A stretch of DNA of 64,000 nt from Pseudomonadales bacterium. Lineage in GTDB: Bacteria; Pseudomonadota; Gammaproteobacteria; Pseudomonadales; UBA7239. The translations under genes were made by a program, and so were the position numbers. Positions within the stretch are counted from its first letter, which is position 1; each line of letters starts with the position of its first letter. The DNA lies in assembly GCA_046347205.1 (NCBI GenBank), contig JAXMGN010000002.1, positions 670,224 through 734,223 of the forward strand, given 5' to 3'. Below are positions 1 to 64,000 of the stretch, piece after piece. Below the pieces are notes generated by a model that was not told where the DNA came from, ran no database searches, and saw nothing but the letters and a program-made list of their open reading frames with translations.

Positions 1-2
1 TT

Positions 3-233
3 ATCGATCAGCCTTCTGCTGATTGCGGTGATATTAATCGACTGATTGACGCGCAACTGAGCCGTGTGCGTGCACGATTGAAAAGCATGCAAGCACTGGA
101 ACAACAACTCACTGTGTTGAGTAGCCGATGCGGTGAAAATCACGCTGCAAAAGAATGTGGCATCTTGCATGAATTGGTGGCAGCCGCGCACGGTGAAGCG
201 TGTGCTTGCCATGAAGGTGGATTGCATGAATAA
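3..233 (+). CDS. MerR-family metal-responsive transcriptional regulator, C-terminal fragment (N-terminus outside window)
   Basis: The frame is open from the window edge to TAA at 231-233. My own translation, not in the ORF track: ...RLIDAQLSRVRARLKSMQALEQQLTVLSSRCGENHAAKECGILHELVAAAHGEACACHEGGLHE*. It shows a coiled-coil dimerisation helix followed by a Cys/His-rich tail, as in CadR/ZntR/CueR-type regulators. Confidence 0.5.
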   Translation: MDQPSADCGDINRLIDAQLSRVRARLKSMQALEQQLTVLSSRCGENHAAKECGILHELVAAAHGEACACHEGGLHE

Positions 234-439
234 CAAATTGCAAAACGGTGTATGCGCAGCATTGGCTTCTGCCGCACTGTTCGATGCAAGTACGCAGTTT
301 GAAAATTTGTAAGCTACATAGTTCTGGGTGCAAACATAATAATAGCCATACCTACCTAGCTATTCTACCTGCCCACCAAGCAGAGTATCGACTTAACGTT
401 AGGTGGCGAATCTAAAACCACGAGGTCATCGTTTTCGTT

Positions 440-1228
440 ATGCAAAATAAAAATCCAGTTGCCATTTTTGGTGCAGGCGCAGCAGTTGGAACACTTGGTG
501 GTTTAATTGGGCTTGGTGGCGCAGAATTTCGTCTCCCGCTTTTAATTAGTGTTTTTGGTTTCAGTGCGCTTCCGGCAGTTATTCTTAATAAAGCCATGAG
601 TTTGGCGGTTGTTGCTACTGCGTTACCTTTTAGGGCGAACACTGTTCCATTTTCACAAGTATTTAGTCACTGGCAAATTATTGCCACATTGCTTGCCGGC
701 AGTTTATTGGGTGCATGGTTCGGTGCTGGGTGGGCAACAAAATTTAAATCACACACTTTGTATCGCGTGCTTGCTATCTTGCTTGTTGGTATTGCAATAG
801 CTTTAATTTTTGGCCACAACCCTAGCGCATCATCTGCTCCATCTCTGTCTGGCCTGTTACTTGCAATCGTTGGCGCTGTTGTTGGTTTTGGCATTGGTGT
901 GGTTGCTTCGCTCATGGGCGTTGCTGGAGGAGAGTTACTTATACCCGCCATCGTGCTTTTATTTGGTGCAGACCTCAAGCTTGCGGGTAGTCTTTCACTT
1001 GCCGTCAGTCTTCCTACCATGATCGTAGGTTTCACACGTTACAGCCGTGACCAAAGCTTTTCTGTTATTCGCTCAGAAAGTCGTTTTGTTCTTATCATGG
1101 TCGCAGGTTCACTTGCTGGTGCATTCATTGGTAGTCGGCTACTGGGCATTGTTCCAACTGAATATCTTTTGCCCATTCTCGCAGGTATTCTTTTAATTTC
1201 TTCGGTTAAAGTTTGGCACCATGCATAG
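440..1228 (+). CDS. TauE/SafE (TSUP, DUF81) family anion exporter membrane protein
   Basis: 262-aa polytopic hydrophobic ORF with Gly-rich helices (GGLIGLGGAEFRLPLL, MGVAGGELLIPA), typical of the two-repeat DUF81 architecture. Confidence 0.8.
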   Translation: MQNKNPVAIFGAGAAVGTLGGLIGLGGAEFRLPLLISVFGFSALPAVILNKAMSLAVVATALPFRANTVPFSQVFSHWQIIATLLAGSLLGAWFGAGWATKFKSHTLYRVLAILLVGIAIALIFGHNPSASSAPSLSGLLLAIVGAVVGFGIGVVASLMGVAGGELLIPAIVLLFGADLKLAGSLSLAVSLPTMIVGFTRYSRDQSFSVIRSESRFVLIMVAGSLAGAFIGSRLLGIVPTEYLLPILAGILLISSVKVWHHA

Positions 1229-1475
1229 TCACCACATAACAAGTCGCTCAAGCACGTTAACATTCATTCGATGGACAGCCTCAGTCTTGGCATGTTTTGC
1301 GCTTTATGTTAGGCCTTCGCTAGCATCTCTGTAAGCATCGACAGAGAACCCAACAGCCAAGGCTAGTTACTGGGTTTAATGTGGATTAGCACAAGTAATC
1401 CATTCTGACTTGGCAAGGCCCAGAAAAATATTTCACCATTATAAAATATGTTCCAGTGGGCAAAAAATCTGATCC

Positions 1476-2561
1476 TTATTTAGGTTTTTTCTTGAAATCG
1501 GAGTAACTTGTATATTCTTCGGCTATAGATCCATCAGAAAATGTCAGCTGGTTCGTTTTTAAACGAACGCCTAATTTCCCTTCTGGCAGATTCCATAAAG
1601 GGAGATGGCCATCCATAAACTGGTTAATATCTACTTCCCATACCATAGGCTGTTGCACGCCCTTTGCGAGAGGCTGTTCAAATACAGCATGAGCCTTCAT
1701 AGTAAAAATAGTAGTCTGATTAGCATCAACTACAAAAATTTCACCACTCCACTTAGCCACCGGAACATCTGACCCTGCCTGAAAGATAATCTGCAGCAAG
1801 ACCTTTTTATCGTAGCCCCACTTATCATCTACGCGGTTGGCTTTTTGCGCATCAACCAATCCAATATTTTGCTGCATGCTCTTCTGAATTTCAGCATTCG
1901 CTACAGCCAACCGTTTTTCCTGCTCTTGTTCAATGGCTGTCATCAGCTCAGCAGCATTATTGAATTGCACTAGCTGCCAATATCCACCCTGGTCTCGCAG
2001 CGTGAATTGCATTTCAAGCGGCATATTGAGATCTTCATTAACAAATGGCACGTACACATTGGCCACTTTTCCCTGTTTTACAATTCTGTAATCAATTTTC
2101 GTCTTATCATTAATGCCAAAGTTAGACATCATTCCGTCTAGGTTGGCATTTTCTTGTTTTGTGGAAGTAGAAGTAGGGATTACCGCTTGTCCATTGCCGG
2201 CAGCATCATTGCTACCTACATTTCCTGTTTCAATATATTTCAGTGTCGAATTTTTTAATCCTGTCAGCAGTGCAGGCTTCATCATCTGAATCATGCCAGC
2301 GCCAATAGCCTGCCCCATTTTTCCCCAACCCGATTCATTGGTATCAGCAGCCATTTTGGCCATCTGGGCACCAACAACATCGTCAACTAAACGACCATAC
2401 AGAGTGTCTGTATCTACGTGCTTTTGGAACAAAACGACATCATGCGTTTGCACCGATTTACGAATTTGCAAAATGGAATAAGTTGGAGTCGTGGTGTAGT
2501 AGTAATACCCGCCCCCTGTCGCCAGCAAAATGACCAGTACTGCTATGACAATCCGTTTCAT
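1476..2561 (-). CDS. membrane-anchored hypothetical protein with a DUF2939-like N-terminal region
   Basis: The ORF is trimmed to the internal ATG at 2561, which is preceded by GGAGAA. The N-terminus MKRIVIAVLVILLATGGGYYYY is a single TM anchor followed by a soluble region, as in DUF2939 proteins. The C-terminal ~150 aa has no motif I recognise. Confidence 0.55.
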   Translation of the reverse strand: MKRIVIAVLVILLATGGGYYYYTTTPTYSILQIRKSVQTHDVVLFQKHVDTDTLYGRLVDDVVGAQMAKMAADTNESGWGKMGQAIGAGMIQMMKPALLTGLKNSTLKYIETGNVGSNDAAGNGQAVIPTSTSTKQENANLDGMMSNFGINDKTKIDYRIVKQGKVANVYVPFVNEDLNMPLEMQFTLRDQGGYWQLVQFNNAAELMTAIEQEQEKRLAVANAEIQKSMQQNIGLVDAQKANRVDDKWGYDKKVLLQIIFQAGSDVPVAKWSGEIFVVDANQTTIFTMKAHAVFEQPLAKGVQQPMVWEVDINQFMDGHLPLWNLPEGKLGVRLKTNQLTFSDGSIAEEYTSYSDFKKKPK

Positions 2562-2700
2562 TGGTTTCTCCTTTTTGTGCTCATTGTAGCGACCTAATGA
2601 TCCCGGACACAGCCTCATTGTTCCTCCAAATACCCCACATACAAACAAATGGGGGGGTAATTTGGAACAACGGCTAGATGCTATACATATTATTTCATTT

Positions 2701-2717
2701 ATGCCATATAATGGCAT
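2701..2717. promoter_or_regulatory. perfect 7-3-7 inverted repeat ATGCCAT-ATA-ATGGCAT containing a TATAAT box, candidate abiE promoter/operator
   Basis: Seen directly in the sequence, 26 nt upstream of the abiEi ATG. AbiEi antitoxins are known to autoregulate through inverted repeats in their promoter. Confidence 0.35.
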
Positions 2718-2742
2718 TTATCAAATATTTAATGTAGCTGAA

Positions 2743-3561
2743 ATGAGCAAAATTGCGGGTATAGGCAAAAGCAGCAGAATAAAGCTCAGCAAAGTGCTTG
2801 AGCGTTATCCTAGGCTTATTTCAGCCGCATCTGTGGCTGAGGTGCTTGGCGTGGCTCCCAGCGAGGCAAATCGTGTGCTCGCCCGTTGGAGCCAGTCTGG
2901 TTGGGTCAATCGGGTCAAGCGTGGCCTCTACTCTCCCGTGTCTCTGGATACTGGGGCATCCACCCTTGCGCTAGAGGAACCCTTTCTAGTGGCAGACACC
3001 ATCTACGGGCCAGGGTATGTAGGAGGATTCAGTGCCGTGAAGCACTGGGATCTCTCAGAGCAAATTATTGAAACTGTCTATTACTTCACCACTAGGCAAG
3101 TCATGGACAGAAACCCTATTCACGGATCTGTGCAATTCAAACTGAAAACCGTGAAAGCGGCGAAGATGTTTGGATTAAAAGCCATCTGGATAGGCAGCAA
3201 GAAGATCAATGTAAGCGATGCCACTAAAACTATCGTTGATATCCTCAATGATCCAAAATTAGTCGGCGGCATGAGTATTGTCTATGACATTTTCAAAGAG
3301 TACTGCGAATCAGAATATTGCGATTTCCAGAAGCTATTAGACTACTGCCACAAAATGGAAAACAAAACGATATTCAAACGCCTGGGCTTTATGATCGATA
3401 CGAAAATGGCCAATATCCCCAAAGAGCTAAACAGCCTAGAAAAATTAATTTCGACTGGATACTCAAACTTTGATCCGTTAATTAAAAAAAATCACATCAT
3501 TGAAAAGTGGAAGATAAAAGCGCCAGTTTCATGGGTAGAAGAATATGATAGAAAAAAATGA
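2743..3561 (+). CDS. abiEi: type IV toxin-antitoxin / abortive infection antitoxin AbiEi (transcriptional regulator)
   Basis: The N-terminal wHTH-like segment LISAASVAEVLGVAPSEANRVLARWSQSGWVNRVKRGLY and the overall ~270-aa size fit AbiEi. The gene overlaps the downstream AbiEii gene by 17 nt. The start was chosen at MSKIAG. Confidence 0.8.
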   Translation: MSKIAGIGKSSRIKLSKVLERYPRLISAASVAEVLGVAPSEANRVLARWSQSGWVNRVKRGLYSPVSLDTGASTLALEEPFLVADTIYGPGYVGGFSAVKHWDLSEQIIETVYYFTTRQVMDRNPIHGSVQFKLKTVKAAKMFGLKAIWIGSKKINVSDATKTIVDILNDPKLVGGMSIVYDIFKEYCESEYCDFQKLLDYCHKMENKTIFKRLGFMIDTKMANIPKELNSLEKLISTGYSNFDPLIKKNHIIEKWKIKAPVSWVEEYDRKK

Positions 3562-4927
3562 GATTCTGACAACAGCCGAAGAACTCGGCCTGAATCCTGA
3601 TACCGTAGAAAAAGACTACGTGCTGGGCTGGCTACTTCATGGCATCCACAACCATGCTGCGACAAAGGGATGGGCATTCAAAGGCGGAACGAGTTTAAAG
3701 AAATGTTTTTTTGAAACATTTCGATTTTCAGAAGACCTGGATTTCACCCTATCAGATAATGGCCAATTGGACGCCGATTTCCTTAAGTCAACCTTTATTG
3801 AAATCATTGAACAGCTATCAGAAGAAGTAGGCATTGAGTTTTTACCAGATGAATTCAGGTTTAAAATCATTGACAAGGGAAATGGAAATTATTCTTCTCA
3901 AGGAAAAATCACCTACAACGGGCCATTAAGAAGGGCACGCGGTGTAGCAACAATAAAATTGGACCTTACAACAGATGAAGTCCTGGTTCTAACTCCAGTT
4001 GTAAACCGCGTTCACCACCCCTATTCCGACGAACCCGCAAATGGAATACATGCAACGTGCTATGCATTTGAAGAAGTGGTTGCAGAAAAAATACGTGCTT
4101 TAGCGCAAAGGTTACGCCCAAGAGACGTTTATGACGTAGTTCACTTCTTCCGAAACAGGGACATGATTGGAAATCCAAAGCTGGTACTCAGTGTTCTGGA
4201 TAAGAAATGCCAGTTCAAAAATATCGGCATTCCGACCTTTGAAGATATAGAGCAGCATGCAAAATTGGATGAACTGGAACCACAATGGGAACACATGCTT
4301 GCGCACCAACTACCAGCGCTGCCACCTATAGAAACATTCTGGCAAGATTTACAGCCATTTTTTGACTGGCTTGAAGGTCATCTGGAAGTTGAACAAATCG
4401 AGCCCAGCTCGACAATTACAGGTGATGTCTTCCACGTCAGTAGATTTTCCAGATATGGAAATATGCAATCTGTTCTTCATCAAATTCAGTTTGGTGCCGC
4501 AAATAGAGTTTGCATAAAACTTACATACAGCGGGAAAGAGCGCACGGTTGAGCCACTGTCTTTTAGAATAGCAAGTACAGGCAATAGACTATTTTTTGGA
4601 TTTGAACGTGAAGCGGGCCATGTGAAAGCGTATACCATCTCTAATATACAGAGCGTTGCAGTCACAAATATTCCTTATACAGAACAGTACCCCGTTGAGA
4701 TCAGTGCAACAGGAAATATTTCAATGCCGCCTATACGCCGTGAATCGACAGGGCGAATTCATTCAACTGGCATTTCGAGAAGACTTACGCATAGTGCGGC
4801 ACATAAAATTCAATGCCCAGTATGTAACAAAGTTTTTACAAGAAAAAATCCGTCTGACACAGCACTTAACAAACACAAGAACTCATGGGGTGGAAACTGC
4901 ACTGGACGACGCGGGCATCGTATCTGA
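3545..4927 (+). CDS. abiEii: AbiEii/AbiGii-family nucleotidyltransferase toxin with an atypical ~180-aa C-terminal extension
   Basis: NTase motifs are present: FKGGTSLKKCF...RFSEDLDF and EKIRALAQRLRPRDVYDV (DUF1814/AbiEii signature). The protein is 460 aa, against about 250-300 aa as I recall for the family. The extension holds a WYL-like stretch and C424-x2-C427-x16-H444-x7-C452. Confidence 0.85.
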   Translation: MIEKNEILTTAEELGLNPDTVEKDYVLGWLLHGIHNHAATKGWAFKGGTSLKKCFFETFRFSEDLDFTLSDNGQLDADFLKSTFIEIIEQLSEEVGIEFLPDEFRFKIIDKGNGNYSSQGKITYNGPLRRARGVATIKLDLTTDEVLVLTPVVNRVHHPYSDEPANGIHATCYAFEEVVAEKIRALAQRLRPRDVYDVVHFFRNRDMIGNPKLVLSVLDKKCQFKNIGIPTFEDIEQHAKLDELEPQWEHMLAHQLPALPPIETFWQDLQPFFDWLEGHLEVEQIEPSSTITGDVFHVSRFSRYGNMQSVLHQIQFGAANRVCIKLTYSGKERTVEPLSFRIASTGNRLFFGFEREAGHVKAYTISNIQSVAVTNIPYTEQYPVEISATGNISMPPIRRESTGRIHSTGISRRLTHSAAHKIQCPVCNKVFTRKNPSDTALNKHKNSWGGNCTGRRGHRI

Positions 4928-5226
4928 AACATAAGCCGCCGAAACGCTAACGAAATGCACAGATATTCAATGGTGTAAAACAACCATTAACACCCGCAGG
5001 GGTTTTTGTCGTGCAAACACTTCACCCTGTCCACAGCAATGGCGATCAACAATATGAGGATGGTTGTCACGAAGGCTCTTGCATGGTTTTCAAACACCAA
5101 CATCCATAATTTTTATCGCTAAACTTTGTCACTCGCTAACCAGAAACCAATAGGTATTGATAATCTGACTTATCAACACCAACACAACAAAAACCGCTCA
5201 ATTAACGCACCTACAGGAAATTTATA

Positions 5227-6066
5227 ATGGCAAGTAAAGACAATGTTTACATGGGGCCGAATGAGCATGGAATGACCCCAAGAATGTACACCAGTGTTAA
5301 AGGAAAATATTACTATTTCTACGACCCCAATCAACTCATTAAGCATAATGACATTCAAGAAGCAAAGACACTTTTAAACGAAATAGGAATGAAAGATGAA
5401 TCATTTCTTTCTCTTCTTTACTTTATATGGAATTGGAAAAACGCTGAGTTTTTACAGGTAACAAAAGAAGATTACGAAGCAAGAATGCGATCTGCAGCAG
5501 ATCATGTTAAAAAAGCCTACAAAATTATATTAAAACATAATGTGCACAGCAAAATACCAAAACTTAGAGATGTTATTTCCTATGCCAACGCAAGAATTTG
5601 CAAAAAAGTAAATGAAGGAAACAGTAAAATAAAGGTAGATTTTTTTGAATTCAACGAAAATGACACATCTATTAACGCCAGTATTATTACCGTTATGGAA
5701 GCTATTGATAAATATTTTTCAGATTCAACGATTTCTGATTTTTGGCAATTAGAACATTTACGAATGCTTCAACCCGGTGACACAAGGAATGTTAGAAGCT
5801 ATGAAAAGGAAACCATAGTAGAGAAGAAAGAAAAAAAGGGCGGGGTTAAGGTTTGCGCCAAAAGATTAGTTATGGCGTGGATATACATACATTTAAAAAA
5901 CCTAGGGGAACATTATGTTTCTGGAGATAATAAAAACATAATTATCACAAAAATAGCATCTGCTCTGCTAGGAGAAGAAGTAAAACCCGGCGCTTTTTCC
6001 AGCATGTTTCCTGAACAAAGAGATGCTTATTACCTACGCGCCAAACCGGGAGAGGCAAAACTATAG
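5227..6066 (+). CDS. hypothetical protein (no recognisable domain)
   Basis: 279-aa ORF with AGGAAA 7 nt upstream of the ATG. It is AT-rich and Lys/Asn/Ile-rich, consistent with foreign origin. It follows a 300-nt non-coding leader. Confidence 0.6.
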   Translation: MASKDNVYMGPNEHGMTPRMYTSVKGKYYYFYDPNQLIKHNDIQEAKTLLNEIGMKDESFLSLLYFIWNWKNAEFLQVTKEDYEARMRSAADHVKKAYKIILKHNVHSKIPKLRDVISYANARICKKVNEGNSKIKVDFFEFNENDTSINASIITVMEAIDKYFSDSTISDFWQLEHLRMLQPGDTRNVRSYEKETIVEKKEKKGGVKVCAKRLVMAWIYIHLKNLGEHYVSGDNKNIIITKIASALLGEEVKPGAFSSMFPEQRDAYYLRAKPGEAKL

Positions 6067-6071
6067 TTAGC

Positions 6072-6104
6072 GGAGCTTGCCTTCTAAAGGTTGAGACAAG
6101 CTCC
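6072..6104. terminator. hairpin between convergent genes (GGAGCTTG ... CAAGCTCC)
   Basis: 8-bp perfect stem seen in the 48-nt gap between two convergent island genes. There is no good T-run on either strand. Confidence 0.35.
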
Positions 6105-6114
6105 CCTTTATCAG

Positions 6115-7041
6115 CTAGTCTTGAAATATATCAAGGCAGTTTACGCAATCACCAGCACCCTCCCAAATTGCAGTGGAATCAAAAACTTCCATAGTATAGT
6201 CCGCATTGAGAATATTGAAGTATTGCTCAGCCAGCCTACTATCGTGATTTCTATAGTGTGATAAAGCACCAACCAGCCCACGAATACGTATGCAGTCGTA
6301 AAAGCCCGGCGCAAAACGCTTGTCATGCACAAACTGATTCGAGTAAACCATCAATCCAGAGTAAGGGTTATGTATTAGGACATCTTTCGCATTCTTAATA
6401 CCAATAACAGGCTCTTTTTTAAAGCACGCCAGCTTCTGAACTTTCATGCGAATCTCAAAGCGGGAAACCTGATTACCACCCCCTGACTTGTTATATACCA
6501 CTAAATATTGATTTGATTTTTCAGACCCGTGTTTTTGTGATAACAGACCATATTCACCATCAAAGGTTAAGCCCTTTAGATCTGAACCATCATGAAACAC
6601 AACCACATGATCCGGAATGCAGCCATACACATCAAACGTTGCATCCATTCTTGTGATATTTGCTCTCTCCCAGATTAAGCTGTAATCATCTTTCAGTAGA
6701 TACTTTAGAACGTTGACAAGTAGTTTACTGTCTTTAGTTGTTATCTTTGCAGGATTGTATTCCAGAGAGAATCCATTGGCCTGCATGTTGGGTTTATTGC
6801 CGTAACTAATTGTTGCCAGTGATTTCTTATCGTTGTACAGCAATATTATGTTGCCATATACGCTACCCTTCCTATTGGTTCTGACAAACTGAAACTTTTT
6901 ACTCTGAAATGCTTTCTCAGCACGATCAACAATGCAGCCAATGCCAGTTAAAGATATAGGTAGCGTAAACGCTATTTTATCCAGAAAGATATTGGTAACA
7001 CTCAAAGATTGCTGTTGCTGGATCACAAGTGGATTTTTCAT
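6115..7041 (-). CDS. putative replication initiation factor (Rep_trans-like)
   Basis: The motif pattern ITRMDATFDV ... YLVVYNKS ... SRFEIRMK resembles the RxDxxxD / YdK / RxE blocks of Rep_trans-family initiators. The gene lies next to a helicase gene in an integrative element. Confidence 0.5.
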   Translation of the reverse strand: MKNPLVIQQQQSLSVTNIFLDKIAFTLPISLTGIGCIVDRAEKAFQSKKFQFVRTNRKGSVYGNIILLYNDKKSLATISYGNKPNMQANGFSLEYNPAKITTKDSKLLVNVLKYLLKDDYSLIWERANITRMDATFDVYGCIPDHVVVFHDGSDLKGLTFDGEYGLLSQKHGSEKSNQYLVVYNKSGGGNQVSRFEIRMKVQKLACFKKEPVIGIKNAKDVLIHNPYSGLMVYSNQFVHDKRFAPGFYDCIRIRGLVGALSHYRNHDSRLAEQYFNILNADYTMEVFDSTAIWEGAGDCVNCLDIFQD

Positions 7042-7148
7042 AATCTTCTCTCACCTAATGTGATTGAATTAAATTGCAGAAAGTAGCTACAACCTGCTAT
7101 TAGCCCAACAGGTTATTGACAGCCCCTTCTATTGCATGCGCTGCTGCT

Positions 7149-7188
7149 AAAACTGGAGCCAGTGGTAAGCCCCCATTGGCTCCAGTTT
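7149..7188 (-). terminator. rho-independent terminator after the helicase gene
   Basis: 12-bp perfect stem AAACTGGAGCCA / TGGCTCCAGTTT, followed on the minus strand by TTTTA. It starts 8 nt downstream of the stop of the 7196-8971 CDS. Confidence 0.5.
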
Positions 7189-7195
7189 GGGCGAC

Positions 7196-8971
7196 TTATA
7201 GGCTGATCTTTAGCTTGTAGAAGGAATGCCACTTGCGGCTACCATTAGGCCTTAATCTGGTGGCCAACCTGTTATCGCTGTTTGTACTCAGCATCCCTAT
7301 TAAATTTAATGTTTTGTAGAACGACGTTTTGCTCGTTGGAAGCCCTACCTCTTGAAGCCAATCAAGTCCAAAGAGTTCACTTGGCTTAAAATTAGCTTCC
7401 AGCAGTATTGTTCCGTCTTCTGCACTGACAATGCCCGCGCACTTCTTACGTCTAGACTTGGATTTATTCTTACATTTTTCAAAGTATGTCTTTTCATCAA
7501 CATCAAAAGACAGCCGATTCAGTTCAACAAGACACCTAACCCTGTTTGCTATTAAATTTTTGAAAGAATGCCCCTGTGCGATACCATCCTGCATGGATGC
7601 TAGTGTCACCATATAATCCAATGCGCTATGACGGATGGCACTACTTCCAGTCTCATCTATACACTTTTTCTTTATAAGATAATCCATATATACATGAAGC
7701 GAAAACAGAAGGACAGCATATTGCTCTGCCGTTCGGTTGTGTTGATCATCGCTTAACTTTTCAGATATAGAATTGCAATACTCGTCATAATTGCCAATCC
7801 ATAACTTCTCGATACTTTCGATATTTCTAATAATGTACGCAACAAACAGTCGCATTGACTTAGCTAGATCCCCACTCTTAGCCAGCACACGAAATGGCGA
7901 TATATCACTTTTCTTAATTCCTGTAGAGTCACAAAATATTACTCTTTTCAACAAAGATTCTTGCACAACCTCTGGCGGATGCTCACCTGTTACTACCAAT
8001 ACAGGGTAATAATCCTGCGGGCTTGTACCGACAACATCTCTGATATTCGTGTTTGCAATTCCTCGAATAACCTTCGCGGCAATATCATTGTTAGTTTTCA
8101 AATTTCGCTTGTCTTTATCATACACAAAGTCATCTAATACAATTAGCGTGCCGCTAACAGACCTTATGGATTTTAAAATAGAAGCCAGACTTGATTCCCA
8201 ACTCAAGAACGCGTTTTTTCTGTGCCGCTTCTGACCATAGCAAGCCTGCATTACTCGAGCTGTTTCGCTCTTGAATGTACCAGAGGGGCCAACAAGGTAT
8301 AGCGTTGCATAAGGTAAGTCTTGAATCACAGTAAGAGCCGATCTAAGTATATAAAGCAAGACCGTAAAACCCCACATCTGATTCTCTTTCCCACCAACAT
8401 CCAATAGCCTTAATAGTGTTGGCACATAATATTTCTTGGTATTTTTATCTCCTATCTTAGCTCCAAAATCGTATCCTTTTCGAAATCCATCGAAAATCCC
8501 TTTTGATGATGCCGAAATATCTTTCCCCCCTATTGCCCCACTTTCATGAATAAATGCCACCTGCTGGCCAACTTTTGCATATCCGGGATTCTTGTAAACT
8601 GTGACCCTATTTGATGGATCAACAGTGTTCTTCAAATAGTCCATCACCAATTTTTTTTCGTGTGGGCTTTCATAATAAATTTCAGCTCTTGTTCCAAAAG
8701 CTGCAAAAGCCCAGTCTAACTTTTTATAATCCTTGGCAGCTATTTCAGGCTGCCCTATAAACTGGCCATACTCATCAAGAATTTCAATAGCAAAGTATGT
8801 TTCAATCTCTTTTTCAGCGTCTACAATTGATCTTTCCTCAGCAATCCTAGGAAAAAAATTCGTTAGCCTCTTATTAGTAACGCCATTCTTACTGTCTCCG
8901 AACAAGTAAAGCCCATCCGGACCCTTGCTAACATATAACGACTCTTTTTTCACATTTGTAACCATGCTCAT
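7196..8971 (-). CDS. DUF927-type P-loop NTPase, putative mobile-element replicative helicase
   Basis: Walker A is LVGPSGTFKSE and Walker B is TLIVLDDF. The block SWESSLASILKSIRSVSGTLIVLDDF and the N-terminal region match the layout of DUF927 helicase-like proteins found in islands and plasmids. Confidence 0.6.
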   Translation of the reverse strand: MSMVTNVKKESLYVSKGPDGLYLFGDSKNGVTNKRLTNFFPRIAEERSIVDAEKEIETYFAIEILDEYGQFIGQPEIAAKDYKKLDWAFAAFGTRAEIYYESPHEKKLVMDYLKNTVDPSNRVTVYKNPGYAKVGQQVAFIHESGAIGGKDISASSKGIFDGFRKGYDFGAKIGDKNTKKYYVPTLLRLLDVGGKENQMWGFTVLLYILRSALTVIQDLPYATLYLVGPSGTFKSETARVMQACYGQKRHRKNAFLSWESSLASILKSIRSVSGTLIVLDDFVYDKDKRNLKTNNDIAAKVIRGIANTNIRDVVGTSPQDYYPVLVVTGEHPPEVVQESLLKRVIFCDSTGIKKSDISPFRVLAKSGDLAKSMRLFVAYIIRNIESIEKLWIGNYDEYCNSISEKLSDDQHNRTAEQYAVLLFSLHVYMDYLIKKKCIDETGSSAIRHSALDYMVTLASMQDGIAQGHSFKNLIANRVRCLVELNRLSFDVDEKTYFEKCKNKSKSRRKKCAGIVSAEDGTILLEANFKPSELFGLDWLQEVGLPTSKTSFYKTLNLIGMLSTNSDNRLATRLRPNGSRKWHSFYKLKISL

Positions 8972-9179
8972 CTCCCATACGCCAGTTCTATACCAGCCTG
9001 CTGATTAAGGTTGAGGGGGGGCAATACTTAGCCCCTCAAGCGCCACCTTAGCCACCTTGATTCAGCAACTCCCCAATTGTTAAAAATTGAAATAAATTCT
9101 CATTTTTAGCAATTGATGCCAGCCATAAACTGAATTGCAAGAATCCCAACAGCGATATATTGGCTTGGGGTTTTCATAC

Positions 9180-9554
9180 ATGGGCTCATCTCAACAACTA
9201 GCATTCTTACCTCGGGTTATCCGAGTTAAAGATGCCCATCGCTATCTAGGCATGGATAAGACGACATTTGCGCGTGAAATCCGTCCCTACCTGACATTGA
9301 TTAAGATTACGAATAAAAGCCGCGGATTTGAGCGAGTTGATATTGATCACGCATTTGATGTATACATATGTGGTCGATGCTGTCCGCCGAAAAAGCCTCT
9401 GCCAATCGGAGACAACATATGCGAAAGCAAACAGGTATCAACTTTGACACCTCAAGTAACTGCTGGATCATCGACAAAAAAGTTAAAGGAAAACGCATTC
9501 GCGAACGCACTCAGTACAGCAAAGAGCAGCGCGAAGAAGCGGAACGCCGACTAA
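9180..9554 (+). CDS. excisionase/AlpA-like helix-turn-helix protein (C-terminus overlaps int)
   Basis: The segment VIRVKDAHRYLGMDKTTFAREIRPYLTLIKITNKSRGFERVDIDHAF fits the HTH_17/excisionase pattern. The ORF runs 136 nt into the integrase gene in another frame, so its true 3' end is uncertain. Confidence 0.45.
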   Translation: MGSSQQLAFLPRVIRVKDAHRYLGMDKTTFAREIRPYLTLIKITNKSRGFERVDIDHAFDVYICGRCCPPKKPLPIGDNICESKQVSTLTPQVTAGSSTKKLKENAFANALSTAKSSAKKRNAD

Positions 9555-10540
9555 CCTTTCTGTCACAGCAAGTGTACGAACAGGAAACCTATGGACTTAG
9601 ATCCAAACATACCTTTAGAGAAGCAGCAGTGAAATACTGCGTTGAAAATAAACACCTGCGGACTATTGCGTGGATCGAAGAACATTTAGGAAGACTGGAT
9701 CCGTACCTTGGGGATTACGAACTCAGCCAGATACACCGTGATTGCCTTGGACTGCAAAAACTGGTGAATGACCTACGTGCGGCAAACCGGAAACGGAAAA
9801 CCATCAACAGTTATCTGGAACTGGTGCGCCGGATATTAAATAAAGCTGCCTATGAGTGGCGTGACGAGAAGAACTTGAGTTGGCTTGAAAAGGCACCGCG
9901 AATACGCTTACTGGATACCAGCGATTCTCGCGCGCCACAGCCTATCAGCTGGGAGGATCAGCGAAGGTTACTGCCTGCCCTCGCCAACCATTTGGCAGAC
10001 ATTGCCCTGTTCATTATCAATACGGGGGCACGATCTGAAGAAGTACGGTTGCTACAGTGGGAATGGGAAGTAAAAGTGCCGCAAGGCGTGGCCTTCATCA
10101 TTCCAGACTCGGTGGTGAAGGGAAACACAGTTGGTGAAAGGATGCTGGTGTGCAATGAAGTGGCCACTTCTGTGGTCAACCATCAACGCGGCAAGCATGC
10201 TCAACACGTGTTTACTTTCACACCCAGAGGTGAAGGCTCGGAACCACGCCCTATCAGCTACCTGAATAACAGCGGGTGGCGGACAGGCTGTGAAAGAGCT
10301 GGATTACCAAGGCTGCATATCCACGATTTGCGACACACATTTGGCTATCGCTTACGGCAAGCTGGTGTGGACAAACAAACGCGTGGTGAGCTACTGGGAC
10401 ATGCTGCAAGTGACATGACGGAGCACTATTCCATGGCTGATCTGAAGCACTTGTTTCAGCAGGTTAACCTGATCACAGTGCCAATTCAGGCTGACGCTGT
10501 GGTGACGTTGAAACGCAGAAAGATGGCTTTGGTAGGATGA
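9419..10540 (+). CDS. int: tyrosine-type site-specific integrase
   Basis: Catalytic C-terminal motifs are present: HIHDLRHTFGYRLRQAG ... LLGHAASDMTEHY (R-H-R-Y family). The N-terminal arm-type domain reads GINFDTSSNCWIIDKKVKGKRIR. The gene lies adjacent to a tRNA gene. Confidence 0.9.
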   Translation: MRKQTGINFDTSSNCWIIDKKVKGKRIRERTQYSKEQREEAERRLTFLSQQVYEQETYGLRSKHTFREAAVKYCVENKHLRTIAWIEEHLGRLDPYLGDYELSQIHRDCLGLQKLVNDLRAANRKRKTINSYLELVRRILNKAAYEWRDEKNLSWLEKAPRIRLLDTSDSRAPQPISWEDQRRLLPALANHLADIALFIINTGARSEEVRLLQWEWEVKVPQGVAFIIPDSVVKGNTVGERMLVCNEVATSVVNHQRGKHAQHVFTFTPRGEGSEPRPISYLNNSGWRTGCERAGLPRLHIHDLRHTFGYRLRQAGVDKQTRGELLGHAASDMTEHYSMADLKHLFQQVNLITVPIQADAVVTLKRRKMALVG

Positions 10541-10589
10541 CTGCAGTGACTACTTGGAAAAATGTCACCCAATTCTCCCACAGGTCAGA

Positions 10590-10621
10590 AACAAAAAAGG
10601 CCTACATTTCTGTAAGCCTTT
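10590..10621 (-). terminator. rho-independent terminator downstream of tRNA-Lys (can also serve int on the plus strand)
   Basis: The minus strand reads AAAGGCTTACA-GAAA-TGTAGGCCTTT followed by TTTTTT. This is an 11-bp stem with one G-U pair and a GAAA loop. Confidence 0.5.
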
Positions 10622-10629
10622 GATTTATA

Positions 10630-10705
10630 TGGTGGGTCGTGATGGATTCGAACCATCGACCAATTGGTTAAAAGCCAACTGCTCTACCGACTGAGCTAAC
10701 GACCC
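10630..10705 (-). tRNA. tRNA-Lys (anticodon UUU)
   Basis: The reverse complement GGGTCGTTAGCTCAGTCGGTAGAGCAGTTGGCTTTTAACCAATTGGTCGATGGTTCGAATCCATCACGACCCACCA folds as a cloverleaf with a CTTTTAA anticodon loop. It is nearly identical to E. coli tRNA-Lys as I recall it, and CCA is encoded. Confidence 0.95.
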
Positions 10706-10755
10706 TCGAAAGAGGCGCTCATCTTAATGTCTGACGACAAAAAAACAAGCCTTTT

Positions 10756-11466
10756 TTACTGTAATTTCTGTGATTGATAGCGCGTGGGATCACTGATTCC
10801 CGCCTGCTGAAATCCCTCGCGCCGCAAACGGCAACTGTCACAAACCCCGCATGCGGCTCCCGCTATGTCTGCCTGGTAACAGGACACCGTCTGCGCGTAA
10901 TCCACACCGAGCGCAGTGCCCTGCTGAATAATCGCCGCCTTGGTCAGTTGCAGCAGCGGCGCATGAATGGTGATGGTGCGCCCCTCTACACCGGCCTTGG
11001 TAGCGAGGTTGGCCATCGCCTGAAATGCTTCGATATAGGCAGGGCGGCAATCGGGATAGCCGGAGTAATCCACCGCATTCACGCCGATAAAAATATCACG
11101 CGCATCCAGCACTTCCGCCCAACCCAAGGCAATCGACAGGAACACTGTATTGCGCGCCGGCACATAGGTCACCGGTATGCCGTCACTGGCATCCGTGGGC
11201 ACAGCAATACTGCTATCGGTCAGCGCGGAGCCACCGATGGTGGAGAGATCCAGCGTCACCACTTTGTGTGCCTCCGCCCCACTCGCGCGCGACACCGCTT
11301 CCGCCGCCGCCAACTCCGAACGGTGACGCTGCCCGTAATCAAACGCCAAGGTGTAACAGCTGTAGCCCTGCGCGCTTGCCAGTGCCAGTACCGTAGCGGA
11401 ATCCAAACCGCCTGATACCAACACCACGGCTTTTTTATGAGGTGTTGGATCAGCGCCCACGCTCAT
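10756..11466 (-). CDS. queC: 7-cyano-7-deazaguanine synthase
   Basis: PP-loop [10 protein letters not shown] and C-terminal zinc Cys cluster [10 protein letters not shown]. Confidence 0.9.
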
Positions 11467-12106
11467 CCCCCCAAATAATTTTGTGCAATTGCAATTGCAT
11501 GCGCACAGGCAAGTTATCTGCCACGATCCAATCGGCTAACTCACGTTCATTCAGCTGACCAAACGATGGCGAAAACAACACATCACCCACTTTTTCATGC
11601 AACTGGTACTGATCGATTTGCATCCTCGCCCATTCGTAATCGGCGCGATCACACAACACAAATTTAATTTGATCGTGACGATTTAACTGCGCAATATTTT
11701 CGTAGCGATTGCGCGCCAGCTCACCGGAAGCGGGCGTTTTCAAATCCACCACACGCGACACGCGCACATCCACGTCATCAACAGGCATAGCGCCGCCCGT
11801 CTCCAGCGACACGTCGTAACCCACATCACACAACTGTTTTAGCAGCGCATGCACATTGGGCTGCGCCAGTGGCTCACCACCCGTCACGGTGATATAGCGC
11901 GGCTTGTATGCCGCCACGGCTTGTGCAACGGCATCCACCGTCATCAACTGCCCGCCTTCAAACGCGTAGGCCGTGTCGCAGTACACACAGCGCAACGGAC
12001 AGCCCGTCAAACGTACAAATACCGTCGGCAAACCCACCGTGCGCGCTTCGCCTTGCAGCGAGTAAAAAATCTCACTGATGCGCAATGTTTTATCAGCAGT
12101 AGTCAC
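11450..12106 (-). CDS. queE: 7-carboxy-7-deazaguanine synthase (radical SAM)
   Basis: [16 protein letters not shown]-terminus and radical-SAM cluster motif [10 protein letters not shown]. Adjacent to queC. Confidence 0.9.
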
Positions 12107-12111
12107 AGCGC

Positions 12112-12906
12112 TTACATGGATTCGAGATAACTTTTCGCCAACGGCGCTGATTTAGAGTTACCGGCCGCTACTTCTTTCAATAAGCGGCGTGCTTGCTCTG
12201 TTTTTCCCTGTTGATTATAAATTTTCCCTAAATTGTATTTCGCATCATCCGCTTTGCTGTGCGTAGGAAACCTTTCAACCAGAGAAGAAAAGGCTTTGGC
12301 CGAACCGTCCATATCGCCTTGGGTTTGATACACAAATCCCAACCAAAACAGTGAACTGCCCGCGTAATTGCTGTTGGGGTATTGATTGACGACCCCTTGA
12401 AAAGCAGCGCTCGCCTTGTCGTATTCTTTTTCTTTCAGCAAATTGTAGGCGGCATCGTATTCTTCTCTACCATCATTATTTGCTGTAGCGGAAGTACCCG
12501 CCGCCGCTGTCATACTGCTGTTGCCACTGTTGGCGGTGGCGCTTGCGCTGCCTGATGAACGCTGCGCCATTTCTGCTTGCTGACGACTAAGGTTGTCAAT
12601 TGTGTGTGCCTGCTCTTCTAATTGACCGCGCAAATTGGCCACTTCATCGCGCAATTGTTGCACTTGCAAAAACAAACTGCCGCCGCCAGCAGTCTCCCCA
12701 GTACTCACGCTACCATTTGGCGCGGTTTGGCTCGCACCAAAAGTCTGTGCACCACTAACTGCAGCATTGTTGTAACTTTCGTTTACAGTCGCTCGCGGCT
12801 GTTGCACGCTGAGATCCACCACTTGCGCTGGCGCTGCATTTACTGCACCACCGAAAGACAGCAGACTCACAAAAAATGCTATTTTTTTTGCACTGTTCAT
12901 CAACAC
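12112..12906 (-). CDS. cpoB: cell division coordinator CpoB (YbgF)
   Basis: Signal peptide, coiled coil (LRDEVANLRGQLEEQ) and C-terminal TPR repeats. Last gene of the tol-pal cluster. Confidence 0.85.
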   Translation of the reverse strand: MLMNSAKKIAFFVSLLSFGGAVNAAPAQVVDLSVQQPRATVNESYNNAAVSGAQTFGASQTAPNGSVSTGETAGGGSLFLQVQQLRDEVANLRGQLEEQAHTIDNLSRQQAEMAQRSSGSASATANSGNSSMTAAAGTSATANNDGREEYDAAYNLLKEKEYDKASAAFQGVVNQYPNSNYAGSSLFWLGFVYQTQGDMDGSAKAFSSLVERFPTHSKADDAKYNLGKIYNQQGKTEQARRLLKEVAAGNSKSAPLAKSYLESM

Positions 12907-12937
12907 ATCTCCAATCGTTTATCGCTTATATTCAAAA

Positions 12938-12972
12938 ACAAAAAGGGCCAGCCTAATGCTGACCCTTTTTTT
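12938..12972 (-). terminator. rho-independent terminator/attenuator between pal and cpoB
   Basis: The minus strand reads GGGTCAGC-ATTAG-GCTGGCCC followed by TTTTT. Confidence 0.45.
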
Positions 12973-13027
12973 ATTGCTCCGCCGTTTTGTCAGTTGTCAC
13001 ACTGACCATCCACAAAACCGGCGTGTT

Positions 13028-13534
13028 TTATTTGACGATTTCTACACGGCGATTTTTGCTGTACGCCGACTCATCGCTACCTTGCACCGCAGGACGCTCT
13101 TCGCCAAAGCTCACCACTTCCAACTGGCTAGAGCTAACACCGCGCATAGACAGATAATCGGCTACAGATTTACCGCGACGCTCGCCCAATGCCATGTTGT
13201 ATTCACGCGTGCCGCGCTCGTCGGTATTGCCTTGCAACACCGCGTGCTGACCAGAGCTTTTCAGCAATTCACTGTACGCGTTCAACATTTCTTCAGAAGC
13301 CGGCTGAATGTTGGCACTGTCAAATTCAAAGTACACCACGTTACCGTACTGGTCAGACACAGAACCCCAATCACCACTGCCTGAACCAATGCCGCGTGTG
13401 TCCGCACCGTTCAAACCGTCTGCGCCGCTGCCGTTGGCAGAGGCATCTTTGTCATCACTGCTCTGCTGGCTGGAGCAACCAGCAACCAAAATAGCAGCGA
13501 ATACAACACCAAGAATTTTTTGTGTAACGGACAT
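13028..13534 (-). CDS. pal: peptidoglycan-associated lipoprotein Pal
   Basis: Lipobox LVAGC and an OmpA-like C-terminal domain (NTDERGTREYNMALGERR). Confidence 0.95.
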   Translation of the reverse strand: MSVTQKILGVVFAAILVAGCSSQQSSDDKDASANGSGADGLNGADTRGIGSGSGDWGSVSDQYGNVVYFEFDSANIQPASEEMLNAYSELLKSSGQHAVLQGNTDERGTREYNMALGERRGKSVADYLSMRGVSSSQLEVVSFGEERPAVQGSDESAYSKNRRVEIVK

Positions 13535-13625
13535 AAATATTTCCTTTGTAAACAGATGAAAAAGTAAGTAAAAACAACAACGGGCGCGATTATAACACTC
13601 TCAATTAGTATCGTACCCCTAAAAA

Positions 13626-14906
13626 TTAAGGGGTACGAAAAGGACCCCAAGCCGGCTCTCGCACGTCGACATTCTGCACAGGCACGATAACTTGAACCCC
13701 ACCATCCACCGATACGGTAGACAGCACTGAACGCCCGCCGCGCTTGGTGGCGTACATAATCATGCGGCCATTCGGCGCCAACGCAGGAGATTCATCGAGA
13801 CTGGTTTGCGTCAGAATTGTCACGCGGCCGGATTTTGCGTCTTGCACCGCCGTATGAAAAACCCCATCGCGGCGATGGATAAAGGAAATCAGCTTGCCGT
13901 CTTTGCTCATCCGACCGTGGGCGTTGTAATCCCCTTCGTATGTAATGCGCTCGGTCTGCCCCGAACTCAACGACACTTTATACAGTTGCGGCTTGCCACC
14001 ACGACTGGAAGTAAAAATGATACCGCTGCCATCAGCCGTCCAACTCGGCTCGGTGTCGATAGCGGGATGATTGGTGATTTGGCGCAACTGCCGACTGGCA
14101 ATATCCATCACATAAATATCGGGGTTACCGCCTTTCGATAAGCACAGCGCCAAGCTGCGGCCATCCGGTGAAAACGAAGGCGCACCGTTCAAACCAGGGA
14201 AGCTGGTCAAACGCTCACGGCGACCGGTTGCCAGCGTTTGCAAATAGATACCAGGGCGACCGCCTTCAAACGACACATACACAATTTGTTTGCCATCGGG
14301 CGACCAATCAGGCGACAGCACGGGCTCTGTGCTATTCATCAACACTTGCTCACGCGCACCGTCTTGATCTGCCATATACAGTTTTACGTTGCCCACACCA
14401 CCACCGACATACACGATGCGCGTTTGAAACACACCACGAAAACCGGTCAGCGTTTCATACACTTGGTCGCTAATGTAGTGAGCCACATCGCGTAAATTGT
14501 TTGAGCCGCCCTGAATGGTTTTGCTGAACATCACTTTCTGGCCATTGACGTCACACAAAATAAAATTGGCCGCAAAACCACCATTGCCCAGCGGCGATAA
14601 CTGCCCTGTTACCAAATACTCTGCGCCCGTCATACGCCAATCGCGGTATACCACCTCTGACTCTGTATGCGGGAAAGACAACATGCTCTGCTTGTCGATA
14701 GGCTTGAATTGCCCACTGCGGTACAAATCGCTCGACACAATTTCCGCTATTTGATCACCACTAAAACCACTGCCGCTCCACGAAAAAGGAATCACGGCAA
14801 TTGGCGTAGGATTGCGACCGCCTTTGTCGATATTGATGGTCAATCTTTGTGCGTACACCGACGTGCACACAAAGAAAAACACGAACGATAGAATAATTTT
14901 TTTCAT
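13626..14906 (-). CDS. tolB: Tol-Pal system beta-propeller protein TolB
   Basis: Signal peptide and repeated SPDG/WSPDG propeller motifs (SPDWSPDGKQIVYVS, PSFSPDGRSLA). Confidence 0.95.
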   Translation of the reverse strand: MKKIILSFVFFFVCTSVYAQRLTINIDKGGRNPTPIAVIPFSWSGSGFSGDQIAEIVSSDLYRSGQFKPIDKQSMLSFPHTESEVVYRDWRMTGAEYLVTGQLSPLGNGGFAANFILCDVNGQKVMFSKTIQGGSNNLRDVAHYISDQVYETLTGFRGVFQTRIVYVGGGVGNVKLYMADQDGAREQVLMNSTEPVLSPDWSPDGKQIVYVSFEGGRPGIYLQTLATGRRERLTSFPGLNGAPSFSPDGRSLALCLSKGGNPDIYVMDIASRQLRQITNHPAIDTEPSWTADGSGIIFTSSRGGKPQLYKVSLSSGQTERITYEGDYNAHGRMSKDGKLISFIHRRDGVFHTAVQDAKSGRVTILTQTSLDESPALAPNGRMIMYATKRGGRSVLSTVSVDGGVQVIVPVQNVDVREPAWGPFRTP

Positions 14907-14920
14907 AACAATATCGCCTC

Positions 14921-15802
14921 TTACATAAGAAGATCTTGCGGGTCAAATTTTAGATCAAAATCACGAAACGCTTTAAATTCTTCCGGTTTCATTTTTTCGA
15001 TTATATCCTTGAACGTCTCTACTTTTCTGACGGCAGCTTCTGCGGCTAAATCAAAGGCTCGGTCGCCGCTGCTCTGCACAACAGACACATCGGTAACCTG
15101 TCCATTACTCGACAACTGTATCCTCAATATCACTACCATGCCGGGCCGAGCATTGGGAGGCCTGTTCCAATTTTGCTCAATACGGTCTGCGATCAATCCC
15201 ACCCACTTACCCAATTGTTCTGCACTCAACTCGCCGGTGCGCGTGATGTCTTCGTCGTTCAGCATAGCCTGTATTGCCATATCCGCATCTTTACTAACCT
15301 TTTCTTTTTGAATCGCAGACTGCGCAGCTTTCTTTTGCGCGGCTTGCTTGGCATCCGGCTTCGGCGGCTCTACTTTTTTCTCCGGCGGTTTTTTCGGCTC
15401 TACTTTGGGCTCCGCTTTTTTCGGCTCGACTTTCTTGGGTTCTGGTTTCTTGGGCTCCGGCTTTTTCGGCTCTGGCTTCACCACCACAGGCGAAGGTTTA
15501 TCCACCGGTTTAATTTCCGGCGGTTTTTCTTTGGGTTTTACCACTTCCGGTTTTGGCGGCTCAGGCTTGGGTTTCTCTGGCTGCGGTTTGTTTTTTTCTG
15601 TTTTTTCAATTTGTGTACGTTGCTGCGGCATAGTGGATTTGGGCGCGTACACCAAAGAAGCTTTCATCATCGCCGGCGGCGCCATCGCTTTTTGCTCGGT
15701 GTGCCACAGCCAACTCACTGTCATCAATATTGCGATTAATGCGTGTAGAGCAAAGCTCACACCCAGTGGGCGAACTAAACTGTCGTCGCGCACATCAGAC
15801 AC
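14921..15802 (-). CDS. tolA: Tol-Pal system protein TolA
   Basis: N-terminal TM helix, long Pro/Lys/Glu-rich linker and a C-terminal TolA domain. Positioned between tolR and tolB. Confidence 0.9.
   Translation of the reverse strand: MSDVRDDSLVRPLGVSFALHALIAILMTVSWLWHTEQKAMAPPAMMKASLVYAPKSTMPQQRTQIEKTEKNKPQPEKPKPEPPKPEVVKPKEKPPEIKPVDKPSPVVVKPEPKKPEPKKPEPKKVEPKKAEPKVEPKKPPEKKVEPPKPDAKQAAQKKAAQSAIQKEKVSKDADMAIQAMLNDEDITRTGELSAEQLGKWVGLIADRIEQNWNRPPNARPGMVVILRIQLSSNGQVTDVSVVQSSGDRAFDLAAEAAVRKVETFKDIIEKMKPEEFKAFRDFDLKFDPQDLLM
15344..15595 (-). repeat. low-complexity tandem coding repeats (KPEPKK-type) in the TolA linker
   Basis: The translation reads ...KPEPKKPEPKKPEPKKVEPKKAEPKVEPKKPPEKK.... 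This stretch also generates long spurious ORFs on the opposite strand. Confidence 0.7.
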
Positions 15803-15811
15803 AAACAGGCC

Positions 15812-16243
15812 TCACTTTTTCGCAGGCGCTGATGGCGGCTCTGTCACCAGCCCCACGTTATCCACGCCAACCGCTTGCAACGCGCCCATGACTTCCACCA
15901 CGGTACCGTAATCCACCCGCGCATCCCCCCACACCAATACGGGCGTTTTGGGTTTATTGATGCGAACTTTTTGCACTTGTTCAGCAATCGTCGCCAATGG
16001 CTGCGCTGCTTTTTGATCTGCACCGAGATTGATATAAAACGTCTTGTCTTGTTTAACCGACACAATCAATGGCTCGTCTTGTGTGTCCATCGGCTCTGTA
16101 CTGGCCTGCGGCAACTGCACTTCCACACCTTGCATCAGCAACGGTGCTGTCACCATAAAAACAATCAACAAAACAAGGCAGACATCAATCCACGGAACAA
16201 CATTGATCTCGGCTTTTTGCTCGTGCTTTTTACGCCGTCTCAC
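15812..16243 (-). CDS. tolR: Tol-Pal system protein TolR (ExbD/TolR family)
   Basis: 143 aa with a single N-terminal TM helix (INVVPWIDVCLVLLIVFMV). Overlaps the tolQ stop. Confidence 0.9.
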   Translation of the reverse strand: MRRRKKHEQKAEINVVPWIDVCLVLLIVFMVTAPLLMQGVEVQLPQASTEPMDTQDEPLIVSVKQDKTFYINLGADQKAAQPLATIAEQVQKVRINKPKTPVLVWGDARVDYGTVVEVMGALQAVGVDNVGLVTEPPSAPAKK

Positions 16244-16950
16244 TCGCCGCCTCCACGCGTTACTGAATGCGCTTGACGATGCAAAATACTTGAAAACTCT
16301 TCAGAAAAAGTTTCGTAGCGCGCTAACTGACGGTTCAATCTTGCCGTGTAGCGGTTGTAAGCAATAACGGCAGGAATGGCGGCAAACAAACCAATGCCTG
16401 TAGCAAACAAAGCTTCAGAAATACCTGGCGCGACGACAGCGAGCGTCGCCTGCTTCATCGCTGCCAAACCGTGAAAAGAATCCATAATGCCCAACACGGT
16501 GCCAAACAAGCCGATATACGGGCTAGCCGATGCCACGTTCGCCAAGAATGGCAAATGCTTTTCTAAATATTCTTCCTCACGCGCTAAGGCAACACGCATA
16601 GCACGCTGCGTGCCTTCCATTACAGCATCTGGCTCTACACCACGCTGCTTGCGCAAACGCGAAAACTCTTTAAACCCTGCACGAAAAATACTTTCCAAAC
16701 CACTCACTTCGCCATGGTGAGCGCGATCATTACCTTCGTTATACAAACGCCCCAGATCAATACCCGACCAAAACGCCTGCTCGAATTGGTGGAAGCTGAT
16801 TTCTGCATCACGGTAATCGCGCCAGCGGCGAACAATCATTGCCCACGACACCAAGGACGCACCCAGCAATACCAAAATCACCATTTTGATAGGCAACGCA
16901 GCGTGCATAAACAACCCGAATAACGACAGCGATTGATTAGCTGTTTCCAC
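16240..16950 (-). CDS. tolQ: Tol-Pal system protein TolQ (MotA/TolQ/ExbB channel)
   Basis: 236 aa with three TM segments and the conserved C-terminal channel region PYIGLFGTVLGIM. Confidence 0.9.
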   Translation of the reverse strand: METANQSLSLFGLFMHAALPIKMVILVLLGASLVSWAMIVRRWRDYRDAEISFHQFEQAFWSGIDLGRLYNEGNDRAHHGEVSGLESIFRAGFKEFSRLRKQRGVEPDAVMEGTQRAMRVALAREEEYLEKHLPFLANVASASPYIGLFGTVLGIMDSFHGLAAMKQATLAVVAPGISEALFATGIGLFAAIPAVIAYNRYTARLNRQLARYETFSEEFSSILHRQAHSVTRGGGE

Positions 16951-16993
16951 GGTATTTCCCCCTTAAACAAACGCGCTGATACAGCGCCAAACT

Positions 16994-17395
16994 TTACGGA
17001 TTCAACTGTTTCACTTGCTCAAACATAGCATCTGGCATAGCGCACGGTTTTTGCGTTGCGCGATCCACACAGGCGATACGAACTTCCCCGCGACACAGCA
17101 GCTCCCCCCCACGGAAAACTGACTGTTCAAATGTGATATTGCTGCGCGCCACTTTCAGCGGTACGGCAGTGACGCTCAATTCATCATCCAACCGCGCCGC
17201 GCCAAGATACTGCACATTGGCGGAATGCACCACAAACATTTTATCGTCAGAAAAAATAGCCGTTTTGCCGTAACCCAGTGCGCGCATAAACTCTGTGCGT
17301 GCACGCTCCATAAACTTCAAATAATTGACGTAGTAAACAATTCCACCAGCATCGGTGTCTTCAATGTAGACACGCACAGTGACTGCAAAGTTCAC
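16994..17395 (-). CDS. ybgC: tol-pal-associated acyl-CoA thioesterase YbgC
   Basis: 4HBT hot-dog motif [20 protein letters not shown]. Lies upstream of tolQ. Confidence 0.9.
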
Positions 17396-18426
17396 AGCTC
17401 ACCCCGCTGCGGCGGCGTAATCCCCAAATGCGCGTAAGCCAACTTAGTGGCCGTGCGCCCACGCGGTGTGCGGTTTAGGTATCCCTGCTGAATCAAATAC
17501 GGCTCCAGCACTTCCTCGATAGTATCGCGCTCCTCGCTGATGGCAGCGGCGAGGCTCTCCACCCCCACAGGACCACCATCAAACTTCTCAATAATGGCTA
17601 GCAGTAAACGGCGATCCATCGCGTCGCAACCCAAGTGATCCACGCCCAGCATGTGCAAAGCGGCATCGGCAATAGCGGTACTCACGCTGCCGCGATTTTT
17701 GACATCAGCCACGTCGCGTACACGGCGCAATAAGCGGTTGGCAATACGCGGCGTGCCACGTGCACGGCGGGCAATTTCTGCCGCACTGCCCGTTTCCATT
17801 TGCATACCGAGCAAATGCGCCGAACGCGCCACAATCGATGTCAAATCATCAACGCTGTAAAACTCCAAGCGCTGCACAATGCCAAAGCGATCGCGCAGCG
17901 GCGAAGTCAGTAACCCTGCACGCGTGGTGGCTCCCACCAAGGTAAACGGCGGCAAATCCAACTTGATGGAACGCGCAGCCGGCCCTTCGCCGATCATGAT
18001 GTCCAGTTGGTAGTCTTCCATCGCGGGATACAGAATTTCCTCCACCACGGGGCTCAGGCGATGGATCTCGTCGATGAACAATACGTCGCCCGGCTCCAAA
18101 CTGGTCATCAAAGCGGCTAAATCGCCCGCTTTTTCCAGCACAGGGCCAGACGTGGTTTTTAGCGCCACGCCCATTTCAGCGGCGATGATATTCGCCAGTG
18201 TGGTCTTGCCTAGCCCCGGAGGGCCAAAGATCAGCGTGTGATCCAACGGCACACTGCGCTGGCGTGCGGCTTGAATAAAAATCTCCATCTGCTCGCGCAC
18301 TTGCGGCTGACCGGCGTAATCGGACAAACGGCGCGGACGAATAGCGCGATCCTGATGATCTTCGCGCTCCTGCGCGGCAGGCGACACCAATTGGCGCGCC
18401 TCAGGAAATTGGTCAATTTCGATCAT
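17392..18426 (-). CDS. ruvB: Holliday junction branch migration helicase RuvB
   Basis: Walker [10 protein letters not shown] and Walker B FIDEIHRL. The start was moved to the internal ATG (MIEIDQFPE...), because the longer ORF adds a Cys-rich leader that RuvB does not normally have. Confidence 0.9.
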
Positions 18427-18589
18427 CGAGTGTACGGCTCCACACGCAGAAAAATAGCAAGAAAAACACGGCTGACAAACGCCGCTCATGCTATCACAAG
18501 CCCTTTGAAAACAAGCCCAATTCCTTGACACTCCCCATAGCCGCGCCTAGCATGCGCCTGCTTTTCCACCCTACCTCAGCAGGCTTTTC

Positions 18590-19552
18590 GTGCTCTCATT
18601 TCATCAAGCCGTCGCAGAAGATTTTGCCGCCGTCAATGCACTGATTATTGAACAGTTGCACTCGCGCGTTGCTTTGGTGGAAAACATCGGGCACTACATT
18701 GTGGATGCGGGCGGCAAACGCTTACGCCCACTGCTCGTGCTTCTTGCTGCACGCAGTCTTGGCTACAACGACAAACAGCATGTGGATATGGCGGCCGTTA
18801 TTGAATTTATTCACACCGCCACGCTGCTGCACGATGATGTGGTGGATGTCTCCGCACTGCGCCGTGGACGCGCCACCGCCAACGCGCAATGGGGCAATGC
18901 GCCCAGTGTATTGGTGGGCGATTTTCTCTACTCGCGTGCGTTTCAAATGCTGGTTGCACTCGGCGATATACAGATCATGCAAATCATGGCCGATACCACC
19001 AACACCATCGCCGAAGGTGAAGTGTTGCAGCTGGTGAATGCGGGCGATCTCAGCACCAACGAAGAGCGTTATCGCCGCGTCATCGCCTGCAAAACGGCGC
19101 AATTATTTGAAGCGGCAGCACACTGTGGCGCCATCATTGCCGGTGCAGACACAGAAACGCAAAAAGAATTCGCGCAATACGGCCACCACCTCGGTATGGC
19201 TTTTCAGCTCATCGATGATGTGCTGGATTACACCGGCGACAGTGCGGAAATGGGCAAAAATATTGGCGATGATTTGGCGGAAGGCAAGCTAACTTTACCG
19301 CTCATTTACACACTGCAATTTGGCGAACCCGCTGATGTGCAATGTATCCGCGATGCCATCGCGCACAAAAACACGGAACATTTGTCACGCATTATTCAGA
19401 TCGTGCAAAACAACGGCGCGCTGCAATACGCCGAACAAGCTGCGCTGCGCGAAGTGGAATCTGCACTCGGCTGTTTGCACACGCTGCCCGCTTCTCGCTA
19501 CCGCGATGAACTCAGTGCGCTGGCACACTTCGCCATCAAACGTCGCACTTGA
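18590..19552 (+). CDS. ispB: octaprenyl diphosphate synthase (polyprenyl synthetase)
   Basis: Two Asp-rich motifs, LLHDDVVD and LIDDVLD. GTG start. Confidence 0.9.
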   Translation: MLSFHQAVAEDFAAVNALIIEQLHSRVALVENIGHYIVDAGGKRLRPLLVLLAARSLGYNDKQHVDMAAVIEFIHTATLLHDDVVDVSALRRGRATANAQWGNAPSVLVGDFLYSRAFQMLVALGDIQIMQIMADTTNTIAEGEVLQLVNAGDLSTNEERYRRVIACKTAQLFEAAAHCGAIIAGADTETQKEFAQYGHHLGMAFQLIDDVLDYTGDSAEMGKNIGDDLAEGKLTLPLIYTLQFGEPADVQCIRDAIAHKNTEHLSRIIQIVQNNGALQYAEQAALREVESALGCLHTLPASRYRDELSALAHFAIKRRT

Positions 19553-19604
19553 CGTAACATAAGCAAGGAACACCCTCTGGCATCAGGCATGTAAGGAGCC
19601 TACT

Positions 19605-21239
19605 GTGATTGCACCCACACTTGCACAACGCTTTGCCTGCTGGCCCGATTTACAAACGCACCACCAGCGCCTGCAATCGCAAACACTGCAGCAATTGTTT
19701 GATGACAATCCCGATCGTGCCACACAACACACCATCGAAGCGGCTGGTTTGCGTTTGGATTACTCCAAAAACTTTATCGACGGCGCGTTAATTCATTCTT
19801 TGATGCAGTTGGCACGCCAAGCCAATTTGCCGAATGCCATCACGCAATTATTAACCGGCGGCATAGTAAACAATACCGAGCAACGCCCCGCCATGCACAC
19901 GGCTTTGCGCGCACCCACACCCGCCATTGAAGCGAAAGCCATTCAGCAGGCTTTTGTAAAAATGGAAACGCTGGTCAGCGATATTCACAGTGGAAAATGG
20001 CGTGGCTACAGCGATGAAACCATCACCGATGTTGTCAATATTGGCATTGGCGGCTCTGACCTCGGCCCGCAAATGGCAACGCATGCTCTGAAACCGTTTC
20101 ACACTGGGCATGTGCGTGTGCATTTTGTCTCCAACGTCGATCCGTCTTGCCTGCAAGATTTACTGCAACATTTAGCACCAGCGCGCACTTTGTTTATCGT
20201 TGCGTCAAAATCTTTCACTACTTTAGAAACACTGCAAAACGCAGAAGCCGCACGCCGTTGGTTGCTCGCCGCAGCACCCAATAACCAAGCAACTGCGCGC
20301 CATTTTGTTGCGGTTTCCAGCGCAGTAAAAAAAGCCGCAGATTTTGGTATTGATACCAACAATATTCTGCCGATGTGGGATTGGGTGGGTGGCCGCTATT
20401 CGCTGTGGTCTGCCATCGGTTTGCCGATTGCGCTCGCTGTCGGCATGCCGCATTTTCGCGCCATGCTCAGCGGTGCTCACGCGATGGATGAACATTTTCA
20501 ACACGCTCATCTCGCGCACAATATGCCAGTGATGCTGGGTTTACTCGGCTTTTGGTATCGCCATTTTTGGCAAGCCAGCACCCACGTGGTGTTGCCTTAC
20601 GATCACTATTTGCGTTTTTTTCCTGACTATTTGCAGCAGCTCGACATGGAAAGCAACGGCAAGCACGTCAATCACGCCGGCGCAGATTTACCTTACGCAA
20701 CCGGCCCTGTTATTTGGGGCGCAGTAGGCACCAATGGTCAACACTCGTTTCACCAATTGTTGCACCAAGGCACACACTGCATTCCGGCAGATTTTATTTT
20801 GTCACTGCAATCGCATCATCCTGAATGCAGCGAACAGCATCGTCACTTACTTGCTAACGGTTTGGCGCAAAGTCAGGCATTGATGTGTGGAAAATCGCTG
20901 GCGGCTGTTGAAGCAGAACTGCAGCAACAAGGATTCAACGCTGATGCCATTGCACAACTAGCGCCGCACAAAGTGATTGCCGGAAATCGCCCCAGCAATA
21001 TCATCAGCATGGAACAACTCACGCCGGCAACACTGGGCGCATTGATCGCGCTGTACGAACACAAAGTATATGTGCAGGGCGTATTGTGGGATATCAATTC
21101 GTTTGATCAATGGGGTGTAGAACTGGGCAAGCAACTATCTGGACCTATTTTTGCTGCGCTGTCTGGCGGTGAGAACAGCAGCTTGGATGCCTCTACACAG
21201 GCCAGCATTTCACGCTATCGCCAGCAGTCATCTACATAG
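19605..21239 (+). CDS. pgi: glucose-6-phosphate isomerase
   Basis: 544 aa with the GIGGSDLGP motif and conserved C-terminal QWGVELGK. Confidence 0.95.
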   Translation: MIAPTLAQRFACWPDLQTHHQRLQSQTLQQLFDDNPDRATQHTIEAAGLRLDYSKNFIDGALIHSLMQLARQANLPNAITQLLTGGIVNNTEQRPAMHTALRAPTPAIEAKAIQQAFVKMETLVSDIHSGKWRGYSDETITDVVNIGIGGSDLGPQMATHALKPFHTGHVRVHFVSNVDPSCLQDLLQHLAPARTLFIVASKSFTTLETLQNAEAARRWLLAAAPNNQATARHFVAVSSAVKKAADFGIDTNNILPMWDWVGGRYSLWSAIGLPIALAVGMPHFRAMLSGAHAMDEHFQHAHLAHNMPVMLGLLGFWYRHFWQASTHVVLPYDHYLRFFPDYLQQLDMESNGKHVNHAGADLPYATGPVIWGAVGTNGQHSFHQLLHQGTHCIPADFILSLQSHHPECSEQHRHLLANGLAQSQALMCGKSLAAVEAELQQQGFNADAIAQLAPHKVIAGNRPSNIISMEQLTPATLGALIALYEHKVYVQGVLWDINSFDQWGVELGKQLSGPIFAALSGGENSSLDASTQASISRYRQQSST

Positions 21240-21357
21240 ATCAAGCCTTTTGTCTATTTGGTGAATCGGCTCACATCTCAAACACCAACCATCACACTGA
21301 AATTGCCGCGCTAAAACCATAACTTACACTGACAGAAACCCGCCGGAGCATGCTGTT

Positions 21358-21744
21358 ATGAAAGATAAATTCATCGCCAAGGTGCCTGATTCTTATATCC
21401 CCCATCCGCAGCTGTCTGCACGCACACAATGGGAATGCAGTTTTAATGCCGCCTGCTGGGTGCGCTTATTGCAGGCACGCCCCTGCAAAATCAGCTTGGT
21501 ACTGAAATTTATCGACCAAGACAACATCAGCAAAGAAATCAAAATAGACACCGGCTCCAGTGAGCTGGGCGGTAGCATTTTGCTGTCAGGCTTGGTGCTC
21601 GTCCGAGCAGTTGGCCGAATTGCAGACATGAGCGTGCATCTCGAAGTGCCCGACAACAGCCCTGCTTATGTGGTCGACGAGTTATTTGTGCAAAGCACGG
21701 AGAAATCTGCGGCCAAAGTGCCAAAGTTGGTCACGGTTGCCTAA
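21358..21744 (+). CDS. hypothetical protein
   Basis: 128-aa ORF with an ATG start and core-like composition. No motif recognised. Confidence 0.4.
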   Translation: MKDKFIAKVPDSYIPHPQLSARTQWECSFNAACWVRLLQARPCKISLVLKFIDQDNISKEIKIDTGSSELGGSILLSGLVLVRAVGRIADMSVHLEVPDNSPAYVVDELFVQSTEKSAAKVPKLVTVA

Positions 21745-21765
21745 CGCACGCCATTAAGCAACGCA

Positions 21766-21990
21766 CTAGGCACGACCGACCGCTTCTTGCGGAGGTTCCT
21801 CTTTCCAGAGATTGAGCGCTTCGTTGAGCAGTGATTCAGCGAGACTGCTATTTTCTTCCTGCAAGCTCAGCAATGACACCGGCACAGATTCAAAAACCAA
21901 ACCTGTCAGTCGATTGATACGCTGCAATTCAGCTCGCTCATGTTTTGCACGAAGAGTCGCCACCTTGCTGTTCTCGTTCATGACCACCAC
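21766..21990 (-). CDS. hypothetical small protein (possibly coiled coil)
   Basis: 74-aa ORF convergent with the previous one. No motif recognised, so it may not be a real gene. Confidence 0.3.
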   Translation of the reverse strand: MVVMNENSKVATLRAKHERAELQRINRLTGLVFESVPVSLLSLQEENSSLAESLLNEALNLWKEEPPQEAVGRA

Positions 21991-22129
21991 TCCTCGCTTC
22001 GCCTTACCTATGAACTAGCGAGATTCGTGCCAACCCCGGCATCACGCGGAAAGCAGCGAGATACCGAGCCAGCACTTGTGAGATGTGGAAAAAATGATCT
22101 TCAGTGACAAAAATTGTCCACCAAATGTG

Positions 22130-23485
22130 TCAGCCGTCCAATAAAGCGACCAATTCATCGCGGCGCTGCTCCATCAACGCCTGATTGCCGCGCGTCTCCA
22201 CGTTCAAACGCACCACCGGCTCGGTGTTGGACATGCGCAAATTGAAACGCCAATCGGCAAATTCCAAACTCAAACCATCGGTATTGTCTTCGTGCAGAGC
22301 TTCAGCGATATAGCGGTCACGCGCCCGTGCAATGGCGGCTTTGGGATCGGCAATTTCGCGGTTGATTTCACCGCTGACGGGGTAGGCACGCATGCGCTCC
22401 TCCACCAATTGCGACAGCGGTTTGCCACTGCTGCACACCAAACCGGCGACCAACAGCCACGGAATCATGCCGGAGTCGCAGTAGGCAAAATCACGGAAAT
22501 AATGGTGGGCACTCATTTCGCCACCGTAGACCGCATCTTCTTTGCGCATGCGCTCTTTGATAAAAGCGTGACCGGTTTTGCTCTGTACTGCACGACCGCC
22601 AAACTGTTCGCAAATAGCCAATGTATTCCACGTCAAACGCGGGTCATGCACAATTGCCGCGCCTTTGTTGTGCGCTAAAAATGCTTCCGCTAACAAGCCA
22701 ACTACGTAGTAACCTTCAATAAAATTGCCTTTTTCATCGAAGAAAAAGCAGCGGTCAAAATCGCCATCCCAAGCAATCCCCATATCCGCGCCCGACGCTT
22801 TCAACGCATCAATGGTGGAACCGCGGTTTTCTTCCAATAGCGGATTCGGCACACCATTGGGAAACGTGCCGTCCGGCTGGTGATGCACTTTGACGAATTG
22901 AAACGGCAAATGTTTTTCCAGCGCATCCATCACCAAACCCGCGCCACCATTGCCTGCGTTGATAACCAATTTCAGCGGTTTTAATTGAGCGCGATCCACA
23001 TAACCCAACAAGTGCTGCACATAGGCATCACGCGTGGATTGTGCTTGATAATTACCTGCTCGCAGCGGTGCAGCAAAATTGCCGCTCTCTGCCAAGGCTT
23101 GAATGTCTTTCAAACCGGTATCGCCACTGATGGGGCGCGAACCTTCGCGCACAAACTTCATGCCGTTGTAATCCATGGGGTTGTGGCTGGCCGTTACTGC
23201 GATGCCGCCATCCATACCCAAATGAAATGTGGCGAAATACACTTCTTCTGTGCCGCATAAACCAATATCAATGACATCCGCGCCCTGCTCGCGCAAACCG
23301 CGCACCAAGGCATCAGACAAAGCTTGGCTAGAAAGACGAATATCATGCCCCACCACCACACTTTTTGCGCCGAGAAACTGCACAAAAGCGCGGCCGATGC
23401 GATAGGCCACATCTTCATTGATTTGATCCGGCACGCGGCCGCGTACGTCGTAGGCTTTGAAACAATTGATTTGAATAGCACTCAT
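22130..23485 (-). CDS. algC: phosphomannomutase/phosphoglucomutase
   Basis: Active-site phosphoserine motif [11 protein letters not shown] and the metal-binding loop DGDFDR. ATG at 23485 is preferred over the upstream TTG. Confidence 0.85.
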
Positions 23486-23500
23486 GGAAAATCTCAATGC

Positions 23501-24337
23501 TTATTTAGGTTGACGATAAATATTTTCATAAACATAGTTCGTGGCTTCAATAAAACCTTCCACGCTGCCGCAATCGTAACGCGTGCCTTTGAAGCGATAC
23601 GCCAACACCGCGCCTTCTTGCGCCTGCTGCATCAAAGCATCCGTCAACTGTATTTCACCACCTTTGCCAGGCGGCGTTTTTTCCAGAATATCGAAAATAT
23701 CTGGCGTGAGAATGTAACGACCAATAACAGCTAAATTGCTTGGCGCATCGGCCAGTTTAGGTTTTTCAACCATGTTGGACACGCGGAAAATACCTTCTTT
23801 TAATTTTTCACCTTCTACTACACCAAATTTTTCAATGTCCGCACCGTCCACTTCTTGAATAGCGACGATACTGCACCGAAACTGTTTGTAGAGTTTGACC
23901 ATCTGCGCCATCACGCCCACACCGGCTTCCGGTGGCATGCACAAATCGTCAGATAAAATCACACCAAAGGCTTGATCGCCCACCAAGCGGCGACCCGTGA
24001 GAATTGCGTGTCCTAAACCTTTCATTTCACGTTGACGCGTGAAAGAAAATGATGCGCTATCCATCACGCGCTGAATGCTTTCCAAATATTTTTCTTTGCC
24101 CGTGCCGGCAATTTGATGCTCGAGTTCATAGTTGAGATCGAAGTGATCTTCAATCGCGCGTTTGCCGCGACCCGTCACAAAACAAATTTCATCCAATCCT
24201 GCTTCCAGAGCCTCTTCAACGCCGTATTGCACCAAGGGTTTATTCACTACCGGCAACATTTCTTTCGGCATGGATTTGGTGGCTGGCAAAAAGCGCGTGC
24301 CGTAACCGGCAACAGGGAACAAACATTTATTGATCAT
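23501..24337 (-). CDS. galU: UTP--glucose-1-phosphate uridylyltransferase
   Basis: N-terminal motif FPVAGYGTRFLPATKSMPKEMLPV. Start trimmed to MINKCLFPVAG. Confidence 0.9.
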   Translation of the reverse strand: MINKCLFPVAGYGTRFLPATKSMPKEMLPVVNKPLVQYGVEEALEAGLDEICFVTGRGKRAIEDHFDLNYELEHQIAGTGKEKYLESIQRVMDSASFSFTRQREMKGLGHAILTGRRLVGDQAFGVILSDDLCMPPEAGVGVMAQMVKLYKQFRCSIVAIQEVDGADIEKFGVVEGEKLKEGIFRVSNMVEKPKLADAPSNLAVIGRYILTPDIFDILEKTPPGKGGEIQLTDALMQQAQEGAVLAYRFKGTRYDCGSVEGFIEATNYVYENIYRQPK

Positions 24338-24538
24338 GGAAGGTCCTGTGGATAGAGAATGAACGTGATGGATAAAAAAGCGTTGGAGTTTTGAGACGGA
24401 CAACGGTGCATTAGCATACAGGATTCTGACACGCCTACAATCGACGACAATCAAAGCATTTCAGCGGCTTTCTCTGGACAAGTACGCACCACTCGCTAAA
24501 CTGACGGACTTTTGCCGGCAGGGATCGGGAATACTCAC

Positions 24539-25054
24539 ATGAGCAGACAAAGTGCATTTAATCGCGACGAGCTACTGGCTTGCGGACACGGCGAATTGTT
24601 CGGACCTGGCAACGCGCGACTGCCCGTAGGCAATATGCTAATGGTGGATCGCATCGTGCATATTTCTGAAACAGGCGGCAACTACGGCAAAGGTGAAATC
24701 ATCGCCGAACTGGATATTCACCCTGACCTCTGGTTCTTCGACTGCCACTTTATTTCTGACCCAGTGATGCCCGGTTGCTTGGGGCTGGATGCCATGTGGC
24801 AGTTGGTCGGTTTCTATTTGGGCTGGAAGGGCAATCCGGGGCGCGGGCGAGCACTGGGCTCTGGCGAAGTAAAATTCACTGGGCAAGTGCTGCCCAGCGC
24901 GAAAAAAGTGACCTATCACATCCATCTCAGCCGCGTGATCGAACGCAAGCTGATCATGGGCATTGCGGATGGCGTGATGTCGGTCGATGGTAAAGAGATC
25001 TATCACACCAAAGATCTCAAAGTTGGCTTGTTTACTACTACCGATAATTTCTAA
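24539..25054 (+). CDS. fabA: 3-hydroxydecanoyl-ACP dehydratase/isomerase
   Basis: FabA hot-dog active-site region [24 protein letters not shown]. Followed by fabB. Confidence 0.95.
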
Positions 25055-25137
25055 CCGCTGCGGAGCACCCCTCCGCACAGCACGACTGTTCCGCTGTGCC
25101 ATAATGCCAGCATCCATTGAGCAACGAGGTTTAACGC

Positions 25138-26349
25138 ATGAGACGAGTTGTCGTCACCGGCATGGGTATCACGTCTTGCCTGGGCAACAATGCTGCCGAA
25201 GTCACCCATTCCCTGCGCGAAGGTTTGTCTGGCATCCGCTTTAACGAAACTTACCGCGACATGGGTTTCCGCAGCCATGTCTCTGGCTCCATCGCGCTCA
25301 ACCTAAACGAATTGATTGACCGCAAAATTCTGCGCTTCATGGGCGATGCCGCTGCGTTTGCGTATCTCTCTATGCAACAGGCCATTGCTGATGCCGGTTT
25401 AACACCCGAACAAGTGTCCAACCCGCGCAGTGGTTTGATCATGGGTTCTGGCGGCGCTTCCTCGTCCAATCAAGTAGAAGCGGCTGACATCATGCGCGAA
25501 AAGGGCATCAAGCGCGTCGGCCCTTACCGTGTGACGCAGACCATGGGTTCCACGGTTTCTGCCTGCCTCGCCACGCCGTTTCAAATCAAGGGCGTGAACT
25601 ATTCCATCTCCTCTGCCTGCGCCACCAGCGCACATTGCATCGGCAATGCGATGGAGCTGATTCAACTCGGCAAACAAGACATTATTTTTGCTGGCGGCGG
25701 CGAAGAAGAACATTGGTCGCTGTCTTGCTTGTTTGATGCGATGGGCGCGCTGTCTACGCAATACAACGACACCCCGCAAAAAGCCTCACGCGCTTACGAT
25801 GCCAACCGCGACGGTTTTGTTATCGCCGGTGGCGGCGGCTGTTTGGTGTTGGAAGAATACGAACACGCCAAAGCGCGCGGCGCAAAAATTTATGCGGAAC
25901 TCGTCGGCTACGGCGCAACCAGCGACGGCTATGACATGGTGGCTCCGTCTGGCGAAGGCGCTATGCGCTGCATGCAGCAAGCACTGGCTACCGTGAGCGG
26001 AAACATTGATTACATCAACGCGCACGGCACCAGCACACCCGTGGGTGATCTCGCTGAATTAAAAGCAGTCAAAGCAGCGTTTGGCGATGCGATTCCGCGC
26101 ATCAGTTCCACCAAATCCCTGTCCGGTCACTCGCTCGGCGCAGCCGGTGTGCAAGAAGCGATTTACTCGCTGTTGATGCAGCAGCACAGCTTTATTGCCG
26201 CCTCTGCCAATATCGAAACCATTGATGCCGAAGCAGAAAATATGCCCGTGGTGCGTCAGCGTATCGACAACGTGGATCTGCAACGCGTGATGTCCAACAG
26301 CTTCGGTTTCGGCGGCACCAACGCTACGCTGGTGTTTCAAAAACTCTAA
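25138..26349 (+). CDS. fabB: beta-ketoacyl-ACP synthase I
   Basis: Active-site Cys context [12 protein letters not shown], plus the HGTSTP and GHSLGAAG motifs. Confidence 0.95.
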
Positions 26350-26367
26350 TTAATAGCGAGCCAAAAC

Positions 26368-27279
26368 ATGAGCGACAATGACACCGTGGAATACTACCCC
26401 GTCAGCGTCGCCCGAGCGGCTTGGTCTGACGAACAAGCGCGTATTCTTTCTGCGCGCTCACGATTCATTGCTGATCTCGAAACAGAACAAGTGTTTGATG
26501 CCACGTCCGAACACTATCTCGCCACTATCAACAATACCGTTGCCGGCTATTTAAGCATTGATAGTGACGGGCACATCAGCCACGCCATTACCCAAACAGA
26601 GCGCGCCAACGATATAGCCGAAGCGCTAATGCGTTGCGCCGTCTTGGACACACCGCAGCGCGGTTTGGCACGGCTCTCTGTACCCACTTCGCATCCTTGG
26701 CACGCTATTTTTTCTGCTTTGGGTTTTTCTACCGAACGCAGCACAAACCCGAGTGTCACCGTACTGTTTTTACCGCCCGATCGCAGTTTTATTGTCAGCG
26801 GTTCGGATTTGGTGAGATTGGAATCCATCGATGCATTTCGCGCGCTGTCTGTTGAGCTTGTGCAGACTGCGCGTTTTGGTTTGCTTATTTTTAGTGAAGA
26901 TTTGGAAGACTGGCTGTACGACAACGATACTTTTGCGGATGCCGTGATGGATTTAGTGCAAAGGCAGCGCAACACGAGCGTGCGTATTTTAGTGCGCGAC
27001 ACCAAGGCACTGCTGGAACGCGGACACCAACTGCTGCGCCTCAGCCATCGCGCCAGCGAAAAAATCCAGATACGCAAACTCCCCACCACCATTGCAGAAA
27101 AATTCCCTAATTATCTGATCACCGATGACAAAGGCCTGCTGTTCAGACCGGACCCTCAAGCCATGCAAGGCATTGGCTATCACGATTACCGTGCGCGCGT
27201 AAAACCTCTACTGGAAGATTTCAAGCAACTGTGGGCGCGCGCAACCACACCGCCAGACTTACGCCAACGCACCTTGTAA
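26368..27279 (+). CDS. hypothetical protein
   Basis: 303-aa ORF starting 18 nt after fabB. The N-terminal third is vaguely acetyltransferase-like, but I see no confident motif. Confidence 0.45.
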   Translation: MSDNDTVEYYPVSVARAAWSDEQARILSARSRFIADLETEQVFDATSEHYLATINNTVAGYLSIDSDGHISHAITQTERANDIAEALMRCAVLDTPQRGLARLSVPTSHPWHAIFSALGFSTERSTNPSVTVLFLPPDRSFIVSGSDLVRLESIDAFRALSVELVQTARFGLLIFSEDLEDWLYDNDTFADAVMDLVQRQRNTSVRILVRDTKALLERGHQLLRLSHRASEKIQIRKLPTTIAEKFPNYLITDDKGLLFRPDPQAMQGIGYHDYRARVKPLLEDFKQLWARATTPPDLRQRTL

Positions 27280-27352
27280 TACACTCCATCAATCCCTCTA
27301 CAGTGCGCCGCTATAATGAGCGCCACTTTCTTGTCCGACTGGAATACACCGC

Positions 27353-28060
27353 ATGGCAGCCGCCAATGTTGATCCCTCTGAAATTGCCAAATTTGAAGCC
27401 CTAGCCGACCGCTGGTGGGACCCAACCAGTGAGTTCAAACCGTTGCACGACATCAACCCTCTGCGCTGCAACTACATCGACGAGCGTGCGCCACTGGCCG
27501 GCAAAGTGGTGCTGGATGTGGGCTGCGGTGGCGGCATTTTGTCGGAAGCCATGGCGCAGCGTGGCGCACAAGTGACCGGCATCGACATGGGGCAGGCACC
27601 GTTGTCCGTAGCGAAGCTACACGCCTTGGAGAGCGGCGTGACTATCGACTACCAGCAAAAACCCGTCGAGCAACTGGCCGCCGAGCAGCCCGCCCACTAC
27701 GACATCGTGACCTGCTTGGAAATGTTGGAGCATGTGCCCAGCCCCGCCTCCATCATTCGCGCCTGTGCCGACCTCGCCAAACCGGGTGCGAACCTGTTTT
27801 TCTCCACCATCAACCGCAACCCCAAAGCCTATGCCTTTGCCATCGTCGGTGCCGAATATCTGTTGAAGCTGCTGCCCAAAGGCACGCACGAATACAGCAA
27901 ATTTATCCGCCCTGCCGAGCTGGCTGGCTGGATACGCGAGGCCGGCTTGTCGCTAGAAAACATCACAGGAATGACCTATAACCCGTTGATTAAAAAATAC
28001 TCCTTGTCGAACAGCGATATCAGCGTCAACTACATAGTCCACGCGAAAAAACCGAGCTAA
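27353..28060 (+). CDS. ubiG: bifunctional 2-polyprenyl-6-hydroxyphenol / 3-demethylubiquinol O-methyltransferase
   Basis: SAM-binding motif [13 protein letters not shown] and conserved N-terminal [11 protein letters not shown]. Confidence 0.9.
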
Positions 28061-28064
28061 TCCA

Positions 28065-28730
28065 ATGAAATTAAAAGCAATTTTGTTTGATTTGGACGGC
28101 ACCTTACTCGACACCGCCCCTGACTTCATTGTTTGCGTGAATCGCCTGCGCGAACAGCTCGATAAACTTCCGTTGGCCGATACCACCATCCGCGCGCAAG
28201 TCTCTAACGGCGCGCGCGCCATGACGCGTTTGGCCGCCGAGTTACCGGAGGGCGACCCGGCCATCGAAGCGCTCAACTGCCAACTGGTTGCCACCTATCA
28301 GACCATTCTCGGACAAAACAGTACCTTGTTCGCCGGCATCCACCACAGCTTGCAATGGGCAGCCGAAAGGGGGTTAGCTTGGGGCATCATCACCAATAAA
28401 CCCAGCTACCTCACCCTGCCGCTGATGGAGAAGCTGCCACTTCCCTCGCCGCCCGCCACAATTGTTTGCCCCGATCACGTCTCGCGCAGCAAGCCCGACC
28501 CAGAGCCTATGCTGCTGGCCTGCCAGCACTGCGGCTGCGAGCCATCCGAGGCTATCTATTTTGGCGACCACGAGCGCGACATCGCCGCCGGCCGCGCCGC
28601 CGGCATGCTCACCGTTGCCTGCGAATGGGGCTACATCGACCCCAACGAAAACATCGAGCATTGGCAAGCCGACTTCCGCTTGCGCTCCGCCGCTGAAATC
28701 CCCGCATTACTGACTAGACTAAACGCATGA
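28065..28730 (+). CDS. HAD-superfamily phosphatase (phosphoglycolate phosphatase / MupP-like)
   Basis: HAD motif I FDLDGTLLDT and motif IV GDHERDI. Position after ubiG, as in Pseudomonas. Confidence 0.75.
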   Translation: MKLKAILFDLDGTLLDTAPDFIVCVNRLREQLDKLPLADTTIRAQVSNGARAMTRLAAELPEGDPAIEALNCQLVATYQTILGQNSTLFAGIHHSLQWAAERGLAWGIITNKPSYLTLPLMEKLPLPSPPATIVCPDHVSRSKPDPEPMLLACQHCGCEPSEAIYFGDHERDIAAGRAAGMLTVACEWGYIDPNENIEHWQADFRLRSAAEIPALLTRLNA

Positions 28731-29497
28731 AAAGCATACACACCTTGCCCGCTGGCTACTCACCCCGCACCGATCTTTTGGCGGAGCGCGTGATTCTCGT
28801 GACCGGCGCTGGCGATGGCATAGGCCGCGCCGCCGCGCACAGTTTTGCCGCTCACGGAGCTACGGTGATTTTGCTGGGCAAAACGCAAGAAAAACTGGAG
28901 TGGGTGTACGACGAAATTCTCGCCGCTGGCCACCCCGAACCGATGATCCTGCCACTGGATTTGCAGTACCTCACACCGGATACCGCGCAGGCCATTGCCG
29001 ACACCATCGGCGAAGAACTGGGGCGATTGGACGGTCTGCTGCACAACGCCGCCCTGCTCGGCACCGTCACACCCATCGCTGATTACAGCCCCGAGCGCTG
29101 GCAACAGGTGATGCAAGTGAATGTCCACGCCGCTTTTCTGCTGACCAAAACCTTACTGCCGCTGCTGACGCAAGCGCCCGATGCCAGCATCTTATTCACC
29201 ACCTCCTCCGTTGGCCGCCAAGGTCGCGCCTTTTGGGGCGCATACGCCGTGAGCAAATTTGCGGTGGAAGGCATGATGGAAACGCTGGCCGACGAATTGG
29301 AAGAAGTGACGCGCGTGCGCGTCAATGCCATCAACCCTGGCGGCACCCGCACGCGCATGCGCGCGGCGGCTTATCCAGGCGAGAATCCCAACACGCGCCC
29401 CGCCGCAGACAGCTTGATGCCGCTGTATTTGTATTTAATGGGGCCAGACAGCGATAACATCACAGGTCGCAGCTTTGATGCACAGCCCAGCACATAA
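28727..29497 (+). CDS. yciK: YciK-family SDR oxidoreductase
   Basis: Rossmann motif VTGAGDGIGRA and catalytic YAVSK. Confidence 0.8.
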   Translation: MKSIHTLPAGYSPRTDLLAERVILVTGAGDGIGRAAAHSFAAHGATVILLGKTQEKLEWVYDEILAAGHPEPMILPLDLQYLTPDTAQAIADTIGEELGRLDGLLHNAALLGTVTPIADYSPERWQQVMQVNVHAAFLLTKTLLPLLTQAPDASILFTTSSVGRQGRAFWGAYAVSKFAVEGMMETLADELEEVTRVRVNAINPGGTRTRMRAAAYPGENPNTRPAADSLMPLYLYLMGPDSDNITGRSFDAQPST

Positions 29498-29515
29498 ATA
29501 AAAAATACAAGAGGG

Positions 29516-30175
29516 ATGCCGATGAAAATGCTACTCGCCGTACTGCTGATTTTTACCAGTTATTGTGTCAGCGCAGATGTTTACAAATGGACAGACAAAC
29601 ACGGCGTTGTGCATTACGGCGATCAACCACCAGCCAGCACGGATAAAAACGCATCCGCAGTGAGCGCAGTGGAATTGTCACCCATTCAAATATCCAATAA
29701 CGGCACGGTGACCAACCCTGCACAAACGCCTCGCAAAGATTTAGCACTGCCCAACAACACAGATGCATTATCACTAAAAAATTGGTCCACACTTGGCAGC
29801 ACAGTGCTGCTCTTTGTGGAGCAATGGCAGCAATACGCTAACGCGTTACTCAGTGAAATCCTTGCACAGATTGATATATGGCGTGGCACAACGCCAACAC
29901 TCACCAACGACAATCTCAACACAACACCTGCCACATCAGCACCTGCCAACAAAGTGGAAATCTATACCGCTGTTTGGTGTGGTGCTTGCAAAAAAGCCAA
30001 GCAGTGGCTGCGCGGAAAAAATATTCCATTTCAAGAATATGATGTAGAAAAAGATGCCAACGCCGCATTGCGTATGCAAAAGCTGGGGGGCGGTGGCGGC
30101 ATTCCTTTTGCGGTCATCAATGGCAGCACCATTGAAGGTTTTAGCGCCTACCGCTATTCCTCAGCTCTGCATTGA
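29516..30175 (+). CDS. DUF4124 domain / glutaredoxin-like domain fusion protein
   Basis: Signal peptide, DUF4124 signature VYKWTDKHGVVHYGDQPP, and a C-terminal thioredoxin-fold segment VEIYTAVWCGACKKAKQWL. Confidence 0.7.
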   Translation: MPMKMLLAVLLIFTSYCVSADVYKWTDKHGVVHYGDQPPASTDKNASAVSAVELSPIQISNNGTVTNPAQTPRKDLALPNNTDALSLKNWSTLGSTVLLFVEQWQQYANALLSEILAQIDIWRGTTPTLTNDNLNTTPATSAPANKVEIYTAVWCGACKKAKQWLRGKNIPFQEYDVEKDANAALRMQKLGGGGGIPFAVINGSTIEGFSAYRYSSALH

Positions 30176-30191
30176 CACACCAGCACAACAC

Positions 30192-31775
30192 ATGACCACA
30201 GCGACACCACCTGCACATTTTTTTATCCGCCTGCTGTGGTTTTTTATTCTCGCTGTTTTTTTTGCTTTGCGTATCGACACCAGTCCGCGCACCTATTTTC
30301 AGATTGATGATCAAATTGTTGTGTGGGCTGTGGATGACGCGGTCAACAACGGCAATTGGCAGCCAGACTGGTATCGCCTAGGCGCACAGGCCGCGCAGCA
30401 AAAAGGTATCGCACACACCGAGATACGCGACGAACCAGCGCGCGAACACCACTACAACTTTAGCGGCCACATGCTGCTATCTGCCGCCATCATCAAACCA
30501 CTACGGCTGCTCGGCATCACCACACCCACGATAGTTTTACTGCATCAAATCGCTGTGTTTTGGGATGCCATCAGCCTGTTATTTATCGTCTTGGTTGCCC
30601 GAACTGTCGGTAGAACAACAGCCAACCAAGAAATACTCGCCCTGTGCAGCGCGATGATCTACACCGTGCTTCCACTCGCCGTACAAGGCAGCCACTACGC
30701 CAGACCCGACGCCCTGCTCACTGCCATGGGTTCTGTGTTGTTGTGGTTGACCTTCAAAAAAAATACGTGGAAAAACAGTACTTGGTTGCTGGCTAACGGC
30801 GCCGTGTTAGGTATTGCAACAGCAGGCAAAGCCAGCCAACTTATGTTAGGTATTTTTCCAGCGCTGGCTTGCTGCACACCACTGCTGCACACCGCAAATC
30901 GCGACACCAAAACATTGCTACAAATTGCCCTGCAAGGCCTTGCGCTATTGGCAATCGTACTGGCTGTTTTACAACTGATGTTTTTTTGTGGCGACATGAG
31001 CGCACGCGACTTCTGGCTCAGTGTGCGCAGCGTACAGCTGTACTACCAAAATCCACAGCCGCCAGAGCTGCTGGCGCGCTACAGCTTTTTCATCCAACTA
31101 AAAAATATTGCCGCCTATTTTTACGCCACACTGGGCTGGCCGCTGCTAGCCATCAGCGTTATCGGAGCGATAACGCTTGCTGCACAAAAGCAAATTAAAA
31201 CGCTTCTATTACTGACCGTTCCGCTCACACTGTTTACGCTGTACTTTGCCAGCATTCCCGCTTTTTTTGATCGCAGTTTTTGTGGCTTAGCGGCGACGAT
31301 GACTTTACTGCCCGCCCTTGGCATCACCGCCATCACACAAAGAGCACCAGCCAAACTCTTGTTAACAATACTTCTAACGCTGCTCATCTGCTGGCGACCC
31401 ATTGCCATCCAATACCCTTTGCAAACCAATCTCTTGCGTTCATACCACAATGACAAACGCTTGATATTTCAGCAACAACTTAAGCAACAGTGGTCAGACA
31501 AAAATAGAAAAACTTACTGGATCAAAAATATTGATCGCCGCGACCTTTTCTCTCAAACCTTGCCTGAAGCTCTCACCGGCAACCCACGCATTTTTATGGT
31601 GGAAGATTTGAACGACAACAACTCGCGTCTTTACTTACAAAAAATGCGTGACAACGGCTATGTGCAAATTGCCGAGTACGAAGGCGCTTTTACCAATATG
31701 CCGACCAATAGTTTGATTGTTGTTCACGAGGCTGCGCGGTTTTATTATTTTGTTCGCACGCAAGATTTGCACTAG
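30192..31775 (+). CDS. polytopic inner-membrane protein, possibly a GT-C-fold (ArnT/PMT-like) glycosyltransferase
   Basis: About 527 aa with at least 10 hydrophobic helices and an acidic first loop (QIDDQIVVWAVDD), followed by a soluble C-terminal domain. Start set at ATG 30192 to avoid overlap with the upstream gene. The function is a guess. Confidence 0.45.
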   Translation: MTTATPPAHFFIRLLWFFILAVFFALRIDTSPRTYFQIDDQIVVWAVDDAVNNGNWQPDWYRLGAQAAQQKGIAHTEIRDEPAREHHYNFSGHMLLSAAIIKPLRLLGITTPTIVLLHQIAVFWDAISLLFIVLVARTVGRTTANQEILALCSAMIYTVLPLAVQGSHYARPDALLTAMGSVLLWLTFKKNTWKNSTWLLANGAVLGIATAGKASQLMLGIFPALACCTPLLHTANRDTKTLLQIALQGLALLAIVLAVLQLMFFCGDMSARDFWLSVRSVQLYYQNPQPPELLARYSFFIQLKNIAAYFYATLGWPLLAISVIGAITLAAQKQIKTLLLLTVPLTLFTLYFASIPAFFDRSFCGLAATMTLLPALGITAITQRAPAKLLLTILLTLLICWRPIAIQYPLQTNLLRSYHNDKRLIFQQQLKQQWSDKNRKTYWIKNIDRRDLFSQTLPEALTGNPRIFMVEDLNDNNSRLYLQKMRDNGYVQIAEYEGAFTNMPTNSLIVVHEAARFYYFVRTQDLH

Positions 31776-31789
31776 CAACGGAAACCTGT

Positions 31790-33025
31790 ATGCGATTACC
31801 TCGTCTACTGACAGCAGAAATACCTGAAATTAGCGAACGCTGGCGCTGGCTGATGCTGCCCATCATGCTGTTGTTTGCCATCGGTTACGCACTGACCGTT
31901 ACCGTCGATGCCGTGTTTCATCACAACATCATGGTGGGACCCGGCTTTGTTGATGACGGCAACAGCGGCTACGCGCTGGCTCTGCAAGCACTTGCCCATA
32001 TCGAGCAGCAATATCCGCTGCAGAGCCAATTATTTTTCTGGATTTTTCTGCCGCTGCTGGCTTTTGTAATGGTGCAAAACGCTATCGTGACATTTCGCAG
32101 CTATACACATTTTGAACGCGCTACCGGCAAGCCTTATTCGTTGCGTGAGTTTGCCTTGATGTTTGCGCTAAACGGTATTCAAGTGCTGATATTGCTCGTC
32201 ATGTTGTTCGTCATTGGCTGGCTGTATCAACTGTCAGGCGGTCAATTTAGCGATGGCTGGCAGTTGGTCTACCGCATCACCGTATGGTGCCAGTCTGCGC
32301 TCAAACACATCCCCACACTCATCACCTTGCCACGCCCTCTGCCATTGCTACTCAGCCTACTGTTGGCGGACTTGGCTTTTTACGGCTTGCACAGAATCAG
32401 CCACAGTTATCGCCTTCCTTGGTTATTACTGCATCGCTCACATCACATGACAGAGCACTTGATGATGCCAACCACGCAGCCGGTGTTTGTTGCAGCGCCG
32501 CTATTTTTGCTGGTGGCAGTTCCCCTGCAACTGCTCGTCGGTCTCAGCACACAGTTATTTAATCCAGAGCCGATGATTGTCGAAGCCTTAATACTGCGTT
32601 TGTTCAATCATAGCTTGGGAATCTATTCACACTGCGAGGCGTATTACGCACAGATGCAACACAACCGCTGGCTGCGGCGGCTGAGTGCGTTTTTTGGTAT
32701 CGGCAACTACCACTACATTCACCACTCTGCCAAACGCGAGCACAGTTTGATCAATCTCGGCAATTTTGGCTGGATGCTGTGGGATCGCGTATTTGGCACG
32801 TTTGTAGAGCCACCCGACGTACCACCTCCTACTGGGCTGACCAACAACCCGCCGTTGTACCCAAACCCCTTGCGGCTGGCACTCGCCGGCGTGCTGCAAA
32901 TTGGCTACGAACTGGCTCATAACCCCCTCAAGCTGTGGCCACGCATTCTGTTTGCCGACAGTTGGTACACACCGCCCGTGAGCCAAGACTTTGCCATTCG
33001 CCCCATAAATAACCAAAAGAAATAA
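31790..33025 (+). CDS. fatty acid hydroxylase / sterol desaturase family membrane protein
   Basis: Histidine boxes are present: HRISHSYRLPWLLLHRSHH, HSLGIYSH and YHYIHH. Confidence 0.75.
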   Translation: MRLPRLLTAEIPEISERWRWLMLPIMLLFAIGYALTVTVDAVFHHNIMVGPGFVDDGNSGYALALQALAHIEQQYPLQSQLFFWIFLPLLAFVMVQNAIVTFRSYTHFERATGKPYSLREFALMFALNGIQVLILLVMLFVIGWLYQLSGGQFSDGWQLVYRITVWCQSALKHIPTLITLPRPLPLLLSLLLADLAFYGLHRISHSYRLPWLLLHRSHHMTEHLMMPTTQPVFVAAPLFLLVAVPLQLLVGLSTQLFNPEPMIVEALILRLFNHSLGIYSHCEAYYAQMQHNRWLRRLSAFFGIGNYHYIHHSAKREHSLINLGNFGWMLWDRVFGTFVEPPDVPPPTGLTNNPPLYPNPLRLALAGVLQIGYELAHNPLKLWPRILFADSWYTPPVSQDFAIRPINNQKK

Positions 33026-33117
33026 ACTTACAAAAAATAAATCTTTCAGTTATAAGAAACCGGCTGCTAGGATGCCTTCCTCGCTTATCAATACCGGCTC
33101 CGCCGCTGGAGGAACTC

Positions 33118-33924
33118 ATGCAATTTGAACTCTTTGGTCTACACCTCGAATGGGTCTATGCCCTATCCGGCCTTGCTGTTGGCTTTATTGTTGGCATGAC
33201 CGGCGTAGGCGGCGGCAGCTTGATGACCCCTATCTTGCTGTTCTTTGGCATTCCCCCTACCACAGCCGTCGGCACCGATCTGCTGTACGCCGCCATCACC
33301 AAAGCGGGCGGTATTTTTGTGCATCAACGCAAGGGCAACATCAACTGGCGCATCGCGGGGCTGCTGGCGCTCGGCAGCCTGCCTGCTGCGGTACTGACAC
33401 TGTTCGTCATGCATCAAGTCGGATTTGAGAGCAAGCACGTCAACAGCACCATCAAAATTGCCTTGGGCGTGACACTGGTTTTCACTGCACTGACTATCGT
33501 GTTCAAACAAAAACTGCTGCATTGGAGTCACAACAGCAACGCCATTTTTACGCGCATGAGCATGGCACAGCGTGAAAAAGCCACTGTCGTCACCGGCGTT
33601 ATTTTAGGTGTTACGGTTACTGTCACCTCCATTGGCGCGGGCGCACTCGGCACCGTGGCATTATTTTTGGTTTATCCCATTCTGCCGGTGGCGCGACTGG
33701 TCGGCACTGAAATTGCACACGCTGTGCCACTCACCTTAATTGCAGGTCTCGGTCACGCAGGGCTGGGCAACGTGAATTGGGATTTACTGATTAACTTGCT
33801 CATTGGCTCGCTGCCCGGCATCTATATTGGCAGTCATTTAACGGCGGCCGTGCCAGAAAAAGTCTTGCGCCCCGTACTCGCCACCATCATGGTTTTGGTC
33901 GGCGCAAAATTGGTGATGGTTTGA
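33118..33924 (+). CDS. TauE/SafE (TSUP, DUF81) family anion exporter membrane protein (second copy, core-like GC)
   Basis: 268-aa polytopic protein with MTGVGGGSLMTPILL and SIGAGALGTV repeats. Confidence 0.8.
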   Translation: MQFELFGLHLEWVYALSGLAVGFIVGMTGVGGGSLMTPILLFFGIPPTTAVGTDLLYAAITKAGGIFVHQRKGNINWRIAGLLALGSLPAAVLTLFVMHQVGFESKHVNSTIKIALGVTLVFTALTIVFKQKLLHWSHNSNAIFTRMSMAQREKATVVTGVILGVTVTVTSIGAGALGTVALFLVYPILPVARLVGTEIAHAVPLTLIAGLGHAGLGNVNWDLLINLLIGSLPGIYIGSHLTAAVPEKVLRPVLATIMVLVGAKLVMV

Positions 33925-33987
33925 TCTCACCACCGCAAAACGACGGTGATAAGATGAAATAAGACTCTGACACAGGACATCAACCGT

Positions 33988-34956
33988 ATGACTACTTTGC
34001 TCGATCAACTGCGCACATTTTCTGAAGTGGTTTCTGATACCGGCGATATAGAAGCCATTGCGAAATTCAAACCGATAGGTGCAACCACCAATCCATCTCT
34101 GCTGCTAAAAGCCAGCCAGCTACCCGTTTATGCGCCCTTGATTGATGAGAGCATTGCATGGGCAAAGCAACAACAGCCAAGCAACACTGACGCCACCACC
34201 ACCGCGCAATTGGCGGCAGTCGCTTTGGCGGTAAAAGTAGGCTGTGAAATCACGCGCCACATTTCTGGACGCGTTTCCACTGAAGTGGATGCAAGGCTAT
34301 CGTTTGACACACAAGCCACGATCCAGCGCGCGCGATTACTGATTCAGCTTTACGAACAACTCGGCGTTGCACGCAATCGCGTATTGATAAAAATTGCTTC
34401 GACTTGGGAAGGGATACAAGCGGCGCGCGTGTTAGAAAAAGACAATATCCAGTGCAACCTCACTTTACTTTTCTCCTTTGCGCAGGCACGCGCTTGTGCC
34501 GATGCTGGCGTGTTTCTCATCTCTCCATTTGTCGGTCGCGTGCTGGATTGGCATGTCAAAAACACTGATATCAAAACTTTTATTCCTGCAGAAGAGCCTG
34601 GTGTCGCCTTGGTGAAACACATTTACCAACATTACAAAGCGCACGGCATCAACACCGTGGTAATGGCAGCCAGTTTTCGCAATTCCGGTGAAATTATTGC
34701 GCTGGCGGGCTGTGACAACCTCACCATCAGCCCTGCTCTACTCGATGAACTGAGTAACACCCAAGGCACACTGCAACGGCAACTGATTGCAAACCCTGCT
34801 GCTGCAAAAAACTCACCGCCTATTGATGAAAAAACCTTTCGCTGGCAGATGAATGAAGATGCCATGGCCACTGAAAAATTAGCCGAAGGTATTCGCCTGT
34901 TCACCACTGATCAAGTAGCACTGGAAACTCAACTGGCTCAACGCATCGCCAAATAA
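33988..34956 (+). CDS. tal: transaldolase
   Basis: [10 protein letters not shown] motif and the Schiff-base lysine context [11 protein letters not shown]. Confidence 0.95.
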
Positions 34957-34964
34957 ACCGCCAT

Positions 34965-34992
34965 AAAAAAGCCCGCATTGTGCGGGCTTCTC
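34965..34992. terminator. terminator hairpin between convergent tal and ssb
   Basis: AAGCCCGCA-TTG-TGCGGGCTT, with a T-run on the minus strand (ssb side). Confidence 0.6.
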
Positions 34993-35010
34993 TCTATCGC
35001 TCTGCAATAA

Positions 35011-35493
35011 TCAGAACGGAATATCATCGTCAAACTGATCAAAACCTGCTGGTGGTGCCTGCTCTTGCTGTCGTCCAGCGTTCGCATTGCTACTGCGGCT
35101 ACTGCCCATGTTTTGATTGCGCGGTTCAGCAGAGAAGCCACTGCTATCACCACCGCGACTGTCTAGCATTTGCATTTCACTGGCGACGATTTCTGTGGTG
35201 TATCTGTCCTGTCCGCTTTGATCTTGCCACTTGCGCGTGCGCAGCGACCCTTCAATGTAAACCTTGCCGCCTTTTTTCAGATAATCACCGGCAATTTCAC
35301 CCAAGCGACCGAAAAATACCACGCGATGCCATTCCGTGCGCTCCTGATTTTCACCCGTCTGCTTGTCTTTCCATGTTTCGCTGGTTGCCAGCGTGATGTT
35401 GGTAATGGCACCGCCACCAGGCGAAACACGCGTCTCTGGATCCTTGCCTAAATTCCCTACCAAAATAACTTTGTTAACGCCTCTGGCTGCCAT
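35011..35493 (-). CDS. ssb: single-stranded DNA-binding protein
   Basis: OB-fold N-terminus [16 protein letters not shown], Gly/Gln-rich linker and acidic tail DDDIPF. Confidence 0.97.
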
Positions 35494-35563
35494 AAATACG
35501 CTCCTGTCCTCTATATGAATGAATACCGCCCGCCCGACATTGGCGAATGGTGCCAGCGCACTA

Positions 35564-35583
35564 TACTGGATATTAAATCAGTA
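35564..35583. promoter_or_regulatory. LexA (SOS) box TACTGGATATTAAATCAGTA upstream of ssb
   Basis: Matches the gammaproteobacterial consensus TACTG-N10-CAGTA exactly in both arms. It lies 71-90 nt upstream of the ssb start codon. Confidence 0.65.
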
Positions 35584-35600
35584 TCACAGAGGTGCAGCCG

Positions 35601-36962
35601 TTATTCTGGCGCGCGCAAACTGTCCAGTGCAGCGTGATCCAAAACCGCGTTATCGACCTTGAGATAAGCCATGTTTTCTTCCGGTACCACCAGCACTTGC
35701 GCCACCCCAGTGATCGTTCGCAATTGCTCGCGCACAGCATCCGCATCACCCTGAAAATGCAGCATGACGTTCAACCAATACTGCGGCGCCTGCATGGTAG
35801 CAGCCAGCCAACACCAACCCATCACAGGCAAGACCAATACCCAAAACAACCAGCGTGGCTCCCCTAAATGCAACATGAGCCCACCGAGTGCCCCACCCGC
35901 AAAAGTACCCAAAAACTGGCAGGTGGAATACACCCCCATCGCCGAGCCCCTGCCTCCGGCAAACGCTTGCTTGCTCACCAACGAAGGCAGCTGTGCTTCC
36001 AGTAAATTGAACGCAAAGAAAAACAAAAACAGACCAGCCACTAGCCCAGCATTAAATTGATACGCCGCACCGAGGAACAACAATGCAAACACCAGCACCG
36101 CCACGGCCAACACAAACACTTCTTTCACTAAGCGTTTTTTTTCTGCAATCACCATCAAGGGAATCATCGCCACAAAAGAGCCGCCTAACACGGGTAAATA
36201 CACTTCCCAGTGATGACTGCGATCCAAACCCAATTGTTTTTCTAATAAACGCGGCACAATGACAAATGACGCCATCAATGTCATATGCAAACAAAAAATA
36301 CCGCTGTTCAAACGCAAGAGTTGTGAGTCACTCAATACGCGCCACAACAGTGAAGGTACGGGCAAAGTGTCGCGATGTGGAGAATGCAATGTTTCTGCTG
36401 GCGGTTCTGGCAGCACGAACAACACCAAAAAAAAGCCTCCCAAGCCCAACACCGCCGTCGCCCAGAAGAGGCCCGACAAGCCGCCCCAATGCGCCAAGAC
36501 CGGCCCCAACATCATCGCCACGCCGAAAGAAACACCGATGGACGCACCAATCGTCGCCATCGCTTTGGTGCGATTTTGTTCCGAAGTGAGATCCGACACC
36601 ATCGCCATCAGCGTGCCGGAAATAGCACCTGCACCTTGCAGACCGCGACCAATAATCAAGCCATAAATAGATGTGGACATGGCCGCTACGACACTGCCGA
36701 CCACAAAAGCAGCCAAACCGCCAATGACCACACCACGCCGACCGATACGATCCGACAGCACGCTCAAGGGAATCTGTAGCACGGCCTGTGTTGCGCCATA
36801 CATACCCATCGCGATACCAATCAGCATCGGGGTACTGGCTGTGTAATTCACACCATAGAGTGACAGAACCGGCAGCACCAAAAATAAACCCAGCATACGC
36901 AAGGTATACAGCGACGCCAGCGTGGTCACCGCACGCTTTTCCTGTTGCAAATTAACTGGCAC
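35601..36962 (-). CDS. MFS transporter (YajR-like, with a C-terminal soluble domain)
   Basis: 12-TM MFS layout with the motif-A-like LSDRIGRR. The ~70-aa C-terminal cytosolic extension resembles the YajR YAM domain. Confidence 0.8.
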   Translation of the reverse strand: MPVNLQQEKRAVTTLASLYTLRMLGLFLVLPVLSLYGVNYTASTPMLIGIAMGMYGATQAVLQIPLSVLSDRIGRRGVVIGGLAAFVVGSVVAAMSTSIYGLIIGRGLQGAGAISGTLMAMVSDLTSEQNRTKAMATIGASIGVSFGVAMMLGPVLAHWGGLSGLFWATAVLGLGGFFLVLFVLPEPPAETLHSPHRDTLPVPSLLWRVLSDSQLLRLNSGIFCLHMTLMASFVIVPRLLEKQLGLDRSHHWEVYLPVLGGSFVAMIPLMVIAEKKRLVKEVFVLAVAVLVFALLFLGAAYQFNAGLVAGLFLFFFAFNLLEAQLPSLVSKQAFAGGRGSAMGVYSTCQFLGTFAGGALGGLMLHLGEPRWLFWVLVLPVMGWCWLAATMQAPQYWLNVMLHFQGDADAVREQLRTITGVAQVLVVPEENMAYLKVDNAVLDHAALDSLRAPE

Positions 36963-37047
36963 GAGGGAGCTCCAAAAACAGCAGGATTAGGGAGAAAAAA
37001 TGCGCCGCCATTCTACAGGCACGCGCCTGCAGGCGGCAGTACTGAGA

Positions 37048-37824
37048 TTATTTTTGCAGGGAGATATGCTCAGTAGAGGGCGCTGGAGGAGCTGGCGGCG
37101 GCTTCACCTGACCCATATCGCTGCCCGCTGGCGCAATATCCACACCGCTGGTATCAATATTGGCCGGCACAAACACCTGTTTTTCTTCTTCGCGCAAAAC
37201 ATCCGCGCCCACCGCGTCCAAGCTCAACTCGCTGAGGTCTATTTCTCGCGGCACAAAAACTTTGGGGGGTACGAGGTCCTCACCCACCGACGCCAACTGG
37301 TAGGCCGACAGATTGACGTTGCTCTGCACCACTGGGCGCGGCGGCTCTAATGGTTCTTCTGGCTCATCCGAAAATAACTTCGGTTTCACGATTTTCAAAT
37401 GACTGGTGTTGATTTCAGCGGCGACAGGGGATTGTGTCTCACCAGGACGCAATAAGTTAGAGCCGGCCGCCGATAGAGACCAAGGGTTTTGTGGTGCAGT
37501 GCTTGCCGTGGCAGACGGCGTTGACGGTACCGCAGCAGGGGCTGCTACCGGCTTCGCCTCTGGTGCAGGTGACGGAGCTGTTTGTGGTGCTGCCGCAGCA
37601 CGTATTTCCACAGCGGCACCGGCTTGTTCCAAGACAATTTTGAATTTATCAGCGGTGGCGCGATCACAATTGGCTTTCAAGGCCAGCGCTTTGCCACCAA
37701 AAAAGCCCTCTGCCTTGGCAGCATCCATTTTGAATAACTGTGCAAAGCGCGCTTTGACATCCGCCAAATTATGCCCCGGCAAAATCTCACCGCGAAAAAC
37801 CACATTGAACAGCTCATCTGCCAT
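37048..37824 (-). CDS. hypothetical protein with an L7/L12-CTD-like N-terminal domain, an Ala/Pro-rich linker and degenerate C-terminal repeats
   Basis: 258-aa ORF. The N-terminal ~75 aa has the pattern ...VKARFAQLFKMDAAKAEGFF...KFKIVLEQAGAAVEIR. The C-terminal half repeats the motif x-I/L-D/N-x-S-x(4-5)-G-x-D-L/M. Confidence 0.5.
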   Translation of the reverse strand: MADELFNVVFRGEILPGHNLADVKARFAQLFKMDAAKAEGFFGGKALALKANCDRATADKFKIVLEQAGAAVEIRAAAAPQTAPSPAPEAKPVAAPAAVPSTPSATASTAPQNPWSLSAAGSNLLRPGETQSPVAAEINTSHLKIVKPKLFSDEPEEPLEPPRPVVQSNVNLSAYQLASVGEDLVPPKVFVPREIDLSELSLDAVGADVLREEEKQVFVPANIDTSGVDIAPAGSDMGQVKPPPAPPAPSTEHISLQK

Positions 37825-37918
37825 GTATCACCTCAATCATCATGCCGCGCCACGACAGCGTACACCTCGCCGTTATAATGGCAACCACCGCAACATATCA
37901 CAACCATGCAGGCAACAA

Positions 37919-38563
37919 ATGAATCCACTCGCCTATAGCGATGCGGAACGCGCCGCCATCTATCGCGCCATAGCGGAGCGGCGCGATATGCGTCATTTTT
38001 TGCCCGACCCAATCCACACCGATGTGCTGCGGCGTTTGTTGCAGGCCGCACACCACGCACCCAGTGTCGGCTTTATGCAACCGTGGCGTTTTATTCGCAT
38101 CAGCGATGCAGCACTGCGTCAATCACTGCACGCGCTGGTAGAAGAGGAACGCATAGCCACAGCCAACGCACTCGGCGAACGCGAAGACGAGTTTATGAAA
38201 CTGAAAGTAGAAGGCGTGCTGGATTGCGGTGAAGTGCTGGTGGTTGCACTCATGGATCGTCGCGAGCAACACATTTTTGGTCGCCGCACGCTGCCAGAAA
38301 TGGATCTCGCTTCTGTGTCGTGCGCCATTCAAAACTTATGGCTGGCAGCGCGCGCTGAAGGTTTGGGCGTGGGATGGGTCTCACTGTTTGATCCGCCGAA
38401 ACTCAAACAACTGCTACACATGCCGGAAGGCAGCCATCCCGTTGCTATTTTGTGCATTGGCCACGTCACACAGTTTTATGACAAACCCATGCTTGAACAA
38501 GAAAAGTGGGCGCAACGCGCTGATTTGGCCACTTTGATCTCCGACAATCGCTGGCCGCAATAA
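37919..38563 (+). CDS. bluB: 5,6-dimethylbenzimidazole synthase (nitroreductase fold)
   Basis: ERRDMRHFLPDPI and APSVGFMQPWRF motifs. Start set at MNPLAYSD. The long upstream extension of this ORF is antisense to the neighbouring gene. Confidence 0.8.
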   Translation: MNPLAYSDAERAAIYRAIAERRDMRHFLPDPIHTDVLRRLLQAAHHAPSVGFMQPWRFIRISDAALRQSLHALVEEERIATANALGEREDEFMKLKVEGVLDCGEVLVVALMDRREQHIFGRRTLPEMDLASVSCAIQNLWLAARAEGLGVGWVSLFDPPKLKQLLHMPEGSHPVAILCIGHVTQFYDKPMLEQEKWAQRADLATLISDNRWPQ

Positions 38564-40045
38564 TCATTGCTGATAAGCTGGGTTTGCCGGCAACTGTTCC
38601 GCACCACCCGTTGCAGTCAGCCATTGCCGCAACGCCTGCAACATGTCTGCAGCACGTTTTTTTTCCACTAGAATTTGATTGTACTTCTCCAGCGGATCCA
38701 AAAGGATGTTATACAACTCCGCGGGCGTGCCATCGTAATACCAAATCAATTTCCAATTTCCCCTGCGCATAGCTACCGCAGGAATTTGCGTAAAACCAGC
38801 CTGTGGTTTTATTTGCAAATGACCTTTCTCGTCATCCGGATCTTCTACGCTGTCTGTGGTATAGCCTGGCAAATACCAAAACAAATCACGCGAAGGCAAA
38901 GCTTGAGAGGGTGCAAAAAATAACCGTTCAATATCTTTTCCATCCAACACCAACTGACTGGTATCAATTTTGGCCAGCGCCGCAATGGTTGGGTAAATAT
39001 CAATACCGGAAACGGCTTCATCCGATATACCGCCTGCGCGATTTCCTGGCACCAACCACACCATTGGCACGCGAATCCCCCCCTCGTACAACTGTGATTT
39101 TTGCCCGCGCATGGCATTGGGGTCGCGCACAAAGGGATAACCGCCATTATCCGACATCAACACAATCGTCGTGTTCTGATCCAGGCCATCCCTCTTTAAT
39201 TGATCGCGCAATTGCGCCAATCCTCGATCAATATGCTCAACCATCGCCGCATATTCAGGATAATAATCTGACATTTCACAAAATATTAATTTTTGCTTGT
39301 CACCACAAAACTTCTCTCTTTTTTCTTTGTATTTTTCCTTGGTATCTGCAGGAGCCTGAATAGGAAAATGCGGGGCATAGTGCGCCAGATAAATAAAAAA
39401 TGGCTGCGATTTGTGTTGCTCAATAAATCGCACAGCTTCTGCATTTAAGCGATCTGTTAAGTATTCTCCCACAGGCGCATTTTGTACGTTAGGCAACTGT
39501 GTTGAGTACGGCGCGAAATAAGATTGCCCCACTCCACCGCGGTGTCCAGCGATATTGAGATCAAAACCTTGCCCTTCTGGACCGCGCACAGCACCGTGAC
39601 CAAGATTCCATTTGCCAATGCTCGCCGTGGCATAACCGTGATCGCGCAACAACTCTGCCAAGGTATACACCTGCTCTGGCAGAAAAATATTATTTTTTGG
39701 TGTTTGCAACTTGCGCTCTGCTGCATTCCCCATATCGCCCGTGCCCATGGTGTAAACGCCCGTGCGCGGCGCGTACTGCCCAGACAAAATTGCCGCACGG
39801 CTGGGCGCGCAATTGGGTGCATTGGCATAGGCCTGCGTAAAAACCACGCCATCTTTTGCTAACTGATCTATCGCTGGCGTTTCGATAAAGTCATTACCCA
39901 TAAACCCCGCGTCGTGCAGCCCCAAATCATCCAACAGGATGACGATAAAATTCATTGGCTTGGCGGTTGCAGCCGTTTGCGTTTGCGCCTGTGCTGTCGC
40001 TAGCACAAAAAACAACAGGGGCAATAAAAAAAAAGTTTTTTTCAT
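38564..40045 (-). CDS. sulfatase (Cys-type, formylglycine-dependent)
   Basis: Signal peptide MKKTFFLLPLLFFVLATAQA, metal-binding ILLDDLG, and the CxPxR maturation motif CAPSRAAILSG. Confidence 0.85.
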   Translation of the reverse strand: MKKTFFLLPLLFFVLATAQAQTQTAATAKPMNFIVILLDDLGLHDAGFMGNDFIETPAIDQLAKDGVVFTQAYANAPNCAPSRAAILSGQYAPRTGVYTMGTGDMGNAAERKLQTPKNNIFLPEQVYTLAELLRDHGYATASIGKWNLGHGAVRGPEGQGFDLNIAGHRGGVGQSYFAPYSTQLPNVQNAPVGEYLTDRLNAEAVRFIEQHKSQPFFIYLAHYAPHFPIQAPADTKEKYKEKREKFCGDKQKLIFCEMSDYYPEYAAMVEHIDRGLAQLRDQLKRDGLDQNTTIVLMSDNGGYPFVRDPNAMRGQKSQLYEGGIRVPMVWLVPGNRAGGISDEAVSGIDIYPTIAALAKIDTSQLVLDGKDIERLFFAPSQALPSRDLFWYLPGYTTDSVEDPDDEKGHLQIKPQAGFTQIPAVAMRRGNWKLIWYYDGTPAELYNILLDPLEKYNQILVEKKRAADMLQALRQWLTATGGAEQLPANPAYQQ

Positions 40046-40542
40046 CCAGCAATAACCACAGACAGAATATGCAAACACACACAGGACAATACGCCTGCCG
40101 CTACATCATCCAACATAACACCGAATCCACCGTGTACTTTTTTATCGCACCACGAAATAGGCCATGGCTTTGCAATATCCAACACGCGAAACACCACAAA
40201 TGCCAACAGCGGCCAATACCATTGCAAAGGCAATGCCCATAAAGCCGTGCCATAGCCCACCCATTCATCCCACACAATACCGCCATGATCGTGCACGCCC
40301 AAATCTTTTGCCACGACATCACACAACCACACACCAAACATTGCCAAAACAACCAGCGTTAACGCAAACAACCACGCAGGCAACCACCACCACAATGCAA
40401 CACAAAATGGCACAGCACTTAGCGTTCCCCATGTACCGGGCGCTGTGCGCGCCAAGCCACTACCCAAACCGAAAGCCAACGTGTGCTTCCAATCTACAAA
40501 CACTTTGGCGTTAATTGTGCGATCAAAAATGTTGATAACCAT
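40042..40542 (-). CDS. pgpA: phosphatidylglycerophosphatase A
   Basis: GLGSGLARTAPGTWGTL and DIAKPWPI motifs. Lies downstream of thiL, as is usual. Confidence 0.9.
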   Translation of the reverse strand: MVINIFDRTINAKVFVDWKHTLAFGLGSGLARTAPGTWGTLSAVPFCVALWWWLPAWLFALTLVVLAMFGVWLCDVVAKDLGVHDHGGIVWDEWVGYGTALWALPLQWYWPLLAFVVFRVLDIAKPWPISWCDKKVHGGFGVMLDDVAAGVLSCVCLHILSVVIAG

Positions 40543-41488
40543 GACTCAACCATTGCACAGGGTTACGGCTGCTATCGAGTGCGACCACACCGCTGCCTGC
40601 GATAATTTTTCCAATACAAAAACAATTGCCGACTGCCTGCAAGTCTGCATCGTGTTGCGCATCCGCAGTAAAACAAAGCCGATAATCATCGCCACCGCAC
40701 AAAGCCCACTGCTGGGCTTGCTGCTCGCACACACTGTTTTTCCATTGCGCGAGTGGCAGTGCCTCACACCATATCTGTGCGCCTACACCGCTGGCATCGC
40801 AAATATGTGTAAGGTCTGCTAGCAAGCCGTCCGATACATCAATGCACGCATTGGCGTAATTTCTTAACTGCACAGCCACATCAAAATCTATTGCTGGTTG
40901 ATAAAAACGCGGCTGCAAATACTGTTTTTCATCTTCAGTAAATGTTTGACGATTTTCTAGCAGTGCCAATGCCGCCGCGCCATCACCCAGCGAGCCAGAC
41001 ACCCATACTTTATCGCCAATTTTCGCGCCGCTACGCTTCAGTATTTTTTTTGCTGGCACACTGCCATGCACTTGTACGCTGATACACAGCGCACCGCGCG
41101 TGGTATCGCCACCAATCAAAGGGCAGCGCAGTTGTTGCGCCGTTTCCAACAAGCCTTGAGAAAAAGCCGCCAACCACCGTTCATCAACAGCAGGCAAGGT
41201 CAGCGCCAAGGTAAACCCCAACGGTGTTGCACCCATCGCCGCCAAATCACTGGCAGCACAACGCAAAGCGCGCGCGGCTATGTCGGATGGATTGGCATGC
41301 GCGGGAAAATGCACATTCGGCAATTGCGTGTCCACTGACACCGCCAACACTTCACCAACTGGCAGCGACAACACCGCGCAGTCATCGCCCACACCAAGCA
41401 AAACACGGTCAGAAATCGCATGAGAAGAAAAATAGCGGCGAATCAGTCCAAACTCACCAAGCGATGATTTGTCGCTCCGGCTCGCCAT
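40523..41488 (-). CDS. thiL: thiamine-monophosphate kinase
   Basis: LGEFGLIRRYF N-terminus, and GDDCAV and GGDT motifs of the AIR-synthase-like fold. Confidence 0.9.
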   Translation of the reverse strand: MASRSDKSSLGEFGLIRRYFSSHAISDRVLLGVGDDCAVLSLPVGEVLAVSVDTQLPNVHFPAHANPSDIAARALRCAASDLAAMGATPLGFTLALTLPAVDERWLAAFSQGLLETAQQLRCPLIGGDTTRGALCISVQVHGSVPAKKILKRSGAKIGDKVWVSGSLGDGAAALALLENRQTFTEDEKQYLQPRFYQPAIDFDVAVQLRNYANACIDVSDGLLADLTHICDASGVGAQIWCEALPLAQWKNSVCEQQAQQWALCGGDDYRLCFTADAQHDADLQAVGNCFCIGKIIAGSGVVALDSSRNPVQWLSHGYQHF

Positions 41489-41496
41489 TTACTGTT

Positions 41497-41949
41497 TTAT
41501 CCTTGGGTTCGCTCGGCGATGCGCAAATCGCGCGACAAACGATCCAGCACGCCATTGAGATATTTATAACTGTCGGTGGGACCAAATTTTTTGGATAGAC
41601 GAATGGCTTCTTCGATCACCACCAACCACGGCACATCCAAACGCGATTGCATTTCGTAAGTGGATAAACGCAACTGTGCCAATGACACAGGATCCAGCTC
41701 TTTGATGCCGCGGTCGAGATAGGGATCAAACAGCGCGTCCAAGGTTTGCGTCTGCGCAATTACCTGGGCGAGCAACTCGTGAAAATACGCGAGATCCACC
41801 GCGCTCATGTCGTAATCCACACGAAACTCGGCTTCAATTTTTGCCGCCGAGTCGCCTGTCAAAATATGCTGATACAGCGCCTGCACTGCGTAGTGACGCG
41901 CCTTCTGACGCGCACCAATATCGAGTGCGGCGGTTTCTTCGCCACTCAC
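41497..41949 (-). CDS. nusB: transcription antitermination factor NusB
   Basis: 150 aa. [16 protein letters not shown]-terminus and position after ribH. Confidence 0.9.
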
Positions 41950-42416
41950 AGACGCGACAACAAGCTGACCATTTCCAGCGCTGAGCTGGCGGCTTCCGCG
42001 CCTTTATTGCCTGCTTTGGTGCCAGAACGCTCGATAGCCTGCTCGATGGAATCCACCGTCAACACACCGAAAGACACAGGAATGGATGCGTTCAAGCTCA
42101 CTTGCGCCAAACCTTTCACGCATTCGCCCGCCACATATTCAAAATGCGGTGTGCCGCCGCGTATCACCGCACCCAGCGCGATGATGGCGTCAAACTTTTT
42201 CGAAGCCGCCAATTGCTGCGCCACCAAGGGCAACTCAAATGCACCCGGCGCGCGCACCAAGGTGATTTGCGCCTCTGTGACGCCATGGCGACGCAAGGTG
42301 TCGATAGCGCCATCTTTTAGACTCTCGACCACAAAACTGTTCCAGCGCGACACCAACAGGGCAAAGCGCGCCTTGCTCGGGTTGAAATCACCTTCAATCG
42401 TTTTAATGCCTGACAT
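41946..42416 (-). CDS. ribH: 6,7-dimethyl-8-ribityllumazine synthase
   Basis: [21 protein letters not shown] and GGTPHFEYV motifs. Start trimmed to MSGIKTIEG. Confidence 0.9.
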
Positions 42417-42546
42417 AGCGGCGCACTCCAGCGGGTTCTTTGTGGCCGCGAAGTCTACCACAAGCCCCTCTTATCGCCCCAAGCGCCAAGGCTGGCTGCT
42501 ACAATGCGCGCCCCGATTTATCGATCTGCGCAAGGCACCACTGCCC

Positions 42547-43611
42547 ATGACTGACCAGCCATCTTCCAAGAAAACGTCCCTCAGCTACAAAGATTCTGGT
42601 GTGGATATTGATGCCGGTGCAGCACTGGTCGAACGCATCAAACACGTCGCTAAAAAAACGCGCCGCCCCGGTGTGATGGGCGGTTTAGGCGGTTTTGGCG
42701 CGCTGTTTGAAATCCCCAGCCATTACAAACACCCCGTGCTGGTTTCTGGCACTGACGGCGTAGGCACCAAATTGCGTTTAGCGATTGATCTAAAAAGACA
42801 CGACACCGTCGGCATTGATTTGGTGGCCATGTGCGTCAATGACCTCGTGGTGTGCGGCGCAGAACCGCTGTTTTTTCTCGACTACTACGCCACCGGCAAA
42901 TTGGACGTGGACGTCGCCGCCAGCGTCGTCACCGGCATCGGCGCGGGCTGCGAGCAAGCGGGCTGTGCATTGGTGGGTGGCGAAACCGCAGAAATGCCAG
43001 GTATGTATGAAGGCGATGATTACGACATGGCCGGCTTTTGTGTCGGTGCGGTAGAAAAAGAAGAAATCATTGATGGCTCGCGCGTGCATGTCGGTGACGT
43101 ATTGATCGGCATGGCCTCCTCTGGCGCACACTCCAACGGCTACTCACTGATCCGCAAAATTGTTGCTGTTTCTGGCGTGGATCCTGCAACCGAAATGCTG
43201 GATGGCAAATCGCTGGCCGACCGATTGATGGAACCCACGCGCATCTATGTAAAAACCATTTTGCGTTTAATTCGCGCGGTGGATGTGCGCGCTATTGCTC
43301 ACATCACCGGCGGTGGTTTAACCGAAAACCTGCCACGTGTTTTGCCGCGTGGATCAAAGGCCATGATCAACACCAATGCGTGGAAATTAGGTTCTTTATT
43401 TGACTGGTTGCAAAGGCAGGGAAATGTGGACGCCTTGGAAATGTATCGCACCTTTAACTGCGGCATCGGTATGGTTGTGTGCGTGCCCAAAGCTGATGTG
43501 GATAACACCTTGGCTGTGTTGCACGACTGCGGCGAAACAGCTTTTGTGATTGGCACAATTGAGAAAGGGCAACACGACGCAGAGCCGCACGTTGAATTTC
43601 GCGCACAATGA
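42547..43611 (+). CDS. purM: phosphoribosylformylglycinamidine cyclo-ligase
   Basis: [12 protein letters not shown]-terminus, and DGVGTK and GGETAEMPG motifs. The start is the ATG at 42547, inside a 621-aa composite ORF. Confidence 0.95.
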
Positions 43612-44258
43612 ACATACCGCAACAAAAAAAAATTGTTGTTTTAATTTCAGGTAGCGGCAGCAATCTGCAAGCACTAATAAATGCCGAGCAACAAGGCACT
43701 GTGAATGCACACATTGTTGGTGTCATCAGCAATAAACCCGATGTTTACGGTTTACAGCGCGCAGCGAAAGCCAATATCCCCACTGCCGTGCTATCACACA
43801 AGGCGTTTTCTGCGCGTGAAGATTACGATGCAGCATTATTAGCTTTGGTTCAACAATATCAGCCAGATTTAGTGGTTTTAGCGGGCTTTATGCGCATACT
43901 CACGCCTGCTTTTGTTGCGCCACTATATGGAAAGCTGATGAACATTCACCCTTCATTGCTACCCAAATATCCAGGATTGCACACCCATCAACGCGCTTTA
44001 GATGCCGGCGACACCAAGGCTGGCGCAACGGTGCATTTTGTTTCCCCTGAATTGGATGGCGGGCCAATCATTCTTCAAACCAGCGTTCCTGTATTAACAA
44101 ACGATACCGCTGAAACTCTCGCACAACGCGTACTGCAACAAGAGCACATTATTTATCCGCAAGCAGTGCGCTGGTTTTGCGAAGATCGTCTACGTTGTCA
44201 TCGCGATCACGCCACACTCGACGACAAGATATTGCCCCGCACCGGAGGAAACTCATGA
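43608..44258 (+). CDS. purN: phosphoribosylglycinamide formyltransferase
   Basis: [15 protein letters not shown] and [16 protein letters not shown] motifs. Overlaps the purM stop. Confidence 0.95.
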
Positions 44259-44956
44259 AACAATTCTTGATCACCGTGCTATTTATCGCACTGCCGCTGA
44301 CTGCAGTCAGCGAGCCCACTGTGCAGCACGAACCCTACACAGCCATTTATCAAGCGATGTATAAAAACTTTCCGCTGCAGGCCACTCATCGACTAGAACA
44401 GTCTGGTGACGATTGGTATTTTTCCAGTATTGCTAGCGGCTTCTTTGGTCAGATTGAAGAAAACGCGACCTTTTCCTACAACGAAAAAGGCATTGTTCCA
44501 AAACACTACCTTTATCGCCGCAGCGTGTTAGGACAAAACCGCGAAACCGAAATCACTTACAACACCAAAAAACACATTGCCGCTGGCAGCAAAGACAGCA
44601 AACCATTCAACATTCCCCTCAAAGGTGGAGAGCTGGATGCCGGCACCTATATGCTGGCGCTGGCTGACGATATTGCACGCGGCTATGAAGAGCCGTGCTA
44701 CGACGTTGTCAGTGACGATGGAGTTGAATTATTTTGCTTCCGCGTGACTCGCAAAGAAACCATCAAAACCGCGCTGGGAAAGCTGGACACTATTGTGGTT
44801 GAGCGTTTACGAAAACCGAATAGCCAACGTCACACGCAATTTTGGTTTGCTCCCTCGCTGCACTACGCCATCGCAAAACTTGAGCACCAAGAAAAGAAAG
44901 GCAATACAGCTTATTCCTTAGAAATCACTTATTACAAGCGCGATGACGGCAAGTAA
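44255..44956 (+). CDS. DUF3108 domain-containing protein
   Basis: Signal peptide [19 protein letters not shown]. It follows purN as in Pseudomonas, and its beta-rich composition fits the DUF3108 family. Confidence 0.6.
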   Translation: MKQFLITVLFIALPLTAVSEPTVQHEPYTAIYQAMYKNFPLQATHRLEQSGDDWYFSSIASGFFGQIEENATFSYNEKGIVPKHYLYRRSVLGQNRETEITYNTKKHIAAGSKDSKPFNIPLKGGELDAGTYMLALADDIARGYEEPCYDVVSDDGVELFCFRVTRKETIKTALGKLDTIVVERLRKPNSQRHTQFWFAPSLHYAIAKLEHQEKKGNTAYSLEITYYKRDDGK

Positions 44957-44979
44957 ATACCATGAAATAACACCAAACG

Positions 44980-45003
44980 TGCGGCATTATTATTCATGCC
45001 GCA
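44980..45003. terminator. hairpin TGCGGCAT-N8-ATGCCGCA at the convergent DUF3108 / lolE gene ends
   Basis: 8-bp perfect stem seen in the sequence. It spans the lolE stop codon and has weak T-runs. Confidence 0.35.
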
Positions 45004-46216
45004 GCACATCTGCCGGCTGCGTGCAGGTGGCGCGCCAAGCAGGATATACACTTGCCAGACCACTAATCAACAAAGCGGTTCCTACAACAATACTCACATC
45101 CACCGCACGCAAATCGGATGGTAAATAATTCACCGGATACACATCCGTACTTAACAATTGCACACCCAATAACAACTGCACTCCCTGCGCAATCGACGGC
45201 ATCGCCAGTGCCAACACACAACCGACTGCAGCACCAATCATCGTTCCCATTGCACCTATCAACAAACCGTGCATCATAAAAATCTGCATGATGCTTTTAT
45301 TGGGCACACCCATTGCGCGCAAGATGGCAATATCACCGCGTTTATCCGCCACCACCAACACCAAAGAACACACGACATTAAATGCAGCAATGACAATAAT
45401 AATCACCAACATCAAGACCACTAACTGCCGCGACATACGAATCGCTTCATAAAGATTGCCATGTGTTTGTAGCCATGTTTTCATCGAATAATGCGGCGGT
45501 AGTTGTTGCACGAGCGACCATGCAATGGCATCGGCTTGCAGCCAGTTATCGACAGAAAAACGAATCGCCGCCACACCGTTCATGGCGTACTGTTTTTGCA
45601 GTAACGGCAGTTGCGCCATCACTAAATGGTTATCGACTTCCGTTCCCGTTTCATACACGCCCGCAATATGCAAACTCAAAATGCCCGGCGCGGATTGATT
45701 GCCACCCACACCAGGCAACATCACCACGGCCGTACCGCCAGCTTGCACACCCAATTTTTCCGCTAATTTTTGACTGATCAATACAGAGCGTGAATCTGCT
45801 AACCATGCTCGCCACGCATCCGCACTAACAAAATCTTCAAAGTGTGACAATTTCGATTCCGCCACAGGATCAGTAGCAAACAACAATACCGGTTCTGCAG
45901 TTGACCCCATCACCAACAAACCTTGCGCTTCAATCAAGGGGCTGGCGGCTAAAACATGTGAATTGCGCAATACCTGCTGGGCAACTGCTTGCCAGTCAGC
46001 AATTTCATCTTCCTCTGGATACAAAGTAATCGCTGGCACCACACGCAAAATACGCGTACGCAATTCATGTTCAAAACCATTCATGACCGCCAGCACGGTA
46101 ATCAACAATGCCACAGCGACGACCAAACCCGCCATCGACACACGCGAAATAAAGCCGAGCAATGCTGAACCGCTGCGCGCCTGCGCGTAACGCCAAGCAA
46201 TAAAACGCGCAAGCAT
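44990..46216 (-). CDS. lolE: lipoprotein-releasing ABC transporter permease LolE
   Basis: FtsX/LolCE permease layout: 4 TM segments and a large periplasmic loop. The start ATG overlaps the lolD stop (TAATG). Confidence 0.85.
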   Translation of the reverse strand: MLARFIAWRYAQARSGSALLGFISRVSMAGLVVAVALLITVLAVMNGFEHELRTRILRVVPAITLYPEEDEIADWQAVAQQVLRNSHVLAASPLIEAQGLLVMGSTAEPVLLFATDPVAESKLSHFEDFVSADAWRAWLADSRSVLISQKLAEKLGVQAGGTAVVMLPGVGGNQSAPGILSLHIAGVYETGTEVDNHLVMAQLPLLQKQYAMNGVAAIRFSVDNWLQADAIAWSLVQQLPPHYSMKTWLQTHGNLYEAIRMSRQLVVLMLVIIIVIAAFNVVCSLVLVVADKRGDIAILRAMGVPNKSIMQIFMMHGLLIGAMGTMIGAAVGCVLALAMPSIAQGVQLLLGVQLLSTDVYPVNYLPSDLRAVDVSIVVGTALLISGLASVYPAWRATCTQPADVLRHE

Positions 46217-46935
46217 TAGGCGTGCTCTCGCAAGTGACCGTGATCCAACACCAAGCAACGATCTTGCTGTGCAGCCAATGCGCGATCATGCGTCACCAAC
46301 ACAAACGCCAAACCGTATTCGCGGTTCAAATTATTCAATAACTGTTGCACTTGCTGCGCATTGTCTGCATCGAGATTACCTGTTGGTTCATCCATCAACA
46401 CACAAGCAGGTTTATTCACCAAAGCGCGCGCAATGGCCACACGTTGACGCTCGCCGCCCGATAATTGTGCCGGTTTATGCGACAAACGGGCACCCAAGCC
46501 CACCGCTTCTAACATGACGGTTGCTTGCTGCTTGGCTTCCGCCTTGCTTTTTCCTGCTATGAGCAGCGGAATACTCGCGTTTTCTAACGCGGTAAATTCC
46601 GCTAATAAATGATGAAATTGGTATACAAAACCCAATTGTTGATTGCGCCATGCGGCACGCTCTTTTTCCTGCATGGATTGCCAACTTTTTCCTGCAATCA
46701 ATACCTCACCCGACTGCGCCTCATCCAAGCCACCTAGTAAATTCAATAAAGTGGATTTTCCCGAGCCAGATGTACCCACAATCGCCACACGTTCTCCACG
46801 CTGCACACAAAAATCTATTTGATTCAGCACCAGCAAATCCTGATCGCCTTGGCGGTAGCTTTTTACCAACTGCCGACATTCCAATACACCCAGAACATCG
46901 CCCATGTCATTTTTGTTCATTTTATTTTCACTCAT
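46216..46935 (-). CDS. lolD: lipoprotein-releasing ABC transporter ATP-binding protein LolD
   Basis: Walker A GTSGSGKST, signature LSGGERQRV and Walker B VLMDEPTGNLD. Confidence 0.95.
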   Translation of the reverse strand: MSENKMNKNDMGDVLGVLECRQLVKSYRQGDQDLLVLNQIDFCVQRGERVAIVGTSGSGKSTLLNLLGGLDEAQSGEVLIAGKSWQSMQEKERAAWRNQQLGFVYQFHHLLAEFTALENASIPLLIAGKSKAEAKQQATVMLEAVGLGARLSHKPAQLSGGERQRVAIARALVNKPACVLMDEPTGNLDADNAQQVQQLLNNLNREYGLAFVLVTHDRALAAQQDRCLVLDHGHLREHA

Positions 46936-48142
46936 AACGCAAAGCTTCTGCTGGATGAATGGTAGAGGCGCGCCAAGCTGGATAAAACACAGCCAGCAAA
47001 CACAATACTGATGCCAAGATAACCACCATCATGGTTTGACCAAAATACCATTGACTCGGCAAATAAATAGATATTTGCGTTAAACGCTCGATCGCAGAAA
47101 CCATGTTTTCTATATACAGCGCCAAAATACTGCCCAATAGAGCACCAACACCAATACCGATCACACCCATGCTCATACCATAAATCAGGAAAATGGATAG
47201 CACAGTTGCGCGCGGCGCACCGATGGTACGCAGCACCGCAATGTCTTTGCGGCGATCCGCCACAGCCATCGTCAATATAGACACTAAATTAAATACCGCC
47301 ACCACCACAATGACAGACAGCATCAATGTCACCATGATTTTTTCCATGTGTATCGCATTAAACAGCGTACCGTTTTCTTCACGCCAACTTTTCATCGTAA
47401 AACCAGACAAAGCAGGAATTTTTCGCAGCTTTTCTAATTTTTCCGGCGCATGCATCACATCATCAAAACGCAAACGCAGCGCATCTATCTTGTCACCTCG
47501 ACGCAACAAACGCCCTGCATCATCTAAATGCACATACAGTTGCGTAGCATCCAGTTGCGCACCGACAGAAAAAATACCAACAACAGTAAAGCGGCGACTG
47601 CGCGGAAATAAACCCAAGGGTGTGACACTCACTTGCGGCAGCATGATATTGATGCTGTCGCCCACATTGACACGCAACTGATGCGCCAATGTGCGCCCCA
47701 ACACCACATTAAATGACCCCGCTTGCAGTGCAGACCACGAACCATCCACCATCGACTGCGCAATTTGCGAAACACTTTCTTCTAATTGTGGATCCACACC
47801 AAACAAATCACCGCCATGAATACGCGCATCCGATTCCAACAACACGCGCGCACGATCTTGCGGCGCGCTCGCCAACACAATACCCGTCTGTTGCAGCATC
47901 GACTGTAACGCAGGCCAATCAGCGATACCTTGTGGTATCGATAGTTGTGCATGGGGTACGGCGCGCAAAATACGATTGCGCACCTCGCCAGCAAAACCAT
48001 TCATGATGGACATAACTAGCACCATAGCCAGCACACTCACCGCCATGCCCGCCACAGAAAAAACCGAAAACAGCGAGACAAAACGGCTCCCCTTGCGCGC
48101 CGACAAGTACCGCAATCCCACCAACCAAGAAAGTGCATTCAC
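46928..48142 (-). CDS. lolC: lipoprotein-releasing ABC transporter permease LolC
   Basis: LolC/E family N-terminus LVGLRYLSARKGSRFVS. First gene of the lolCDE operon. Confidence 0.85.
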   Translation of the reverse strand: MNALSWLVGLRYLSARKGSRFVSLFSVFSVAGMAVSVLAMVLVMSIMNGFAGEVRNRILRAVPHAQLSIPQGIADWPALQSMLQQTGIVLASAPQDRARVLLESDARIHGGDLFGVDPQLEESVSQIAQSMVDGSWSALQAGSFNVVLGRTLAHQLRVNVGDSINIMLPQVSVTPLGLFPRSRRFTVVGIFSVGAQLDATQLYVHLDDAGRLLRRGDKIDALRLRFDDVMHAPEKLEKLRKIPALSGFTMKSWREENGTLFNAIHMEKIMVTLMLSVIVVVAVFNLVSILTMAVADRRKDIAVLRTIGAPRATVLSIFLIYGMSMGVIGIGVGALLGSILALYIENMVSAIERLTQISIYLPSQWYFGQTMMVVILASVLCLLAVFYPAWRASTIHPAEALRYE

Positions 48143-48244
48143 TGCAATCAGCGTCCTGTAAAAAGCCGCATTCTAACGCAGCCCCAAACCTGCCGCTGCC
48201 TATGCAAGAGGCTACAATGGAGCCGAACCGCCGGAGACGACGCC

Positions 48245-48688
48245 ATGAGAGACATTCAAACCTACGAAGACATGCTGCATATCGTCACTGCGTTCTATGA
48301 AAAATTAATGGTTGATCCCATTATTGGTTTTTTCTTTACCGATGTCGCTCGAATCGACTTGCCGGAACATCTGCCCAAAGTGGCTCACTTCTGGGCATTT
48401 CAAGTTCTAGGAGAAAAAGGCTATCGCGCCGATGTTTTTAATGTGCACCTGCAATTGCACAATCAATCTGCCATGACGGAAGATCACTTTCATCGCTGGG
48501 TGTTTTTTCTCGTCAACACTATCGATCGTTTATACGCAGGCCCCAATGCGGAGCTGATGAAGTGGAAAGCCGAGGCCATTGCCAAAAAAATGTCTTACGC
48601 ACTAAATATTCGCGGCGACGAACAGCCAGATATTTTGGGCGTGCAGGAAGTGCCGCCTGCGCAACACTACGCCCCGTATCAATCGTAA
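48245..48688 (+). CDS. group III truncated hemoglobin
   Basis: 147 aa. The pattern VTAFYEKLMVDPIIGFFF ... HLPKVAHFWAFQVLGEKGY ... HFHRWVFF fits trHb group III globins. Confidence 0.7.
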   Translation: MRDIQTYEDMLHIVTAFYEKLMVDPIIGFFFTDVARIDLPEHLPKVAHFWAFQVLGEKGYRADVFNVHLQLHNQSAMTEDHFHRWVFFLVNTIDRLYAGPNAELMKWKAEAIAKKMSYALNIRGDEQPDILGVQEVPPAQHYAPYQS

Positions 48689-48691
48689 CTT

Positions 48692-50812
48692 TTAATTGAG
48701 CACGCGCTGATAAGGCGGCAAGCTGTCCAGCAACATTTTTCCATAGCGTTTTGTCAGCAAACGGCGATCAAGAATACTGATGCGTCCCGTGTCACTCTCT
48801 GTACGCAACAAACGTCCAGAGGCTTGCACCAAGCGCAAACTGGCATCCGCCACTTGAATTTGCATAAAAGCATTGCCACCCTGTGCATCCACCCAATCCG
48901 ATAAAGTTTTTCCCACAGGATCATCCGGTGGCGCAAAAGGAATTTTTGCAATCACCACGTGGCGCAAATAATCACCTGGCAGATCCACACCTTCAGCAAA
49001 ACTCGCTAAGCCAAAAATAATACTGGGTTGTTTTTGGTCGATACGCATGCGGTGCAACTGCAACAACTGCTGCTTGCTGTAATCATCTTGCAACAAAACT
49101 GCCGCACGCACGTCGGAGGAAACGGTTTGATACACCTCGAGCATCTGCCGCCGCGATGCAAACAACACCAGCGTCGCCTCTTGCAAACTGACTTCGTTGT
49201 GCATGAAATCCACGACAGACTGCGTATGCTGTTCCACTAAATTACTTTCTACCGCTGTAACGGGCACAACGAGCTGCGCACACTGCGCGTAATGGAAAGG
49301 ACTGGGGACAACTGTACACACACTACCAGACGGCATACCGGTGCGCTGACGCAAGCGATCAAACTTGCCCAACGCCGTTAACGTCGCCGATGTAATTACC
49401 GCGGCAAAACAGCGCTCCCATAAGTTTTTTTGCAACAGTTCAGTGGGCAACACGGGGCTGGCACACACTTCAATATCAAAGCCATTTTGCAACTCGTGTA
49501 ACGTCAACCAACGCGCCGTGGGTGACACGCCGCGCTCATCTTCATGCGCATAGCGATACCACAACGCGGCAGCGTGCGGGCAACGCTGAGGCAAACCACT
49601 AACAGCCGCATGCGATTGCTCCACCACTTCACGCACCACATCTTGAGAGCGACTGTCCAGCAAAGCCTCTACCGTATCGGCCACTTTTTGCAACACCGCA
49701 CCCGCTTTTTGCCACTGCTCAGATAAATGGCTCGCCATTTCGCGCAGCGCCTGCGGCACAACACCCTGCGGAAATAAATAATTTTTCTCGCGCTCCTCTG
49801 CGCGGCTTGCCAAGCACTGCTCTAACAGAGGCGCAACCTGTTGATGTGCTTGCAACAGTTTTTTTTCTATATCGGACCAACGATTCAACGCAGACTGCAC
49901 GGCGTGAACACCGTGCAATGTTTTTGCCAATACAGACAATGTTTTTGTCGTTGATTGTAGCCAGCGCACACTGCTCTGAATGCGTGTGTTGACTGCAAAA
50001 TGTTGCAAGGCTTTATCCGGTAGATGATGCCCTTCATCAAACACAAAAATTGCCTGCTCCGGCGCTGGTAAAATCACACCACCACCCAACGCGAGATCCG
50101 CCAACACCAAATCGTGATTGGCGACGATGACATCGGCATCCACCAAATTTTCACGTGCGCGAAAAAACGGGCACTGCGTTACATAAGCACAGCGCCTGCC
50201 CGTGCATTGACTGTGATCTGTGGTTAAACGCTGCCACGCCTCATCATCCACGGCTTGCGACCAGTTGTCGCGATCACCATCCCAAGTGGACTCACTCAGC
50301 GCTTCCAACATGGTTTGAAATACGCGCAGTGTTTGATCGGGCAGCAGTGCATCGCGCTCATCGGGGTACAGCGCCTGTGTGCCAGGTGTGCTGCCGTGTG
50401 CGAGCAAATAATCCAATTTATATAAACAGGCGTAACGTCCGCGCCCCTTTGCCAATACCGCGTTAAAAACCAGCCCGCTGTGCTGGCGCAAATCCGGCAG
50501 ATCTTTCAGCATGATCTGCTCTTGCAGCGCCACAGTCGCCGTAGAAATCACCAACTTTTTGTCTTGCGCTTGCGCCGTAGGAATAGCAGCCAAGGCGTAG
50601 GCCACTGTTTTGCCCGTGCCTGTGCCGGCTTCTACCACGCACACATGCTCCTCACCCAAACGCGCGCCATCTTCATCCGTCAAAATATTGCCCAAAGTGC
50701 GCGCTACCACCGCGATCATCAGTTTTTGACCTTGGCGCGGATTTAGGCGTTTCTGCTCCAGAAAACGCGAATACGCTGTCTGAATGGTTTGTTGCGTATT
50801 GCGATCGAGCAC
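48692..50812 (-). CDS. dinG: ATP-dependent DNA helicase DinG
   Basis: Walker A EAGTGTGKT, DEAH-box variant FDEGHH, and the Fe-S cluster cysteines CLYK ... CTGRRCAYVTQCPF. Confidence 0.9.
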   Translation of the reverse strand: MLDRNTQQTIQTAYSRFLEQKRLNPRQGQKLMIAVVARTLGNILTDEDGARLGEEHVCVVEAGTGTGKTVAYALAAIPTAQAQDKKLVISTATVALQEQIMLKDLPDLRQHSGLVFNAVLAKGRGRYACLYKLDYLLAHGSTPGTQALYPDERDALLPDQTLRVFQTMLEALSESTWDGDRDNWSQAVDDEAWQRLTTDHSQCTGRRCAYVTQCPFFRARENLVDADVIVANHDLVLADLALGGGVILPAPEQAIFVFDEGHHLPDKALQHFAVNTRIQSSVRWLQSTTKTLSVLAKTLHGVHAVQSALNRWSDIEKKLLQAHQQVAPLLEQCLASRAEEREKNYLFPQGVVPQALREMASHLSEQWQKAGAVLQKVADTVEALLDSRSQDVVREVVEQSHAAVSGLPQRCPHAAALWYRYAHEDERGVSPTARWLTLHELQNGFDIEVCASPVLPTELLQKNLWERCFAAVITSATLTALGKFDRLRQRTGMPSGSVCTVVPSPFHYAQCAQLVVPVTAVESNLVEQHTQSVVDFMHNEVSLQEATLVLFASRRQMLEVYQTVSSDVRAAVLLQDDYSKQQLLQLHRMRIDQKQPSIIFGLASFAEGVDLPGDYLRHVVIAKIPFAPPDDPVGKTLSDWVDAQGGNAFMQIQVADASLRLVQASGRLLRTESDTGRISILDRRLLTKRYGKMLLDSLPPYQRVLN

Positions 50813-50960
50813 AAGAATTCCGCTGTGAAAGTTAAGCCTAGCAAGGCTCGCATGATAGCAAAATTGCCCTCCAAGACCGCGAAATACGGCTGCTGGACTC
50901 CTTGGCTGTCGCTACAATGGCAAGCTGACTATTCGCACGTTCACGAGGCAACCCTCCGTC

Positions 50961-53036
50961 ATGCTAGGCAAACTCTTTGGCTTCAACAAAAAACAACCCA
51001 CGACCGCACCAACCGTGCCTACACCAACGCCCACGCCTGTGGAAAAAAAACACAACAAACCCACACTGCAAACACTGGCCAGTGTGCAATCGGTGGATGA
51101 CATCCATGACATCCAGCAGCTACAGCAATTACTCAAACAAAGTGCTGCGTTAGACAAAAAAACCAATCAACTGCTGCGCGACCGTTTGCACAGCCTCAAA
51201 GCGACTGAACAGCAACGACAGCAACACCATGAGGCACAAGAAAAACTGTGCCAAAAATTGGAAACGCTTGCCAAATTGCAATATCACCCATTATTCGACA
51301 ACGAGCTCTCACACTTAACGCAACAGTGGCAAGCAATCGTCACACCCGATGCAACCCTCGCCACACGCGTAGAAACCGCCATCGCACGCTGCCTACAGAT
51401 ACAAACAACTGTCCAACAACAGCAGGCCGATTTAGAAGCCGCCGCACAACAAGCGGCTGCAAAACAGGCACAACGCCAAGCAGAGCTCGCCCAACAACGC
51501 GCTGATGCAGAAGCGCAACAAGCTCTAGCACTGGAACAACAAAAACAGGCGCAAGCTGAGCAACAAGCCCACTACACCGCGCAAAAAAAACAACACCAAC
51601 GCCAAAAAAATCTGTCGCAACAACACGAACGGCAGGATTGGCAGGCCTTTGCCACCCTACCGAAATTAGAAGAACTGTGCGTGGCGATGGAAAAACTCTG
51701 TGCCAGCACGCTGCAACCGCTAGAAACCGCCGAAGCTGTGCGCGATTTACAAACACAATGGCGCGCCATGAAACCGCCGCACACCTCCGAAGCGCAAACC
51801 CTGTGGGAGCGTTTCAAACAAGCCAGCGACACCGCGTGGGAACCGTGTGCGGCGCACTATGAAAAAGAACGTGAACGTCGCACTTTTAATTTGCAGCAAC
51901 GACAAATCATTTGCGAAGCACTAGAACAATTTTTTCAAACACAAGATTGGAACAGTGCAGATTGGAAAGCCGTCTCGCGCATTCTGGAAAAATCTCGTAC
52001 CGAATTTTATAACTTTCATCCCATCGAGCGCCATGAAGAAAAAACCATGCGCAGTCGCTTTGATGCCGCCTTTTCAGCCATCAATCAGAAACTACTCGAG
52101 ATACAAACCACCAACGAAGCGCGCAAACAGCAACTGGTAAACACTGCCAATAGTGTTGCCGAAATGGTTGATACTGAAAAGGCCATAGAACGCTTCCTGC
52201 AACTGCAAGAGCAATGGAAACAGATCGGCATTACACGCCACCACGAGGACAGAAAGTTATGGCAAGCTCTGCAAGACGCAGGAAAACGTATTTTTGATAA
52301 ACGGCGCACCGCTCAACAGCAACAACGCCAGACACAAGACGAGCAGATAACGCAAGCCAAAGCGGTTTGTGAACGCATTGCACAACTGGCAGCACTCAGC
52401 GATGACGAGCTATCCCAAAGTGCGGCTACATTCGAGCAGCTGCAAAACGAATACAAAGCCATCAGAGATATTCCAGAAAAACTGCAAACACCCCTGAAAA
52501 AACAATTTTTAGCGGCTTGTGATGCCTACCATCAACAACTGCGCGGCATTGCCACACGTCAACATCAAAAACAATTAGTGGAATTGGCACGCCGCGCACA
52601 GCTGTGCGCACAACTAGAGAGCCAGCTCGACGCGGAAACGGCTGCACTATTGGAAACCACATGGCAGCAACACACCCTACCTGCAGAATGGGAAAAAGCC
52701 ATCGAGCGCAGAAAACAACAAGCTCTCGCCGCTATCTCTCAACAAATACCGCTAGATATTGCTGCCAACACACAGCAGCGGCGCGAATTGTGCATTGCAT
52801 TGGAAATTCTTCTCGACATAGACACGCCCGAAGAAGATCGCCCACAGCGCCGAGCCATGCAGCTTCAAAAATTACAGCAGGGGTTAGGGCAATCCGCCGC
52901 CAGCAATCAACACAGCACACTGGAACAACTGCTGGTGGATTGGCACTGCACGGGCTTAGCTGCTGCCACCGAGCATGCAACACTCACAGCGCGTTTTGAT
53001 GCTGCCCTGCTAAAAGCAAACACTGCGCGGCGGTAA
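50961..53036 (+). CDS. DUF349 domain-containing protein (Gln/Ala-rich helical repeats)
   Basis: 691 aa with repeated W-x-x-F-K / WKQIG helical modules (LWERFKQA, QEQWKQIG), typical of DUF349. Confidence 0.7.
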   Translation: MLGKLFGFNKKQPTTAPTVPTPTPTPVEKKHNKPTLQTLASVQSVDDIHDIQQLQQLLKQSAALDKKTNQLLRDRLHSLKATEQQRQQHHEAQEKLCQKLETLAKLQYHPLFDNELSHLTQQWQAIVTPDATLATRVETAIARCLQIQTTVQQQQADLEAAAQQAAAKQAQRQAELAQQRADAEAQQALALEQQKQAQAEQQAHYTAQKKQHQRQKNLSQQHERQDWQAFATLPKLEELCVAMEKLCASTLQPLETAEAVRDLQTQWRAMKPPHTSEAQTLWERFKQASDTAWEPCAAHYEKERERRTFNLQQRQIICEALEQFFQTQDWNSADWKAVSRILEKSRTEFYNFHPIERHEEKTMRSRFDAAFSAINQKLLEIQTTNEARKQQLVNTANSVAEMVDTEKAIERFLQLQEQWKQIGITRHHEDRKLWQALQDAGKRIFDKRRTAQQQQRQTQDEQITQAKAVCERIAQLAALSDDELSQSAATFEQLQNEYKAIRDIPEKLQTPLKKQFLAACDAYHQQLRGIATRQHQKQLVELARRAQLCAQLESQLDAETAALLETTWQQHTLPAEWEKAIERRKQQALAAISQQIPLDIAANTQQRRELCIALEILLDIDTPEEDRPQRRAMQLQKLQQGLGQSAASNQHSTLEQLLVDWHCTGLAAATEHATLTARFDAALLKANTARR

Positions 53037-53102
53037 TACGCCGCTAACGGCAAACTGCTATGCTTTACCACACGTTTTCACCTCGCTTATAACGGTTCGT
53101 GA

Positions 53103-55673
53103 ATGATCATCAGCCAAAAAACCATCATTAATCTCGCCATCGTCACCGGCATTGCCGCCGTCGTCATTGCAACATGGGCTTTTTTCAATCGCCCCATGAC
53201 AGCACCAGACTGGCCTGCCTCGATTTCCGGCTATGCCTATTCACCGTTTCAAAACGGGCAAGATCCCACCAAAGATATATATCCCAGCGATAACGAAATT
53301 CGCTCTGATCTCGCCCTACTATCACAACAAACGCACAATATTCGTACTTACTCAGTCAAAGGGACACAAGCCAACATCCCGCGTTTAGCACAGGAATTTG
53401 GCATGAGCGTGGTACAAGGTATTTGGATTAGCAACATTGAAGCAGACAATGATGCAGAAATTGCACGCGCTATCGGTGTCATCAACAACAATCGCAACAT
53501 CACCATGGTGGTGGTGGGCAACGAGAGCATGTATCGCCGCGAAGTGGATTTACCGCGCCTGATTGATTACATCGAACAAGTGCGCAGCAAAGTCAAAGTT
53601 CCTGTTACTACCGCAGAAACTTGGGATATTTGGCTGAAATACCCAGAGCTGGCACAGCACGTTGATGTCGTCACAGCACACATCTTGCCTTTCTGGGAAA
53701 AAATACCCGCCAGTGCATCTGTTCCATTCGTTCTCGAAAAAGCCCAAGAAGTGAAAACTGTTTTTTCACAAAAACCGCTGCTGCTTGGCGAGGTGGGCTG
53801 GCCGTCGTTCGGTCGCAGTCGTGGCGCCGCCGAAGCCAATCAAGTGGATCAAGCAATTTATTTGCGCAACTTATTAAACGCACTCAATACTGCCGGCTAT
53901 AACTATTTTGTTATTGAAGCTTTTGATCAATTATGGAAATCAGGCGCAGAAGGCGACGTAGGAAAATACTGGGGTGTTTACAACGTCAATCGCCAACCTA
54001 AGTTCCCGTTTACTGGCAGCGTAATCAAAATTCCACAATGGCGTTTACTGGCCGTAGTATCTGTCATTATGGCTATTTTGACGCTTGCATTGTTGCTCAT
54101 TGACAGCTCTGGACTTAAACAACGCGGCAGAGCATTTTTGGCATTTATTGCTTTCTTATTTGCCTCATTCTTGGTCATTGTTACCTACGATTATTCACAG
54201 CAATACATGACATGGCTAAATGTCATTCTTGGTATTTTCTTAGTCATTGCCGCTATCGGTGTTTTCGTGGTGATGTTTACTGAAGCACACGAATTGGCAG
54301 AAACCGTATGGGCACAACGGCGCAGGCCGTTTATCGGCGTTGCCAGTGATGACGCCTATCGCCCCAAAGTGTGCATCCAAGTGCCGTGTTACAACGAACC
54401 ACCAGACATGGTAAAAGAAACGCTCGATGCATTAGCTGCACTCGATTATCCTGACTTTGAAGTGATGATCATCGACAACAACACCAAAGACGAAAATGTG
54501 TGGCGACCTGTTGAAGAATATTGCAAAACACTGGGTCCGCGTTTCCGCTTTTTCCATGTTGCACCACTGGAAGGTTTCAAAGGCGGCGCATTGAACTGGG
54601 CGCTGGAACGCACCTCGCCGGACGCAGAAATTATTGCTGTCATCGACAGCGATTACTGCGTAGACCCGAACTGGCTCAAACATTTGGTGCCACATTTTGC
54701 CGATCCTAAAATTGCGATTGTGCAAGCACCGCAAGATTATCGCGACGGCGATTGGTCACTGTTCAAAAAATTGTGCTATGCAGAGTACAAAGGGTTTTTC
54801 CATATCGGCATGGTCACGCGCAATGATCGCAACGCGATCATTCAACACGGCACCATGACGATGATACGCCGCGAAGTGATGGATCGTTTGGGCTGGGCGG
54901 AGTGGACAATCACTGAAGATGCAGAACTCGGTTTGCGCGCGTTTGAAGAAGGTTTATCGGCCGCTTACGTCAGCAACTCTTACGGCAAAGGCGTAATGCC
55001 CGATCGCTTTATCGACTATAAAAAACAACGCTTCCGTTGGGCCTACGGTGCGATGCAAATTATGAAAGGCCACTTCAACAGTTTGTTCAAAGGGCGCAAC
55101 ACCAAACTGACACGCGGCCAACGCTATCACTTCATCGCCGGCTGGATGCCGTGGGTAGCCGATGGCATGAACTTATTTTTTACCGGCGGCGCTCTGCTGT
55201 GGACATCCGCCATGCTGCTGGCACCCACCAAAGTTTTACCGCCCGCGTTAGTGTTTGCACTGCCACCACTGATTTTATTTTTCTTCAAACTGGGAAAGAT
55301 TTTGTACATCTACAAAAGCCATATGAAAGTACCGTTGAGCACTTCTATCGGCGCAGCCATTGCAGGTTTAGCACTGTCACACACCATCGCCAAGTCTATC
55401 ATTTACGGCATCTTCACTAAAACCATTCCATTTTTTCGCACACCCAAAATGCGCGACCAAGGTGGTTTTATGCTGGCATTAGCGGAGTGCCGTGAAGAAT
55501 TATTTTTCTTGGTGTTGTTGTGGGGTGCTGCCGCAGCCATGTTAATTACCCACGACATGGAAACTGGCGACGCATGGGCATGGTTCTTCATGTTGCTGAT
55601 GCAATCACTCGCCTATCTCGCAGCGGTTTTTATGGCCTTTCTTTCTGTTTTGCCTCAAAAGCAACCCGAATGA
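53103..55673 (+). CDS. ndvB: NdvB-like bifunctional GH17 glucanosyltransferase / GT2 beta-(1,3)-glucan synthase
   Basis: An N-terminal TM helix is followed by GH17 motifs VVVGNESMY and LLGEVGWPS. The central GT2 domain has IIDNNT, VIDSDY and the QRFRW motif. There are multiple C-terminal TM helices. The size and architecture match what I recall for P. aeruginosa NdvB. Confidence 0.8.
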   Translation: MIISQKTIINLAIVTGIAAVVIATWAFFNRPMTAPDWPASISGYAYSPFQNGQDPTKDIYPSDNEIRSDLALLSQQTHNIRTYSVKGTQANIPRLAQEFGMSVVQGIWISNIEADNDAEIARAIGVINNNRNITMVVVGNESMYRREVDLPRLIDYIEQVRSKVKVPVTTAETWDIWLKYPELAQHVDVVTAHILPFWEKIPASASVPFVLEKAQEVKTVFSQKPLLLGEVGWPSFGRSRGAAEANQVDQAIYLRNLLNALNTAGYNYFVIEAFDQLWKSGAEGDVGKYWGVYNVNRQPKFPFTGSVIKIPQWRLLAVVSVIMAILTLALLLIDSSGLKQRGRAFLAFIAFLFASFLVIVTYDYSQQYMTWLNVILGIFLVIAAIGVFVVMFTEAHELAETVWAQRRRPFIGVASDDAYRPKVCIQVPCYNEPPDMVKETLDALAALDYPDFEVMIIDNNTKDENVWRPVEEYCKTLGPRFRFFHVAPLEGFKGGALNWALERTSPDAEIIAVIDSDYCVDPNWLKHLVPHFADPKIAIVQAPQDYRDGDWSLFKKLCYAEYKGFFHIGMVTRNDRNAIIQHGTMTMIRREVMDRLGWAEWTITEDAELGLRAFEEGLSAAYVSNSYGKGVMPDRFIDYKKQRFRWAYGAMQIMKGHFNSLFKGRNTKLTRGQRYHFIAGWMPWVADGMNLFFTGGALLWTSAMLLAPTKVLPPALVFALPPLILFFFKLGKILYIYKSHMKVPLSTSIGAAIAGLALSHTIAKSIIYGIFTKTIPFFRTPKMRDQGGFMLALAECREELFFLVLLWGAAAAMLITHDMETGDAWAWFFMLLMQSLAYLAAVFMAFLSVLPQKQPE

Positions 55674-55674
55674 T

Positions 55675-56418
55675 ATGTGCCTAATTTTGTTCGCTTGGCA
55701 ATGCCATCCCCAATACAAACTGGTGGTGGCTGCCAACCGCGACGAATTCTATGCGCGCCCTTCCGCTCCAGCGCATTTTTGGCAAGATACACCGCAAATT
55801 CTCGCTGGCCGCGACCTGGAACAAGGCGGCACTTGGTTAGGCGTGACACGCAGCAAACGCTTTGCCGCCATCACCAATGTGCGCGATCCATCAGCAAAGC
55901 AAGGCACGCTATCACGCGGCTATTTAGTGCGCGATTTTCTTGCTAGCAAACAATCGCCCACCAACTTTATTGCGCAACTGCAAAATCATCTCACCGACTA
56001 CAGCCCTTTTAATCTTTTATTGAGCGATGGCCATACGCTGCACTACTGCAACAGCAGTGGAGAAATGCTCTCATTGCAGCCTGGCGTTTACGGCTTATCC
56101 AATGCCGCTCTCGACACACCTTGGCCCAAAGTAGAAAGTGGCAAACAAGCACTGTCCGACAACTTGTCAGACGTACAGCATGAATCCCTGTTTTGTTTAT
56201 TGTCTGATCGCACACAAGCCAGTGAAGAGCAACTCCCTACCACCGGCATTCCACAGTGGTTGGAGCAAAAACTCTCCGCTAGTTTTATACACTTCGACAG
56301 CTACGGCACACGCTGCTCAACCTTGATGCTGCAAGCACACAACGACAACATGGATTTTCTTGAACGGCAATTTAGTGACGATGGAAGCCCTATAGCCACA
56401 CGCCAATTTCAATTATAA
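55675..56418 (+). CDS. NRDE family protein (DUF833 / TANGO2-like)
   Basis: N-terminus MCLILFAW... and the eponymous motif VVAANRDEFYARP. Confidence 0.85.
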   Translation: MCLILFAWQCHPQYKLVVAANRDEFYARPSAPAHFWQDTPQILAGRDLEQGGTWLGVTRSKRFAAITNVRDPSAKQGTLSRGYLVRDFLASKQSPTNFIAQLQNHLTDYSPFNLLLSDGHTLHYCNSSGEMLSLQPGVYGLSNAALDTPWPKVESGKQALSDNLSDVQHESLFCLLSDRTQASEEQLPTTGIPQWLEQKLSASFIHFDSYGTRCSTLMLQAHNDNMDFLERQFSDDGSPIATRQFQL

Positions 56419-56437
56419 AAAATACAGGAGATGCACC

Positions 56438-57691
56438 ATGCAAAAAACACTGGAAGATTTTTCACGCGCACAACTGGCACAACTGGCGCGCGAATACATG
56501 GTAGCTTCGCAATTTAATAGCCGCACCGGTTACGCCGCACTGCGTATGAATCACGGTGATGCAGCCTACAAAGATATCGCCATTGATAATTGGCTCGCTG
56601 CCAGTCCGATTTACACGCAGCGCATGCAACACGCGATGGGCTTTGCTGGTGGTACGGATGTCGCCACTATTTTCAAAGGTCTGCAATTGGATTGTGGTTT
56701 AACACATCAATATTTTGATGCACATTTTGAAGTGCAAGCAGAAGACAAAGGGCGTTTTTGGCTGGCGAGTTGCGGACCGTTATTGGAAACTGAACCGCGT
56801 GGTGAAGCAGCGGTCAAAATTATGTGTCACGATATTGAAGACCCCACCTTCGATGGCACGGCGATTGCCACCAACCCGCGTGCGCGCATGCGCCCCGTGC
56901 ATCGCCCGCCACGTATTCCTGTCGATCGTACACCGCACTGCGAGTGGAATGTTTTTATCGACCACGATGCAGAGCCCCTGACAGAACCCACGGTGACAGC
57001 CGAACTGCGCAAATCGCTGCTCGCCAATCTCCACATCCAGCGCACTGCAAATCACGAACAAGGCGGCATGGATTTTTACGATGGCGACGTATTTGAGCAA
57101 TTGCGTTTTGAGCAACTATCACACGCCGCGCTGGTGGTGGTGTGCAAAGAAATTGCCGTGCAAAATCACTTACTCATTCTCGGTTTGATGCAGGCCATTG
57201 CACAACAATACGGCGAAGCGGCCGCGCGCACGGTGGCAGAGTTTCAAATGGCTGGCAGCGGCTGGGTGATGAGCGAACGCTTAAAAAAATGGCTAAGTAT
57301 TGAAGGCGGCGGTATCGACAACCTAATCCGCGTACTAGAAGTACACCCTGCGTTTCAGCCTGCGGAATATCACCACTTAGCCATCAAAAAAACTGGCGCC
57401 CATACCGCTGAGTTGCAGATTGCCGACTGCGCGGCGCTGCACGAATCACCCACACAAAATTTAGGTTGGTACAGCTTGTTGCCACTCGCCAAAACAGCGG
57501 GGCTGGAAGGCATTATCAAAGGCATTGATCCGCGCGCCTCACTGACAACTGGCAATGCAACCATGCACTGGCACATTGCGATTGATGAGAATGCTGAGGC
57601 AGCACCAGAACCGCTGCCCGTACAAATCGCCAAGGGCACGGTGCTGTACCAAACACAGCTAGAAAACCATATTCCACTGCTGCAAACATAA
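56438..57691 (+). CDS. hypothetical protein (417 aa, apparent internal duplication)
   Basis: ATG with GGAGA upstream, 19 nt after the NRDE gene. No recognisable family motif. Confidence 0.55.
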   Translation: MQKTLEDFSRAQLAQLAREYMVASQFNSRTGYAALRMNHGDAAYKDIAIDNWLAASPIYTQRMQHAMGFAGGTDVATIFKGLQLDCGLTHQYFDAHFEVQAEDKGRFWLASCGPLLETEPRGEAAVKIMCHDIEDPTFDGTAIATNPRARMRPVHRPPRIPVDRTPHCEWNVFIDHDAEPLTEPTVTAELRKSLLANLHIQRTANHEQGGMDFYDGDVFEQLRFEQLSHAALVVVCKEIAVQNHLLILGLMQAIAQQYGEAAARTVAEFQMAGSGWVMSERLKKWLSIEGGGIDNLIRVLEVHPAFQPAEYHHLAIKKTGAHTAELQIADCAALHESPTQNLGWYSLLPLAKTAGLEGIIKGIDPRASLTTGNATMHWHIAIDENAEAAPEPLPVQIAKGTVLYQTQLENHIPLLQT

Positions 57692-57750
57692 GGCTGCCGC
57701 CACCTGCGACTTCGGCTAGAATCCCCGCTTTCCTTGATTGGGTAGTCGTA

Positions 57751-59613
57751 GTGTCTAGCTCCAGCCATCGCCCCGTTGCCATCCTCGGTATCTCCGCCTA
57801 CTACCACGACAGCGCCGCCGCGCTGGTGGTGGATGGCAACATCGTCGCCGCCGCGCAAGAAGAGCGCTTTACGCGCAAAAAGCACGACGCCGAGTTCCCA
57901 GCAGAAGCTATTCGCTACTGCCTGCGTGAAGCCGGTTTGTCGCTGACCGACATCACGCATGTGGTGTTTTATGACAAACCCCTCATCAAATTTGAACGCT
58001 TGATGGAAACCTATCTCGCCTACGCGCCCGCAGGTTTTCGCTCGTTTGTCAAAGCCATTCCGGTATGGCTAAAAGAAAAACTGTATTTGAAAAAAACGCT
58101 GCGCCGTGAATTGGCAGAACTCGGCAGCATTAAAGAAACGAATTTACCGCCACTGCTCTTCACTGAGCACCACCAATCGCACGCCGCTTCTGCTTTTTTC
58201 CCCAGCCCTTTTGAAAAAGCCGTGGTGATGTGTTTAGACGGCGTGGGCGAATGGGCAACCAGCTCCGTGTGGTTGGGCGACGGCAACACACTCACACCGC
58301 AGTGGGATATTAACTTTCCGCATTCACTCGGTTTACTGTATTCCGCGTTCACTTATTACACCGGCTTCAAAGTCAATTCCGGCGAATACAAGCTAATGGG
58401 ATTGGCGCCTTATGGCACGCCCAAATATGTCGATCTAATTTTTGATCATTTAATTGATGTAAAAGCGGATGGCAGCTTTCGCTTAAACATGAGTTACTTT
58501 AATTACGCCGCCGGTTTAACCATGACGAATGAAAAATTTCATCGTCTATTTAATGGTCCACCACGCGCACGCGAGTCCGAAGTTTCACAAAAAGAAATGG
58601 ACATTGCACGCTCCATTCAAGTGGTCACTGAAGAAATCGTTTTAAAGTTGGCGCGCACAGCACACAAAGAATTGGGCGTCGACAAACTCTGTCTCGCCGG
58701 TGGCGTAGCATTGAATTGTGTGTCGAATGGTCGCCTGCTGCGTGAAGGCCCATTTTCTGAAATTTGGGTACAACCGGCTGCGGGCGATGCCGGCGGTGCG
58801 CTCGGTGCAGTACTGGCTATTTGGCATCAATACCTTGAAAAACCGCGCATACCACAACCCAGCGATGCCATGCAGGGCGGCTATCTCGGCCCGCGCTACA
58901 GCGATGCAGAAATCACCGCCTATTTAGATAGCGTTGGTGCTAAATATCAGCGCCTCGATGACAAAGAACTTCTGCCCAAGCTGGCGCACATTATGGCCAG
59001 TGAAAATGTTATCGGCTGGTTTCAAGGGCGCATGGAATTTGGTCCGCGCGCACTCGGTGGTCGCTCAATTATCGGCGATCCACGCAGCCCCAAAATGCAA
59101 TCGGTGATGAACTTAAAAATCAAATACCGCGAATCGTTTCGCCCATTTGCACCTGCCGTTAAAGCCGACAAAGTGAGCGAATGGTTTCAACACCAAGCCG
59201 TCAGTCCGTATATGTTGATGGTGGCTCCCGTGGCAGAAGACAAACGCATTCCGATGACACTGGAGCAAGAGCGTTTATTTGGCATCGAAAAACTTAACGT
59301 ACCGCGCTCACAAATTCCCGCAGTAACGCATGTGGATTATTCCGCGCGCATTCAAACTGTGCATCCAGAAACCAATCCGCGTTTTTACACGCTGTTGGAC
59401 GAATTTGAAAAACTCACCGGCTGCCCTGTCTCCATCAACACTTCGTTTAACGTGCGCGGCGAACCTATCGTCAATACGCCGGAAGATGCCTACCGCTGCT
59501 TCATGCGCTGTGAAATGGATTATTTAGTATTGGAAAATTATTTACTCGCCAAACCAGAACAACCGGTATGGGAGAAAAACGATAACTGGAAAGACGAATT
59601 CGAGTTGGACTGA
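57751..59613 (+). CDS. carbamoyltransferase (NodU/CmcH family)
   Basis: N-terminal ILGISAYYHDSAAALVVDGNIVAAAQEERFTRKKHD and the C-terminal carbamoyltransferase domain (SFNVRGEPIV). GTG start. Confidence 0.9.
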   Translation: MSSSSHRPVAILGISAYYHDSAAALVVDGNIVAAAQEERFTRKKHDAEFPAEAIRYCLREAGLSLTDITHVVFYDKPLIKFERLMETYLAYAPAGFRSFVKAIPVWLKEKLYLKKTLRRELAELGSIKETNLPPLLFTEHHQSHAASAFFPSPFEKAVVMCLDGVGEWATSSVWLGDGNTLTPQWDINFPHSLGLLYSAFTYYTGFKVNSGEYKLMGLAPYGTPKYVDLIFDHLIDVKADGSFRLNMSYFNYAAGLTMTNEKFHRLFNGPPRARESEVSQKEMDIARSIQVVTEEIVLKLARTAHKELGVDKLCLAGGVALNCVSNGRLLREGPFSEIWVQPAAGDAGGALGAVLAIWHQYLEKPRIPQPSDAMQGGYLGPRYSDAEITAYLDSVGAKYQRLDDKELLPKLAHIMASENVIGWFQGRMEFGPRALGGRSIIGDPRSPKMQSVMNLKIKYRESFRPFAPAVKADKVSEWFQHQAVSPYMLMVAPVAEDKRIPMTLEQERLFGIEKLNVPRSQIPAVTHVDYSARIQTVHPETNPRFYTLLDEFEKLTGCPVSINTSFNVRGEPIVNTPEDAYRCFMRCEMDYLVLENYLLAKPEQPVWEKNDNWKDEFELD

Positions 59614-60041
59614 TGACTGCTTCTGACAAAAAAACTGCAATGACAGATGCCGAATTGCGCAAATTCGGTTTGGTAACCGGTGCTATATTGATCGGCTTGA
59701 TCGGCTGCTTTTTGCCGTGGCTCAAAGGTGGCATCGAAAAAATGCTGCACTGGTTGCTTTATGTAGGACCGGTTGGTGGTGCGCTGATCGTCTGGGCACT
59801 GCTGCATCCAGCGAGCCTCATTCACTTCTACAAACCGTGGATGAAGCTGGCAGAAGGACTAGGCTTCATCAACACGCGCATTATTTTGTTCATTTTGTTC
59901 TACGGTCTATTTATGCCCATGGGCTTGATCATGCGACTCACCGGCAAAGACCCCATGCACCGCCAGCTCAACGCCGCTCTGGACACTTACCGCGTGACCC
60001 GCAACAATCCCGCCCGCCAACATATGGAGAAACCCTACTGA
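59613..60041 (+). CDS. SxtJ-family small membrane protein
   Basis: 142 aa with 3-4 TM segments. The start overlaps the carbamoyltransferase stop (TGATG), which is the usual position of SxtJ-like genes. Confidence 0.6.
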   Translation: MTASDKKTAMTDAELRKFGLVTGAILIGLIGCFLPWLKGGIEKMLHWLLYVGPVGGALIVWALLHPASLIHFYKPWMKLAEGLGFINTRIILFILFYGLFMPMGLIMRLTGKDPMHRQLNAALDTYRVTRNNPARQHMEKPY

Positions 60042-60193
60042 TGCTTGAACTACTCAAAGACTTCGCTGGTTTCATGAAAGAGCGCAAGAAATACTGGCTG
60101 GCACCTATCGTTATTGTGCTCTTGCTACTCGGTTTGTTGATTGTGTTCGCCCATGGCTCGGCAGTAGCACCTTTCATCTATACCTTGTTCTAA
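60041..60193 (+). CDS. DUF5989 family small membrane protein
   Basis: 50-aa product MLELLKDFAGFMKERKKYWLAPIVIVLLLLGLLIVFAHGSAVAPFIYTLF matches the DUF5989 pattern (KERKK-W-L-P ... GSAVAPFIYTLF). The start overlaps the SxtJ stop (TGATG). In the ORF track it is hidden inside the longer 59717-60193 ORF. Confidence 0.7.
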   Translation: MLELLKDFAGFMKERKKYWLAPIVIVLLLLGLLIVFAHGSAVAPFIYTLF

Positions 60194-60208
60194 ACAGCCA
60201 CTCTGCGA

Positions 60209-60240
60209 AAAGCCCGCTTCTTTCAAGGCGGGCTTTTTTA
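60209..60240 (+). terminator. rho-independent terminator after the DUF5989 gene
   Basis: AGCCCGC-N10-GCGGGCT followed by TTTTT. Confidence 0.7.
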
Positions 60241-60330
60241 TGCCTTACAGATCGGCAGATGCGAAAATAAATGATAACAATTCGTATTTGCTGTAGAATA
60301 CACGCGCCCACTTTAAGGAGAATCTCTGTT

Positions 60331-61020
60331 ATGCGTCGCTCTTACCTGTCTCTGTTGCTTGGCTGTGCGCTGGCGCTGCCCACTTTGGCTCATGCCGGCC
60401 TCAGTTTGACCACCACAGCCGCCACGAACTACATTGCCGATGGCGTCAGCACATCAGACAACGGTCCAGTGCTACAGCTAGGGTTGGACTACGAACACGA
60501 CAGTGGTTTTTACGCAGGTGTTTGGGCTTCCAATGTCGACAGCGATGAGAAAGGCACTCCCAACCTTGAATTGGATTATTCCATTGGTTTCAAACACAAA
60601 TTAACCGATGCCATCGAAGGCGACGTGGGCATCACGCACTACAGCTGGTATCACCCAGATGGAAACAGTGACGAATGGAATTACCAAGAATGGTATGCCG
60701 GCCTCACTTGGATGGAAAATACATCCTTGTACTACTACTACGCCGATGACAGCAAAGTGTGGGATGGCGTACAGCGCCGTATCATCGCCGAGCATGTACA
60801 GCCCCTGCCAAAAGATTTTTCACTTATCTTGACGGCTGAGCGCGTGGACTTGGAAACCTCTATTGCCGAAGACTACAGCGCGTATCGCATTGGTGTAGCC
60901 AAAACTTGGTTTGATGTGGACTTCACACTGAGCTACTGGAGCAACTCCATTCACGATGGTGACAGCACAACCAAAGATCACATTGTGCTAGAAGCCAGCA
61001 AAACTTTTGATCTGTTTTAA
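60331..61020 (+). CDS. TorF-family putative outer-membrane porin
   Basis: Signal peptide ending LAHA, then the family pattern TNYIADGVSTSDNGPVLQLGLDYEHDSGFYAGVWASNVD. Ends in an aromatic residue (F). Confidence 0.7.
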   Translation: MRRSYLSLLLGCALALPTLAHAGLSLTTTAATNYIADGVSTSDNGPVLQLGLDYEHDSGFYAGVWASNVDSDEKGTPNLELDYSIGFKHKLTDAIEGDVGITHYSWYHPDGNSDEWNYQEWYAGLTWMENTSLYYYYADDSKVWDGVQRRIIAEHVQPLPKDFSLILTAERVDLETSIAEDYSAYRIGVAKTWFDVDFTLSYWSNSIHDGDSTTKDHIVLEASKTFDLF

Positions 61021-61047
61021 TTCTCCAACGATCAGAGCAACACCAAT

Positions 61048-61078
61048 AAAAAAGCCCGCAGCGATGCGGGCTTTTTTG
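61048..61078. terminator. bidirectional rho-independent terminator
   Basis: AAAAAAGCCCGCA-GCGA-TGCGGGCTTTTTT, with A/T runs on both sides, between convergent genes. Confidence 0.75.
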
Positions 61079-61114
61079 TGTTTCTTCGTTTCAACAGTTC
61101 ACTGTTTCAACAAC

Positions 61115-62023
61115 TCACTGCGGCGGAACAGAAAAACCACCCCACACAGGTGTGTGGTTCGCATCAAAGTAGGCAGACAGCGAGCTATGCAAACCTTCTT
61201 GTGTCCACTTGCCACCTTGCGGGTTATCGTAATGCGTGTCGATTGTTGGACGCTGCACGATAGTGACGCGCGGCCCCCACACAATGAACACTTCGCCAGA
61301 AATATGACCCGCATTCGGTGAAGCGAGATAAGACACCAACGGCGCAACATTCGCTGGATCAAACACATCAAAACCGTCTTGCGGCTTAGCGAACATCGCA
61401 GCGGTTGCACCTTGATCCGTCATCGCTGTGCGCGCGCGCGGCATGATGACATTGCAAGTGATGCCGTACTTAATCATCAACTGCGCAGCACCCATGGTCA
61501 TGGCTGTGATGCCGGCTTTAGCGGCAGCGTAGTTGGGCTGACCGGCAGAGCCGAACAACATCGCTTCCGAAGAGGTGCTGATTAAACGACCGTAATGTGA
61601 GCCAGTCGCTTTCGCTTTTTCGCGCCAGTAGGCGGTGGCATTGCGCATGTTCACGAAGTGACCACGCAAGTGCACACGCACCACGGAATCAAACTCTTCA
61701 TCGCTCATGCCGAAGATCGTTTTGTCGCGACAGAAACCGGCGTTGTTCACCATGATGTTCATATCGCCGTACGTTTCCAGCGTGGTTTTCATCAGGTTTT
61801 GCGCGTCGTTGCTGTCGGCGCAATCGCCAAACACAGCGATGGCTTCGCCGCCAAAACCTTTGATGATTTCCACCGCTTCTTGCGCTGCTTCTTGCGCCGC
61901 AGGAATGCCGATGTCATTGATGACTACACGCGCACCGTTGCGCGCCAACTCAATCGCTTCTTCACGACCCAAACCGCGACCCGCGCCCGTGACAATCGCC
62001 ACTTTACCGTCTAAAACTGCCAT
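61115..62023 (-). CDS. SDR-family oxidoreductase (3-hydroxyacyl-CoA / 3-oxoacyl reductase-like)
   Basis: Rossmann motif VTGAGRGLGRE, NNAG, and catalytic YAAAK. Confidence 0.8.
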   Translation of the reverse strand: MAVLDGKVAIVTGAGRGLGREEAIELARNGARVVINDIGIPAAQEAAQEAVEIIKGFGGEAIAVFGDCADSNDAQNLMKTTLETYGDMNIMVNNAGFCRDKTIFGMSDEEFDSVVRVHLRGHFVNMRNATAYWREKAKATGSHYGRLISTSSEAMLFGSAGQPNYAAAKAGITAMTMGAAQLMIKYGITCNVIMPRARTAMTDQGATAAMFAKPQDGFDVFDPANVAPLVSYLASPNAGHISGEVFIVWGPRVTIVQRPTIDTHYDNPQGGKWTQEGLHSSLSAYFDANHTPVWGGFSVPPQ

Positions 62024-62063
62024 ACTTTTCTCCTCTCAAAAATTCAAAAAAACAACACAAAAA

Positions 62064-63245
62064 TTAAATACGCTCGATGATGGTACCTGTACCGATCGAT
62101 GCACCGCAGCACATGGTGATCAACGCGGTGGTTTTATCGGCGCGCTCTAACTCGTGCAACGCAGTACAAATCAAACGCGCGCCGGTTGAACCGACAGGGT
62201 GACCGAGTGCAATCGCGCCGCCGTTCACATTCACTTTGCTCATGTCGGCGTTGAACACGCGCTGCCAGCTCAACACTACCGCCGCAAACGCTTCGTTGAT
62301 TTCTACGAGATCAATATTGCTCATGTTCATGCCGGTTTTTTTGAACAGCAATTCGGTTGCGTTTACAGGACCATCCAACAAATAGTAAGGATCCGTACCC
62401 GCTACTACGCCAGTGATGATACGCGCACGCGGCTTCAAACCACGACGCAGTGCTTCTTCTTTGCTCATCCACAACACGGCAGCCGAGCCGTCAGAGATCT
62501 GTGAGGAGTTGCCGGCTGTGTGGATGCCGCCTTCCGCCACCGTGCGCAGTTGGCTCAAACCTTCCATCGTCGTTTCACGCAGACCTTGATCACGCGTCAC
62601 CAATTTGGTTTGACCATTGGGCTTGCCATCATCACCAAACGCAGGCGCTTCCACTTTTAAGACTTCGCGATCAAAACGGCCTTCTGCCCACGCTTGCTGC
62701 GCTTTTTTCTGCGAGATAAAACCGAGCTCATCGGCATCGGCGCGCGTGATACCGCGCAATTTTGCAATGCGCTCTGCCGAAGCAAATTGATCCGGCGTTG
62801 AATCCCATGGCCAACTCTGCGGCTGGAAGAAACCAGGGCCGTTGTACACGTTTGAGCCCATCGGCACGCGACTCATCGCTTCCACACCGCAAGCGATACC
62901 GATATTGATTTGACCGGATTGAATCAACGAAGACACGATGTGGTTAGCCGCTTGTGCTGAACCGCACTGCGTATCCACCGAGCAAGCGCCCGCGGTGTAA
63001 TCTTTGCCGATCGACAACCACGCATTGCGTGTGACGTTGCCAGACTGCTCACCGGCTTGCGTCACGCAGCCGCCGTACAGCTGGTCAACATCTTTCATGT
63101 CAACGCCCGCTTTATCCAGCACGCCTTTCATCGACAACGCCAATAATTCCGTGGCGTGAAAACCGTGCAAATCGCCAACGATGGCTTTGCCGCGCGCAAT
63201 TGGCGTGCGCACCGCTTCAACAATGACTGCTTCTCTCATGGTCAT
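62064..63245 (-). CDS. acetyl-CoA C-acyltransferase (thiolase)
   Basis: Thiolase N-terminus EAVIVEAVRTPIARGK, active-site Cys context VDTQCGSAQ, and C-terminal NVNGGAIALGHPVG / CCGASIG. Confidence 0.9.
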   Translation of the reverse strand: MTMREAVIVEAVRTPIARGKAIVGDLHGFHATELLALSMKGVLDKAGVDMKDVDQLYGGCVTQAGEQSGNVTRNAWLSIGKDYTAGACSVDTQCGSAQAANHIVSSLIQSGQINIGIACGVEAMSRVPMGSNVYNGPGFFQPQSWPWDSTPDQFASAERIAKLRGITRADADELGFISQKKAQQAWAEGRFDREVLKVEAPAFGDDGKPNGQTKLVTRDQGLRETTMEGLSQLRTVAEGGIHTAGNSSQISDGSAAVLWMSKEEALRRGLKPRARIITGVVAGTDPYYLLDGPVNATELLFKKTGMNMSNIDLVEINEAFAAVVLSWQRVFNADMSKVNVNGGAIALGHPVGSTGARLICTALHELERADKTTALITMCCGASIGTGTIIERI

Positions 63246-63402
63246 GGGATAGTTCCTCAGGATGGGTAAATGGTCAGAAGTCTGGCTATACAGGGCAGAG
63301 TGTGCTGGCTAACATAGCGCCTCTTTTGCCCGTCGCCCGTTAAAAAAACAGGGGCGTATTGTAGGCGCTGAACCATCCCCCTTCCAGCTCAGGAGAATAC
63401 TT

Positions 63403-63870
63403 ATGAAGCAGTTTAAGTACGACGATATCGACGGCTTGCAGAGCCTGGTGTCCAGCGAATTTGGCGCATGGTCCAATGAGGTAGAAGTGACACAAGAGAT
63501 GGTCAACCAATTTGCCACCCTGACCGGCGACGACTACTGGCTGCACACCGATCCTGAGCGTTGCAAAAAAGAAAGCCCTTTCGGTACCACCATCGTGCAC
63601 GGCTTTTTGACGCTGGTTCTGCTGCCAAAAATGCAAACACCGCCCAACTGGGAAGTCACCGGCTTCAACCACATGATGAACTACGGCTCCAACAAACTGC
63701 GCTTCACCGGCGCGGTGACTGTCGGCAGCAAAATTCACACACGCTCGCGTGTAGCCTCGGTAGAAAAAACACCGAAAGGCCAAACCTGCGTGACGATGGA
63801 AAACCATATCCATGTGGTCGGCCAAGAGCGCCCAGCGGTGATCTACGAATTGATGTTCATGTACATGTAA
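63403..63870 (+). CDS. MaoC-family (R)-specific enoyl-CoA hydratase / dehydratase
   Basis: Hot-dog hydratase motif FATLTGDDYWLHTDPE ... TIVHGFLT. Confidence 0.8.
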   Translation: MKQFKYDDIDGLQSLVSSEFGAWSNEVEVTQEMVNQFATLTGDDYWLHTDPERCKKESPFGTTIVHGFLTLVLLPKMQTPPNWEVTGFNHMMNYGSNKLRFTGAVTVGSKIHTRSRVASVEKTPKGQTCVTMENHIHVVGQERPAVIYELMFMYM

Positions 63871-63935
63871 CGCCCTGCCAATCCGCGCGGCGAGCCGTCA
63901 TACTGTGGTGACGGTTTTCAGCGCGGAATCTTTTG

Positions 63936-64000
63936 ATGAACTACCTACTGCCCCTCTCCATCATCGCCCTCGGCGCGCTGCTGTTGCTCGGCAATCTCGG
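63936..64000 (+). CDS. start of a hydrophobic (membrane or secreted) protein, truncated by the window end
   Basis: ATG at 63936 translates to MNYLLPLSIIALGALLLLGNL.... Only 21 codons are visible. Confidence 0.25.
   Translation, partial: MNYLLPLSIIALGALLLLGNL

Follow-up and report, generated by a model that had tools for sequence, protein, structure and literature searches.

AbiE is classed as a type IV toxin-antitoxin and abortive-infection system, and has recently been proposed as type VII. In Lactococcus lactis and Streptococcus agalactiae it is bicistronic, with the antitoxin gene first and the two genes overlapping; AbiEi joins a winged-helix N-terminus to a C-terminal domain, the AbiEii nucleotidyltransferase is of the DUF1814 type and has motifs I-IV, and the promoter contains an inverted repeat. 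Small tRNA-associated integrative elements and phage satellites (P4-like, PICI-like) carry int, alpA and replication genes. AbiEi autoregulates via promoter inverted repeats (PMC3985639, PMC7319586), and the MenT toxins of the Mycobacterium tuberculosis MenAT systems, DUF1814 toxins of the same nucleotidyltransferase fold family as AbiEii, nucleotidylate the tRNA acceptor stem and serve as a mechanistic model for it (PMC7450476, PMC10435456).

Herein we compare these systems with a block at positions 1476-6066 of a 64,000-nucleotide stretch of contig JAXMGN010000002.1 (the window), which comes from an uncultured Pseudomonadales/Cellvibrionales bacterium from activated sludge. An earlier note on this DNA had proposed a composite anti-phage locus of four AT-rich genes within a mobile island. 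All four ORFs were found again at the same coordinates, with the block at a GC content of 0.35-0.45 and most of the window at about 0.50-0.56, and strain comparisons likewise place them in strain-variable, island-type DNA anchored at a tRNA-Lys gene. Domain identities, family sizes, synteny, strain polymorphism and junction positions were observed directly, and the block is probably a juxtaposition of three functionally independent units in this variable DNA, where unit A would be abiEi-abiEii, unit B the DUF2939-like gene and unit C the element containing ORF4.

A canonical AbiE pair with a long toxin

The abiEi gene (2743-3561, plus strand; 272 aa) matches the PADLOC AbiEi profile PDLC02271 (E = 9.7e-76; residues 5-265 on positions 4-262 of 263) and Pfam AbiEi_4 (E = 5.9e-7), and abiEii (3545-4927, plus strand; 460 aa) matches Pfam AbiEii (E = 2.4e-38) and the 396-position PADLOC profile PDLC02317 (E = 1.7e-143), so that profiles from both sources recover the AbiE pair named in the earlier note. 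The pair shares the gene order and the AbiEi architecture of the L. lactis and S. agalactiae systems, with reading frames that overlap by 17 nt. The nucleotidyltransferase domain of AbiEii spans residues 33-266 (Pfam). With the motif definitions of PMC3985639, motifs I and II read hG[GS]x15DhD (G47-G48, 15 residues, D64-L65-D66, with R60 inside), motif III K182-IRALAQ-R189 and motif IV R193-D-V-Y-D197, and an alignment of 41 homologues shows no or almost no variation at these residues. S62, two residues ahead of motif II, occupies the position of the auto-phosphorylated T65.

The window toxin differs from those of L. lactis and S. agalactiae in being about 170 aa longer, with a WYL-like segment (about residues 310-394, nt 4472-4726, plus strand) and a C2HC finger of the form C-x2-C-x16-H-x7-C (C424, C427, H444, C452; nt 4814-4900, plus strand), the two joined by a basic linker. 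The WYL-like designation comes from weak family-level matches, found in 11 of 41 members, and the window's own AbiEii has no WYL match; C2H2 matches were obtained for 13-14 of the 41, and against the PDB the finger drew C2H2-finger matches (best E = 0.003). The toxin had been described as abnormally long with an undescribed extension. Although long beside the 238-position Pfam model, it has the usual length of its own subfamily: the search gave 4967 matches at E ≤ 1e-3, the best 120 of these group around two lengths, about 400 aa and 450-470 aa, the named ones coming from several phyla, and homologues of 450-470 aa number in the hundreds. As far as annotation goes, the extension is not new either: the PDLC02317 match already spans residues 1-394. 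Since the window proteins match PDLC02317 and PDLC02271 end to end, a long AbiEii with a WYL-like segment is already catalogued as AbiE; the last roughly 65 residues of AbiEii (linker and zinc finger) lie outside the PDLC02317 model, and they are present in most of the closest homologues (among the best 120 of 4967). On its sequence, the pair is a canonical AbiE pair of a common, large long-AbiEii subfamily. In searches against solved structures, the AbiEii family profile matched PDB 6y56 (E = 2.1e-5), annotated as an uncharacterized protein, which we take to be a MenT toxin; MenT toxins, at about 290 aa, differ in lacking the C-terminal modules of AbiEii. The match to the AbiGII chain 9hlo_B, the sole solved chain annotated as an AbiE/AbiG-type toxin, reached only E = 4.7e-7, and the window AbiEii is distant from it in sequence.

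Upstream of abiEi, an imperfect 28-nt inverted repeat (2680-2738) has as its core the perfect palindrome ATGCCAT-ATA-ATGGCAT (2701-2717), which overlaps a TATAAT (2707-2712) 31 nt upstream of the abiEi ATG and which, by analogy with described AbiE promoters, is a candidate AbiEi operator. A promoter-like site directed towards the DUF2939-like gene overlaps the palindrome as well, so AbiEi may co-regulate that gene. We infer for the pair the biochemistry of a self-contained two-gene toxin-antitoxin or abortive-infection module, in which AbiEi, as winged-helix repressor and antitoxin domain, would neutralise AbiEii and probably bind the palindrome over its own -10 box, and AbiEii, with all four catalytic motifs intact, would once released arrest growth by nucleotidylating an RNA target in a MenT-like manner. 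The WYL-like segment and zinc finger most likely add a nucleic-acid-binding or sensing surface to the toxin.

The DUF2939-like gene

The 361-aa product of the gene at 1476-2561 (minus strand) matches Pfam DUF2939 (E = 3.1e-8; 34.3 bits for a cut-off of 24.8), which upholds the domain assignment made earlier. An AAGGAG Shine-Dalgarno sequence precedes its ATG at 2561, and homologues of 356-359 aa start at the same Met; a longer, 413-aa ORF reaching 2717 is on these two counts a probable over-call. The protein starts with a membrane anchor, followed by a conserved region of some 225 aa, and ends in a beta-sandwich. AF2 modelled the C-terminal domain at a pLDDT of about 90 and the N-terminal half at low confidence, and the model had no structural match in the PDB at E ≤ 1e-3. 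Its family is small (15 homologue clusters), and alignment showed that the C-terminus swaps among homologues, being a beta-sandwich, a SPOR domain or both. The anchor and the SPOR fusions of homologues point to an inner-membrane/periplasmic topology, in which the product would be a single-pass inner-membrane protein with its bulk in the periplasm.

The closest catalogued protein is PADLOC PDC-S55, a short DUF2939 protein and a candidate only; a literature search on DUF2939 or PDC-S55 found nothing. Residues 1-100 match positions 1-98 of its profile (E = 7.7e-8), covering the N-terminal anchor and the first part of the DUF2939 domain. Just half of the 182-position profile is thus matched, and the window protein, at double the length, further contains another conserved region and the beta-sandwich domain.

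In four of the eight distinct contexts that make up the sample, the gene directly adjoins a known defence gene, namely AbiE in the window, a type IIG restriction-modification (RM) gene in loci L001 and L004, and Avs4 in L015; it is also associated elsewhere with Zorya II. The gene is plausibly an independent, defence-island-associated, envelope-level defence candidate, which probably travels on its own, as a one-gene module, in defence islands, plasmids and phage-like DNA. Our best guess is that its product would act as an envelope-level exclusion factor against phage DNA entry or conjugative entry. We consider it possible, though not the reading we favour, that the protein is instead a periplasmic, peptidoglycan- or envelope-associated accessory of mobile elements with no anti-phage role, serving in conjugative entry exclusion or cell-wall interaction or being a neutral passenger, and that its defence-gene neighbours merely reflect shared residence in integration hotspots. 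The SPOR fusions, peptidoglycan-binding and present in 10 of the 15 homologues, fit such an accessory, as do a homologue whose contig is plasmid-like and carries Rep3 and NikA-like genes, one metabolic context, structure matches confined to generic beta-sandwich folds, and the half-profile match to what is itself just a candidate. Against it, the neighbours in half of the contexts are bona fide defence systems that adjoin the gene immediately, and the type IIG RM genes lie on the same strand at short, operon-like gaps in two divergent lineages.

ORF4 and a small integrative element

ORF4 (5227-6066, plus strand; 279 aa) has no match in Pfam, PADLOC, NCBIfam or PHROGs, in agreement with its description as a protein without a recognisable domain. 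Its AF2 model is poor (pLDDT 51.7), and a full HMMER scan of 1.84 billion representatives returned only two relatives (P0137 and P0138). Both are followed by genes for proteins of about 308 aa and about 585 aa; in one locus (L012) an integrase and a tRNA-Arg come next, and the other contig (L013) ends inside the third gene.

These neighbours have counterparts in the window, and ORF4 most probably is the orphan core gene of a separate 5.5-kb integrative element (5173-10629), whose genes would be ORF4, p308, p591, p139 and a tyrosine integrase gene. Of these, p308 (6115-7041, minus strand) is a candidate divergent rolling-circle (RepD/Rep_trans-like) initiator; with the genes next to the ORF4 relatives it shares 35-41% identity, and its L013 homologue has a weak RepD-like_N match (E = 0.009). 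The P-loop NTPase p591 (7196-8971, minus strand; Walker A motif GPSGTFKS) is 33-35% identical to its L012 and L013 counterparts, with weak AAA matches for the L012 homologue. The small protein p139 (9135-9554, plus strand; PHROG 13517, E = 5.1e-13), encoded upstream of the integrase gene and overlapping it, matched no HTH profile and is in our reading AlpA-like from its sequence. The integrase itself lies at 9419-10540 (plus strand; Pfam Phage_integrase, E = 2e-14). With P4-like and PICI-like elements this unit shares a tyrosine integrase at a tRNA 3' end, a small AlpA-like gene, a P-loop NTPase, a Rep-like protein and a total of about 5.5 kb, but beyond the weak matches it has no significant similarity to PHROG or Pfam replication or packaging families, and its kind comprises three known elements.

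ORF4 had been taken for island cargo, and this did not hold up: it is syntenic in its relatives, co-diverges with the element genes and is replaced wholesale in a sister strain. We favour a place for ORF4 in the conserved backbone, linked to the replication module of p308 and p591, over a role as an AbiE accessory. Across the joined ends of an excised circle ORF4 would lie directly downstream of int, and it may, speculatively, be expressed mainly after excision. That ORF4 is instead a defence or interference gene, a fixed payload against helper or competing phages in the manner of phage satellites, seems unlikely. Its place opposite the integrase end is a frequent payload site in satellites and islands, its GC of 0.35 is the lowest in the block, it lacks a recognisable domain, and in L012 a patatin-like phospholipase gene adjoins the ORF4-like gene. 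However, ORF4 diverges at the rate of the four backbone genes (identity to L012 of 36% for ORF4, 41% for p308, 35% for p591, and 40% for both p139 and the integrase), has one position and one orientation throughout the three known elements, and is missing, as are p308 and p591, from the element of the sister strain, where the replication module is a different one. Co-divergence, fixed placement and joint loss of this kind typically mark a component of a module, not a payload that can be exchanged.

Boundaries, strain variation and the composite-locus question

The right junction of the variable DNA is the 3' end of a tRNA-Lys(UUU) gene (10630-10705, minus strand; ARAGORN and Rfam), where homology to empty-site and IS-carrying strains stops exactly at 10629; in strains whose QueC is identical, the tRNA is followed immediately by MCP-SBP-sulfatase or an IS. 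On the left, the sister strain (L005) is 99.88% identical over 1-5172. Homology ends at 5172/5173, 54 nt upstream of ORF4 (5173-5226 being the start of the variable segment), and the two sequences are then unrelated as far as 9249, where similarity returns, at 94%, in the p139/int region (88% for p139 and 98% amino acid identity for the integrase). A search for an att direct repeat bounding 5173-10629 found none, so the left end rests on one strain comparison. The "300-nt leader" ascribed to ORF4 proved to be a 299-nt gap (4928-5226) that contains the frameshifted remains of a SAM-dependent methyltransferase gene (its 3' end, at 4960-5147, plus strand), 70% identical over 46 aa to the intact L005 methyltransferase (tblastn, E = 6e-20), with a second tblastn piece in another frame and a blastn match to L005 14554-14897.

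A somewhat doubtful alternative is a single mosaic island of about 9.3 kb, from about 1314 to the tRNA (10629), with the DUF2939-like gene, AbiE and the methyltransferase relic as cargo between its left end and ORF4, and with internal recombination behind the sister-strain difference. It draws on a conserved, non-coding 85-nt stretch with a 7-bp hairpin (1314-1398), which occurs once in the window, has no Rfam match and is 90.6% identical to L012 4039-4123, a segment ending 27 nt upstream of the ORF4-like gene there; the stretch may mark where an element ends or once ended, so that the island's left end could be about 1314. The presence of only one integrase and the AT-richness of the block also agree with it. 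Yet from 5173 all the way to the tRNA the sister strain is different, its integrase region is at 94% where the DNA left of 5172 is at 99.9%, the variable region reaches more than 7 kb left of TauE, and the strain pattern fits two different elements at one site beside a fixed older remnant.

Far less probable is the composite locus of the earlier note, in which AbiE would be a variant with a long toxin acting jointly with two accessories, the DUF2939-like membrane protein and ORF4. The four genes are physically adjacent, the DUF2939-like gene and abiEi diverge from a 181-nt intergenic region in which the palindrome overlaps promoter-like sites both ways, and the two accompany each other in every TauE contig of this population that reaches far enough: all 23 contigs read carry TauE and the DUF2939-like gene, and those long enough continue with AbiEi, AbiEii and then an ORF4-type or a CoiA/DinB/MTase-type segment. 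Against a single composite locus, AbiE is absent from all seven DUF2939-like contexts outside the window and from beside both ORF4 relatives, and the long-AbiEii family has thousands of members, as against 15 DUF2939-like and three ORF4 clusters. Three distant, independent IMG/VR loci with AbiEii proteins 41-43% identical to the window's have just AbiEi and AbiEii in common, which speaks against the flanking genes as AbiE accessories. As for the idea that both flanking genes are defence genes in their own right, it fares well for the DUF2939-like gene, which adjoins defence genes elsewhere, but not for ORF4, a core gene of an integrase-bearing element, which the sister strain has swapped out while AbiE is unchanged.

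The four genes and the AbiE pair

The block had been read in an earlier note as a candidate composite anti-phage locus, in which an AbiE pair would be joined by accessory genes on either side. Its four ORFs were confirmed exactly where that note had placed them: a DUF2939-like gene at 1476-2561 (minus strand, 361 aa), which has an AAGGAG ribosome-binding site before its ATG at 2561 and shares its start Met with homologues of 356-359 aa; abiEi at 2743-3561 and abiEii at 3545-4927, which overlap by 17 nt; and the orphan gene ORF4 at 5227-6066 (plus strand). The AT-richness of the block was likewise borne out, with a GC content of 0.35-0.45 against roughly 0.50-0.56 elsewhere in the window. Taken together, the block holds an AbiE system plus one credible extra candidate, the DUF2939-like gene, and the composite system is without support: AbiE accompanies neither the DUF2939-like gene in its other genomic contexts (0/7) nor ORF4 in its two other contexts (0/2).

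The AbiE pair itself was identified correctly. A full-length match to the PADLOC AbiEi model (E=9.7e-76) and one to Pfam AbiEi_4 at 29.9 bits (cut-off 25) identify AbiEi, and this COG5340-type antitoxin, with a winged-helix N-terminus and a C-terminal domain, is encoded directly upstream of the toxin in one operon. AbiEii matches the DUF1814/AbiEii nucleotidyltransferase family PF08843 (E=2.4e-38, 132.8 bits against a cut-off of 22.5), while the 396-position PADLOC model PDLC02317 covers its residues 1-394 (E=1.7e-143). Using the motif definitions of Dy et al. (PMC3985639), all four DUF1814 motifs are present and conserved in an alignment of 41 homologues, with G47-G48 and, 15 residues on, D64-L65-D66 for motifs I and II (R60 lying between them), and K182-IRALAQ-R189 and R193-DVY-D197 for motifs III and IV. 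Residue S62, two positions ahead of the first motif II aspartate, occupies the position of T65 of Streptococcus agalactiae AbiEii, which is auto-phosphorylated (bioRxiv 10.64898/2026.01.19.700257). Upstream of the pair, a perfect palindrome (ATGCCAT-ATA-ATGGCAT, 2701-2717) forms part of an imperfect inverted repeat of 28 nt and overlaps a TATAAT box that lies 31 nt ahead of the abiEi ATG; this agrees with the known autoregulation by AbiEi through promoter inverted repeats, and the palindrome is a candidate operator at which AbiEi would bind. In IMG/VR, three loci encode a long AbiEii 41-43% identical to that of the window, and the genes common to them are AbiEi and AbiEii, with no third, which further weakens the composite idea; judged by this shared gene content, the AbiE pair appears to be a self-contained two-gene module. 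Since the recognisable defence system here is an AbiE subtype that is already catalogued, the locus does not reveal the new system that had been proposed.

Length and extension of AbiEii

AbiEii had also been regarded as abnormally long, with an extension that fitted no described system. The homology search returned 4967 matches at E<=1e-3, and the best 120 of these include dozens of proteins of 447-472 aa alongside a second class of ~400 aa, with named homologues in Pseudomonadota, Bacteroidota, Calditrichota and Bdellovibrionota. Such a length is thus ordinary, and the architecture of the extension is common and already filed under AbiE by PADLOC. The alignment resolves three parts, namely the nucleotidyltransferase domain, a conserved segment at approximately residues 310-394, and a tail found in the long class only, which consists of a basic linker that varies and, after it, the conserved motif C-x2-C-x15/16-H-x7-C. 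The corresponding finger ligands in the window protein are C424, C427, H444 and C452; they are kept in the long class, and the fourth is Cys rather than His.

The segment at ~310-394 gave weak matches to the Pfam WYL profile (PF13280) in 11 of the 41 homologues (best E=3.8e-4), whereas the window protein itself had none at E<=1; UniRef names one homologue a WYL domain protein, and a PDB profile search did not find a WYL protein. The tail gave weak matches to Pfam zf-C2H2 in 13-14 of the 41 members and to C2H2 fingers in the PDB (best E=0.003). Given that both sets of matches are weak, we describe the extension as seemingly "WYL-like plus a C2HC finger" and assert no WYL membership. A literature search combining AbiEii and WYL found, judging by titles and abstracts, no paper on such a fusion. 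Many of the AbiEii homologues nearest to the window protein have this WYL-like plus zinc-finger extension, which might be what lets some AbiE toxins locate their target or detect infection.

ORF4, its element and the tRNA-Lys site

No match to ORF4 was found in Pfam, PADLOC, NCBIfam or PHROGs, and a word-indexed search returned only ORF4 itself. HMMER, run against 1.84 billion representatives, found two relatives (38% and 40% identity), present only in two loci, L012 and L013. The gene order in both is that of the window, with an ORF4-like gene on the plus strand followed by minus-strand genes for a ~308-aa and a ~585-aa protein; these correspond to p308 (6115-7041, RepD/Rep_trans-like) and p591 (7196-8971, a P-loop NTPase). 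Farther along, L012 has a p139-like ORF, an integrase and a tRNA-Arg arranged as they are in the window, and its proteins are 36% (ORF4), 41% (p308), 35% (p591), 40% (p139) and 40% (Int, the integrase) identical to their window counterparts. The divergence of ORF4 (36-40% identity) is comparable to that of the backbone proteins p308, p591, p139 and Int (33-41%), and ORF4 therefore co-diverges with the backbone. Rather than being cargo, as first supposed, ORF4 is best described, from its conserved order and divergence, as a putative core gene of a five-gene element that integrates at tRNA genes. The case is a warning that judging a gene by its neighbours can go wrong where an island ends: ORF4 had the look of cargo, yet it belongs to the backbone of a very small integrative element.

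The structure predicted for ORF4 from three sequences reached a pLDDT of 51.7, too low to be of use, its profile search against the PDB came back empty, and so did the sequence search of the PDB with p591. Looking for further p591-type elements, we retrieved only 22%-identical Clostridia proteins from genome_contigs and none from viral_contigs. It is possible, if doubtful, that ORF4, p308, p591, p139 and Int make up a previously unrecognised family of minimal 5.5-kb tRNA-integrating elements. The p139 ORF (9135-9554, AlpA-like, PHROG 13517, E=5e-13) overlaps the integrase ORF (9368-10540) by 136-187 nt in another frame, and 9419 is the probable integrase start, in agreement with the start in the sister strain. 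The gap between p308 and p591 contains a near-perfect inverted repeat (7150-7188; 16-nt arms, 94% complementary, 7-nt loop) that may serve as a terminator or origin-like hairpin. In L012, just left of the tRNA-Arg element, lies a gene (965-3721) for a patatin-like phospholipase of 918 aa whose HKD domain is inactive; this protein matches a PADLOC phospholipase-effector weakly (E=1e-6).

The tyrosine integrase gene adjoins a tRNA-Lys(UUU) at 10630-10705 (minus strand). One contig with the locus bears the label of an activated-sludge metagenome. At this site, strains that have the identical QueC showed three arrangements, one window-like, one with an IS straight after the tRNA, and one with MCP, SBP and sulfatase genes straight after it; in the alternative arrangements, homology to the window stops exactly at 10629, the tRNA 3' end. 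The native flank of the empty site was absent from the window and from loci extending 7 kb left of TauE, the left neighbour of the block, so the variable region spans >17 kb, including czc efflux genes, a P-type ATPase, MerR and TauE. This heavy-metal cluster (czc-type RND efflux, P-type ATPase, MerR and TauE; window 1-1228, L005 1-7684) is absent from strains with an empty tRNA-Lys site and therefore appears to belong to the same composite variable region. Comparison of window 10586-10629 with 3587-3625 of another tRNA-Lys locus, L026, places the element end exactly at the tRNA-Lys 3' end, where the element's own hairpin and T-tract replace the native tRNA terminator, TTTTTTGTTTCTG being common to both versions.

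When the flank of the tRNA-Lys was compared with the remainder of the island, exact matching found no att direct repeat of >=12 nt, and Smith-Waterman comparison within the window and L012 gave no local alignment above comparable regions; the junctions were inferred from strain comparisons. Over 1-5172 the window and the sister strain L005 share 99.88% identity; from 5173 until 9249 they are unrelated, and from there through the p139/integrase region they are 94% identical. In between, L005 has genes for CoiA_N-like and DinB proteins, for a methyltransferase, for a P-loop protein distinct from that of the window, and for a Rep_trans protein (31.9 bits, cut-off 29.6). All 23 TauE contigs read have both TauE and the DUF2939-like gene, and those reaching far enough carry AbiEi and AbiEii next, and then a right-hand segment of either the ORF4 or the L005 type. 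The simplest reading of these comparisons is that 5173-10629 would be a 5.5-kb integrative element in which ORF4 is a core gene that goes with the p308/p591 replication module, with the DUF2939-like gene and AbiE as an older, fixed island remnant to its left. This is supported by a frameshifted 3'-end relic of a SAM-methyltransferase gene at 4960-5147 (E=6e-20), between abiEii and ORF4, an intact gene of the same kind being present in the element of the sister strain (L005 14170-14868). The relic also rules out the regulatory role suggested for 4928-5226, the supposed 300-nt leader of ORF4.

A single mosaic island from ~1314 to 10629, with AbiE as internal cargo, is an alternative that we consider rather unlikely; it follows from taking an 85-nt non-coding stretch at 1314-1398 as an element end, which it may mark. 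This stretch, which contains a conserved 7-bp hairpin, recurs at 4039-4123 in L012, where it stops 27 nt before the ORF4-like start codon, and the two copies are 90.6% identical although the proteins of the two elements share only 33-41% identity. Scanned against Rfam at E<=1, positions 1-11000 yielded the tRNA alone and no family for the stretch, and its 21-nt core had no match in genome_contigs or viral_contigs and matched only the same organism in metagenome_contigs. The stretch might represent the end of an element, a site like oriT or pac, or a small RNA. Under either boundary, ORF4 is part of the integrase module, and the DNA that holds AbiE and the DUF2939-like gene is mobile and varies between strains.

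The DUF2939-like family and its neighbourhoods

The DUF2939-like protein matches DUF2939 (PF11159) at residues 20-100 with 34.3 bits (gathering score 24.8). It also matches the PADLOC candidate PDC-S55 (E=7.7e-8), although only through positions 1-98 of that 182-position profile, so that the resemblance covers its first 100 residues and a full-length match is absent. Homologues form just 15 clusters among 5.8 billion proteins, and searches of the literature for DUF2939 or PDC-S55 found no papers. In the family alignment, a hydrophobic N-terminal anchor follows MKR/K, some 225 aa are strongly conserved and include LRDQGGYWQLVQFNNAAEL, and the C-terminus is made up of a ~135-aa module (as in the window protein), a SPOR domain, or both. 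Because SPOR is a periplasmic peptidoglycan-binding domain, most of the protein is probably periplasmic. The AlphaFold model resolves the C-terminal module as a confident beta-sandwich (pLDDT ~90), with the N-terminal half poorly modelled. Foldseek returned only generic beta-sandwiches from the PDB (ApaG, RhoGDI and CDTb, target TM-scores <=0.48, none at E<=1e-3) and, from BFVD, one unnamed 164-aa viral protein (E=3e-5, target TM 0.59) that gives no functional clue.

Eight distinct genomic contexts were surveyed, which is a small sample, and four of them place an immediate defence neighbour beside the gene: AbiE in the window; a 1645-aa type IIG restriction enzyme immediately upstream on the same strand in L001/L002, with a DrmD-like SNF2 helicase farther upstream and an Orf5/type IV REase/HEC-06-like gene downstream; an enzyme of the same type IIG family (1668 aa) upstream in Pseudomonas jinjuensis (L004), with Zorya II downstream; and a convergent Avs4 in L015. 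The remaining contexts are a plasmid-like contig of the Rep3/NikA kind on which a type ISP enzyme lies 5.6 kb off (L009), a series of small ORFs that lack annotation and that we read as phage-like (L016), other small ORFs of unknown kind (L020) and a metabolic neighbourhood (L006). Four of eight is far above the expectation for a random gene and, with AbiE adjacent in none of the seven contexts outside the window, makes it plausible that this is an independent defence-island gene. Our best guess is that the protein would act at the envelope as an entry-exclusion factor, and a non-defence role in the envelope is a serious rival to it; the recurrence beside defence genes in half of the contexts favours the former, and the metabolic neighbourhood fits the latter. 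We would only tentatively regard the family as a new single-gene, envelope-level anti-phage or entry-exclusion factor, built from a membrane anchor, a conserved periplasmic part and an exchangeable module of beta-sandwich or SPOR type, that sits beside diverse defence systems and recurrently beside one giant type IIG family. This small, uncharacterised family, whose members apparently face the periplasm, recurs by restriction, Avs and Zorya genes and offers an inexpensive candidate for envelope-level exclusion.

In L001 (3043-9071) and L004 (2935-9074) the DUF2939-like gene directly follows the giant type IIG restriction-modification enzyme (1645-1668 aa, PADLOC PDLC03614). The two genes lie on the same strand, separated by gaps of 21-59 nt, in two divergent lineages, and may therefore form a functional pair.

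Follow-up and report, generated by a model that had tools for sequence, protein, structure and literature searches.

Within the window, a stretch of 64,000 nucleotides from a Pseudomonadales bacterium, we identified an AbiE (AbiEi/AbiEii) toxin-antitoxin and abortive-infection operon of which the toxin gene carries a long C-terminal extension (Table 1). The 3' end of the antitoxin gene abiEi overlaps the start of the toxin gene by 17 nt. PADLOC classes both proteins as AbiE, with a full-length match of the antitoxin to the AbiEi model PDLC02271 (E 9.7e-76) and a match of the toxin to the AbiEii model PDLC02317 (E 1.7e-143), and the antitoxin, a wHTH protein of the COG5340 type, was also matched by Pfam AbiEi_4 (E 5.2e-7). 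An AbiEi homologue, 44-62% identical, was found directly upstream of the toxin in all 20 of the 20 related loci with upstream sequence. The palindrome in front of abiEi consists of an inverted repeat (I1) with 28-nt arms that are 71% complementary, together with the direct repeat D1, and by analogy with the known autoregulation of AbiEi it might serve as an operator. When the surroundings of the operon were scanned for promoters and terminators, matches were fewer than in shuffled controls, so that the scans are uninformative.

The operon lies on a small integrative island that is associated with a tRNA-Lys gene, has a low GC content and includes a tyrosine integrase gene nearby. The GC content is 33-44% over approximately 3.0-9.5 kb of the window and 50-58% beyond 9.5 kb. 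The tRNA-Lys(UUU) gene is probably the integration site of the island. To locate the left border, a second copy of the 3' end of tRNA-Lys was looked for with exact 12-16-mers and with 22-mers allowing up to 3 mismatches, and none was found. Neighbouring open reading frames of the island (279, 308 and 591 aa) had no match in Pfam, PHROGs, PADLOC or NCBIfam, nor in tblastn against phages.

Table 1. Coordinates in the window of the AbiE operon, the modules of its toxin and the associated island features.
Feature	Position	Strand	Evidence
Imperfect palindrome with two tandem 19-nt repeats (2686-2723), immediately 5' of the abiEi start; candidate AbiEi operator	2680..2738	.	
abiEi antitoxin gene, 272 aa from ATG at 2743	2743..3561	+	Pfam AbiEi_4, PADLOC AbiEi
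Complete abiEii-WYL-zinc-finger toxin gene	3545..4927	+	ORF of 460 aa + TGA; identical NCBI protein; >120 full-length homologue clusters
AbiEii/DUF1814 nucleotidyltransferase core, residues 33-266	3641..4342	+	Pfam PF08843, Foldseek, invariant motifs
Conserved helix FWxDLxPFFxWL, then variable low-confidence linker, residues 267-306	4343..4462	+	Alignment A3; AlphaFold
WYL domain, residues 307-378: N-terminal helix and five-stranded Sm-like barrel	4463..4678	+	AlphaFold, Foldseek, Pfam in homologues
Conserved post-WYL peptide PYTE(K/Q)YPVEIS-TG-ISMPPIRR, residues 379-398	4679..4738	+	E385 and I386 invariant
Basic Ser/Thr/Arg-rich disordered linker, residues 399-418	4739..4798	+	pLDDT 30-48; variable in sequence and length between homologues
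CCHC zinc-finger-like tail, residues 419-460 (C424, C427, H444, C452)	4799..4924	+	Invariant putative ligands, constant spacing
Tyrosine integrase of the island	9368..10540	+	Pfam Phage_integrase; PHROG 1 integrase, E 2e-37
tRNA-Lys(UUU)	10630..10705	-	ARAGORN

The original prediction held that the reading frame of the toxin runs on past the AbiEii core to residue 460. This was confirmed, as the frame is unbroken by any stop or shift and continues for about 195 residues beyond the Pfam core; positions 4382 to 4927 correspond to residues 280-460 and the TGA stop. Alternatively, an assembly error could have joined abiEii to a distinct gene downstream that encodes the extension, and in several database entries the extension does appear as a stand-alone protein of 124-250 aa. 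However, the missed stop or frameshift near position 4380 that would have split the gene was not found, and an identical 460-aa protein is present in NCBI (MBK8677055.1, from a Cellvibrionales MAG) and was found on 37 contigs. More than 120 independent homologue clusters with 56-85% identity have the same continuous architecture at full length, and the fused gene was located at genome loci of at least 15 taxa. The fusion is therefore not a sequencing artefact, and with the continuity of the frame, the identical protein and the fused clusters taken together the assembly-error reading is refuted, its remaining probability being practically nil. It is almost certain that the toxin is a single polypeptide made of three modules, namely an intact DUF1814/AbiEii core, a WYL domain attached by a flexible linker and a basic CCHC finger attached by a second, disordered linker.

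The apparently stand-alone entries were themselves accounted for as pieces of the fused gene. They begin at internal Met codons on short contigs, or their N-termini correspond to linker or core sequence in full-length proteins, and a separate gene family of WYL-finger proteins of 124-250 aa was rejected; for the divergent entries (P0251, P0257 and others) this verdict is based on sequence comparison rather than on the contigs. The 'extension-only' proteins of 210-212 aa are fragments or pseudogenes. Locus L001, which was checked at the genomic level, is a nonsense pseudogene, split by a single in-frame TGA inside the conserved RPRD motif, and at other related loci the fused gene is disrupted or has internal deletions. 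In several homologues abiEi is retained while the core has suffered nonsense mutations, frameshifts or internal deletions, which would be the pattern expected of a toxic gene and gives an indirect hint of toxicity.

The N-terminal part of the toxin belongs to the AbiEii/DUF1814 nucleotidyltransferase family (PF08843, COG2253). Pfam AbiEii (PF08843) matched the core with 132.8 bits against a cut-off of 22.5 (E 2.4e-38). In alignment A3, which comprises the window protein and 55 close homologues, K46-G47-G48-T49, D64, D66, D140, K182 and R193-D194-x-Y196-D197 are invariant in all 56 sequences, and from what characterises the family and from the alignment with MenT4 we take these residues to be the motifs GG[ST], [DE]x[DE], the third acidic residue and K...RxD-YD. 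The best structural matches by Foldseek for the N-terminal 270 residues were MenT4 (E 2.1e-8) and TglT/MenT3 (E 2.2e-7), and the MenT matches overall had E-values of 2e-8 to 9e-7 with target TM-scores of 0.57-0.65. In the AlphaFold model the core is followed by a helix at residues 262-276 and then by coil, with pLDDT values below 50 at residues 304-306.

Among characterised systems, the AbiE operons of Streptococcus agalactiae and Lactococcus likewise consist of two genes, which overlap and encode a wHTH AbiEi antitoxin and a nucleotidyltransferase toxin of DUF1814/PF08843. All of their catalytic motifs are common to the window toxin, among them the GGT loop, probably the phospho-acceptor; these abortive-infection systems were described as type IV and have lately been reassigned to type VII of the toxin-antitoxin systems. 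However, characterised AbiEii proteins have only the DUF1814 core of approximately 250-300 residues, as do Pfam and most PADLOC AbiEii models, whereas the window toxin has about 195 residues more at its C terminus. MenT3 (TglT, Rv1045) and MenT4 (Rv2826c) of Mycobacterium tuberculosis share the GGTS...RFSxDLDF motif with the window core by sequence alignment, and the chemistry, nucleotide addition to the 3'-CCA end of tRNA, is expected to be common as well, although the sequences are no more than 14-20% identical. Neither a WYL domain nor a zinc finger is present in the MenT toxins, and their antitoxins come from other families.

Residues from about 307 to 378 form a WYL domain. The AlphaFold model has a helix at residues 307-319 and strands within residues 322-377, with pLDDT above 90 throughout the domain, and the peptide NRVCIKLTYSGKERTVEPLSFRIASTGNRLFFGFEREAGHVKAYTISNIQSV occupies residues 320-371. 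With this model of the extension, the top 28 Foldseek matches in the PDB were all WYL proteins, at an rmsd of 1.8-2.1 Å over 75-82 columns. The extension superposes within this range on the WYL domains of BrxR, DriD, CapW and PafBC, phage WYL proteins also support the fold, and Hfq and Lsm proteins follow beneath the WYL matches. A profile built from the WYL domain alone retrieved only WYL proteins from the PDB (PafBC at E 7.3e-6). The window protein itself had no Pfam WYL match even at E<=1, and no significant match to its extension was found in Pfam, NCBIfam or PHROGs. Its relatives do match: Pfam WYL (PF13280) was detected at E<=1e-3 in 107 of the 146 representatives retrieved by the extension profile and at E<=1 in 19 of the 56 sequences of alignment A3, and several divergent homologues exceed the Pfam cut-off of 21.8 bits (P0251 reaches 35.2). 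The proposal of a WYL-type SH3-like barrel at about residues 310-385 was thus borne out by the structure search, by the Pfam matches of homologues and by the profile.

In the wHTH-WYL-WCX regulators BrxR, CapW, DriD and PafBC the WYL domain has an R-x-V-E-P strand and a basic residue equivalent to PafB R208, and both are also present in the window protein. However, these regulators carry an N-terminal wHTH and a C-terminal WCX domain, and the window toxin has neither, its N terminus being the nucleotidyltransferase core, so that it is not a transcription factor of this kind. Its WYL domain is followed only by the 20-residue conserved peptide, the disordered linker and the finger. Binding of ssDNA by PafB needs R181, Y196, R204, R208, R211 and R214 (PMC11804915). 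By an HMM alignment of low score, with E-P and G as its anchors, these positions correspond to R333, L349, A357, K361, T364 and N367, so that two of the six are kept; T364 and N367 replace R211 and R214, the mutation of which abolishes ssDNA binding by PafB. The W-Y-L triplet itself reads R-L-F. Within the close clade the WYL domain shows no variation at R333 and R341 and conservation at R/K348, R355 and K361, and in the wider family basic residues are retained at four ligand positions.

The tail, a conserved module that resembles a CCHC zinc finger, is predicted from its sequence to bind zinc. C424, C427, H444 and C452 were found exactly where the original prediction had put them, and all homologues with the tail keep these four putative metal ligands without exception. 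The C, C, F, H, C and G of the tail do not vary in the divergent alignment A5. The spacing is constant (C-x2-C-x15/16-H-x7-C-x-G), with C-x2-C-x16-H-x7-C in the window protein. AlphaFold models the tail as short strands without a helix (pLDDT 82-97), and residues 398-460 are strongly basic, with 14 K/R against 2 D/E. The module is too small to surface in Foldseek results. Matches to curated families all remained below threshold (zf-C2H2 at E 0.11, NCBIfam CxxC_VVA0879 at E 0.008 and, in a homologue, zf-BED at E 0.002), and C2H2 fingers were matched weakly by the profile (Aart, with E 1.2e-5 as the sum over its repeats). The C-x2-C-x3-F ... L-x2-H pattern is common to the tail and to beta-beta-alpha fingers of the C2H2/BED type. 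However, classical fingers have 12 residues between the second Cys and the His where this family has 15-16, the fourth ligand of the tail is a Cys located 8 residues past the His, the helix is missing from the prediction and no Pfam model reaches threshold.

About a third of the close homologue clusters (37 of 120) lack the zinc tail, and its distribution is patchy on a crude tree (UPGMA with a Fitch count, read qualitatively only), which argues that the tail is not essential. The short forms, of 395-413 aa, terminate after the post-WYL peptide, and no remnant of the tail was seen downstream of the gene in the short-form genome loci that were examined.

The architecture had been put forward as unusual, and this did not hold. 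A search with the extension profile yielded 937 clusters (at 50% identity) at E<=1e-3 and 434 at E<=1e-10 from many phyla, which shows conservation far beyond chance, and the window protein belongs to a large AbiEii subfamily. Within the top 146 representatives, a Pfam scan for other effector partners of the module gave AbiEii and WYL only. PADLOC already holds an AbiEii model that covers the core and the WYL domain, and a 64%-identical homologue carries the automatic UniRef name "WYL domain-containing protein". Previously, Makarova et al., 2014 (PMC4012209) listed WYL domains fused to enzymes, among them Cas3, helicases, nucleases and an 'AbiGII-like nucleotidyltransferase (DUF1814)', and predicted that such fusions sense ligands; the window toxin is an instance of DUF1814 plus WYL. 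That study gives the combination one line without analysis and does not include the CCHC finger, the long and short forms or the strict pairing with AbiEi. Our literature search found no other paper on the DUF1814-WYL fusion. The extension is thus widespread and already catalogued (PADLOC, UniRef and PMC4012209), which goes part of the way to the third ground for refutation named in the original prediction, and the window protein is one more member of the AbiEii-WYL subfamily.

AbiEii/MenT toxins modify the 3'-CCA end of tRNA and are neutralised by autophosphorylation that the antitoxin induces, and a 2026 study of AbiEii called their activating triggers elusive (bioRxiv 10.64898/2026.01.19.700257). 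By analogy with these relatives, the core of the window toxin would add nucleotides to tRNA 3'-CCA ends and thereby halt translation, and AbiEi would bind the toxin and switch it off by inducing autophosphorylation of the GGT(49)S loop. For the WYL domains of DriD, CapW and PafBC, ssDNA is the ligand and the activating signal (PMC9186387, PMC11662680, PMC11804915). By the same kind of analogy the extension of the toxin probably binds single-stranded nucleic acid, and the WYL domain and finger would act as a tethered module that couples toxin activity to this ligand. Substrate targeting and the sensing of infection, the roles put forward in the original prediction, are both plausible candidates. 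We favour gating, in which single-stranded nucleic acid from phage replication or DNA damage would bind the WYL domain and finger and relieve the inhibition of the toxin. As an explanation of the whole locus, an AbiE operon with a three-module toxin gated by an extension that binds single-stranded nucleic acid is the best we can offer, and we hold it tentatively. For the extension taken by itself, a role in gating or sensing rather than in substrate selection is possible but doubtful. The more specific proposal of a built-in infection sensor, in which phage ssDNA or RNA would bind the extension and free the nucleotidyltransferase from AbiEi binding or autophosphorylation, we consider unlikely.

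Several observations speak against gating by single-stranded nucleic acid: of the six PafB residues only R333 and K361 are kept, with the altered R-L-F triplet; the WCX domain, which in CapW helps to bind ssDNA (PMC11662680), is missing; the window protein lacks a Pfam WYL match; and the zinc tail is absent from part of the close homologue clusters. The long, variable and disordered linker before the WYL domain fits loose tethering as well as allostery. WYL domains fused to other nucleic-acid enzymes, such as Pif1 helicase and WYL1 with Cas13d, aid the handling and binding of substrate and are not known to sense a signal, which disfavours gating and supports a different reading, namely that the WYL domain and the basic finger form a tethered RNA-binding clamp that raises affinity or alters which tRNA, RNA or ssDNA 3' end is modified. 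The Sm/Hfq-like fold, the strongly basic tail and flexible, variable linkers as expected of a tethered binding module all agree with such a clamp. Specificity modules are plausible because MenT toxins vary in tRNA specificity (MenT3 acts on tRNA-Ser), and the loss of canonical ssDNA-binding residues would suit another ligand such as RNA. However, other AbiEii toxins and the MenT toxins need no extension to bind and modify tRNA, the recurrent absence of the zinc tail makes part of the module dispensable, and CapW does not bind poly-U RNA (PMC11662680). We regard substrate targeting by the extension as somewhat unlikely.

The extension could also act at the level of protein contacts, with the WYL domain, with or without the tail, serving oligomerisation, docking of AbiEi or autoinhibition of the active site and having no nucleic-acid ligand. 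WYL domains are located at dimer interfaces in regulators, the window protein has lost four of the six positions that PafB needs for ssDNA binding, the toxin is strictly accompanied by its cognate AbiEi, and the full-length model (pTM 0.77) is compatible with a defined arrangement of the domains. Such a role is nevertheless quite improbable in view of the conserved basic residues of the WYL domain, both in the close clade and at the four ligand positions of the wider family, and of a tail that resembles nucleic-acid-binding fingers.

The subfamily with a WYL domain bears on the question of how AbiE/MenT nucleotidyltransferase toxins become active when phages infect, and it makes a handy test case because the WYL domain detects ssDNA in every regulator studied. 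Two ideas can be tested in these toxins, namely that nucleic-acid binding controls the toxin or that it redirects the toxin to other substrates, and nature supplies deletion variants ready-made, as long forms with the zinc finger and short forms that lack it. If the extension merely adds affinity for tRNA, the result would be incremental. If the sensor reading were true, it would give the first defined molecular trigger for a toxin of the AbiE/MenT type, and an example of a toxin that detects the signal activating it with no need of a separate regulator.

The original prediction had an AbiEii core whose reading frame continues uninterrupted to residue 460, and this was borne out by the ORF listing and by the Pfam AbiEii match (PF08843), which spanned residues 33-266 (E 2.4e-38) and was followed by no further Pfam match in the protein. 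Positions 4382..4927 encode residues 280-460 and the stop codon, and the peptide quoted in that prediction and the positions of C424, C427, H444 and C452 were exactly as it gave them. The sole other ORF in the interval (92 aa, out of frame, 4656..4934) was without support. A protein identical to the 460-aa toxin, MBK8677055.1 from a Cellvibrionales MAG, is listed by NCBI as a 'nucleotidyl transferase AbiEii/AbiGii toxin family protein' and is present on 37 contigs, and a full-protein search recovered the same continuous architecture in over 120 clusters sharing 56-85% identity. A search with the extension only, i.e. the residues beyond the core, initially returned mostly proteins of 124-284 aa with internal-Met starts on short contigs. 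One such protein (P0007) lies on a 4.6-Mb contig after a 190-aa AbiEii fragment (locus L001, 5251-6639), where a lone in-frame TGA stands in place of the Arg codon in the conserved RPRD motif; the extension was therefore rejected as a separate gene there, and the copy is a fused gene that has become a pseudogene by a nonsense mutation. Given the identical NCBI protein, the fused clusters and this pseudogene, a missed stop or frameshift does not apply, and we regard an assembly artefact as extremely improbable.

The full-length AlphaFold2 model (56-sequence alignment, mean pLDDT 85, pTM 0.77) predicted a helix at residues 307-319 followed by five strands between 322 and 377, and pLDDT exceeded 90 across these elements when residues 299-460 were modelled alone. 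With the latter model, the first 28 PDB matches in Foldseek were all WYL proteins (PafBC, DriD, BrxR and CapW; probability 1.00, rmsd 1.8-2.1 Å, 75-82 columns), with Hfq and Lsm proteins ranking after them, and phage 'WYL domain-containing' proteins were matched in the viral library. The full-length model gave MenT4 and TglT/MenT3 on top and the same WYL proteins next. At the sequence level the window protein itself fell below the Pfam WYL cut-off of 21.8 bits, which was passed by divergent members (P0251, 35.2; P0287, 28.3; P0217, 28.2 bits). A WYL-only profile of the family had just six PDB matches at E<=10, all of them WYL proteins (PafBC E 7.3e-6), and a homologue of 64% identity already carries the UniRef name 'WYL domain-containing protein'. 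Together these results identify the middle module as a WYL domain, in agreement with the barrel that had been proposed. A divergent branch (P0190, P0217, P0251 and others) has the same architecture with a far longer Pro/Ala-rich linker, and shows a WYL signature (R-x-Y-R-V-D-R-I) closer to the canonical form than that of the window's clade.

After the WYL domain, the conserved peptide PYTE(K/Q)YPVEIS-TG-ISMPPIRR precedes a disordered basic linker (pLDDT 30-48) and a compact 40-residue unit (pLDDT 82-97). C424, C427, F431, H444, C452 and G454 were invariant in an alignment of members at 29-59% identity, the spacing C-x2-C-x15/16-H-x7-C-x-G was constant in 147 sequences, and residues 398-460 hold 14 Lys/Arg versus 2 Asp/Glu, so that the predicted Cys/His finger-like tail in a basic context also held. 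As the family profile matched C2H2 fingers weakly, and the matches to Pfam zf-C2H2, zf-BED and NCBIfam CxxC_VVA0879 were all sub-threshold, we call the tail a CCHC zinc-finger-like module, which presumably binds zinc. It is an optional module: it was present in 83 of 120 close clusters, the other 37 stopping after PPIRR, and in the short-form loci checked in genomes no tail-like sequence was found 3' of the stop. A crude UPGMA tree requires at least 16 changes to account for where the tail is present. The tail and the long/short dimorphism appear to be undescribed, as a modest elaboration.

The motif residues of the nucleotidyltransferase (K46-G47-G48-T49, D64, D66, D140, K182, R193-D194-x-Y196-D197) were invariant in 56/56 sequences, which makes it probable that the enzyme is active. 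The 3' end of abiEi shares 17 nt with the toxin start, and an abiEi of 44-62% identity lay directly upstream in all 20 related loci with upstream sequence (19 genome loci and L001). The palindrome 5' of abiEi could be an AbiEi operator. In genome representatives the toxin gene was often disrupted by nonsense or frameshift mutations with the antitoxin intact (L001, L004, L013, L021). In three independent in-frame internal deletions (L022, P0017, P0223) the nucleotidyltransferase core is lost and the WYL domain directly follows the first 21-90 residues; in L022 (4085-4324), beside an intact abiEi, a 79-aa remnant has its first 21 residues fused at a 'TVE' microhomology. Each is either a remnant whose toxin has been inactivated or, where it comes from a short metagenome contig, an assembly chimera.

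Coordinates of the AbiE operon and neighbouring features
Feature	Position	Strand	Details
Imperfect palindrome	2680-2738		28-nt arms, two tandem 19-nt repeats inside; just 5' of abiEi
abiEi antitoxin gene	2743..3561	+	272 aa from ATG at 2743; Pfam AbiEi_4; PADLOC PDLC02271 E 9.7e-76
abiEii-WYL-finger toxin gene	3545..4927	+	single 460-aa ORF, MIEKNEIL start, GHRI-TGA end
Island ORF	5227-6066	+	279 aa; between AbiE operon and integrase
Island ORF	6115-7041	-	308 aa; between AbiE operon and integrase
Island ORF	7196-8971	-	591 aa; between AbiE operon and integrase
Tyrosine integrase	9368..10540		end of low-GC stretch
tRNA-Lys(UUU)	10630..10705	-	end of low-GC stretch

GC content was 33-44% across about 3.0-9.5 kb versus 50-58% beyond 9.5 kb. 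The low-GC stretch (about 2700-10705) ends with the integrase and tRNA gene, adjoining queC/queE; a direct repeat of the tRNA-Lys 3' end was looked for as an att repeat and not found. The three island ORFs had no matches in Pfam, PHROGs, PADLOC, NCBIfam or phage genomes. By eye, the 591-aa protein has P-loop-like 'GPSGTFKS' and 'LIVLDDF' motifs, which suggest a possible role as the replication ATPase of a small element of integrative or satellite-like type. The integrase ORF is overlapped at its start by a 139-aa ORF (9135-9554, +) with a match to phrog_13517 (function not named there; E 5e-13). This ORF could encode an excisionase or regulator; alternatively, the integrase may really begin further downstream.

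An exhaustive HMMER search of 1.84 billion representatives with the extension profile gave 937 clusters at E<=1e-3, 434 at E<=1e-10 and 76 at E<=1e-30. Pfam scanning of 146 of the best 150 representatives found WYL in 107, AbiEii in 59 and no other enzymatic domain, the remainder being fragments. One narrow peptide pattern found 21 loci in GTDB species representatives, from Cellvibrionales, Porticoccus, Halioglobus and other Gammaproteobacteria, and from Desulfobacterota, Bdellovibrionota, Oligoflexia, Nitrospinales, Calditrichota and an anammox planctomycete. The PADLOC-DB (2023) AbiEii model PDLC02317 (396 positions) matched residues 1-394 at E 1.7e-143 and thus covers the core and WYL domain of the short form, and Makarova et al. 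2014 listed WYL domains fused to 'AbiGII-like nucleotidyltransferase (DUF1814)' (PMC4012209). These records, the cluster count and the UniRef name do not support the view that the architecture is unusual, and the domain combination would not surprise a specialist. Within a known defence/TA system, the locus falls in a subfamily that is catalogued and still uncharacterised, as the PADLOC model and the 2014 listing indicate. Our literature search on AbiEii with WYL, or on C-terminal domains of MenT/AbiEii, found no functional study, and among the papers searched only PMC4012209 contained both WYL and DUF1814.

The WYL domains of DriD, CapW and PafBC bind ssDNA as the activating signal (PMC9186387, PMC11662680, PMC11804915), and PafB R181, Y196, R204, R208, R211 and R214 are each needed for this binding (PMC11804915), with whose residue numbering our HMM alignment to M. 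smegmatis PafB agreed. The window equivalents are R333, L349, A357, K361, T364 and N367, i.e. two of six are kept. Among 28 diverse family members, basic residues occupied positions 333 (86%), 361 (100%), 364 (71%) and 367 (75%). In the window protein and its 55 close homologues, R333 and R341 were invariant, R/K348, R355 and K361 nearly so, position 364 was Ser/Thr, 367 was mostly Lys, and the Y196-aligned position was Leu/Ile in 55/56. Judged by these conserved basic residues, the WYL domain is under selection and has a predicted basic surface. CapW has a WCX that contributes to its ssDNA site, whereas the window protein has none; the binding mode may differ from, and need not be the same as, that of PafB, DriD and CapW.

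DUF1814 toxins (MenT1/3/4, S. agalactiae AbiEii) extend the tRNA 3'-CCA end by further nucleotides and block translation, and binding of AbiEi or MenA leads to autophosphorylation of a Thr/Ser near the toxin active site (bioRxiv 10.64898/2026.01.19.700257). We propose that the WYL domain and basic finger would form a tethered module binding single-stranded nucleic acid. Tentatively, and at somewhat less than even chances, a ligand on this module would relieve the AbiEi-dependent inhibition of the toxin. That the extension would instead serve substrate selection or affinity seems slightly less likely; as the linkers are variable and disordered, the tail is optional and the ligand residues are non-canonical, these two readings stay close together. 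A role at the protein level (oligomerisation, antitoxin docking or autoinhibition) is improbable. What reactivates DUF1814 toxins is still an unanswered question (bioRxiv 10.64898/2026.01.19.700257), and the AbiEii-WYL fusion offers a practical route to finding what triggers AbiE toxins.

Follow-up and report, generated by a model that had tools for sequence, protein, structure and literature searches.

Organization of the Locus

We have analyzed seven genes of a Pseudomonadales bacterium (genome G000) that lie on the + strand at positions 53103-61020 of a stretch of 64,000 nucleotides, the window. A preliminary description had set out these genes, and their positions are borne out by profile matches and direct reading of the sequence. 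The first, ndvB, encodes an NdvB-like GH17+GT2 synthase of 856 aa (53103-55673), and is followed by genes for a TANGO2/NRDE-family protein (55675-56418; PF05742, 242 bits) and a conserved 417-aa protein of no assigned family (56438-57691). Next come an O-carbamoyltransferase of 620 aa with a GTG start (57751-59613; PF02543, 408 bits; PF16861, 248 bits), an SxtJ-family membrane protein of 142 aa (59613-60041; PF19588, 51 bits), and a DUF5989 (SxtK-type) microprotein of 50 aa (60041-60193; PF19451, 92 bits); we refer to these three genes as the trio. The last gene encodes a putative outer-membrane porin of the TorF/Gcw_chp family (60331-61020; TIGR02001, 133 bits; PF09694, 79 bits). For context, a DUF349 gene (50961-53036, + strand; PF03993, 103 bits) lies 5′ of ndvB.

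The ndvB/TANGO2, TANGO2/417-aa, and 417-aa/carbamoyltransferase gaps are 1, 19, and 59 nt, in agreement with the preliminary description, and the two reported TGATG overlaps are seen directly in the sequence at 59611-59615 (carbamoyltransferase/SxtJ) and 60039-60043 (SxtJ/DUF5989). There is no terminator in the sequence from 55673 to 57751, between ndvB and the carbamoyltransferase gene, and no hairpin in the 59-nt gap (z = +0.85). Because these gaps contain no terminator, read-through co-transcription from ndvB into the carbamoyltransferase gene may occur in this species. The terminator reported 3′ of the DUF5989 gene corresponds to an intrinsic-terminator-like hairpin at 60207-60240 (+ strand) that closes the cassette, with a 13-bp stem and a U run (−19.9 kcal/mol, z = −3.84). 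It was overlooked by a consensus terminator scan owing to the reading of its loop.

The Carbamoyltransferase-SxtJ-DUF5989 Cassette

The carbamoyltransferase gives full-length, two-domain matches (E = 1e-78 to 1e-89) to TobZ, NovN, and GdmN (PDB 3VEN, 9S2T, and 7VYJ), at 3e-78, 3.7e-89, and 1e-82, respectively, and can be assigned from its sequence to the TobZ/NovN/GdmN/SxtI type, with Kae1-like and YrdC-like domains and presumably the same carbamoyl-adenylate chemistry. The earlier assignment as NodU-type holds for membership of the NodU/CmcH/TobZ family, but identity with NodU itself is ruled out by a score of 151 bits against the NodU equivalog cut-off of 1000. The enzyme is probably cytoplasmic because no transmembrane (TM) segment is predicted. 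Whereas TobZ, NovN, and GdmN are soluble tailoring enzymes of secondary-metabolite clusters, the gene here is housekeeping-like, conserved across phyla, and tied to two membrane microproteins. It is present as a single copy in G000, and is found in all 15 genomes of the same family.

SxtJ is a small polytopic membrane protein with three hydrophobic segments. Among 104 homologs only R16, F18, P66, W76, P102, and Y125 are conserved at 90% or above, and none of the conserved positions is His, Ser, Cys, or Asp. The DUF5989 reading frame is concealed within a longer one, and encodes a basic N-terminal region (KERKK) and a single TM segment, followed by the terminal sequence FIYTLF-COOH (60173-60190). 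At 48 of 48 loci in one class the protein ends as (A/S)PF(I/V/L)Y(T/A/V)(L/I/V)F, with an invariant tyrosine and an identical end position. The placement of charges predicts that this tail faces outward.

The three genes correspond in family to sxtI-sxtJ-sxtK of the cyanobacterial saxitoxin clusters, whose products have sizes of 612, 134, and 54 aa from the gene lengths (PMC2679770), compared with 620, 142, and 50 aa here. In both cases the genes are contiguous and coupled, and filamentous cyanobacterial carbamoyltransferases are among the closest to the present enzyme (68%-72% identity). The trio is an SxtI/J/K-type cassette and a very widespread module, the carbamoyltransferase retaining 59%-75% identity across many phyla. 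At 49 trio loci these three genes alone recur among the neighbors. Their order varies from locus to locus, but they remain contiguous. Unlike the sxt block, the cassette here is accompanied by no toxin genes and is a core component of a bacterial family, and its substrate is probably an envelope polymer rather than an alkaloid.

A Promoter-like Block Precedes the Cassette

The cassette is preceded on the + strand by a conserved promoter-like block (57700-57750). It contains a −10-like sequence GCTAGAAT at 57715-57722, placing a −10 box TAGAAT about 29 nt 5′ of the carbamoyltransferase GTG. The pattern CTGCC...GACTTCGGCTAGAATC...GGTAG.CG.AGTG is kept in all members of the genus, whether the gene upstream encodes the 417-aa protein, a Ser/Thr kinase, or an EF-hand protein, and the TAGAAT is also retained in two sister genera. 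Conservation suggests both the −10 assignment and a promoter belonging to the cassette; against this assignment, the pattern GCTANAAT is not enriched within the window (7 observed versus 7.6 expected). The persistence of the block whichever gene lies 5′ argues against a fusion of the cassette with ndvB into one operon.

The NdvB-like Synthase and Its Neighbors

The GT2 domain of the NdvB-like protein gives Pfam matches of 92-99 bits, and the GH17 domain scores 26.5 bits, slightly below the cut-off. In a search of the PDB, residues 60-288 match the GH17 glucanosyltransferase 4wtp (1e-23) and residues 364-724 match BcsA (4.5e-19). There is a DSD motif at 515 and QRFRW at 642, and hydrophobic segments lie at 2-29, 307-399, 709-736, and 798-851. 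From the N to the C terminus the predicted topology runs from an anchor through a GH17 transglycosylase domain in the periplasm, TM helices, and a GT2 synthase domain on the cytoplasmic side to a final set of TM helices. In its GH17 and GT2 domains, its QxxRW and DxD motifs, and its TM layout the protein resembles NdvB of Pseudomonas aeruginosa and Bradyrhizobium, a cyclic β-1,3-glucan synthase, and is assigned as a bifunctional β-1,3-glucan synthase of the NdvB type; unlike those, it has a coupled TANGO2 gene 3′ in this genus. Full-length homologs with 41%-53% identity occur in 26 of 299 genomes of the class. A separate GH17 paralog lies 320 kb from ndvB, and in G038 the paralog adjoins ndvB.

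The DUF349 gene is the conserved 5′ neighbor of ndvB in the genus, an adjacency retained in G009 and G010, and lies beside ndvB at none of 20 class-level ndvB loci. The TANGO2 protein begins Met-Cys (MCLILFAW), and its gene likewise adjoins ndvB within the genus only (0/20 class-level loci). In the class sample TANGO2 shows no co-occurrence with ndvB (odds ratio [OR] 0.72) or with the trio (OR 1.4), phylogeny being uncorrected.

The 417-aa protein has no Pfam or NCBIfam match. It has more than 2100 homologs, with 60%-65% identity in Halioglobus and Haliea, where the surroundings contain neither ndvB nor the trio. An AF2 model calculated with an alignment (pLDDT 90.5) predicts a tandem duplicated domain of two helices and a β-hairpin, for which Foldseek finds weak matches only (H-NOX, Bet3, and MopR-sensor folds; E = 0.06). 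Certain Cys and His residues are invariant in the family. In G007, G010, and G009 the gene is 14 kb distant or on a different contig, and it is found in none of the 299 class-sample genomes. It is lineage-specific cargo at the ndvB-carbamoyltransferase site, and neither it nor TANGO2 has any linkage to NdvB or to the trio beyond the genus.

The Porin Gene Is Probably an Insertion

The TorF reading frame was assigned to the ATG at 60331, which is followed by a signal peptide MRRSYLSLLLGCALALPTLAHA, in preference to the ATG at 60271. This start is, as first reported, about 90 nt past the cassette terminator. A TAGAAT sequence lies 5′ of it at 60294-60299. Beyond the gene, a strong bidirectional terminator at 61046-61079 (−23.9 kcal/mol, z = −4.85), common to the convergent SDR gene, is a near-copy of the 60207-60240 hairpin. 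TorF is missing between the DUF5989 and SDR genes in G005, G009, and G010, the whole interval there being only 76-90 nt, and in G009 it contains a single equivalent hairpin. In congeners TorF has 46%-69% identity, compared with 86%-96% for the flanking genes. The gene is absent from 80 cross-phylum trio loci and from 20 class-level ndvB loci. We conclude that TorF appears to be a lineage-specific insertion, separately promoted, between two look-alike terminators.

Linkage of ndvB and the Trio across Genomes

It had been suggested that NdvB, the trio, and the porin form one pathway. The tight same-strand packing and the retention of the neighborhood by six or more species of the genus would favor this. 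The order ndvB..417-aa gene..carbamoyltransferase is however confined to G000, G002, G003, G004, G006, and G011. Genes for an SBF transporter, Ser/Thr kinase, Rieske oxygenase, or FAD oxidase lie between ndvB and the trio in G005 and G010, and in G009 the carbamoyltransferase gene lies on the other strand, 65 kb away from ndvB. Two members of sister genera (G013 and G014, 94%-96% complete) carry the trio with no ndvB match, and in G038 the trio and ndvB are 1.46 Mb apart.

Beyond the genus no adjacency was found. Among the 299 genomes of the class sample 43 bear the trio, 26 have ndvB, and 12 have both. Thirty-one of the trio genomes (72%) have no ndvB match; most thus carry the trio independently of ndvB, an outcome that the preliminary description had itself named as counting against its proposal. 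Conversely, the trio is missing from 54% of the genomes with ndvB. The two are adjacent in none of the 12 genomes with both. Neither ndvB, TANGO2, the 417-aa gene, nor TorF was found within 10 kb of the trio at any of 80 cross-phylum loci, and neither the trio, TANGO2, nor TorF within 8 kb of ndvB at any of 20 class-level loci. NdvB-type genes, whose products are BcsA-like, have been described as "orphans" without conserved partners (PMC10237404), and the ndvB here is likewise a stand-alone gene.

Phylogenetic profiling, proposed in the preliminary description, did reveal co-occurrence of ndvB and the trio (12 observed versus 3.7 expected; OR 6.7, p = 4e-5, phylogeny uncorrected). The trio-linked SGNH family (see below) also co-occurs with ndvB (OR 5.3), whereas TANGO2, as a control, does not. 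These associations provide residual support for a carbamoylated glucan, but ndvB and the trio probably do not form one pathway.

A Family of Membrane-Anchored SGNH Enzymes Is Distributed with the Trio

In the sxt cluster the GDSL-type sxtL lies together with sxtI, J, and K (PMC2679770). Similarly, at 43 of the 80 cross-phylum loci the carbamoyltransferase gene has an SGNH gene no more than 2.5 kb away, and the catalytic Ser, Asn, and His are retained in 18 aligned trio-adjacent proteins. Full-type TM-anchored SGNH matches were found in 34 genomes of the class, 33 of which bear the trio (OR ~840); 10 of the 43 trio genomes have no full-type match at the threshold applied. No SGNH gene lies beside the trio in G000 or its family. 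G000 has instead about 10 dispersed paralogs of the TM-anchored type, nine with an N-terminal anchor, whose neighborhoods are uninformative. There is no SGNH-family gene within 8 kb of ndvB at 23 loci, a further point against a common glucan pathway.

Probable Independent Units and a Possible Carbamoyl Relay

The run is likely to be a mosaic of independent units, brought side by side by descent in one genus, rather than one pathway. The first unit would be (DUF349)-ndvB-TANGO2, joined in this species group by the 417-aa gene. By analogy with its family, NdvB alone would make a periplasmic, probably cyclic β-1,3-glucan, the GT2 domain polymerizing from UDP-glucose and the GH17 domain transglycosylating or cyclizing the product. 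The trio, with its own promoter-like element and terminator, would be the second unit, and the TorF gene, inserted at the old terminator, the third.

For the second unit we tentatively propose a relay, a mechanism that is quite possible although far from assured. The C terminus of DUF5989 corresponds to FXYXXF, the acyl-shuttle motif defined for DltX and PatA (PMC12148441); the PatA tail of N. gonorrhoeae is FIYANF (PMC12148441), compared with FIYTLF here. DUF5989 resembles DltX as a single-pass microprotein, and like DltX and the PatA tail it has the motif, with its invariant tyrosine, at an outward-facing extreme C terminus and goes together in its distribution with membrane-anchored SGNH enzymes. 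It has no Pfam match to the DltX family. The cytoplasmic TobZ-like enzyme would activate carbamoyl phosphate with ATP, and at the membrane the carbamoyl group would pass to the tyrosine of the tail, giving a carbamoyl-tyrosine intermediate, with SxtJ as scaffold. One or more of the dispersed SGNH enzymes would then move the group onto an envelope polymer, the NdvB glucan being no more than one candidate for this role. In this the system would differ from DltX and PatA in its donor, an ATP-dependent carbamoyltransferase, and in the group transferred. It differs also in lacking a carrier protein and an MBOAT-like partner. The relay is weakened by the absence of such a partner and of any conserved His, Ser, or Cys in SxtJ that could serve in catalysis. 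The lack of a DltX-family match, of an SGNH gene beside the trio in G000 and its family, and of a full-type SGNH match in 10 trio genomes also speaks against it. The earlier suggestion that some other secreted glycan is made, the small membrane proteins acting at membrane steps, remains plausible and fits both the tail and the SGNH co-distribution.

Alternatively, there might be no trans-membrane relay. SxtJ and DUF5989 would then serve only to hold the carbamoyltransferase against the inner face of the membrane or to regulate it there, FxYxxF being a packing or interaction motif. The enzyme would act on a lipid-linked sugar, a small metabolite, or an intermediate of the LPS core, the last as has been proposed for WapO/PA5005, which is a stand-alone enzyme. 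The absence of an MBOAT and of a conserved catalytic residue in SxtJ would be explained, the solved relatives all act directly on small-molecule hydroxyls, the substrate in saxitoxin synthesis is a soluble alkaloid (PMC2679770), and the same-strand partners of the trio include cytoplasmic glycan enzymes (GT1 enzymes, epimerases, and Polysacc_synt_2). Against this stand the invariant tyrosine and C-terminal end, the predicted outward tail, and the near-exclusive co-distribution and frequent adjacency of TM-anchored SGNH enzymes with an intact triad, and we consider this explanation rather unlikely.

It is very doubtful that the units have been fused in this genus into one operon whose cassette O-carbamoylates the NdvB periplasmic β-1,3-glucan to give a new type of osmoregulated or cyclic glucan bearing this substituent. 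A shuttle motif that faces outward would act in the compartment that holds such glucans, but the linkage data speak against the fusion. No carbamoylated glucan surfaced in literature searches aimed at other questions, and the preliminary description likewise knew of none.

The carbamoylation of envelope sugars has a known precedent in WapO (PA5005), a stand-alone putative 7-O-carbamoyltransferase of the inner-core heptose of Pseudomonas LPS (PMC8005017). In contrast to the present system, the core-OS gene lists include no SxtJ or DUF5989 genes (PMC8005017). G000 has no second carbamoyltransferase-like gene; such genes occur in other families of the order, with 36%-39% identity to this enzyme.

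Composition of the seven-gene run

We have analyzed the tightly packed run of seven genes on the + strand that had been proposed to form a single pathway for a carbamoyl-modified glucan or another secreted glycan, linking the NdvB-like synthase to the carbamoyltransferase cassette, with the small membrane proteins and the TorF porin serving membrane steps or export. The layout in the preliminary description is accurate. All seven genes are present, with gaps of 1, 19 and 59 nt between the first four and TGATG overlaps at both junctions within the cassette.

The first gene (53103-55673) encodes a protein with GH17 and GT2 domains. The GH17 domain (residues 60-288) matches the GH17 beta-1,3-glucanosyltransferase of PDB 4wtp (1.1e-23), and scores 26.5 bits against Pfam PF00332, slightly under the cut-off of 28.2. 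The GT2 domain is recognized by PF13641, PF00535 and PF13632 at 92-99 bits, and by similarity to BcsA (4.5e-19). The motifs DSD (at 515) and QRFRW (at 642) are present, and hydrophobic segments flank both sides in a matching transmembrane layout. By its domains, motifs and transmembrane layout the product is predicted to be an NdvB-type GH17-GT2 beta-1,3-glucan synthase. It is followed by a TANGO2/NRDE gene (55675-56418), the product of which matches PF05742 with 242 bits across residues 1-234 and has cysteine at position 2 (MC...).

The third gene (56438-57691) encodes a 417-aa protein that has been assigned to no family. An AF2 model calculated from the alignment (pLDDT 90.5) comprises a tandem repeat of a domain with two helices and a beta-hairpin, for which Foldseek returned weak matches only, to H-NOX, Bet3 and MopR-sensor folds. 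There are more than 2100 homologues of near-fixed length, with 60-65% identity in Halioglobus and Haliea, and the family has many invariant cysteine and histidine residues, including C112, C130-H131, H155, H167-C168 and H303. The gene was found in 0 of 299 genomes sampled from the class, and among 40 relatives it is present within the genus only. The contexts of the homologues in Halioglobus-type genomes are unrelated to this run. At two loci of Halieaceae type, a gene for a luciferase-like monooxygenase adjoins the homologue or lies two genes away.

The carbamoyltransferase (CT) gene (57751-59613) encodes both a Carbam_trans_N domain (408 bits) and a Carbam_trans_C domain (248 bits), with full-length matches to NovN, GdmN and TobZ (1e-78 to 1e-89). 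It is not NodU: against the NCBIfam equivalog NF041651 it scores 150.6 bits with a cut-off of 1000, and is a relative at the family level only. The genes for SxtJ (59613-60041; PF19588, 51 bits) and for the 50-aa DUF5989 protein (60041-60193; PF19451, 92 bits), the latter masked by a longer frame, complete the cassette.

The TorF porin is a variable insertion

A terminator had been placed after the DUF5989 gene, and we find there a hairpin with a 13-bp stem and a U run at 60207-60240 (-19.9 kcal/mol, z -3.84). The porin gene begins about 90 nt further on, as proposed; its actual start codon is the ATG at 60331, ahead of the signal peptide (N-terminal sequence MRRSYLSLLLGCALALPTLAHA), and it ends at 61020. 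The protein is a TorF/Gcw_chp porin, scoring 132.9 bits with TIGR02001 (cut-off 47). A second strong terminator, which is bidirectional, lies at 61046-61079. The two hairpins (AAAGCCCGC...GCGGGCTTTTTT) are near-identical, and they bracket the porin gene.

In the congeners G005, G009 and G010 the distance from the DUF5989 stop to the stop of a convergent SDR gene is just 76-90 nt, so that TorF must be absent from this position, and in G009 a single bidirectional hairpin occupies the space between the two genes. TorF identity among congeners is 46-69%, compared with 86-96% for the flanking genes. From the short spacing, the single versus paired hairpins and the low identity of TorF, we conclude that the porin gene is a separate, variable insertion. 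It looks as though the TorF cassette was inserted at, or duplicated, an ancestral terminator. TorF also has a TAGAAT box of its own. The role in export that had been suggested for the porin is therefore rejected: its gene is inserted variably and lies downstream of a terminator.

In one relative (G003, locus L003) the TorF homologue in region 76-773 appears as two HSPs in different frames, which points to a frameshift in the gene or to an assembly error.

Linkage of ndvB to the cassette is local to the genus

The window occupies C2:670224-734223 of the source genome (G000, 2.3 Mb), and proteins identical to its CT come from activated-sludge metagenomes. In a search of 40 relatives, CT was found in 15 of the 15 genomes of the family and ndvB in 13 of them. 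No ndvB was found in G013 and G014, which are 94-96% complete and carry the CT-SxtJ-DUF5989 trio. The order ndvB, 417-aa gene, CT holds in six genomes (G000, the source, and G002, G003, G004, G006 and G011). In G010 and G005, 2.6-6 kb separates ndvB-TANGO2 from CT, with intervening genes for an SBF transporter, a Ser/Thr kinase, a Rieske oxygenase and a FAD-oxidase-like protein. On one contig of G009, CT lies at 291 kb, the 417-aa gene at 306 kb and ndvB at 357 kb on the opposite strand, and in G038 ndvB and CT are 1.46 Mb apart.

Within the class sample of 299 genomes, DUF5989 (scored above its cut-off) was present in 43 and ndvB (E below 1e-80) in 26. Both were present in 12, on different contigs in 11 of these and 50 kb apart in the remaining one. 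None of the trio, TANGO2, DUF349 or TorF was found within 8 kb on either side of 20 ndvB loci from the class, and none of ndvB, TANGO2, the 417-aa gene, DUF349 or TorF within 10 kb on either side of 80 CT loci from across the phyla. NdvB-type genes have been described as 'orphans' lacking conserved neighbors (PMC10237404).

A single pathway behind the close packing would have implied a carbamoylated periplasmic glucan of a new class. Since the linkage breaks down in part of the genus and was not found in the class and cross-phylum samples, and the trio occurs independently of ndvB in most genomes that carry it, the comparative evidence is mostly against such a pathway, sparing a misdirected experiment. 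We conclude that the run is a side-by-side arrangement peculiar to the genus. Its elements are a glucan synthase unit of the orphan kind, cargo specific to the lineage, an SxtI/J/K-type cassette that is complete in itself, and a porin gene acquired by insertion. Neither TANGO2 nor the 417-aa protein can be regarded as a general partner in glucan modification, as neither adjoins or co-occurs with ndvB beyond the genus.

The region immediately before CT points in the same direction. The approximately 50 nt ahead of its start make up a block, CTGCC..GACTTCGGCTAGAATC..GGTAG.CG.AGTG, that is conserved in every member of the genus. It is kept whether the 417-aa gene, the kinase gene or an EF-hand gene precedes, while sequences further upstream are unrelated, and its TAGAAT hexamer is also present in two sister genera. 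The gap contains no stable hairpin (z +0.85). We read the block as the predicted promoter of the cassette itself, into which transcripts from ndvB may nevertheless read through. As a -10 signature, GCTANAAT occurs 7 times in the window with 7.6 expected, which is not above chance, and the promoter call thus rests on the conservation between species. Five of the seven occurrences are in upstream intergenic positions, and strings before gene starts are found at 57715-57722, 50911-50918, 48211-48218, 42498-42505 and 27310-27317; the distance to the start is 36 nt for CT and 50 nt for DUF349.

The CT-SxtJ-DUF5989 cassette is a widespread module

The trio corresponds to SxtI, SxtJ and SxtK of the saxitoxin clusters (612, 134 and 54 aa; PMC2679770), being of the same families and corresponding sizes. 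Among the neighbors of 49 trio loci only CT, SxtJ and DUF5989 themselves recur, and in about 130 loci the members are contiguous in nearly all, with permuted order. CT is 59-75% identical in very distant phyla (loci L117-L196), with no fewer than 600 matching stretches, including Cyanobacteria, Verrucomicrobia, Nitrospira, Acidobacteria, Ignavibacteria, Omnitrophota, Parcubacteria, Pelagibacter and Sorangium. Judged from these alignments, conservation is unusually high for an enzyme whose substrate is not known. The module is thus spread very widely across phyla, with Pelagibacter and Parcubacteria as well as cyanobacteria among its carriers. The same-strand partners of the trio (45 loci) are heterogeneous, with a faint glycan flavor (of 60, four GT1, four GDSL and three epimerase).

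In a congener (G010:C2:98485-100281, locus L028) a CT-like domain of 36% identity is contained in an open frame of 1559 aa, which may encode a large fusion protein.

An SGNH family tracks the cassette

Unlike the sxt block, the window has no SxtL-like GDSL/SGNH gene, and no SGNH gene adjoins the trio anywhere in the source genome; the nearest match to the family begins at 477668 on the same contig (C2), some 250 kb away. Elsewhere such genes are frequent companions. Using an HMM of trio-adjacent SGNH genes, we found one within 2.5 kb of CT in 43 of 80 cross-phylum loci, and it is directly adjacent in about 16 of 48 class-level loci. In the 18 proteins of the profile the catalytic Ser and His are invariant, and the block-III Asn nearly so.

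We scored as full-type those matches that included the N-terminal region and whose ORF reached 340 aa or more. These occur in 34 genomes of the class sample, 33 of which carry the trio (33/10/1/255, odds ratio approximately 840, with three training sequences of the profile coming from genomes of the sample and up to six candidates scored per genome). The source genome has about 10 paralogues, dispersed singly among housekeeping genes. Nine have an N-terminal anchor, at C2:435996-437027, C2:58955-59980, C2:406966-407949, C2:21283-22281, C2:477668-478732, C1:327122-328075, C1:673074-674168, C1:1090663-1091766 and C4:58620-60083. Their neighbors (fadBA, miaE, serS, an ABC-F ATPase, cobU, a sulfatase and an ABC1 kinase) give no clue to substrate. 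This count of nine anchored paralogues is the largest in the class sample, with scoring limited to six candidates in each genome.

The co-distribution of trio and SGNH family is near-exclusive even when the genes are dispersed, and so lends independent phylogenetic-profile support to a fourth component and to an extracytoplasmic route of carbamoylation. What the window contributes is these co-distribution statistics, together with a case in which all the candidate SGNH partners are unlinked to the trio. The likeliest role of the cassette, which we put forward tentatively, is extracytoplasmic carbamoylation by way of unlinked SGNH enzymes.

A possible carbamoyl relay

How might the carbamoyl group reach such enzymes? 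DUF5989 ends in (A/S)PF(I/V/L)Y(T/A/V)(L/I/V)F-COOH in 48 of 48 loci, with invariant Tyr and identical end point; here the terminus is FIYTLF-COOH. The basic residues lie N-terminal, ahead of the single transmembrane segment, whence an N-in, C-out topology is predicted. In DltX and PatA the Tyr of an FXYXXF motif carries D-alanine and acetate respectively before an SGNH enzyme takes the group (PMC12148441). DUF5989 shares with DltX the single transmembrane segment and the motif at the extreme C terminus, predicted to be extracytoplasmic.

The cassette might, by analogy, be an MBOAT-independent relay. It would load carbamoyl onto the Tyr of the DUF5989 microprotein, which would then feed the dispersed membrane-anchored SGNH transferases, each decorating a different envelope polymer. 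We consider this possible but somewhat doubtful. In contrast to the DltX system, no MBOAT that could load the Tyr is found among the recurrent neighbors of the trio, and a comparison of DUF5989 with Pfam gave no hit to any DltX family; across 104 homologues of SxtJ no His, Ser, Cys or Asp residue is conserved. These observations weaken the proposal.

The predicted beta-1,3-glucan of NdvB could be one target of such a relay, which would account for the association of ndvB and the trio at the level of genomes: 12 observed co-occurrences against 3.7 expected (odds ratio 6.7, p 4e-5, with no phylogenetic correction). TANGO2 was chosen as the control because the 417-aa gene is absent from the class sample, and its odds ratios were 1.4 for the trio and 0.72 for ndvB, likewise with no phylogenetic correction. 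This co-occurrence is a specific residual signal that can be tested cheaply. None of 23 ndvB loci has a gene of the SGNH family within 8 kb, and a carbamoylated NdvB glucan seems to us improbable.

The source genome encodes a second GH17-domain protein, of 589 aa, outside the window and 320 kb from ndvB (C2:400210-401979, - strand). It is 35% identical to the N-terminal part of NdvB, its gene directly adjoins ndvB in G038, and it may be an NdvC-like partner.
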